Virus record (IMG/VR): IMGVR_UViG_3300007542_000105
Span: 1-30,561 of that record
Reading direction: 5' to 3' (one strand)
DNA length: 30,561 nt
Origin: a virus
Taxonomy: Duplodnaviria > Caudoviricetes
Part shown: in pieces, positions 1-30,561 of the stretch
Position numbering within the stretch: position 1 is the first letter of the stretch
Layout: every line of letters starts with the position of its first letter
Made by a program: the position numbers and the translations under genes
The notes under the pieces: generated by a model
The model's database searches: none
What the model was told of the DNA's origin: nothing
Seen by the model: only the letters and a program-made list of their open reading frames with translations

Positions 1-6
1 ATAGTC

Positions 7-393
7 ATGCCAACGATAGAACAAAGCGATAATGCACTTGGGTTTGTGCGCGATCAATATGGTGTTCCCGCAGAGAAAGGTCGCCGTGTGGCGTTCACAT
101 TTAAGGGGCGACACATGGGAACTATTATCGGCGGTTTGGCTGGAAAAATCCGCGTAAAGATCGACGGCAAAGCCCACGCCGAACTTTATCACCCGACGTG
201 GGAAATTGAATACTTGCCCGATTGTGTGCCAGTGCAACTCCAACGCTATGAGTGTTGGACGGTAAGCGCCCCCGATCTGCGAGAAATTTACGAGGGCGAA
301 ACCAGAGGCAAGGCAAAGCAAGCGTGCTATTTCGACATAGACGATGCGGGTTGGCCTGTAAAGTTCACAGACATACGCGCCCGCCGAATCTAA
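7..393 (+). CDS. Phage hypothetical protein, apparent two-domain fusion
   Basis: 128-aa ORF. N-half YGVPA.KG.RV...GTI...DG...YHPTWEIEY and C-half TRGKAK...FTDIRARR both resemble small phage accessory domains as I recall them. Confidence 0.75.
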   Translation: MPTIEQSDNALGFVRDQYGVPAEKGRRVAFTFKGRHMGTIIGGLAGKIRVKIDGKAHAELYHPTWEIEYLPDCVPVQLQRYECWTVSAPDLREIYEGETRGKAKQACYFDIDDAGWPVKFTDIRARRI

Positions 394-429
394 CTATTTA
401 AAACGCCCACAATAACGAGAGGTGCCAAC

Positions 430-612
430 ATGTATTACGAGGAAAAAGTGATTGACGGAGTGTTGCACTGTCGCTCACGACCAGACGGCGAATGGCGAGA
501 ACTTTCGGCTAAAGAGATAACCGCAAAGCTGATGACCGAGCGAAAAATATCAGCGTCGCTTAGGCAGGATGTAGACGAGATGGAAAATGAATTGTCGATG
601 GTTCAGATATAG
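430..612 (+). CDS. Phage hypothetical protein
   Basis: 60 aa, RBS GAGAGG upstream; MYYEEKVIDGVLHCRSRPDGEW motif followed by a short coiled coil. Confidence 0.8.
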   Translation: MYYEEKVIDGVLHCRSRPDGEWRELSAKEITAKLMTERKISASLRQDVDEMENELSMVQI

Positions 613-640
613 CCATAACGCCCAATAAAAGGAGTATGCC

Positions 641-1864
641 ATGAGCAACGAAACAGAACAGCGCGACCGCGTTATGGCGAAGGCAAGAGTAGTCTCGGAT
701 TGCCCGATAGGCTATTCGCCCGATCTGCGGGCCTTTGCCGCCGTCCTACTCGCACAGGAGGCAGAGCTTGAGCAGTTGCGGGAGTCGGATATACGATGCC
801 GCGAGGCGCTGGAATCCGCAGAGCATCTGGCGCGGAAGCAGAGGACGCTGTTGGAGCGATGCGAGAGAGAGCGCCATGTCACCACCACGCTATTAGGAAG
901 TGATATCCGCGCCCACTTAGGCGGCACTCACAAGGCAGGATGGAGCGAGGTGCTTGGCATCCTGCAAGACGGCGCCTCTGCTGAGATCACCGACGAGATC
1001 GTCGCGGAGCAGTTGAAGCACTCTGCGTTTGCCCATGCCGACTCTGCCGCGCCCTCTGAGATCGCCAATGAGATCATGGCAGAGAAGCAATCCACCACAA
1101 TCGCTGATCGGGAGTTTGTGCAAGACGGCAACGATCTATTGTTCGGTGATCTGGCGATACGTCATTTGCGCCAGCGCATAGCCGAGTTGGAGGCAGAGTG
1201 CGGCCATCTAAAAGAGCTAAGTGATAGCAGGTATGCTGACGTGTTAGAACTGCGGGACCGCAACAAAAAACAGAGGGCAGAAGCGGATAAGATGTTGGCG
1301 ATCATCGGCGGCGCAAACAAGACGGGATCAATGAGTATTCGAAGTGACGACAACGCCGAGCGCATAGAGCAGTGGTCTGCCGAGATCGCCCAACAGATCG
1401 GGGCTAATGTGGCGGCGATAGCGGAGTTGCGGCAAGAACATGCTGACCTTGCGACATGGCAATTCAAGGCGGCAAGTGAGAAGGGCGATCAAGACAGGCT
1501 CATAGAGAAGATGCAAGGGCAGATCGACTCGCTCGCCGCCCGTTGCCGACTCTTAGAGAACGAGGATCAGAACCAGCACGACTCGCTCGTGGATCACGGT
1601 CATGCGATAAACCAGCATCGAGAGCAGATCAACGCACTGGAAGGGAAGGTTGAGCGGCAGACACAAACAGGCAAAGCGGCGTGGATGATGGAGCAAGCGG
1701 AGAAGATCGACGCGCTGACGGAGCGCACGGAGAAGATCGTGCAAGCGGTGCTGGCGAGTCATACGCGATACTGCTGGAATAACGATGATACCCCCCACTG
1801 GAAGCTGAGGGAGATGGAAACAGAGGCGATGGGCAAACTGCGCGAGACGAAAGGCGGTGAGTGA
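641..1864 (+). CDS. Long coiled-coil accessory protein (Ead/Ea22-like mosaic character)
   Basis: 407 aa, RBS AAGGAG; heptad-rich segments (LRQRIAELEAEC, QINALEGKVE); internal repeat SAEITDEIVAE/PSEIANEIMAE. Confidence 0.75.
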   Translation: MSNETEQRDRVMAKARVVSDCPIGYSPDLRAFAAVLLAQEAELEQLRESDIRCREALESAEHLARKQRTLLERCERERHVTTTLLGSDIRAHLGGTHKAGWSEVLGILQDGASAEITDEIVAEQLKHSAFAHADSAAPSEIANEIMAEKQSTTIADREFVQDGNDLLFGDLAIRHLRQRIAELEAECGHLKELSDSRYADVLELRDRNKKQRAEADKMLAIIGGANKTGSMSIRSDDNAERIEQWSAEIAQQIGANVAAIAELRQEHADLATWQFKAASEKGDQDRLIEKMQGQIDSLAARCRLLENEDQNQHDSLVDHGHAINQHREQINALEGKVERQTQTGKAAWMMEQAEKIDALTERTEKIVQAVLASHTRYCWNNDDTPHWKLREMETEAMGKLRETKGGE

Positions 1865-2142
1865 TGGCTAAACTGACGCGCTATGTGCGGGACGAACTAT
1901 ACCGCAACGATGAGGTTTACCGTGCCGATGAAGTGGATGCAGAGATCAACAATATCGCCCTGCAATACGAGATAGCACAGTGCAAACTACAACGCGACCT
2001 CGACGCGGCCCAGACGGCGTTGCTGGATGCAGAGAGCGAAATGGCAGGGTGTTATGATTATGACCAATCCGTGTGGGATGAATGGAAACAGCGCCACGCA
2101 CAAGCACTTGACGAGGCGAGAAAGGACGATGACGGTGAGTGA
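1864..2142 (+). CDS. Hypothetical acidic coiled-coil protein
   Basis: ATG at 1864 overlaps the upstream TGA (TGATG); 92 aa. Confidence 0.75.
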   Translation: MAKLTRYVRDELYRNDEVYRADEVDAEINNIALQYEIAQCKLQRDLDAAQTALLDAESEMAGCYDYDQSVWDEWKQRHAQALDEARKDDDGE

Positions 2143-2368
2143 GTTTATTCTCGGTGAGAGCGACTTACAGTTGACCGTGGACGTGCCACCCGTTGTTATA
2201 CTAAAGGATGCGCTCACGTTCTCGCACGGCGAGATGGTTTTAGCCGCCGCCGATGCTGAATATGATCTATCTACGGTGCGGCCCGATCTGCACGAGATGG
2301 CCGTGTCTATCATCTTGCAGTCAAGGCGCAACGTGTGTCTATCAAACATATGGCGAGGAGAGAGGTGA
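2129..2368 (+). CDS. Hypothetical protein
   Basis: Start moved from 2027 to ATG 2129 (MTVSEFILG...), which follows AAAGGA and overlaps the previous gene end. Confidence 0.6.
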   Translation: MTVSEFILGESDLQLTVDVPPVVILKDALTFSHGEMVLAAADAEYDLSTVRPDLHEMAVSIILQSRRNVCLSNIWRGER

Positions 2369-2371
2369 GTG

Positions 2372-2578
2372 ATGATACTGATTGAACTATTCCCCGCGTG
2401 GTTTGTCTACTCGGCTTTTATCTTGGGTATCCTGACGATGGGGAGCATGGTGGTAATAGTGGGTCTATTTCTCTACCATCTGCGAGTGGGAGACAAGAAG
2501 CGAGAAACCGAAGAGGCAATGCGGTATGCCGAGGAAATGGGGCCGTATCCGTGGGGCCTCTATCAATCCGATGATTGA
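2372..2578 (+). CDS. Small membrane protein
   Basis: RBS GAGGAGAGAGG; hydrophobic stretch WFVYSAFILGILTMGSMVVIVGLFLY then a charged tail. 3' end overlaps the convergent late operon. Confidence 0.7.
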   Translation: MILIELFPAWFVYSAFILGILTMGSMVVIVGLFLYHLRVGDKKRETEEAMRYAEEMGPYPWGLYQSDD

Positions 2579-2883
2579 TTAGTCTTAGGAGTAATGCGGT
2601 TTACGAGGTCGGTAATCAGCTTGTTCTGGCTGTCGATCTTGTCGTTTAACCTATCCAGCTTCTCCGCTATCAACATCTGCACGTGGCCTTGTCGCTCCGT
2701 CATGACCGCTATCTCACGGTCTATATTACCTAATCTCATGTTATGGGACTCTATGGTTGACTCGGTGGTATCTAAGCGGCGATTGATCGATTGTAGAGTA
2801 GATTTTATAGCCCATCCCAAGATGCCCACAATGATCGTCATTACTAACTGTATTAGTGCGATTTGCTCTGGTGTCAACTTCAT
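2563..2883 (-). CDS. Membrane-anchored coiled-coil protein (holin/XhlA-like, putative)
   Basis: Start at ATG 2883 (MKLTPEQ), ATGA overlap with upstream gene, RBS GGAGGGG; N-terminal TM (IALIQLVMTIIVGILGWAI) plus coiled coil. Confidence 0.65.
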   Translation of the reverse strand: MKLTPEQIALIQLVMTIIVGILGWAIKSTLQSINRRLDTTESTIESHNMRLGNIDREIAVMTERQGHVQMLIAEKLDRLNDKIDSQNKLITDLVNRITPKTNQSSD

Positions 2884-3266
2884 TGCCCCCCTCCGAATCC
2901 GAGCATCTGCCCGAGTGTTTGCCATGCGTCCACGATCCAACTCTTAAACTCAAACCAAGTCCACCAACCTATTGCCGACCCAAAGCCGCCAATAACAAAG
3001 AGCAACGCCAGCCCCACCTTGGGGTAATCGCCGCGCTCCAGCGCAATTCGCCGTGCCGACTCTACGGGGCCAGGAGATACAGACCCTCCCGCCATCATCC
3101 CATTGAGTCGCCCTTCGATCTCGTCTATTTTAGCGTCCTGACGAGTGTCGACCTCTTCACGCTCATCCGCTTTTTTCCAGAGGTCGCGGATCTGATTGCG
3201 GAAGGACTCAAGCGTTCCTTCCACTTTGCCGAGATCCTTCCAGATGTCCTTCCCGTCATTACTCAC
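2880..3266 (-). CDS. Coiled-coil plus C-terminal TM protein (hemolysin XhlA/holin-like, putative)
   Basis: 128 aa; coiled coil then VGLALLFVIGGFGSAIGWWTWF; lies after the tail fibre. Confidence 0.65.
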   Translation of the reverse strand: MSNDGKDIWKDLGKVEGTLESFRNQIRDLWKKADEREEVDTRQDAKIDEIEGRLNGMMAGGSVSPGPVESARRIALERGDYPKVGLALLFVIGGFGSAIGWWTWFEFKSWIVDAWQTLGQMLGFGGGQ

Positions 3267-3268
3267 AA

Positions 3269-3544
3269 CTACCTACTGACCTTGCCCCAGACCCAAGCAA
3301 TCACAGGCCAGAACGCTTGCACCACATCCCGACCCTCGCGCATAAACGCTTTAAACGCATCGCCAATCTGGTCGATCTCTTGGTCGGTGAGCTGTCGGTC
3401 GGACATCGCCAGCGATACTTGCCCGTAGAGGTTCTCGCCAGCCTCCTTCGCTTCGGGAATATCCCTGACAATGGCCCTCGCTTTCGTTACGCCTCGGACT
3501 ACGGATAGCCCCTTGCTGATCGCGGAGAATATCATCATCATCAT
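3269..3544 (-). CDS. Amphipathic small protein, possible holin-associated
   Basis: 91 aa with hydrophobic termini; ATGA overlap with upstream gene. Confidence 0.6.
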   Translation of the reverse strand: MMMMIFSAISKGLSVVRGVTKARAIVRDIPEAKEAGENLYGQVSLAMSDRQLTDQEIDQIGDAFKAFMREGRDVVQAFWPVIAWVWGKVSR

Positions 3545-3699
3545 TTCTTAGCCTCTGATTTCTTGCCATCCTCTTGCACAGCAGTGAGCGCCTCAATCTG
3601 GCCCTGTAGATAGCACCACTGCGGATTGGCTCCTAAGAGCTTGCTTGCTACCTCTTGCTGTTGCTTCTTTAGGTCTTCGAGTTGCTTATCCAGTTCCAC
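3541..3699 (-). CDS. Small coiled-coil protein (possible tail-fibre-associated)
   Basis: GTG at 3699 follows AAGGAGAG, a better start than TTG 3723; MELDKQLEDLKKQQQ...LQGQIEAL. Confidence 0.65.
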   Translation of the reverse strand: MELDKQLEDLKKQQQEVASKLLGANPQWCYLQGQIEALTAVQEDGKKSEAKK

Positions 3700-3769
3700 A
3701 GTTGCTCTCCTTTGTTTGGCCAATCGCGGCCTCTGTCACCAACACTACGAGTATGGCGAGGTAGATCAT
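3686..3769 (-). CDS. Putative 27-aa hydrophobic peptide MIYLAILVVLVTEAAIGQTKESNCGTG
   Basis: Not in the ORF track. ATG overlaps the tail-fibre stop (ATGA) and the ORF fills the gap to the next gene. Confidence 0.4.
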   Translation of the reverse strand: MIYLAILVVLVTEAAIGQTKESNCGTG

Positions 3770-4902
3770 GCGGCTTCAAGTGCCTCAATACGGAGTAATG
3801 CTTCTTGCAAGGCTACCATGCCCTTGAGATAGAGAACACTGTATTTTACGCTATACTCATCTATCTCTGGATTATGATCGACTAATCCAGGACATATGGG
3901 TAATAATTCTTGGGCTATGGCCCCCAACTGCACTCTCGCATTATCTCCATTCGCCTCAACATCAGTAATCCACTTGAATTTGCGGAAAGGAATAGCCTTT
4001 ATGTCATCCCACTGAGAGTTAGCATCCATAATGTCTTGCTTTTGGCGTTGATCTGATATAGCACCATAGCTATTGGGACGCGATTGAAAACTTCCATCCG
4101 AGTATATAAACGCCTTGGTTTCTGTGGCGTCTGCACAATAGTGGAAGAACTGAGATGTATTATTAGGAGAGTGCGCCGAGTAGATGACTTGTGGCCCTGA
4201 GGCGGTCGCAGCTCCAAGGGAAAATAACCCTGCGACATCCGCAGCGGTCTGCGTGGTTTGAAACTTACCCAGGATGCTCACAACCCCCGACCCCACGACC
4301 TTGGGGTTGATGACCATGTTTGTGCCGTCGTGGTATAAGGCGCCATCGCCGTCCGTGCCGAGTATGAGCTTGACGTTATCGTTGAAGGTCTGGTCTGCGG
4401 TCCAAGTGTTCGCGGTGCCGACTGAGGCATCACCTACCGCCGTGCCGTTAAGCGTGATAGCGGTCCCGACTACGGCCAGCGTATCTGCGGACTCGTCCCA
4501 CAGCATATACTTGCCTGTGGTCGCGCCGAAGAACTTGACATCGTAGCCCGTATCGTCTACGCCTACCGTGACCGTGCCCTGTGCGTTGATCTTCGCGCCT
4601 CCGACCATCTTGAGCGTGTCGGCTGACTCATCCCATAAGAGATGTGCGCCGGCCGTAGCCCCGAAGAACTGCACATCATGCCCGGTATCGTCTACGCCTA
4701 CGGTGAGGTTGGCGCCATGCGTTACGAGACTGTTGAATGTGTGATTGCCCGACCAAGTATAGGTATCGGTCTGGTCTATGTTGTCGGAGTCGAGCGAGCC
4801 GTTGTTGGTGCCCGATAGGATATTATCGAACTCTGCATTGAGGTCGGCCGAGGTCAGCGTCTCGTTGAGGTTCCACGTCTTGAGTCTGGCTATATTAGCC
4901 AT
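3766..4902 (-). CDS. Tail fibre/spike with C-terminal peptidase S74 intramolecular chaperone
   Basis: SDQRQKQDI cleavage-site-like motif, GAIAQEL, SVKYSVL and a terminal coiled coil (ALQEALLRIEALEA); N-terminal DLNAEFDNI anchor; two 31-aa internal repeats. Confidence 0.88.
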   Translation of the reverse strand: MANIARLKTWNLNETLTSADLNAEFDNILSGTNNGSLDSDNIDQTDTYTWSGNHTFNSLVTHGANLTVGVDDTGHDVQFFGATAGAHLLWDESADTLKMVGGAKINAQGTVTVGVDDTGYDVKFFGATTGKYMLWDESADTLAVVGTAITLNGTAVGDASVGTANTWTADQTFNDNVKLILGTDGDGALYHDGTNMVINPKVVGSGVVSILGKFQTTQTAADVAGLFSLGAATASGPQVIYSAHSPNNTSQFFHYCADATETKAFIYSDGSFQSRPNSYGAISDQRQKQDIMDANSQWDDIKAIPFRKFKWITDVEANGDNARVQLGAIAQELLPICPGLVDHNPEIDEYSVKYSVLYLKGMVALQEALLRIEALEAA

Positions 4903-4978
4903 CGTGCGCTCCTTATGGATGTGCTACGGTCTGTGTGCCGTCCCTCGTCCGCAGGCCGTATGCTGCGGCGGCGATGGT

Positions 4979-6892
4979 CTATCTTCGGGTCTCGTCGGGT
5001 TGATCGGCGGCCATTCCAAAGGCACCCACGCGGCCCAATCCACGGACCAAGTTTTGCGCCCGCGGCGATTCGATGCCTTGTGTTACCAGTTTGCGCGTGG
5101 CCCGATTGACGAAGGGTGCCGACGCGGCGCCAAACGTGCCCACCGTGGCCAAAAACTGCGCCGGTCGCGTGGTAAACATCTTCACCAGATCGAAGAGCTG
5201 ATTAGACTGCGCCGTTCCGGATGGGTTGGCAACCGCTTTTAGCTTGCCCTCACTGTTGCGCAAGAGAGCCGCAAAGCTAAATAGATACTCTCCCACCTCA
5301 TCGCCAAAAATCGCCTTGAGCTTTTCCGGTCCACCCATGCGCTCTATCTGCGACATCATGCGTGCGCCACTGATCGCGCTAAACGTCTCGCCGGCATCGG
5401 TCTCTACAGCCTCCCGCCCTGCCTTGATCGACTTATCCCGCAATTCTTCCAATACCTGCACTTGGATCTGCCGCCATGCCGCCGGTCCACCCTGGACAGA
5501 CGGTAGTCCCTCGGGGGAGGGTTGGTCTCCGATGCGTTGCCGCCAGCGGTTGACCTGCTTACTTGTAGTCGACCCACTCATAATATCGGGCACTAAGGTC
5601 TCTACCTTGTCCTCGTCGCGCAGTGCTCTGGATCGATTGATGGACGCCGTCCGAGTAGATATATCGCTCTTTGCTAAGTTGCGGGCCTTGGTCGACGCCT
5701 CTCCACCGATAGCCAGCACGTCCTCTGCTAAAGCCCCGTAAAGCCGCCCTGCCTCGGCATCCATGCCCGTCCTGCGTGCGGCACTGTCCAAGACATCCAA
5801 CTGCGCCCCGACCAACTTGCGTAGGTCGTTGAGGTCTTTAAAGGTCTGTACGTTCTCCGCGCTACTCGCCCACTGCTCAATCACGCCGCGCGCCTCTTGC
5901 CCGAGGTCAAACTTGGGATTGTTAAACGCCCCTCGCTGTATGTCGCCAATCGCGCGTAAGGTGTTGGTAGGTACCAAAGCGGTATTGGACGGCACGGCGG
6001 CCTCCAACTCCCTATAGGCATTATCCACGACTACCTTGCGCGATTCTACCGCGTTGGTCATGGCGTCAATGGCCTGCTGGCCGGTGGCCTCGCGTCCGGT
6101 GGGCAACGGGCCTATTTGTGTCCTCAGCTTATCAAAGGCATCTAAGGCCGACTGCTCAAACGGCTGGCGTACATTCCGCTCAAAGGCACCCCGCGTTATC
6201 GGCGATTCACTCAAGAACTGCTCAAAACCCTGTAGCCCGGTGCTATTGGTTTGTAATGAAAAGGGTAGATTCTCGGCCAAGTTGCTGCCCAACTGTGCGT
6301 CTATCCGCTCGGCTTGTGGTGTCAGCCCTTTTCCCCTGAAGGGCGCTTTCGCCAACTTCCCGACGAAGGGCAACGCCGCCTCTAACGCCGCATCGGTGCC
6401 TGCGCGCGTCAAGACTTCTCCCACATCGCCTTGGCTCTTACCGCCCAATAGGTTCGCCGTGGTCTGCTCTAACGCGCCACCCATTAACGCCCCTGCACCG
6501 GCTCCCGCTGGTCCCGCTGTAAGACCGCCCAGCACGCCTAATGCCGTAGAAGGTATGCGCCCAACCATATCCCCAATATCGCCCACGTCGAAGCCCTCGG
6601 GGTCCACTGGGAACGTGGACCCCCCTGCGCGAAACATTGGCCTACCTTGATCTGCAAACGCATCAACGCCTTGCTCTCGGAGTATGTTTATCTCACTCGG
6701 TCCGCTATTGGCAAAGCTCGCAGCAGCACGGTCAAGAAAACCGGGTTGGGCTTGTTCGCCTGCTGCGTCCATCTCGGCAATGAGGGGGCGCAAGCCTATG
6801 AGGTCGGCCCTTTCCCACTTGGCCAATATCTCGGGCGTCGATAGGGTCCGCAGGTCGTTTTGCAGCTCTCGGGCGCGGTCAATGTCTGCCAT
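4979..6892 (-). CDS. Putative internal virion/DNA ejection protein
   Basis: 637 aa, Ala/Gly-rich helical, glycine-zipper-like GVLGGLTAGPAGAGAGALMGGA, NPSGTAQ motif; position between tail genes and fibre. Confidence 0.7.
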   Translation of the reverse strand: MADIDRARELQNDLRTLSTPEILAKWERADLIGLRPLIAEMDAAGEQAQPGFLDRAAASFANSGPSEINILREQGVDAFADQGRPMFRAGGSTFPVDPEGFDVGDIGDMVGRIPSTALGVLGGLTAGPAGAGAGALMGGALEQTTANLLGGKSQGDVGEVLTRAGTDAALEAALPFVGKLAKAPFRGKGLTPQAERIDAQLGSNLAENLPFSLQTNSTGLQGFEQFLSESPITRGAFERNVRQPFEQSALDAFDKLRTQIGPLPTGREATGQQAIDAMTNAVESRKVVVDNAYRELEAAVPSNTALVPTNTLRAIGDIQRGAFNNPKFDLGQEARGVIEQWASSAENVQTFKDLNDLRKLVGAQLDVLDSAARRTGMDAEAGRLYGALAEDVLAIGGEASTKARNLAKSDISTRTASINRSRALRDEDKVETLVPDIMSGSTTSKQVNRWRQRIGDQPSPEGLPSVQGGPAAWRQIQVQVLEELRDKSIKAGREAVETDAGETFSAISGARMMSQIERMGGPEKLKAIFGDEVGEYLFSFAALLRNSEGKLKAVANPSGTAQSNQLFDLVKMFTTRPAQFLATVGTFGAASAPFVNRATRKLVTQGIESPRAQNLVRGLGRVGAFGMAADQPDETRR

Positions 6893-8340
6893 TATTTAGA
6901 GACTCCTATGCTCTGCAATATGCTATCCAAGGTGCCCAATGCGCCTGATGGTTGCGTATCTGGTGGCGCACTATCGGGGCGGCGGGTATAGCCATATACG
7001 CTCGTCGGGGGCAGTCGGTAGGTATCCTCAAACTGGTCCATACGCAGGTTGCGCGCCTCCGCGGCCATACGTGGCGTCACCTCGATCACGCGCGCGCGGA
7101 TCGCACTCATATCTTGGTCTAACTGCCTATTGACCAGATCCGCTTGGGTCTTATAGGTCTCTTCCGACAATTTTAACAGCTTGTTGCGTACCGTGTCGGT
7201 GAATTTATCACCTTCTAAGAATTTCTCGCCGGACGTAATGACGCCAATACGCTCAAGCCACGGGGCTGTTTCCGCTATGGCCTCCGACTCGGCAGGACGG
7301 ACTGCAAGGCCCGGTTCGCCCATGCGGACCATACCCGTAACCATCTGCTGATCGCCTACGCCGTTGGCTTGAGCGTACCCCTTCGTGACCAGCGTAAACG
7401 CTTGACCTACCTGGGGAGCCGACTTCATAAAGCTGTTTTGGTTGAGCTTGCTGGCCACATCCTTATAGAGCAAGTCATGCAAGTCTGCATCTTCGGCTTG
7501 CATAATCTCGCGCGTCCGCGTGTCGTAGCTCGCCCTGAGCACGTCCAGCGCCTGCGCCGGTAATGTGGGGTTCGCCGCTTGGAAGTCCGCAAAGGGCTTG
7601 CCTGCGGCTGCGAACTCGTTGACGATGGGAGAGAACTGCGCCAGTTGGTCATTAAGCGAGACCTCGGGCACGGCTTTCGGTGCGCGTAAATCCGCAGCGC
7701 GCGCACCCAATAAGTCAATCTCTGCCGCAGTCTTAGCTATACCTAAGTTGTCTGCCTCCCGGCTTCTGTTGCCTGCCGCTAACGAAGAGAGCACATTGAG
7801 CGGGGGCGCTGTCTCTGATATGGGCCTAAAGGTGGTCTTGGGTGCCGCATTGGTAAACAGCGATTCTTCCGTAACGGGCACGCGAGACTCAGGCGTTACC
7901 CCACTACGGCCCAACGACTGAAACAGATTGGACTGTAGCGCCTCTTGCCGCTGCCTCCCAGCTAAGTCTCGCGCCTCCACCTGACTCTGCACGTTCTGCT
8001 CCATCAGATCGTCCATGCGCGCCTGCCGTTGCCGCTGCTGGCTCTGGTCTTGTAACCCTGCGATAACCGGCAGGGCTTGCCCTATGGTCGATAAGAACCG
8101 AGTCGCACCCCCTGCCTGCGGCGTAACTGGCGAGGGCGTAGCGCGACCGCCAAAGCTATTGATTAGGTTAGCCATGGCCACGTTTTCGTCTTGCTTGCGC
8201 TGGGCCTTCTTCTGGTCCCGTCCGGCCAAGTAGGAGGCTCCTACATTGGCAGCCAGTGCCCCAAACCCTAATGGCGTGGGACTCAATAAGGCACTCAATA
8301 TGCCCGGTGTATTTTGTAATAGTGTGCGCTCGTTTGGCAT
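6892..8340 (-). CDS. Putative internal virion/DNA ejection protein
   Basis: 482 aa, hydrophobic N-terminus, Gln-rich helices; TAATG coupling on both sides. Confidence 0.65.
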   Translation of the reverse strand: MPNERTLLQNTPGILSALLSPTPLGFGALAANVGASYLAGRDQKKAQRKQDENVAMANLINSFGGRATPSPVTPQAGGATRFLSTIGQALPVIAGLQDQSQQRQRQARMDDLMEQNVQSQVEARDLAGRQRQEALQSNLFQSLGRSGVTPESRVPVTEESLFTNAAPKTTFRPISETAPPLNVLSSLAAGNRSREADNLGIAKTAAEIDLLGARAADLRAPKAVPEVSLNDQLAQFSPIVNEFAAAGKPFADFQAANPTLPAQALDVLRASYDTRTREIMQAEDADLHDLLYKDVASKLNQNSFMKSAPQVGQAFTLVTKGYAQANGVGDQQMVTGMVRMGEPGLAVRPAESEAIAETAPWLERIGVITSGEKFLEGDKFTDTVRNKLLKLSEETYKTQADLVNRQLDQDMSAIRARVIEVTPRMAAEARNLRMDQFEDTYRLPPTSVYGYTRRPDSAPPDTQPSGALGTLDSILQSIGVSK

Positions 8341-10829
8341 TAGCTAATCCCTTCGGCGTTGCCTTCTAAGATCCGCAGTAGTGATAAAGTCCCCTGTAGG
8401 CGCGTCCGCTCGGCTGGATCTAAGGCCGGGTTGTTCAACTCTACCCGTATGCGCTCAATCATGCCGGCGATACCGTCAGGCGTGGTAATCTCCCCACCGA
8501 AAATATCATTATCGGGGATACGGTTAACGATGTCCGTCTCCTCGTCATCAGACAGGCGGGGAGCCTTGGGGTCACGTATCACCTCGTCATCAAACTCAAA
8601 GCGTAGGATTCCATCGTCCCCTACTCTGGTCGTCTCGGGCGAGAATCCCGACATCTCCTGCTGCGTTGGGGGATTGTTTAATAGCGTCCCCAAGGTTCCC
8701 TGCTGCAAAAGTTCAATCTGGGCCGGTGTAAGCGTGCCTGTCCGCGATACGTTTTGACTCTCTATAGGATCAAAGCCCGATGCTCGCTGTACCTCTTGGC
8801 CCATCTCAGGCGAGAACCCCGTGGCTGTCTGGACGTTGGTATTATCTACCTGATGCGTAAATCCCGGCGTTGGCCCCTGAAAGCCCAGCGCCACCGCCAA
8901 GGCACTCTCTGCCTCCTCCCTGCTGATAAAGCCTGCCTCGGCTGCACTGAGGAGCTGCGCTATCCGACTATCGCCAAAGGTGCGGTCTTGCGCTTCGCCT
9001 GCGCGCGTGTCTTGGTTGGTCGCTAATAGGCGCTGTAGATCGCTCGTTGATAGGTTGTCCTCAAAGCCTCGGCCTGTGAGCGTCTGCCTCGGTGCCCTAT
9101 TGGCACCCTGCTGCACCTCACCAAACAGGTCTGACTCCAAGGCTTGGCCGGCGCGGGTATCGGCATTACGTGCCAACCCTTCGCCAAACTGATTCTGCCG
9201 TACGCCTTCCTCGAATACCTCGCGCTGTGTTGGACTGGTCGCCGTTAGGTTCCGCGCCAATACCCGGTCTGCTACGTTCTGCTGTAGGTTGGCCGCGTCA
9301 AACTGCAAGCCAGCCTGCGCCATGCGAGCCGGCAAGGTCGCCGCGCCGCGTAGGTTGCCGGTCATCTGCGCCTCGTTCAGATCCAAGGCATTGCGAGTGT
9401 TGGACAAGCCTGCCGCGTCAGAGATAGCCGCGCGCTGTAGGTCTTGCTCGGCCAATCCTAAGTTGTCACGGCGAGACTGGAAGCCCAACGCTTGCGCCAG
9501 TGCGTTGTCTTGCATCTGGAAACCCAACGCATCTACGTCTAAATCAGCCAATCGTTGCCGCTCTCTTAGGTCCAACATGGCTTCTATGTTATCGCCCCCG
9601 CGCAACACGCCAAAGCGGTTGAGCTCGGCAATGTCCTGTGCGCGGTTCTCGTCAAAGGCGGCGGCGTTGCGCTCGCGTAGCTGCTGCAAGACGGGGTTGT
9701 CGCCGCCGCGTAGTCGCTCTAATACGACCCGCTCCGAGCTATCCGTCAATGCGCTATTGGGGTCGATAAAGCGACCACCCGTCAGGCGGTCCAAAGCCCG
9801 CTGCTCGGTGGCCTGCTCTAAGGCAGATAGGGTCCGAGCGGGGACAGAAGATGCCGTGATGTCGGGGAGGGATAGCCCTGTCACCGCTTCCTGCCCCGCT
9901 CGGTCCGCTTGATTAATCATCTCTAAAACGCTGGCTAATTGGTTGCCGCGCAGTTGATCGTTGCTCGGCAGGTCCATGCCGGCCAAGTCCCCCACTAATC
10001 CCGTGATCGCGGTATTGATGCCGCTGGACCTGTTCGCATTAGGTCCGGTGATCTCGGTAGCTTGTAGCGGTATACCCTCGGTAAAGCTCGCGCCGTTGTT
10101 GACCAATGAGGCGGTGGGGTCTTGTGTGTTAATAGCATTGGTCCCACCCGCTTGTATATTCGCCGCCGCCTGCTGTTGTGCCAACTGCGACTGCTCGCGG
10201 TTAGATATAGCTTGCCGAAACTTAGCGGCAAACTCATCCCGTATGCGTGGATCCGTCCCGAATCCGAGATTAGAGATAAATAGGTCCACATTGGTACTAT
10301 CACCCGGGGTCGTGCTGGCCTGCATGGAGTCTAATATCTGCTGGGCGCGCGCGCGTTGCTGTGCCGCGACACCGGGGTCTAAGTCTGGCAATACCGGCGC
10401 AATGGGTTGGGGCGTAGCGGTAGTCACTGGCGCAGCGGTCTGTGCGTCTTGTCCCGCGTTGCGGTTGCGGAAGGCGTCAAAGTCTCCTTGACTCATACCG
10501 GGGTTTATCGGCGGGGGTGGAGGCGGCGTGCCATCACTCCCGCTAAACGACTGCCCCTGCTGGTTGATCCGCGCCACGGCGTTCTGGTTGGGATTATTCA
10601 AGACATCGGTCAAACCCACCTGATTGCCCGTAGCGGCGGCATCTGCCGCTTTAAAGAAGTCAGACAAGCCCCCTTGGTTGAAGGCTTGCTGCGTCTGCCC
10701 CTTGAAGTTATTGGGGTCTAAGTTGACTTGGCCGCCTGCCTGCGCAAAGGCTTGCTGTGCTTGGGCTGCATTGCCGCCATCGGCCGCCGCAAAAAAGGCG
10801 TCAAACGCGGACGGTTTCTTTATAGCCAT
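8340..10829 (-). CDS. Putative internal virion/DNA ejection protein
   Basis: 829 aa, Q/A/N-rich low-complexity helical protein directly after the tail stabilisation gene. Confidence 0.65.
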   Translation of the reverse strand: MAIKKPSAFDAFFAAADGGNAAQAQQAFAQAGGQVNLDPNNFKGQTQQAFNQGGLSDFFKAADAAATGNQVGLTDVLNNPNQNAVARINQQGQSFSGSDGTPPPPPPINPGMSQGDFDAFRNRNAGQDAQTAAPVTTATPQPIAPVLPDLDPGVAAQQRARAQQILDSMQASTTPGDSTNVDLFISNLGFGTDPRIRDEFAAKFRQAISNREQSQLAQQQAAANIQAGGTNAINTQDPTASLVNNGASFTEGIPLQATEITGPNANRSSGINTAITGLVGDLAGMDLPSNDQLRGNQLASVLEMINQADRAGQEAVTGLSLPDITASSVPARTLSALEQATEQRALDRLTGGRFIDPNSALTDSSERVVLERLRGGDNPVLQQLRERNAAAFDENRAQDIAELNRFGVLRGGDNIEAMLDLRERQRLADLDVDALGFQMQDNALAQALGFQSRRDNLGLAEQDLQRAAISDAAGLSNTRNALDLNEAQMTGNLRGAATLPARMAQAGLQFDAANLQQNVADRVLARNLTATSPTQREVFEEGVRQNQFGEGLARNADTRAGQALESDLFGEVQQGANRAPRQTLTGRGFEDNLSTSDLQRLLATNQDTRAGEAQDRTFGDSRIAQLLSAAEAGFISREEAESALAVALGFQGPTPGFTHQVDNTNVQTATGFSPEMGQEVQRASGFDPIESQNVSRTGTLTPAQIELLQQGTLGTLLNNPPTQQEMSGFSPETTRVGDDGILRFEFDDEVIRDPKAPRLSDDEETDIVNRIPDNDIFGGEITTPDGIAGMIERIRVELNNPALDPAERTRLQGTLSLLRILEGNAEGIS

Positions 10830-10830
10830 A

Positions 10831-12396
10831 TTAGGTCACTCCTGCGCGGGGCTTGCGCCGCCTGCCGATAACTTTAAACTGCAAATGGGTCCGACGGATA
10901 CGATAGGTCTCATCTGCCGAATTGTTGGTAAACTTCAAGCTACTGTGCGGGTCATAGCCTCGTAGGTCGTTATCCTTCGATACCATGCGCACCGTCCCGA
11001 GCTTGTCTACGTCCAACTCAAACGTGTCTAACTGGCCGCCGCCGCCGGTGGTCGAAAGGGTGCCCGAGTTGACGCCTACGCCTTGAGACTCTTGGTTGAG
11101 CACTACGGTATAGTCTCCCAGCGCGTCGTAGTAGGTCTTAGCATACAGCCAGCGCAGATCCACGTCCGACCCCAAGGGCGCTGGTGCAGCGGTCTCGAAA
11201 TACGAGGTATACGCCGACCCCTCTTGGTTGAACGTATTGACTGGGGCATGATCTAACAGCTTGCCGGCAAATCCTCCCGCGTGGGGCTTGTTGGCAATGA
11301 TCGCGGCACAATTGCGCTCAAAGGCACTGGTATCACCAGTAAATGGCCCATACCATGCAAAGCGCGCCTCGCCGGTCGCGGGGTCTTGATACCTGAACTT
11401 AGTGGACATAATCATAATGTGGTTCATGTTCTGCTGGCCGACGCCATACGGCAGCCAAAACCACACCTCATTCTCTTGTGCGTAAAACACTGCAAAGCTC
11501 TGGCCCAAGCGGGACATATTGACCGTGTCCCAGTAGCCCAAGTCCAGCGCATGGGAAACCTTCTCGATACGGTCCCCCCCAGCCCACATATAGATACCAT
11601 CGTCTTGCGGGAACAATTGCGCGTTGCCCGGTATCGTCACCACGGCACGCCCTGAGATAGAGCCGCCGGTCTGCGGGTTGCGTGGGTCGGAACTCGTTCG
11701 TTGCTGTACCTGATACGGCACTACTGCATTTCCCGTAGATATGGCGATAGAGATAAAATCCTCGGTGTGGAGCGCTAAGACGTTCTGGTTCTCTTGCAGC
11801 GCACCAATCGGTGAGCCTAAGTTGTTAAAGTCGGTCGCGTCCCAGGTCTCTATATCGCCAATATTGCTATACCAATACCGATCATAGTTGGTATCGACAT
11901 TGCCCATCCATAAGCGATTATCGAAAAAGGCCACATGCTCGGCGGTAGTAAAGCGGGAATCTACGTCTAAGACCGTAGCATTACCGGTCCCAGACCACTT
12001 AAATGGGGCATCGACGCCATTAGTAAAGACCACATTATCATAGGCCACGACCCACTCAAAGGTATTGTCATCGCCTGCGGTGATCGTCACGGCGCCCGTC
12101 CGGTCTACCCATCCACTGCTATACTCGTAGAACACCGCACCCGCTATGGCAAAAACCTTTTTAGACCCGCCCGGTATCTGGAACTCTCCCGCGGCCGTAA
12201 AGGTAGGCGTGCCCGCGATAGCCGCTAACGACTGATATGAGGCCGTACCTAATGCTTTCTCTACGGCCGCCGCCGCGGTCAAGCGCGCGTTCTCCATCTG
12301 CCGTAAGCCATTGGGCGCTATATCCTCGGGGGGCAAGTCGTAGCGCACCCCCTGCGGCCAAGGGCCATACTTGATGGTCTCGGCTTGTATGGCCAT
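10831..12396 (-). CDS. Tail stabilisation/nozzle protein (P22 gp10 / T7 gp12-like position)
   Basis: 521 aa beta-rich; ENARL, FTNGVDAPFKW, FFDNRLW, YSNIGDIETW motifs typical of podoviral propeller tail proteins; follows the adaptor. Confidence 0.75.
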   Translation of the reverse strand: MAIQAETIKYGPWPQGVRYDLPPEDIAPNGLRQMENARLTAAAAVEKALGTASYQSLAAIAGTPTFTAAGEFQIPGGSKKVFAIAGAVFYEYSSGWVDRTGAVTITAGDDNTFEWVVAYDNVVFTNGVDAPFKWSGTGNATVLDVDSRFTTAEHVAFFDNRLWMGNVDTNYDRYWYSNIGDIETWDATDFNNLGSPIGALQENQNVLALHTEDFISIAISTGNAVVPYQVQQRTSSDPRNPQTGGSISGRAVVTIPGNAQLFPQDDGIYMWAGGDRIEKVSHALDLGYWDTVNMSRLGQSFAVFYAQENEVWFWLPYGVGQQNMNHIMIMSTKFRYQDPATGEARFAWYGPFTGDTSAFERNCAAIIANKPHAGGFAGKLLDHAPVNTFNQEGSAYTSYFETAAPAPLGSDVDLRWLYAKTYYDALGDYTVVLNQESQGVGVNSGTLSTTGGGGQLDTFELDVDKLGTVRMVSKDNDLRGYDPHSSLKFTNNSADETYRIRRTHLQFKVIGRRRKPRAGVT

Positions 12397-13313
12397 TAGT
12401 TACTCCACGTAAAGACGATACCCGTGCCATCGGTCCGCACCAGTACGCGGTCCTCGGGCTCGCTGCGGTAGCGCCTATTGCCCTGCATCGCAAGGTTTTG
12501 CTTTTTCATTACGCTAATCTGCGCGTTGAAATTTTCCGTTTCCTGTGCCGCTAAATCGCCGTCGCCCTTCTCTTGTGCAAAGAGTCTCGAGGCCCAATAG
12601 ACCAAGGCTTGCTCGGCTACCTGCGGATACCCTAAGACCAAGAGTGAGGTCGCGTCATTGGCGTTGGTCCACTCGGTCGCCGCTATACGATACCGCACCC
12701 GTATAGTCGAATTAGTTGCCGAGGGCTTGGGGTAGACCTCAATCGTAGGATAGCCGGTAGTATCATCCATGCCGCCTACGTACGCGCGCCGTATGTCGCC
12801 CGTCTCGTCGCGGTCCAGGTCCGATAGGTCCAGCGTGTCCGGTCCTACGATCTCTATAGCGTTCTGGTTAGTCTCATCGACAAAGGACCACCAAGAGGTG
12901 ATATTGCTGGATACGGGGGTATAGATGCGGGTAATAGTCATGCTGTCATACTGCGCCGTCGCGCTACTCGTGCCACCCGTGACGGTCTCGCCTACGGTAA
13001 AGTCAGCCGAGGGGGTGTAAATATAGAGTAGCGCGTTGGTCGCATCGTAGCTGTCTACGATAGCCGTTGACCCCGAAGTGCCACCCGTGATCGTCTCGCC
13101 TGCGGTAAACGTGCCGGCTGCCGACGAGATACCAAAGGTCTGCGTGGTCTTAAAGGTCGTGGTCTGATCCAGCCACCACCACCGCGCCGCATTGTGGAGT
13201 ACCGGCTGGGCATGGTTCATATACTGGCGCGCCCGATTGACAAAGCTGGACTCCGAAGAGTCTAAGCCTACGCGATCTAAGACCAGGGTCAATGCTTGGG
13301 TCAACGTGCTCAT
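12396..13313 (-). CDS. Head-tail adaptor (T7 gp11-like) with inserted repeat domain
   Basis: Helical N-terminus ending in RWWWL, IEVYPKP...IRVRY, and C-terminal ALVYWA helix; insert with two FT.GET.TGGTS repeats. Confidence 0.72.
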   Translation of the reverse strand: MSTLTQALTLVLDRVGLDSSESSFVNRARQYMNHAQPVLHNAARWWWLDQTTTFKTTQTFGISSAAGTFTAGETITGGTSGSTAIVDSYDATNALLYIYTPSADFTVGETVTGGTSSATAQYDSMTITRIYTPVSSNITSWWSFVDETNQNAIEIVGPDTLDLSDLDRDETGDIRRAYVGGMDDTTGYPTIEVYPKPSATNSTIRVRYRIAATEWTNANDATSLLVLGYPQVAEQALVYWASRLFAQEKGDGDLAAQETENFNAQISVMKKQNLAMQGNRRYRSEPEDRVLVRTDGTGIVFTWSN

Positions 13314-13322
13314 AAGTCGCCC

Positions 13323-13553
13323 TTAGATAAGGTTTGCCCAAGCGCCATTCTCATAGCCTTGGAACTTGTTTAGCGTGCTGTTGTAAATGATCCAGCCGTT
13401 TGCAGCCGTGAGCGCGTCGCGTTGGGTCGTGGTCATAGACCCCACCTTGAGCACCTGCCCAATCTCCAAGACATCAAATTGGGCATAGGTGCCAAAGGTG
13501 GTCGCGGCTTTAACCTGTCCCGCCGCTACGGGGTCTTGACGAAACTCACTCAT
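13323..13553 (-). CDS. Small virion protein with fibre N-terminal-like motif
   Basis: MTTTQRDALTAANGWIIYNSTLNKFQGYENGAW matches the T..QR.A....G...YN......Y.G..W motif common in phage fibres. Confidence 0.7.
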   Translation of the reverse strand: MSEFRQDPVAAGQVKAATTFGTYAQFDVLEIGQVLKVGSMTTTQRDALTAANGWIIYNSTLNKFQGYENGAWANLI

Positions 13554-14230
13554 TAGCTATCATCGGGGGCACCACCCGCCATCTCTACACCTGCAGAAAA
13601 AGCGCCTGCGGCAATGTCGTGGCGCACGTTAGAGGACATATGTAATCCACGGCGTCGGACATCCAGAAAGTGCTTGTATTCCTCGGTGAGCACCTTGCGG
13701 CCCTTGTGGTCGAGCTTGGCCCTACTGGCATTATTGGTCGGCTCGTTAGTCTCGTGGTCAAAATACATATTGCCCCATGACCCCATCAACTGCATAAAGC
13801 CAGGTCCCATGTTAACCTCTTGGCCACCCGGGACATCCAAGGCGCGCTCCCGCGTGTAATGGCGCACGTAGTCATAGGGGTCCGCATTGCCGGCCTGCCC
13901 CGCTTGGAGGCGTAATAGGTCGCGTATCTCGTTGTCCTTGGTAAACTCCGCGAAGATCTCACGCGCCGCCTCGGGGTTGCTCTCCATCTCGGCCTTGAGT
14001 GCTTCGAGCATCCCACTGCCTACTCCGGGGGATGCTGGTGCCTTGGGTACGATCGGAGCCGTAACAAGGGGCGTCAACTCTTCCTCATCTAAGCCGGGCA
14101 ACTCTTTGGCGCGCGCGTTGGCCTCTTCGATCAAGCGCATAGCCTCGGGGTCTGCCTCGCCCTTCTTAGCATGGGTCGGTTGTCCCATCGCGTCAAACTC
14201 GCCTACGGTATCTTCTTGTTTTTTGCTCAT
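13553..14230 (-). CDS. Hypothetical protein in the head module
   Basis: 225 aa, acidic/Pro-rich N-half; AGGGATAGGA upstream; TAATG overlap downstream. Confidence 0.75.
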   Translation of the reverse strand: MSKKQEDTVGEFDAMGQPTHAKKGEADPEAMRLIEEANARAKELPGLDEEELTPLVTAPIVPKAPASPGVGSGMLEALKAEMESNPEAAREIFAEFTKDNEIRDLLRLQAGQAGNADPYDYVRHYTRERALDVPGGQEVNMGPGFMQLMGSWGNMYFDHETNEPTNNASRAKLDHKGRKVLTEEYKHFLDVRRRGLHMSSNVRHDIAAGAFSAGVEMAGGAPDDS

Positions 14231-14249
14231 GGTATCCTATCCCTCTTTT

Positions 14250-14288
14250 AGTAAAGGTGGGGCGTGCTTAGATTGGGCACGCCCCACC
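14250..14288 (-). terminator. Intrinsic terminator/attenuator after capsid and cement genes
   Basis: Perfect 12-bp stem GGTGGGGCGTGC/GCACGCCCCACC (14256-14288) followed on the minus strand by a short TTTACT tract; likely leaky. Confidence 0.75.
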
Positions 14289-14294
14289 GACTTG

Positions 14295-14798
14295 TTATAC
14301 GTCCTGCACGTACGGGTAACTGATACCGACAAGCGCGAGGCCCGTAGACGGCGTATCAATAGCCGAAACAGAAATCGCACTGTGGACCAAGTCGCCCGCG
14401 ACAACGGCGTCATCCAAACTGCCCGCCGTAGCGGTAAGGTAGCACGCCTTAGCATCGGCGAAACTGGCCAACACTTTAACCGGCACAGCCTGCGCCTTGA
14501 TGCAATACCACCCGTAGGACGTAGCGGCGGTATTAGCCGACATTGCCACGCCGATTTGTCCCAGCGCATTAGCCGAAGCAAGCGCCGTGGTATGGCCCAC
14601 GCCGTCGATAACGACTACGCTACCTACGGCCGTACTCGCCACGCCCTTAGCGTAGACAAATTCAGCCTCGCCGTAGTTCGTGGACGTGTCCTTGTCCTGC
14701 GCCTTCAAGACGGTGCCGAGCGGCATATACTGCGTAGTGCTCGACTCGTCTACCTGCTGCTGCGAGGTGTTAGCCCCGACGAATTTCCAATCTGCCAT
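14295..14798 (-). CDS. Capsid decoration/cement protein (putative)
   Basis: 167 aa, Ala/Val/Gly-rich beta protein directly after the capsid gene; PLGT, EFVYAKG, GVAM, YGWY motifs. Confidence 0.7.
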   Translation of the reverse strand: MADWKFVGANTSQQQVDESSTTQYMPLGTVLKAQDKDTSTNYGEAEFVYAKGVASTAVGSVVVIDGVGHTTALASANALGQIGVAMSANTAATSYGWYCIKAQAVPVKVLASFADAKACYLTATAGSLDDAVVAGDLVHSAISVSAIDTPSTGLALVGISYPYVQDV

Positions 14799-14812
14799 TG
14801 TTCAGACCTTTC

Positions 14813-15796
14813 TTAGATACCCGTGATCGCGGTAGCAACACCACCACGCCGACGGTTAGAAGTGGTGAGCTGCACACCGGCTACAACGTACCCAATCTGG
14901 CCTAACTGGCCACTCGACTGCGTGGACTCAAAGCCCGTGAAACGGAAGTTGGCCCGACGCATCACGCGCAACTTGAGGTTGCGGTCGTCGTAGAAATAGG
15001 CGTGCAATGCGGCGATGTCCTCGTCGGGCACCATGCGCGCACCCATGTAGCCGGGGAACTCTTCGCCCTTCAAGCCTTGGATATTCGATCCTTTTAGCTC
15101 GACATAGCCCTGGCTCGCCAAAGAGACGCGATAGGCGCCGGCGATAGAGTAGGTCGTAGCAATCGTGGAGACGCGGCCGCCCTGCTTGCGGACTTTATCC
15201 ATGACGCTGTTAAAGCGCGTGATACCGTCGAAGAGGTTGGTAACGGTGGAGGTGGTAAACGTGGTGGCGGTCGTGTCGCGCTGCGACTCCCAGAACGTGC
15301 TCGCGCTGGAATCAATACCGCCTACGGTAGCGCCTGCGGCATCGGCCATGATGTTCTGATAGCCGAGCATGGTTTTGCCAGCCTGTGCGCCGCCGATGTC
15401 CTCGTTGATCGCCTTGAGGATGGAGTCCATTGCCGTGTCGCGCATACCCTGCAACAGATCAAAGACTTCCTCTTCGCCCGAGTTTTCCCACTCGGTCGTG
15501 TCGTCCAACGCAGCGGCTGCCGCGTAGTACCGACGGTTGTAAAACGCGGCTTCATAGGGGTCGGCCGGCGTCTTGTTTAGCGAGTCCCACCCGCTAAACG
15601 CTTCGGCGGTCTGCCCTGAACTGCGCAAGTTGACCTTGATGCGCTTGCCGCCGCCATCGACCATTTGCAGGCCGCGCGTGCGGTGGTGGTCAACCAGGTT
15701 GTACGGCTCGAAGAAGTTATCGAAAACCTCGGGGCCGTCTGCATCCATCGTCGCGGTCCAGCGACTGTTCCATACTTCGCTTGTGGTCTGTGCCAT
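14813..15796 (-). CDS. Major capsid protein
   Basis: 327 aa after the scaffold; DNFF, DGGGKRI, VGGID...FWESQ, SNRRRGG patterns; size fits an HK97 fold without delta domain. Confidence 0.82.
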   Translation of the reverse strand: MAQTTSEVWNSRWTATMDADGPEVFDNFFEPYNLVDHHRTRGLQMVDGGGKRIKVNLRSSGQTAEAFSGWDSLNKTPADPYEAAFYNRRYYAAAAALDDTTEWENSGEEEVFDLLQGMRDTAMDSILKAINEDIGGAQAGKTMLGYQNIMADAAGATVGGIDSSASTFWESQRDTTATTFTTSTVTNLFDGITRFNSVMDKVRKQGGRVSTIATTYSIAGAYRVSLASQGYVELKGSNIQGLKGEEFPGYMGARMVPDEDIAALHAYFYDDRNLKLRVMRRANFRFTGFESTQSSGQLGQIGYVVAGVQLTTSNRRRGGVATAITGI

Positions 15797-15844
15797 CGTG
15801 AGTCTATCCTTATATTATGGGACAGGCCCGCGATCTATCAACAG

Positions 15845-16780
15845 CTACAGCGTATCGGCAATCCGCGCTAAAGAGTTCGCTTTGCTACCCTTAATGCGCT
15901 CAGGGACGCTGCCCGTAGCACCTCGACGTGCGGCTCGGTTCTTAGCTACCGTCTTTCGCTCAGTAGCCTGCGTGCGCGCCTCGGCGTGCTGCTTGGCGGT
16001 CTGACCTGTGACCAGTCCCACCAAATCGGACACGGTATAAGGAGCTTGCGTCATGGGGTTTATTTGCCCCAACAAGCCCTCTACCGCTGCTAACTGCCCC
16101 TTGTTCGCCTCCACTACATCGGCACCCCAATCCTCTTTCGCCTTGTCAACCTGACCCTGCAACGCTTTAAACTGCTCATTGCGCTGCGCCTCCGAGAGTT
16201 GAGATACCTGGCTATTGATCTTCTCCAAGTTGCCCAAGCCGTATTTCTCGGCTATCTGGTTCTCAAACTGCTCAAAGGCCCCAGCCAAATACTCTAAGCC
16301 AGCCGCCGACTCATTGAGAGCCCGCGCCTGCTGGGCGTCGGTTGCTTGGTTCGCCTGCTGCCGCAACTGCGCTGCACTGCTCCGTGCGGTCGTAGGCGAG
16401 AACGTATCTTGTTGGGATGCGGCCTGCGGTACATTCCCCTGTGCCAGACTCTGCAAATGCTGCATCTTCTGCTGCTCAAAGGCTTGTACTTGGGCCTGAT
16501 GCTCTTGCTGCCGCTGCTGAAAATAGCGGTCTGCCTCGGCCCGCGCTTGTCGTATATGATCTTGCGCGGGATCGGTGGTTGTAGCACCCTTGTCGGGTGC
16601 CGCTGGAGCGGTGTCGGTAGGGGTAGCATCCGTGTCCGTAGAGTCCTCGTCTTCACGGTCGCCCAATAGACCCAAGCCCATCTCAGGTATTTCTCGAGTG
16701 GTGCCTGCATCCGGTGCGGTCGCTTCGCTCGTGGTTTCCTCTGATACGGCGTCGATTGCGCCTGCGCCCATCTCACTCAT
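15845..16780 (-). CDS. Scaffolding protein (putative)
   Basis: 311 aa; acidic disordered N-terminus, Q/A-rich coiled coil, basic C-terminus; RBS GAGGGAG; directly upstream of the capsid gene. Confidence 0.75.
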   Translation of the reverse strand: MSEMGAGAIDAVSEETTSEATAPDAGTTREIPEMGLGLLGDREDEDSTDTDATPTDTAPAAPDKGATTTDPAQDHIRQARAEADRYFQQRQQEHQAQVQAFEQQKMQHLQSLAQGNVPQAASQQDTFSPTTARSSAAQLRQQANQATDAQQARALNESAAGLEYLAGAFEQFENQIAEKYGLGNLEKINSQVSQLSEAQRNEQFKALQGQVDKAKEDWGADVVEANKGQLAAVEGLLGQINPMTQAPYTVSDLVGLVTGQTAKQHAEARTQATERKTVAKNRAARRGATGSVPERIKGSKANSLARIADTL

Positions 16781-16803
16781 ACTAAACGTCTCCCTCGTTT
16801 GTG

Positions 16804-17241
16804 TTATTCGTCATCTGCTTCACCCTCAAAGGAGAAGCCCGACGATAGGTCTTTACCTATATCTATTTCGTCTAATCTAATCACTTCGGTCTGTTTCCGC
16901 TTCTTTTTTTCTTCCACGTCGCGGTTTCTCGCGTCCCATGCTTCGGCTTCGGCCCTCCCCTTGCTCATTACGTCATCGGCCGGCACCAACCCCATCTCTT
17001 TCCAGACCTTGTCCCGGTGGACGGCGTTCTCATACTCTACGCCTGTCTGCGGGTCGATACCCTTCTTTACGCTGCCGGTGCTCATGCGCGCATTGAATGG
17101 GCCAAAGTTGCCAAACGATATTTCGCTTTCTGCGCCACACTCTGGACATTGGCGCGTCTTATCGGCCCCGCCGTCACTGTTGGTATAGTATACGTCCGGC
17201 TCTATATGGCCCTTAGTGCAAATATAATCAATGATCGGCAT
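16804..17241 (-). CDS. FmdB-like zinc-ribbon protein
   Basis: MPIIDYICTKGH...CPECG N-terminal motif; RBS AAGGGGGA. Confidence 0.75.
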   Translation of the reverse strand: MPIIDYICTKGHIEPDVYYTNSDGGADKTRQCPECGAESEISFGNFGPFNARMSTGSVKKGIDPQTGVEYENAVHRDKVWKEMGLVPADDVMSKGRAEAEAWDARNRDVEEKKKRKQTEVIRLDEIDIGKDLSSGFSFEGEADDE

Positions 17242-17257
17242 AGCTTCAATCCCCCTT

Positions 17258-17455
17258 TTACCGTCTAAATACTTCTCTCAGGTACTCCCACCGTGTCATA
17301 GTGGGTTTATGTGCTACGCTCCGCTCTACGTCATGCAGCCGAGAGGCAAACCGCGTGACCTGCTCTTGTATGCCCCTGTGGCGCTCCAATAGCTGATTGA
17401 CTAAGGCGCGCGTCTCGTTTATTCGCCGGTCCAGTTCGTTCCACTCGCCAGCCAT
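17258..17455 (-). CDS. Small coiled-coil hypothetical protein
   Basis: 65 aa, TAATG-coupled to the upstream gene. Confidence 0.65.
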   Translation of the reverse strand: MAGEWNELDRRINETRALVNQLLERHRGIQEQVTRFASRLHDVERSVAHKPTMTRWEYLREVFRR

Positions 17456-18696
17456 TATAGCTCCTGATACGTTAGAGCGGCTTGCACTTCTGCTGCCGCA
17501 CCAAACGGCATGACGGCCAGGATAAACTCTTCGGGTGTCCCGTCAATCTGGCTGCCCAAATAGAGGGTCAGGTTTAACAGACCGCCGCCCGTACCGCGCG
17601 CATTGCTGCCCACCCCCGAAGCAATCACATACCCCGCGTCTACTAAAACGTCCCAACTATTGTCCGTAATGACATTAGCCGTAGCGCCATAGGCCACTTC
17701 CACCGCGCTATTCGGAACACTTGCATAGGTAAAGGTGCCGGCAATGGTCGGATTGACCAGCAGCATCCACTGGATATTATCGGCGGTCTCTATTAGGAAT
17801 GAGTTACCTATGGGCTGCACCTGCGCATCCAAGTGCGTGCTTTTTAAGCGAATACCTATCGCGGCATAGATCGTATCGGCTACATTAGCGACAATGCCCG
17901 TAGGGCTATTCTCGACCGCATGTATAATGCCGTTAGCTTGCAAGCCACCATTAGACACAATCGAGCTACAAATATGCTGCATGTCGGCGGTCGCGTCCGT
18001 AGAGCGCAGTTCATAGCGCACCGGCAGGTTCGGCGTAGAGATATAGACCGAGGTCTGCCCTGCAACATTGGAATGGTGCGTTTCGTGGACTACGTGCAGC
18101 GTCCCATCAATAAAGAACCCATAGCGCACCGTGCCTACGCCAAGCCACTCGTAATCCAAGTAGAAGATCTGCACTAAGGTCGGGTCGAGCGTGTAGCCTG
18201 ACGGGTTGGTCTCGCCATTGCTCCCGTCGAGCTTGTCCACGTTCCAGTCGGATTGCGCTACCCGGGTATCGACGGTGGCCTTGCGCTCAACGACATAGAT
18301 AACGCCCGCGTCATACTCGAAAAAGAGCCCGTCCGTTTCGGTAAACGATCCAACCCGGGCCTTGACGCCGCTGCCGCCAGCCGCCGCGACTAATTGCGTG
18401 GTATAGTAGCACTCTTGTGCCTTGCCCGGTTGGTAGTTCCAGTGCGTCTTGGTCTGCCGTATAATAACGTCATCGGTCTCTACGTGCATCGTCACCAACG
18501 CATTGGCTGTGCTGTGCGTGCTCGTAGCATTGCCCGAGGTGTTGGTGATCTGCTCATCCCAAAACAGCGGCATCTTATCGTGCAAAAGTTTGGAGTCAAA
18601 GATGGTCTGCGGCTCGGCTACCGTCAGGCGGCCAAACGCATCGCTACCGATAGGCTTGACCAAGGGCGTCTGCTTGATGTTGTTAAATTTGCCCAT
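17455..18696 (-). CDS. Beta-rich conserved viral protein of unknown function, possibly structural
   Basis: 413 aa; DAFGRL.V.EP.TIFDSK, YQPGK, QSDWNVDKLDG, DYEWLGVGTVR.GF motifs that I recall from uncharacterised viral proteins. Confidence 0.7.
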   Translation of the reverse strand: MGKFNNIKQTPLVKPIGSDAFGRLTVAEPQTIFDSKLLHDKMPLFWDEQITNTSGNATSTHSTANALVTMHVETDDVIIRQTKTHWNYQPGKAQECYYTTQLVAAAGGSGVKARVGSFTETDGLFFEYDAGVIYVVERKATVDTRVAQSDWNVDKLDGSNGETNPSGYTLDPTLVQIFYLDYEWLGVGTVRYGFFIDGTLHVVHETHHSNVAGQTSVYISTPNLPVRYELRSTDATADMQHICSSIVSNGGLQANGIIHAVENSPTGIVANVADTIYAAIGIRLKSTHLDAQVQPIGNSFLIETADNIQWMLLVNPTIAGTFTYASVPNSAVEVAYGATANVITDNSWDVLVDAGYVIASGVGSNARGTGGGLLNLTLYLGSQIDGTPEEFILAVMPFGAAAEVQAALTYQEL

Positions 18697-20243
18697 TAGT
18701 TTTCATCCTGCATTGATGCTATGCCAACACCGCCCGCAATCGGTGCCGCTGCGTGTAGTAGGCCGCCACCTGGAGCAAATGCACCATCGTTGCCTATAGC
18801 CGATTTAGCCTGATCGCCCGATAAGGTCACGTAAAGATCACCCTCGTCAGATGTATTTCGTATAATCACACCATCAAACTTACCACTTCTAATCGCATCC
18901 CTAAAGGGGGCACCCTCGCGTCCAAATTGAACCGTCCCTGCTGGCTTTCCCTTTGCATCTATAACAAAAGGCTTTTCTATTCGTAAGAAAACAGGGAATA
19001 CGGGCGCGCTCGATTCTGCGTTGCCTCCACTAAGGTGGCGCGCAAAATGGTCCGCAACTTTTGGCTCAGAAGAAAAGAAGCCCCCAATATTTACGCCGGG
19101 TTCGCCTGAATTAAATGCTGGGAACTCGCTTTGGCGCTGTATCTCATTGATTGGCTCACCTGTATCAATATTCAAATTATTCATACCCTTAAAAACGACC
19201 TGCGGCGAACCATCCTCATTTAAAACCTTGCTATTGCCGAAAAATGATTTGAACTCAGGGGTTTTCACTTGAGGACTACGGCTTAACGCTTGCCCCTCCA
19301 ACGCGCCGGGATTCTCTACCCCCTCGGCCAGTTCAGCCAATCGGGCCTGCCGTGGCGTTGCTGCCTTATTTGTGGCCGCGCCTATAACGCCCAAGTCAAC
19401 TATCTCGGAGGCGTAATTGCCTTTGCTGTCTACCGTGACAATGCCGTCGAATCCATCGCTCAGTAGAGCCTTAGATAGTTCTACGCCCGTTTTGCCGCCA
19501 TACGCTTCGGATAGGGCGCGCTTCCATGCTCTCGTATCGACATGCTCAACGACCAAAGGCTTGTTAAATGTTATTTCCCCTGCCTCCATATTGGGCGGCA
19601 AGTCAAAACGCTGCTCCCTCTGCTGCATGAATCGACCGGCGGGCTCTATGTCTTGGCCAAACCGACTGCCCATATCTGGGGCCTTCTCTGTATTGCGTAT
19701 AAATTCAAATGATACGGGCTTGCCGGTTTCAAAGTCTATGCCTCCGCTTGTCCTGATCTTTGCAGTGGGCACGCCGCTTAATTGTGTTGCCGCCTTGAGC
19801 CCCTTGCTCACCTTGGCTATATCGGCCAATAGCGGCAACGCACCCGCCAGCATACCCGCCGGCACAAAGTCCGTCGCACTCGCTACACCGCCGATACCGC
19901 GCTGCTCTACGCCCTGCTGCATGGATTTAAGGACCGCATTGCCCAGCGCACCCGCAGACGATAGCATCTCGCTCGGGGGTTGGCTTACAAAGTTGCTCAC
20001 GCCTTGACTGATCGCCGGCAACGCCTGCCGCACGCTACGCCCTGCCGCTTCGCCTGATCGGATCGGATCGGCTAAGACGCCTGCAAGGGATGCCACCATA
20101 CCCGCATCGTCTGCCGTGCTGTCTACAATGCCCGTATGGCTCTTGAGCAAGATACCCTCTAAGGCGCGCTGCAGGGCCGACTTCTCGCCCGGTCCTGTGC
20201 CCGTATTACTAAACGCTGGGGTTATGTCGCCTCTCAGGTTCAT
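18696..20243 (-). CDS. Polyvalent-type protein with C-terminal ART-PolyVal-like ADP-ribosyltransferase domain and a second ART-like domain
   Basis: TPEFKSFFGNSKVLNEDGSPQVVFKG...GGFFS...VFPVFLRIEKP...FDGVII...DQAKSAIGNDGAF follows the ART-PolyVal pattern; the upstream domain ends GFDGIVTV...SEIVDL. Confidence 0.72.
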   Translation of the reverse strand: MNLRGDITPAFSNTGTGPGEKSALQRALEGILLKSHTGIVDSTADDAGMVASLAGVLADPIRSGEAAGRSVRQALPAISQGVSNFVSQPPSEMLSSAGALGNAVLKSMQQGVEQRGIGGVASATDFVPAGMLAGALPLLADIAKVSKGLKAATQLSGVPTAKIRTSGGIDFETGKPVSFEFIRNTEKAPDMGSRFGQDIEPAGRFMQQREQRFDLPPNMEAGEITFNKPLVVEHVDTRAWKRALSEAYGGKTGVELSKALLSDGFDGIVTVDSKGNYASEIVDLGVIGAATNKAATPRQARLAELAEGVENPGALEGQALSRSPQVKTPEFKSFFGNSKVLNEDGSPQVVFKGMNNLNIDTGEPINEIQRQSEFPAFNSGEPGVNIGGFFSSEPKVADHFARHLSGGNAESSAPVFPVFLRIEKPFVIDAKGKPAGTVQFGREGAPFRDAIRSGKFDGVIIRNTSDEGDLYVTLSGDQAKSAIGNDGAFAPGGGLLHAAAPIAGGVGIASMQDEN

Positions 20244-22336
20244 CGTGCCGCATCCATTTGTGCTACCTCACTGATACCTTGTGCATCGGATCGCACCTGG
20301 CTTATGAGGCTGTCTTGGTTGGTATTGATATTCGGGCGGCCCGTAGGTGATTGGCTTTGCTCTTGCTGCTCCGCTTGCGCGTGGGCCTGCATGTGGGCTT
20401 GCATCTTCTGGTCTACTGCCTGCACCATCTGCCCAGCGGACGGGTCCAAGCCCGACTGTGCGCGCTGGCGTAGGTTGATATAGAAGGGGTCCTGCTGATA
20501 CGCTTGGTGTATGCCGATATGCGCTTGGTGGTCCTGCTCGGGCAACACGTCGATATTCTGGCCCGTAAAGACCAACTGGTGCTCCAACTGTGCCGCACGC
20601 TGGGCCTCGGGGTTGGAATCGTCGGCCATGACCTTGTCCACGTCCTCGATACCATTGGCTTGTGCCGCCAGCTTGTCGATCTCTTTTTGGTCGAAGTTGG
20701 GCCGCTGGCTTGCATAGGCCACAAACTGCATAGTCCGGTCACGCTCCAACTCGGCATAGAGCGGCTGGGTCGATCCCACGCGGGTCTCCACCTGGAAGTT
20801 CCAAAGGAAGTCCGCAGCCTTGAGCACGCGCAAGACCTTCTCCGATCCAGACGGCGAGACGTTAATCGCAAAGTTGGCCGGCTCATAGCGGGGATCACCC
20901 ATAATCTGCATCATGTTGCGCATACAGGTCTCATAGAACGCCGAAACAGACGCCTCCATCCAGTTGCCATTGATCTGCGCTACACTTGCGACTATAGCCG
21001 CCTCGGTCGCGCTATCTGCCTCTCCGGCCTGCGGGGGCGACAACGCCGCTATCTCCTGCTCTTGCTGACGGAGCAGGTTGTAGTAGTTATACACGTCCGG
21101 CGGCACGCTGCCCTGATCCAGCACCCTGATAGCATTGGGGTCCAGCATCTTTAACAGTTCGCCGTCGCTGCCCGTCTTGTATATCTCCCCTAATTCGGGG
21201 TTGTTTTCCAGTTCACTCTCAGCAATAGATGCCATGCGCGAGGTCCGCTTGAGTAGGTCCGACGCGCGCGTGATCTGCTCGACGATACCGTCCTGTATGT
21301 CCTCCAAGTATCGCAAGTGCGCATTGGGAATAAAGGAGCTATGGTGTAGGTCAAAGCGCAGGAAGATAAACGGAAAGCCCTGCTCTACCAACCAACCCGG
21401 TGCCGGCGAAGGGTTATCTACGTCCAACACGGGGTCGCCTAACTCGCCTGTGACCTCATCCACCTCATAGACCGGCGTGCCCTGTGCGTCCAAGACCTGC
21501 GGAAAACTCTGCTTCTTAAAGGGGTGCTCAATGTCCATTATCGGCTGCTCGACGCCCTTAGCAAACATGACCAATCGCCCGTCCATGCGCATATGCCAGC
21601 GCTCGCACAACACGAAGTCGCCATTAAGCAGCGACTCCCGCTTGGCGCGCGCGTCCTCCGACTCTTGCGTCTCGGTCGAGCCGTTGATCTCGCCGCGTCC
21701 CAACTCCTGCGGGCTCGCATCGCTGCCCGTGGCACGTATGTCCTTCTTGTGCTGTATCTCGGGGTCTTTAAGCAGCATCTCGCGGGGTATCCACATCTTC
21801 TCGCGGATATAGCGCTTGTCGCCCATCCGGTGCGGACTGCCAACGGGGTCGATGTGCACAAAGCCGGGGGCCATGCGCGTGATCTGCGCCACGTCCTCGG
21901 CCATATCGTCGTTGGTCGTATAGGGAGGGATAATCTCGTCGCCGGCTGGGTTGAAGTCTACTCTGGCCACGCCATACCCGGTAAAGAGCGCATCAAATAC
22001 GCACTGGTGAGCGTGCGACTTCATAGAGGTGATCCGCATTAACGCCTGCGCTGTGGCGTCCAGCGTATCCTCTACGTTAAGCTCTTTGGGTGCCTCGTCT
22101 ACGGAGAAGGCCATTTTGGGGTAGTTCAGCGCTACGGTCCCGAGCACCTGCCGCACAATGGGATAGAACCGGCATATCTTGACCACATCGACGGGATCAA
22201 TGTCGCGGATCCGCTTGTCAAACTTCAGGTCGTAGATACGGTGCAACTCTTCCCACTTCTTTTGCAGGTCCGCGTAGTAGCGGTCCAGCATGGCCCCCTC
22301 AGTTTTAAACCATTGTAGTTGTTTAGCGCTCGCCAT
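20240..22336 (-). CDS. Portal protein
   Basis: 698 aa directly after terL; FDALFTGYGVARV, SATEAAIV, Q-rich C-terminal tail with QDHQAHIGIH, as in podoviral portals. Confidence 0.88.
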   Translation of the reverse strand: MASAKQLQWFKTEGAMLDRYYADLQKKWEELHRIYDLKFDKRIRDIDPVDVVKICRFYPIVRQVLGTVALNYPKMAFSVDEAPKELNVEDTLDATAQALMRITSMKSHAHQCVFDALFTGYGVARVDFNPAGDEIIPPYTTNDDMAEDVAQITRMAPGFVHIDPVGSPHRMGDKRYIREKMWIPREMLLKDPEIQHKKDIRATGSDASPQELGRGEINGSTETQESEDARAKRESLLNGDFVLCERWHMRMDGRLVMFAKGVEQPIMDIEHPFKKQSFPQVLDAQGTPVYEVDEVTGELGDPVLDVDNPSPAPGWLVEQGFPFIFLRFDLHHSSFIPNAHLRYLEDIQDGIVEQITRASDLLKRTSRMASIAESELENNPELGEIYKTGSDGELLKMLDPNAIRVLDQGSVPPDVYNYYNLLRQQEQEIAALSPPQAGEADSATEAAIVASVAQINGNWMEASVSAFYETCMRNMMQIMGDPRYEPANFAINVSPSGSEKVLRVLKAADFLWNFQVETRVGSTQPLYAELERDRTMQFVAYASQRPNFDQKEIDKLAAQANGIEDVDKVMADDSNPEAQRAAQLEHQLVFTGQNIDVLPEQDHQAHIGIHQAYQQDPFYINLRQRAQSGLDPSAGQMVQAVDQKMQAHMQAHAQAEQQEQSQSPTGRPNINTNQDSLISQVRSDAQGISEVAQMDAAR

Positions 22337-22345
22337 TATGTCGCC

Positions 22346-23899
22346 CTATTCGCCGTAGCGTTTACGTTTACTGCCATCGTTTACCAACTTTTCCAATAGC
22401 GCCTCGCCGTCGCTCTTTTTTGCTTCGACGCGTATGAGCTTCTTATATAATTTATCTAACATGAGCCCAAAAAGCGAGAGAACATCCACCTGGTCGTCAT
22501 TCTTGCCCACAGGAAACCGCAAGAGTTCCGCTACTAAGTCCGCGGTAAAGGGGGCGTCTTGCGGAAAGTAGACCTTGCTCATAGCCATGCGAGCGCGGAT
22601 AGATTGTGCGCGGGTGGCCTTATCTTTCGTCGGGGTGATCTGCTCCCGATTGAAGTAGACGCCCCGCTCGCGCATACGCTTCTCTATGAACGGGCCAAGA
22701 CTCTTGTTGATCTGCCCGGCTTCTTCCAGCCAGAGGCGAGGCTTCCACACATTCGCCAGGTCTAAGACCTTCTCTATCCATACAGAGCTATCCGTGCGCT
22801 CTCTCCACCAATCCACGATATATAGGTTGTCATCTGAGTCTACAGCCGCTATACCATGCACCGTATAATCCCCCCCATTAGCGGTCACGGCATAGTCTGA
22901 AGCGGCCCAGAACGTACATTTCTTCGGCAACGCGGTATAATACTGCACCCAATCATGCTTGAAATATGCGGTATCATCGGGTATGGGGTCAAGCAGCATT
23001 TGGCAGGCGAAGTTATAGGGCGACATAGCGCGCCGCTTGTCGGCCAACGCTTCGTAGGGCATGAGAACAGGCCGGCCATTCGCCTCTCCGTCATAGGTAG
23101 CCGCATGAATTCGGGGTGTGAGTATGTCGCGCTCTAATATGGTGCCGTAGGTGTCTGTGTCGGCGTAGCGCGTACCGATATAGCGCTGGAACCCTCCATT
23201 GGTGCCCAGGTTAAGCGATACTTCCCATCGGTCCGTGGTTTTCTTCGCCATCTCTGGCGTAGTGACAGACTCCAAAGTCACAACATCGTCATAGATCAAG
23301 CCCCAGAAGTGCTTTGAGGTCGGCTGGCCGTCAACCAATCCCCACGCCTCAACCGTGCTCTCTTTCGGGTTGCTCTTGCGCTTGACTACTATACCGTCAT
23401 CCTCGGACCACTTGGGAGACTCTTTGCGCGGGTTGTCCCATAGTATGTCAGGAAACCACGCCTTTAATAGCTCATTGCTCTCAAACTCGTATTTGATTTG
23501 CCGTAAGAAACCTTTAGCAATAGGGCGGGTATGGCTGAATATGCCAAAGGTCGGCTCTACGCCATTCCATTCGGGCAGGGGATCGTCGCCGTGGGATGCG
23601 AGGATATTCTGTATAGTGAGGCCAAAGGTGATAATGGTGCTTTTGTAGTGCTCGCGCGCCCATAGGTCAAGATACCCGTCTGGGCATAGCTGGACCTCTC
23701 TGCACCGAGCCAACAGCCACGGGTGCTCCATATCCGAGCGACCCATAGCATACCGAAGGAGAAAGTATAAATCAGTCCTGCAATACGTTCTGCAATCGCG
23801 TTCCGCTTCCGGTGGGGAAGAGTTTTTCAAGTCGGTCACGAGCGTCTGATACTGTTCTATGCTCGTGAGATACTTTAGCATCGATAGAGACGTTTGCAT
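22346..23899 (-). CDS. terL: Terminase large subunit
   Basis: Walker-A-like WAREHYKST, Walker-B GLIYDD, coupling motif IGTRY; nuclease motifs ASDYA, GDYT, FPVGKNDDQVD; RBS AAGGAGG. Confidence 0.95.
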   Translation of the reverse strand: MQTSLSMLKYLTSIEQYQTLVTDLKNSSPPEAERDCRTYCRTDLYFLLRYAMGRSDMEHPWLLARCREVQLCPDGYLDLWAREHYKSTIITFGLTIQNILASHGDDPLPEWNGVEPTFGIFSHTRPIAKGFLRQIKYEFESNELLKAWFPDILWDNPRKESPKWSEDDGIVVKRKSNPKESTVEAWGLVDGQPTSKHFWGLIYDDVVTLESVTTPEMAKKTTDRWEVSLNLGTNGGFQRYIGTRYADTDTYGTILERDILTPRIHAATYDGEANGRPVLMPYEALADKRRAMSPYNFACQMLLDPIPDDTAYFKHDWVQYYTALPKKCTFWAASDYAVTANGGDYTVHGIAAVDSDDNLYIVDWWRERTDSSVWIEKVLDLANVWKPRLWLEEAGQINKSLGPFIEKRMRERGVYFNREQITPTKDKATRAQSIRARMAMSKVYFPQDAPFTADLVAELLRFPVGKNDDQVDVLSLFGLMLDKLYKKLIRVEAKKSDGEALLEKLVNDGSKRKRYGE

Positions 23900-24374
23900 T
23901 GACCTCCTTGTCCTTCGCGTAGAGCCCCATGTACTTCATTAGCTTGTCGAGCGCCGCCTGCTTGTCGTATAGCTCAAACTCGGTCTTGAGGATAGGCATT
24001 TGCTCGTTGGCGTCGCCTACAAACTGCACCTCTTGCTTGATCTTTTTGACTGCGCGCATACCATCCGGCCCCATCTGCCTAAAGTCCATTCGGACGTTGC
24101 CGTCCTCGTCGATCGTGTTATACTGGCCCATATCGGCAAAGGCCAACAGTGCCAGCTCACGCAACACAGCACCGGCGGTGATCTCGGCCCTCGACGCCAT
24201 CTCCAGCAGCTTTTCCCGCACTGCTTTGGCTATTTCTGGTTTTTGGAGGTTTTCCCACCCAATCTTAGCCGCAGTGTCTTCGCTGTAACCCGCTGCCAGA
24301 GCAGCCCTTGAGGCGTTGCAGTCTATGCAATACTCACTTATAAACAATGTCTGCTTATCGGTCAGCTTGGCCAT
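23772..24374 (-). CDS. terS: Terminase small subunit
   Basis: LTDKQTLFISEYCIDCNASRAALAAGYS...ENLQKPEI and LYDKQAALDKL, the Terminase_2-type pattern. Confidence 0.93.
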   Translation of the reverse strand: MAKLTDKQTLFISEYCIDCNASRAALAAGYSEDTAAKIGWENLQKPEIAKAVREKLLEMASRAEITAGAVLRELALLAFADMGQYNTIDEDGNVRMDFRQMGPDGMRAVKKIKQEVQFVGDANEQMPILKTEFELYDKQAALDKLMKYMGLYAKDKEVNANVSIDAKVSHEHRTVSDARDRLEKLFPTGSGTRLQNVLQD

Positions 24375-24639
24375 CTTTACCCTGTGTCAACTTGCAATAG
24401 AAGTCGCTGACCTCTTTCAGTGTATCTTTCCCTGTATTATAGTGGACCGGGGCAGTCTCCATCAATTTGCGGAAGATGTTACCTGTGTCATCACCTACGG
24501 GCATCGGTTTCACGTGGAACTCGTCGGGGATATATCGCCGTCCACTTTTATATACCTTGGCCGTGGCGCTAAAGATCGCGTCATAGCCCTCTCGGTATTT
24601 AGCGTTGTCCTCTGGCCTGCGCTTGCTTCCCTTGCTCAT
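24355..24639 (-). CDS. Phage hypothetical protein
   Basis: Start at ATG 24639 (ATGA overlap); MSKGSKRRP...Y.EGYDAIF N-terminus. Confidence 0.65.
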   Translation of the reverse strand: MSKGSKRRPEDNAKYREGYDAIFSATAKVYKSGRRYIPDEFHVKPMPVGDDTGNIFRKLMETAPVHYNTGKDTLKEVSDFYCKLTQGKDGQADR

Positions 24640-24839
24640 TGGTTCCCCACCCATCGATCTGCGGCCGCCTTGTTGCGCCGTAACTTTTGCTCTAACGTCA
24701 ACACCGCCGGCCGCTTGACGATATACGTCACCCGAGGCGTGCTCAGTCCAAACTTAGCCCCGATCTTCTTATAGCTCATGCCGGTAGCGTGTAGGTTTTG
24801 TATAGCCAAGTCTCGGATTGGGGTAGCGTGCTTGGGCAT
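24636..24839 (-). CDS. Small helix-turn-helix protein
   Basis: RDLAIQNLHATGMSYKKIGAKFGLSTPRVTYIV is a clear HTH (sigma region 4/Mor-like). Confidence 0.78.
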   Translation of the reverse strand: MPKHATPIRDLAIQNLHATGMSYKKIGAKFGLSTPRVTYIVKRPAVLTLEQKLRRNKAAADRWVGNQ

Positions 24840-25192
24840 TATACACCCCCTAAGCGCTCATAGTCGCCCACGGTGATAATGTAAGCGGGGGTGTCGTTGA
24901 GGTTGGTGCGTATGCCTTTGGGTGGCGTGAAGGAGTCCTCATTGCGGGCCAGTTGGTCGTAGGCACTGGAAACGCGAGCCAATTCCGCTTTAGTGACGCT
25001 CAATAATTCGACCGCTTCCTTACGCGCGTCACTGGCCTGCTTTTCTCGCTGCTCGGCTAACGCGCGCTGGTTCCGCGCCTCATCCAGCTCATCGCTTGAA
25101 TTATCCTTGGGGGCCGCCGCCAGTTTCGCTTCCAAAACCTTTATGCGGTCCTCTGCGATCTTTAGGTTCTTTTCGAGTGTGCTTTTTAGCAT
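24839..25192 (-). CDS. Coiled-coil hypothetical protein
   Basis: 117 aa with heptad pattern; RBS TAAGGA. Confidence 0.72.
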   Translation of the reverse strand: MLKSTLEKNLKIAEDRIKVLEAKLAAAPKDNSSDELDEARNQRALAEQREKQASDARKEAVELLSVTKAELARVSSAYDQLARNEDSFTPPKGIRTNLNDTPAYIITVGDYERLGGV

Positions 25193-25209
25193 CAGTGCGT
25201 CCTTATGGG

Positions 25210-25461
25210 TTATACCGTTACGTCCTCGTCGCCCGTGTATGGGTTGGGCTGTATAAACGGCTTCACTGCTTCAAATAGCCGATTGGATAACTCTACCGGC
25301 AACTGCACTACCGCCGCATTAAATACCGCCTCGCCTCCTGTATGCCCCCTTGCGGGAATGGCACACTCAAAGGTCACTTTTGCCTCGGGGTCCGTGTAGT
25401 CTATAATCACCCGCTTAACATTCAGTCTTGCGGATATGGTAACAGGTAGAGAGTGTGCCAT
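25210..25461 (-). CDS. Hypothetical protein, probable first gene of the late operon
   Basis: 83 aa; RBS TAAGGA; follows a TATAAT box. Confidence 0.65.
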   Translation of the reverse strand: MAHSLPVTISARLNVKRVIIDYTDPEAKVTFECAIPARGHTGGEAVFNAAVVQLPVELSNRLFEAVKPFIQPNPYTGDEDVTV

Positions 25462-25486
25462 TGTGTCCTTATGGGCTTGGTATCAT

Positions 25487-25518
25487 ATTATACGTCACGT
25501 TACAAGGTGACGTGACAA
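25487..25518 (-). promoter_or_regulatory. Putative late promoter with inverted repeat over the -35 region
   Basis: Perfect TATAAT (25487-25492, minus strand); inverted repeat GTCACGTTAC-AAG-GTGACGTGAC (25494-25516); no consensus -35 at 17 bp. Confidence 0.6.
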
Positions 25519-25630
25519 AGAAGAAATCTGTGGGCTTTTTCGGGAGTCGCTCCCTGCAAGGGTAATCAATTTCCCCGCTACTGTAAAGGGGCATATGCCC
25601 CAATCTGCCATAGTGTACCAAAATATAGCA

Positions 25631-25819
25631 CTATTCGTCCTTGCATGCGGTGAATATATGGTAGTTCATCTCGTCGCGTGCTTCTTCGAGCTTTTTGTCA
25701 CACCGGGCCAAGTATCTCTCGCGTTCCATACGAGAGGCCTCTATTTGCGCCTCAAGTGGGGATTTGCCCCACCAATCGCGGGCTGACTTGTCAATACCCT
25801 CATAGGTGTCCTCTATCAT
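25631..25819 (-). CDS. Hypothetical protein
   Basis: 62 aa; RBS AAGGGGA; abuts the upstream stop. Confidence 0.62.
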   Translation of the reverse strand: MIEDTYEGIDKSARDWWGKSPLEAQIEASRMERERYLARCDKKLEEARDEMNYHIFTACKDE

Positions 25820-26008
25820 TTATTCCCCTTTCATCTGCTCAAGTAGCGCATGGCCCACATCGGCGCGCAATTGCTCTGCCTCGGCCTCCGTTGAGTCAAT
25901 GGGCAAGACATACCGGGCCGCATACCAATCGACGCCGCGCTGGGCAATAGCAAAGCCCACCAACTCGTCATCAATCGCCTGTTCCTGCGTGTATAGTATG
26001 TCCTGCAT
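25820..26008 (-). CDS. Hypothetical protein
   Basis: 62 aa ending KGE, which supplies the next RBS; own RBS weak and start uncertain. Confidence 0.5.
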   Translation of the reverse strand: MQDILYTQEQAIDDELVGFAIAQRGVDWYAARYVLPIDSTEAEAEQLRADVGHALLEQMKGE

Positions 26009-26056
26009 GGTCGTTGCTCTGCGTTTAGTATCTGCGTGTCCATAGTGGGTAAGATA

Positions 26057-26296
26057 CTATACGTCTCCGCTATCGGCAAGTAGTTCCTCCCGCGCCAGGT
26101 TGTTCCACTGCTGCTTGGTCAAGGGCCATTCCATCCACAACTTGACCAGCGTCTCTCCATCATCCAGCACGACCGGCGGCAGGGTTAAGCCCTTACCTCG
26201 GGGCGTCAGTTCGCCGTCCTCGATGCCGTCCTGCACTGCGTTGACCACCTTGAGTACTAAGTCTCGCAGTTTGAGTTCCGCCTTAGTCGTTGCCAA
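26057..26296 (-). CDS. Hypothetical protein
   Basis: 79 aa, TTG start overlapping the nuclease gene end, GGAGGG upstream. Confidence 0.55.
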   Translation of the reverse strand: MATTKAELKLRDLVLKVVNAVQDGIEDGELTPRGKGLTLPPVVLDDGETLVKLWMEWPLTKQQWNNLAREELLADSGDV

Positions 26297-26624
26297 AATC
26301 TCGCACCCTCCATTTCTCCCGCGTCTCTTCAGGTATCTTTAGCATTTTCCAAACGTATTCCAACCACTTCTCTTCGGTCCCGTAGTTGTTCTCCCACGTC
26401 TTTATGCCGGCATGTACCGCTATGCCATAGCCTCCGGTCTGGTGGTGCTTCGGGCATAGCGGTATAGCGCGATAGTCTGCGGCGCGCTGGCCTGCTCCCT
26501 CTCCTGCTCGGACGTGGTGGATCTGCGCTGGCTTCAAGCATATACAACAGCCGAGCGCGGCCACGGCGTCGAGATACTCGGGGTCAACGATCCGCTTTTT
26601 CTGGCGCTTGGGCTTTAATTGCAC
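26283..26624 (-). CDS. Ref-like (RecA-dependent)/DUF968-type HNH nuclease
   Basis: YLDAVAALGCCIC..PAQIHH...G.GQRA...IPLCPKHH...AVHAG...WE..YGTE; GTG start with RBS GGGAGGGAG. Confidence 0.82.
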   Translation of the reverse strand: MQLKPKRQKKRIVDPEYLDAVAALGCCICLKPAQIHHVRAGEGAGQRAADYRAIPLCPKHHQTGGYGIAVHAGIKTWENNYGTEEKWLEYVWKMLKIPEETREKWRVRDFGND

Positions 26625-26748
26625 GCGCTCCCTCCCTTGCTGTCTCGGGTTGATACGCCAAATCTATGATAGGCCGGCAGACACAGCACGTACCCCACTG
26701 CTTACCCGGCTCGCCGACATATACCTTGCCACACCATGCGCAAATCAT
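26584..26748 (-). CDS. Small zinc-finger protein
   Basis: ATG 26748 after AAGGGAGG; CAWC...CCVC. Confidence 0.62.
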   Translation of the reverse strand: MICAWCGKVYVGEPGKQWGTCCVCRPIIDLAYQPETAREGARAIKAQAPEKADR

Positions 26749-26762
26749 GCTGCCTCCCTTCG

Positions 26763-27182
26763 TTAGTACGACCAAACGGCTGGCCGTGGAAACCGAGTGG
26801 ATATAGCAGGACTCATACAATCGAGGTGTAGGAAGCGAGACTCGAGCGGTCCCTGCTGGGAAATGCCGATCCCCGTAAAGCCCAACAACAGCGCCTCGCT
26901 CAGGACTACATACGCCTTATCCCCCGATACGGCAATGTCTACCGCCACCCCGTAAGTATGAGTGCCGCGAGCCGCCTTGGCAGCTTCTACCGAGTGATCG
27001 GGTGATCTATACCCACTCGTAACCTTCAGCGCAAACCCGCAGCCGCTTCTGAGCCGTTGCAGCTTATCCATAAACGATAGATCAATAAGACACTGGCCAG
27101 TTTCCCTGCACGCTAACTCAGCAAGGCTAAAGTTCGGCCAGCGTTCCCTATCCCACGTATCGGCGGTATATTCTTTTATCAT
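26763..27182 (-). CDS. Peptidase M15 family (D-Ala-D-Ala carboxypeptidase-like) endolysin candidate
   Basis: NFSLAELAC, VTSGYRS..H, GTH..G.AVDI, GFTGIG, FLHLD: the H-x6-D and terminal H zinc-ligand pattern. Confidence 0.88.
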   Translation of the reverse strand: MIKEYTADTWDRERWPNFSLAELACRETGQCLIDLSFMDKLQRLRSGCGFALKVTSGYRSPDHSVEAAKAARGTHTYGVAVDIAVSGDKAYVVLSEALLLGFTGIGISQQGPLESRFLHLDCMSPAISTRFPRPAVWSY

Positions 27183-27520
27183 CGTATGATCCCCTTCCGG
27201 CCCATGCCGGCGTCATGCCGAGCCTTGCGCTTCTTAAACTCGGCGCGCTGTTGAGCGTAGTCCTCCACGACCTCGGGCGCTACAAACGTCTCTGGGGGTA
27301 TATCGGGTTGGATCGGCGGGTATTCTCTCGCGTCGGCCGGCAGCTCTCTGGCTCGGGCCATGGCCCGGTAGGTCGCCGCTTCTATGGTGCCTATGTCCAG
27401 CACGCCTGTCACCCAATAGTTTAGGCCCAAGCTCAATATCGCGTCTAAGGTCTTGCCGTCCTGCGCGTCCCGTATGGCTTGGAACATGCGCGCGGCTACG
27501 TCATGGCTATTCGTTTCCAT
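27179..27520 (-). CDS. Hypothetical protein
   Basis: ATG 27520 (METNSH) after GGAGG, overlapping the MTase end; ATGA overlap with the peptidase. Confidence 0.65.
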   Translation of the reverse strand: METNSHDVAARMFQAIRDAQDGKTLDAILSLGLNYWVTGVLDIGTIEAATYRAMARARELPADAREYPPIQPDIPPETFVAPEVVEDYAQQRAEFKKRKARHDAGMGRKGIIR

Positions 27521-28910
27521 TAAATATTGCCTCCACCAGAGCAATGCGTTCACCTATCCAGCACATCACCGGCACTGCCATCGAGTTGCCTATAGCCTTA
27601 TACCTCGGTCCATCAGGGCAGTCCTCTGCCGCCTTCTTTCTCCACGGAATCTTCGTGTGGTCATCGGGCATCCCCTGAAGTCTCTCACACTCCCGTGGGG
27701 TCAATCGGCGCACTTGCATCTCAGGCACCGCAAGATGCGGTGCCTTGTCGCTCGCCCCATAGAATTGCGCTGAGAGTGCGCCTACCTTGTCTGTGTCTCC
27801 CTTCGCGCCTCCTTGCCCTCGCGTGTAATAGCGCGGCTCAAACGCCACGGCGTGAGGAGATGAGTCAAGCGTCGGACTCATCTCTGATTGTTCGCCCATG
27901 CTCCGCGTCTTCTCGCTGTTCTTCGGGATGAATCCGATGGCATGACCTCGATCTTGCGCGCCAAGAGGGAGCGCCGCTCCCTCGCTACTTACGGGTGTCT
28001 CTCGCGCATTTACGCAGATGAGATGTCCAGCCTGGACATCATCGTTAGCGATGCCATTATTACGCCCCTTACGTGCCGTGACTGTGCCAACTACTTCACC
28101 GCAGGGTAGGGCGACAATGCCGCCCTGCTGGCCCTTATTGCAGTTGAGTGTTCCCGCTTGCCCCTCGACCGTCTCCGCGTTGGCTTGATCGGAGCCGCGC
28201 CAGATGGTGAGCGTCTCGCTACCGCCACCTAAGTCTCCTCCGTCTCGCCGAAGGGTGCCGCACCCTTCGGCGTATTTTCCGAAGCTACTTGCTGTAAAGC
28301 CTGCGCTAACAGTGGGGGCAAGGTCTTCCCTCGCTTCTCGGCTCGGCGTAGGATGCCCCTGCAAGCTGTGGGACTCAAACAGTACCGCTGCGGCACCTCG
28401 TTGCTCGACTCCAAGATGTCCGATAAGAAAGACACGCCGGCGTCTTTGTGGAACTCCGAAGTTTTGAGCGTCCAAGACTCTCCACGCGAGATTATACCCG
28501 AGTTCTGCCATCGCCCCGACGATGCTACCAAAGTCCCGTCCTTTGCTACTTGACAGGACTCCAGGGACATTTTCCCAGACAACCCACTGGGGCGAGAGTC
28601 GGTCAGCAAGGCAGCAAAACTCAAGGGCGAGGTTGCCACGCTCATCGTCCAAGCCTCCTCGGAGTCCAGCAACGCTGAAGGATTGGCAAGGGGTTCCTCC
28701 CACAAGAACGTCAATTGCTCCAGCTCTTTGGGCTTTTTCCGCGAAGTCGGCACTCGTCATATCTCCTAAGTTGGGTACATTCGGGTATCGATGGGCTAAT
28801 ACAGCGGCAGGGAATTTCTCAAACTCAGCGAAGAACACAGGCTCCCAACCAAGCGGCTCCCATGCGAGGGATGCGGCCTCTACGCCAGAGCAAACGCTTC
28901 CGTATCGCAT
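27507..28910 (-). CDS. DNA (cytosine-5) methyltransferase, orphan; alpha polypeptide
   Basis: Start ATG 28910. Motif I SVCSGVEA, IV GGTPCQSFS, VI WENVPG, VIII FGVPQRRRRVF, IX RRLTPRECERLQG, X AIGNSMAVPV. Confidence 0.95.
   Translation of the reverse strand: MRYGSVCSGVEAASLAWEPLGWEPVFFAEFEKFPAAVLAHRYPNVPNLGDMTSADFAEKAQRAGAIDVLVGGTPCQSFSVAGLRGGLDDERGNLALEFCCLADRLSPQWVVWENVPGVLSSSKGRDFGSIVGAMAELGYNLAWRVLDAQNFGVPQRRRRVFLIGHLGVEQRGAAAVLFESHSLQGHPTPSREAREDLAPTVSAGFTASSFGKYAEGCGTLRRDGGDLGGGSETLTIWRGSDQANAETVEGQAGTLNCNKGQQGGIVALPCGEVVGTVTARKGRNNGIANDDVQAGHLICVNARETPVSSEGAALPLGAQDRGHAIGFIPKNSEKTRSMGEQSEMSPTLDSSPHAVAFEPRYYTRGQGGAKGDTDKVGALSAQFYGASDKAPHLAVPEMQVRRLTPRECERLQGMPDDHTKIPWRKKAAEDCPDGPRYKAIGNSMAVPVMCWIGERIALVEAIFNGNE
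28229..28753 (-). CDS. Nested alternative-frame gene inside the MTase (EcoHK31I beta-polypeptide-like)
   Basis: 174-aa same-strand ORF in another frame; GTG start 9 nt after AGGAG; LSDILE...VPQRYCLSPTACRGILRRAEKRGKTLP..L..AL. Confidence 0.72.
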   Translation of the reverse strand: MPTSRKKPKELEQLTFLWEEPLANPSALLDSEEAWTMSVATSPLSFAALLTDSRPSGLSGKMSLESCQVAKDGTLVASSGRWQNSGIISRGESWTLKTSEFHKDAGVSFLSDILESSNEVPQRYCLSPTACRGILRRAEKRGKTLPPLLAQALQQVASENTPKGAAPFGETEET

Positions 28911-29017
28911 TATTGGTTGCTCCCGAAGAGTAGGACAGGCAGGATATGATACGCGAGTATAGCCACCGCCGCTACGGCCAACCATGCGATGCCCTCTACA
29001 ACTTCGTCTTTACGCAT
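28910..29017 (-). CDS. 35-aa single-TM peptide MRKDEVVEGIAWLAVAAVAILAYHILPVLLFGSNQ
   Basis: Not in the ORF track. Strong RBS GGAGGA; its TAA overlaps the MTase ATG (TAATG). Confidence 0.75.
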   Translation of the reverse strand: MRKDEVVEGIAWLAVAAVAILAYHILPVLLFGSNQ

Positions 29018-29034
29018 TGTGCTATCCTCCGGTA

Positions 29035-29134
29035 ATGCAGAGGACGGGTTATGGGCGTCTTGCAAAGACAATCAACTACCCTTAGTTGTTTCCCCATACT
29101 CCGCTTTGGAGTAAAACCCGTCCTCTGGCTGTAT
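29035..29134. ncRNA. Candidate multibranch structured RNA (5' leader and/or antisense RNA)
   Basis: 13-bp perfect closing stem 29038-29050/29115-29127 enclosing three hairpins and a further TATGGG/CCCATA helix. Confidence 0.65.
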
Positions 29135-29145
29135 CAACTACCGTA

Positions 29146-29174
29146 AAGATAGTGCAATCTTTTGCCCATGTCAA
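29146..29174 (-). promoter_or_regulatory. Sigma70-type promoter with operator-like spacer
   Basis: TTGACA-17 bp (TGGGCAAAAGATTGCAC)-TATCTT. Confidence 0.8.
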
Positions 29175-29182
29175 GCGCAATA

Positions 29183-29335
29183 TTAATGGTGGCCGTAGCG
29201 CGCTTCCAGCATGAAATTATTAGCATAGATCACAACCCATACCGCCAATGTTGCCTCCCAACCCACCAAAGTATATAGCCAATAGACGCCCCCTAAACCC
29301 AAGATTGCGCTTGCCCTGTTCAGCCACTTAGCCAT
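29183..29335 (-). CDS. Small membrane protein (50 aa)
   Basis: ATG 29335 after GAGGGA; hydrophobic AILGLGGVYWLYTLVGWEATLAVWVVIY. Confidence 0.62.
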   Translation of the reverse strand: MAKWLNRASAILGLGGVYWLYTLVGWEATLAVWVVIYANNFMLEARYGHH

Positions 29336-29348
29336 GTCGTTCCCTCGC

Positions 29349-29666
29349 TTAGTTAAAGTTATGCTCAAAGTTCTGCGCCTCGATCCGCGCCTTGGCCTTG
29401 CCTATGCCTTCCAGCCCGAGTAGGTGCGAGTCGGTGGGGAAAAAGTAGCACCAGGTCTCTTTGGCCGGGATATAGTAGAATAGCGCCAGGGCTCGCTTGC
29501 CCGACGATTTGAGGTACGTCACAAGGGCTATATACTCGGAGGTAGGGCGCACGCTTTCTACGGTGAAGGTTTCCGCGCCTTGGTTGCGGCTGCGGTCGGG
29601 ATTGCTGTAGTGGGTCGCTACCTCTTGCGCCTTGTCCCATAGCTTGAGTGCTACCTGCTTGTTCAA
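29349..29666 (-). CDS. Hypothetical protein
   Basis: 105 aa, TTG start with strong RBS AAAGGAG; globular-looking (KSSGKRALALFYY, W.YFFPTDSH). Confidence 0.72.
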   Translation of the reverse strand: MNKQVALKLWDKAQEVATHYSNPDRSRNQGAETFTVESVRPTSEYIALVTYLKSSGKRALALFYYIPAKETWCYFFPTDSHLLGLEGIGKAKARIEAQNFEHNFN

Positions 29667-29775
29667 CCTATACTCCTTTCAATACCAACCTTGCTCTGTA
29701 TTGGGGCCGAGCTTCGGCGCTTCGGTCTATTCGTACTCTTGAGCGTACCTTGTACAGTAGTTCGGTAATGTACTT

Positions 29776-29804
29776 ATTATATAGGTCGCGTTTTTCATTG
29801 TATA
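29776..29804 (-). promoter_or_regulatory. Putative sigma70-type promoter
   Basis: TATACA-17 bp-TATAAT, just downstream of the palindrome cluster. Confidence 0.55.
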
Positions 29805-29824
29805 ACCCAATGCCCATATCCAGA

Positions 29825-29958
29825 TCGGGAAAGTAGATAAATAATCGAACTCACAGGTAAAATGCAGGGTGACAATAATATTGTCAGTCGGTAACGTTTA
29901 TTGTCAGTTTCACCATATTAAGTGACAATAATATTGTCACTTTCGGGAAAGTAGATAA
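29825..29958. repeat. AT-rich cluster of palindromes bracketed by 16-bp direct repeats (operator array or origin)
   Basis: TCGGGAAAGTAGATAA at 29825-29840 and 29943-29958; TGACAATA-A-TATTGTCA at 29870-29886 and within 29920-29942; half-site at 29899-29906. Confidence 0.85.
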
Positions 29959-29977
29959 CTATTTAGAGACATGCGTG

Positions 29978-30232
29978 TCACGCTCTTTTTATCTTTCGCT
30001 TGTATGTTGGGGGCGATTTATAGCCATCATCGCCGGGGTTGAGCATACGGATCTCTTCGGCAACAGTGGGGTAATAAACTGGATCGGGGGTGAGCGCGGG
30101 GCCAGCCTGGTGCGCAGAAACAAACTTTATATACTTGCCGCACTTGCCGCAACTGGCCTTTATGTGGGGGCCAGATTTAGTTAGAGTCGGCTCGCTCCGC
30201 TGGTTGCATCGCTTACACTTCAGTTTCTTCAT
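29978..30232 (-). CDS. Zinc-finger protein
   Basis: CKRC...SGPHIKASCGKCGKYIKFV; start probably ATG 30232, overlapping the HTH gene end. Confidence 0.72.
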   Translation of the reverse strand: MKKLKCKRCNQRSEPTLTKSGPHIKASCGKCGKYIKFVSAHQAGPALTPDPVYYPTVAEEIRMLNPGDDGYKSPPTYKRKIKRA

Positions 30233-30458
30233 AACGCACAAGATCCCCCGGCTGGCACTTGAGCACGCGGCACAGCTTGGCGATAGTGTAAGTGGTCGGT
30301 GAGCACTGGCCGGTGCGTATGCGCCTAAACTCTTGGCGCTGCATACCGGCAGCCTCGGCTAACGCGGTCTTGGACCGATACCCGGCAAGCTCTTGCAGGC
30401 GCGCCAGTTCGGGCCAATTCCATGTTAGATCGTCGCGTTTTATATTAGAAGTAGTCAT
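30213..30458 (-). CDS. XRE/Cro-CI family HTH regulator
   Basis: SKTALAEAAGMQRQEFRRIRTGQCSPTTYTIAKLCRVLKCQPGDLV; 81 aa with no peptidase domain. Confidence 0.9.
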   Translation of the reverse strand: MTTSNIKRDDLTWNWPELARLQELAGYRSKTALAEAAGMQRQEFRRIRTGQCSPTTYTIAKLCRVLKCQPGDLVRYEETEV

Positions 30459-30464
30459 ACAGTA

Positions 30465-30493
30465 AATATATAAGCGATTCGCACAAAGGGCAA
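30465..30493 (-). promoter_or_regulatory. Leftward promoter, probably giving a leaderless HTH mRNA
   Basis: TTGCCC-17 bp-TATATT, then 6 nt, then ATG; no RBS. Confidence 0.62.
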
Positions 30494-30523
30494 TATTTTA
30501 TTGGCTATCGTGCAAAATACCTC

Positions 30524-30552
30524 TTGACATGGGCAGAATAATGCACGATATT
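30524..30552 (+). promoter_or_regulatory. Rightward sigma70-type promoter with operator-like spacer
   Basis: TTGACA-17 bp (TGGGCAGAATAATGCAC)-GATATT; near copy of the 29146-29174 promoter. Confidence 0.75.
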
Positions 30553-30561
30553 TAAAGCAAG

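Follow-up and report, generated by a model that had tools for sequence, protein, structure and literature searches.

A candidate orphan non-coding RNA behind a conserved promoter in an uncultured tailed phage

Functional RNAs encoded by phages are, to our knowledge, few, and for the most part they are copies of host RNAs (CRISPR repeats, tracrRNA and tRNA). In retrons, a reverse transcriptase (RT) gene lies beside an msr-msd RNA that is closed by a1/a2 repeats. Several known systems invite comparison with the locus reported here. RNAs of the C4/CI type have single-stranded loops that pair with targets on both sides in their own transcript, one of them over an RBS, and are followed by an icd- or kil-type ORF and an antirepressor or replication gene. 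In the C4 RNA of phages P1 and P7, loops a' and b' pair with their targets, and RNase P trims the RNA where its P1 stem begins (PMC5320573). The CI RNA of P4 pairs with seqA and seqC, and IsrK, which belongs to the Gifsy-1 unit IsrK-orf45-anrP, pairs with about 30 nucleotides (nt) of orf45 and has a default fold that is OFF (PMC4825925). Among type I toxins, a positively charged C-terminus is common, if not universal (PMC8309996). HK022 put acts in factor-independent antitermination. It consists of two side-by-side stem-loops of about 70 nt, with putL located directly behind its promoter (PMC9378689). Anti-defence RNAs that phages use in trans are built around a guide and a repeat:antirepeat stem (vsgRNA) or consist of a solitary CRISPR repeat (Racr). 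Finally, the vsgRNAs, built from a 5' guide, a capped lower stem, a tracr tail and a terminator, are a precedent for phage trans-acting accessory RNAs of about 90 nt (bioRxiv 10.64898/2026.06.01.729453).

The locus lies in a 30,561-nt stretch of DNA, here called the window, a 30.6-kb piece of a tailed phage that has not been cultured. An earlier note on this DNA had proposed that a promoter, a multibranched RNA, a 35-amino-acid membrane peptide and a methyltransferase (MTase) form a single RNA-controlled cassette. Our verdict is that the locus holds a credible candidate for an orphan phage RNA, its fold unlisted, and not an RNA-gated toxin-methyltransferase system. The element should be regarded as a good candidate rather than as an established RNA.

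As in P1/P7 C4 and P4 CI, a structured RNA would lie near the 5' end of a transcript and be followed by a small open reading frame (ORF) coupled to a larger gene; as in C4, the terminal helix could be a processing substrate. However, C4 has three stem-loops, whereas the element is predicted to have five helices arranged in two tandem three-way junctions. Unlike C4 and CI, it has no Rfam match at E<=10 and no loop-target complementarity above chance, the peptide is not icd- or kil-like by Pfam, PHROG or NCBIfam, the next gene encodes a C5 MTase, and relatives dispense with the RNA altogether. The order of promoter, structured RNA, small ORF and a stop that overlaps the next start recalls IsrK-orf45-anrP, but here the best helix with the mRNA, 10 bp with G.U, is no longer than chance would give, and the RNA is predicted to be ON by default. 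Like HK022 put, the element would be a structured RNA that directly follows a phage promoter and opens a long operon; the fold and length differ, and there is no Rfam or sequence match. With the vsgRNA/Racr type, the locus shares an accessory phage RNA of about 90 nt among small accessory genes, but the helix here joins the two ends, there is no terminator and the fold is not sgRNA-like.

Type I toxin-antitoxin systems offer a further likeness, namely a 35-amino-acid peptide with a single transmembrane (TM) segment behind a structured 5' region. The differences are that the ribosome-binding site (RBS) is predicted to be unsequestered here, that a relative has the peptide behind a bare leader, that no family matches, and that the peptide is without the positive C-terminus common in those toxins. 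A search of the plus strand across the peptide gene for an antisense RNA promoter or terminator found none, the nearest promoter-like site placed to read across it being at 28033-28060; a weak or trans-encoded antitoxin would escape this search.

Layout of the locus and predicted fold

The window encodes small and large terminase subunits, a major head protein, an SU10-type adaptor, an M15 peptidase/endolysin, an HNH-like nuclease, the C5 methyltransferase and a helix-turn-helix (HTH) repressor. The element stands at the head of a long leftward operon, with minus-strand genes running from there to about 3766. A second contig, L259, is the same phage (99.98% identity over 4511 bases) and is not independent of the window; it continues past the right end of the window, where it carries an Erf-like annealing gene. 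The habitat of the phage is aquatic, and the evidence covers one narrow phage group. A search of cultured phages gave no match for the capsid and, for the terminase, best rows of only 23-24% identity, so it offers no hint of the host.

Table 1. Features at the head of the leftward operon (window coordinates)
Feature	Positions	Strand	Basis or remark
Sigma-70-type promoter (-35, 17 nt, -10)	29146..29174	-	consensus scan; kept in relatives whether or not they have the RNA
Predicted unpaired 5' leader, about 10 nt	29130..29139	-	inferred start near 29139, folds
Structured element, with two tandem three-way junctions (P1-P2-P3, P3-P4-P5) closed by terminal helix P1	29037..29129	-	folds, conservation
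P1 5' strand, 13 nt	29115..29127	-	pair probability 0.5-1.0
P2 hairpin, 6 bp, 5-nt loop	29097..29113	-	bears two of three listed variants
P3 5' strand, 4 bp with 29052-29055	29093..29096	-	pair probability 0.77-0.89
P4 hairpin, 6 bp, 4-nt loop	29073..29088	-	predicted fold
P5 hairpin, 5 bp, 3-nt loop	29057..29069	-	predicted fold
P1 3' strand, 13 nt	29038..29050	-	outer part differs in one diverged copy
Short 3' tail, likely 3' boundary of element	29031..29036	-	kept with 1-nt insertion in diverged copy (by-eye alignment)
RBS of peptide gene, outside fold	29025..29030	-	predicted fold
35-aa single-TM peptide gene, small unnamed phage family	28910..29017	-	profile search, alignment; also present where the RNA is absent
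C5 cytosine methyltransferase, 467 aa from ATG overlapping peptide stop	27507..28910	-	accessory, absent there in L094
Nested 174-aa out-of-frame ORF in MTase, M.EcoHK31I-like second chain	28229..28753	-	PHROG, tblastn

The near-consensus leftward promoter of the earlier note is present where it had been placed: its -35 box (29169-29174) and -10 box (29146-29151) on the minus strand match the consensus at 10 of 12 positions. It has a rightward twin at 30524-30552, giving two matches where 0.18 would be expected; the two share a 41-nt inverted similarity of 78%, and both are conserved in relatives. With a start near 29139, a position that follows from the -10 box, the account of a leader of ~120 nt holds for the stem and hairpins it contains, and the 5' leader before the stem shrinks to about 10 nt. 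A 10-nt direct repeat (29133-29142 and 29071-29080) was noticed post hoc; repeats of this kind arise in 0.25% of 2000 shuffles.

Inspection bore out the perfect 13-bp stem, as an inverted repeat that forms the two strands of P1, and the three hairpins that it encloses, now P2, P4 and P5 (Table 1). The hairpins had been placed correctly, with their letters quoted from the plus strand, whereas the RNA would be the minus strand. An inner TATGGG/CCCATA helix had been read as six pairs; in the centroid it has four, those of P3, and it competes with the ends of P1 and P2. Most pairs of the minus-strand model have a probability of 0.8-1.0. The minus-strand RNA folds with z-scores of -4.9 (126 nt) and -5.1 (95 nt), and none of 200 shuffles folds as well. 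The plus-strand RNA is comparable (-4.6 and -5.7), and single-stranded DNA (ssDNA) gives -6.9 and -7.7; since both strands and ssDNA fold strongly, energy alone gives no strand. A coarse scan of 554 windows found other strong folds at 13421-13530 (z -5.2) and 29866-29975 (z -4.8); its windows cut through the element, which reached -5.2 when re-run in register. By eye, a pairing between the P2 loop and P5 is possible.

Just outside the fold, the GGAGGA RBS stands as claimed, 7 nt before the ATG at 29015-29017, and the single-TM peptide does end on the MTase start, the stop and the MTase ATG sharing base 28910. The best 19-residue Kyte-Doolittle mean of the peptide is 2.44. No family in Pfam, PHROG or NCBIfam passes, and a profile search of 1.84 billion representatives returned five matches of 33-50 amino acids, which share a seemingly invariant core where the hydrophobic stretch ends. 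The six peptide clusters hold 23 sequences and carry at most the name 'hypothetical protein'; in the ESM Atlas, the best match (0.86) is again hypothetical and serves as a lead only.

Relatives, conservation and searches

The most informative comparison is with loci that keep the promoter and the peptide. A peptide-alignment search confirmed three such loci among 114 candidate stretches (L094, L031 and L032), which amount to two independent haplotypes because L031 and L032 are almost the same sequence. Each locus has the promoter and the peptide gene without the element, which was also absent from the three whole records. In L031 and L032, a 55-amino-acid ORF stands between promoter and peptide, and the MTase follows. 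In L094, only a short leader separates this promoter from the peptide gene, which is followed by the gene for a 124-amino-acid protein, with no MTase between; within this 124-amino-acid family, two of eight proteins show the same direct junction in their N-termini. With the RNA missing from all three of these viral loci and the MTase missing from L094, the idea of RNA, peptide and MTase as one RNA-controlled cassette is not supported. The RNA and the MTase appear instead as separate accessory pieces around a stable promoter-peptide pair.

Metagenomic contigs add to this picture. Six of the 24 listed sequencing runs were examined, X12 and X13 being used as DNA contigs; each of these two has an element-carrying contig and another contig that joins 29014 to 29145 across other sequence. 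Contigs in X10, X12 and X13 are without 29176/9-29353 and retain the promoter and element, so the upstream context varies. On the other side, all four carriers that reach downstream to the peptide start keep the peptide context.

Over the element, six contigs from four runs differ from the window at 1/66, 1/36, 0/100, 1/136, 4/136 and 2/111 positions, and identity over the element is 97-100% in contigs that diverge by 4-11% in the flanking sequence. One X13 contig has a single difference in 136 element positions, whereas its peptide/MTase side has 40/368 (p 3e-5) and the gene upstream 16/343 (p 0.05); one X10 contig has 0/128 in the element against 13/312 outside (p 0.013). From these comparisons, the element itself looks to be under selection. 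Another source of the low divergence could be that the insert spread only recently, carried by recombination at the conserved promoter.

The variants bear on the question of strand. Each of the three that are listed (29050, 29106 and 29112) replaces A by G when read on the minus strand, converting an A-U pair to G.U in two cases and falling in the P2 loop in the third. They leave the minus-strand energy as it was (-42.3 to -42.7/-42.6) and weaken the plus-strand fold by 1.2-1.4 kcal/mol (-44.7 to -43.5/-43.3). These three variants, beside which X15 has two further differences, favour the transcribed (minus) strand, but three of three would be tolerated by chance with a probability of 0.10-0.31.

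One diverged copy, on an X10 contig of depth 4.9 whose 5' half is unseen, keeps 35 of 36 letters of the core. Its P1 3' strand has three substitutions and one insertion in a by-eye alignment; the inserted base would pair with a base that is bulged in the window, one change gives G.U, and two further P1 changes need partners on the unseen strand. The 3' tail is kept and is followed by other sequence, with no RBS in the 14 nt seen. No compensatory double change was seen in the contigs compared.

The Rfam check that the earlier note had asked for gave no match at the gathering threshold over the whole window (Rfam 15). At E<=10, the region 28850-29250 showed none over the element and one 14-bit match outside it (Yar_1, threshold 50). 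Rfam contained no CRISPR-repeat match, and ARAGORN found no tRNA or tmRNA gene. In viral contigs, patterns for the P1 arms (30 matches), the junction (14), the 3' core (108) and the flank of the diverged copy (24) yielded nothing that aligned beyond the pattern itself. The core pattern was real in one of 38 metagenome matches, namely L259, and in none of 17 matches in genome contigs. With blastn, phages gave three short chance matches and plasmids none. A covariance model built from the single sequence recovered only the window and L259 among 86 sources, and the same model found none in 50 whole viral records (mostly fragments, seven near-complete). These exact-pattern and single-sequence searches of three public collections miss diverged copies. 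Six short motifs of the element are absent from files 3-6 of the viral RNA catalogue of Fremin et al. (PMC10690425), the part searched; the element may be listed elsewhere in that catalogue.

Several known RNA types were considered and rejected. A retron is not indicated by the 38 window proteins scanned, which contain no RT domain, the window being less than a whole genome. A hammerhead ribozyme would find its GAAA junction here but no room for the other core strand, and the phi29 pRNA was rejected since the phage encodes both small and large terminase. The c-di-AMP and cobalamin riboswitches have no Rfam score.

Explanations for the element

We favour, tentatively and at a little under an even chance, the explanation that the element is a stand-alone non-coding RNA in a swappable first operon slot, predicted to be transcribed and to act in trans, likely on a host protein. 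The conserved promoter would read through the variable slot from a start at about 29139, and the resulting RNA of ~95-110 nt is predicted to fold as a closed unit that leaves the peptide RBS free. Host nucleases, cutting at the terminal helix, would then free it from the operon mRNA, and the trimmed RNA could work in trans as a decoy or counter-defence RNA that binds a host protein, the decoy step being drawn by analogy only. A free RNA would need such processing, because no strong minus-strand terminator follows the element; six terminator-like sites occur between 24000 and 30561, none of them on the minus strand. The interchangeable slot, which holds a 55-amino-acid ORF in L031/L032 and nothing in L094, counts for a stand-alone RNA, and so do the conservation of the element, its tolerated variants, the diverged copy, the predicted open RBS and the vsgRNA precedent. 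The comparable folding of both strands and of ssDNA counts against it. Less probable, and on balance unlikely, is the broader claim that this is a new class of phage trans-acting RNA: a ~95-nt two-junction fold, traded among aquatic phages in the first slot behind a strong promoter much as a small accessory gene is, cut from the operon mRNA and acting on a host protein such as a defence enzyme or regulator through an invariant core unlike any catalogued RNA. If the stand-alone reading is true, it would suggest that phages carry RNAs of their own making in accessory slots, and comparing the slots behind shared promoters is a way to find more such RNAs. If the element is only a leader, the interest is modest.

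The best placed of the other explanations, improbable in our estimate, is a put-like cis modifier, in which the nascent RNA would bind RNA polymerase and aid read-through of the leftward operon. The element lies directly behind its promoter, as putL does, its sequence is near-invariant including the loops, and a long minus-strand operon follows. However, the fold is nested and closes only after about 100 nt, whereas put is a pair of side-by-side stem-loops of ~70 nt, and relatives with the same promoter and operon start manage without it. Terminator-like sites are no commoner than in shuffles (6 vs 6.1 and 16 vs 17.2).

More doubtful again is that the structure matters as ssDNA, for priming, for recombination or as a protein-binding site, its place behind the promoter being incidental or an aid to melting. 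The ssDNA folds have z-scores of -6.9 and -7.7, a G.T wobble explains the variants equally well as G.U, and the phage encodes the Erf-like annealing protein. In addition, one further outer helix draws on bases that precede the inferred start, so it would form only in DNA or in read-through RNA. Against this, the element starts about 10 nt after the inferred +1, relatives do without it, and it is single copy in the window and L259, while an origin-like palindrome cluster lies apart from it at 29866-29975.

The next reading, lower still in our ranking, is the cis switch of the earlier note, an RNA that gates the peptide and, by coupling, the MTase; the outer half of P1 would be exchanged for a hairpin that covers the RBS. 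Such a pairing exists: seven base pairs between the P1 3' strand and the RBS, excluding outer P1. It is the only anti-RBS fold, and it is 6.7 kcal/mol worse than the predicted default one, in which, from the inferred start, five of the six RBS bases are predicted unpaired at 0.77-0.98 and the first G at 0.43. Removing the first 60 nt in silico closes the RBS (unpaired probability about 0.29), but removing only the first 30 leaves it open (0.95-0.99); the anti-RBS hairpin dominates only with most of the 5' half gone. A 7-bp match of this kind arises in 7.4% of 1000 shuffles, and the diverged copy has no equivalent in the letters seen. The stop/start overlap resembles that of Gifsy-1 orf45-anrP, and the four carriers that extend downstream keep the peptide, but peptide and MTase occur without the RNA, and the peptide without the MTase. 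With the RBS predicted open and the closed fold so costly, the gating claim is not supported. The hallmark of C4 and CI, loops that pair with targets elsewhere in their own transcript, was looked for without success. Between the element and the next 235 nt, no helix is longer than 10 bp (with G.U), and 75% of 100 shuffles do as well. Of six loop or junction segments, none pairs with those 235 nt better than shuffles do (the best, the P2 loop, at 6.5% of 200), and the only upstream complement sits in a closed stem (P4).

The same leaders bear on the peptide. Its RBS is predicted open in the L094 leader also, which argues against an acutely toxic peptide that needs the RNA; judged from this bare-leader relative, a toxin role is less likely. 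Exclusion, lysis timing and membrane anchoring are candidate functions.

Quite improbable is a leader that processes or stabilizes the mRNA and so raises downstream expression, through a nuclease site in the long helix or as a 5' barrier. A terminal helix of 13-14 bp just before an open RBS would suit this role, and RNase P trims C4 at P1 (PMC5320573), but near-invariant inner hairpins and loops would go unexplained, and the diverged copy alters the outer helix while keeping the core. Least probable is a functionless or selfish MITE-like insert with 13-bp terminal repeats, recently spread by recombination: it would be accessory, short, bounded by a perfect inverted repeat and little diverged, as observed, but the repeat has no target-site duplication beside it, the element is single copy, the diverged copy has a changed outer repeat, and a MITE needs neither the inner hairpins nor the tolerated variants.

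A nested gene within the methyltransferase

Separate from the RNA finding, the MTase contains a nested gene (Table 1). In split C5 MTases of the M.EcoHK31I type, the nested chain supplies motif IX and is needed for activity. M.EcoHK31I is a heterodimeric C5 MTase whose second chain is encoded within the first in another frame (PMC2836561). The nested ORF likewise lies wholly inside the first chain in another frame, a likeness of layout. It matches PHROG MTase families, and tblastn found a match in 55 of 57 MTase loci, 49 of the 55 being without a stop in the aligned part.

A second reading frame inside the methyltransferase gene

The C5 cytosine methyltransferase (MTase) gene contains a nested ORF that is preceded by an RBS-like site of its own and matches PHROG MTase families. 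Among 57 related MTase loci, 55 gave a tblastn match to this ORF, and the aligned part is free of stops in 49 of those 55. This arrangement of MTase and nested ORF matches the gene layout of the heterodimeric M.EcoHK31I. Where the nested ORF ends, within the variable region of the MTase, there is a 12-bp hairpin.

Features of the locus and of the rest of the window (positions in the window unless contig L094 is named)
Feature	Position	Strand or direction	Context
Nested ORF, 174 aa	28229-28753	-	out of frame, within MTase gene (27507-28910)
Hairpin, 12 bp	28246-28272		
Twin divergent promoters	29144-29184 and 30514-30554	opposite	common spacer sequence
HTH repressor gene	30213-30458		
Palindrome cluster	29866-29975		
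Direct repeat, 10 nt	29133-29142 and 29071-29080		
Hydrophobic ORF, 61 aa	29176-29353		
145-aa gene	6147-6584 (L094)		
GC-rich hairpin, 15 bp	14256-14288		
Strong fold	13421-13530		
Head-module protein, 515 aa	18696-20243	-	

Divergent promoters and the sequences around them

The spacer common to the twin promoters, which flank the HTH repressor gene and are kept in the related viral contigs L094 and L095, contains a short palindrome; both promoter sites are likely operators of this repressor. Between them lies an AT-rich cluster of repeated palindromes (fold z -4.8), a candidate replication origin. One copy of the direct repeat spans the inferred transcription start site and the other falls at hairpin P4 and the junction of the predicted RNA element; the repeat was found post hoc and occurs in 0.25% of 2000 shuffles.

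Accessory slots and other features

Upstream of the leftward promoter, the 61-aa hydrophobic ORF occupies a further accessory slot, being absent in contigs from sequencing runs X10, X12 and X13. L094 carries a different, 145-aa gene in place of the window's M15 peptidase, ahead of the common nuclease gene, possibly a swapped endolysin.

Elsewhere, the GC-rich hairpin sits in the gap following a 167-aa gene, and the strong fold (z -5.2) lies within a 76-aa ORF. The head-module protein has an ART-PolyVal ADP-ribosyltransferase domain (E 6e-11).
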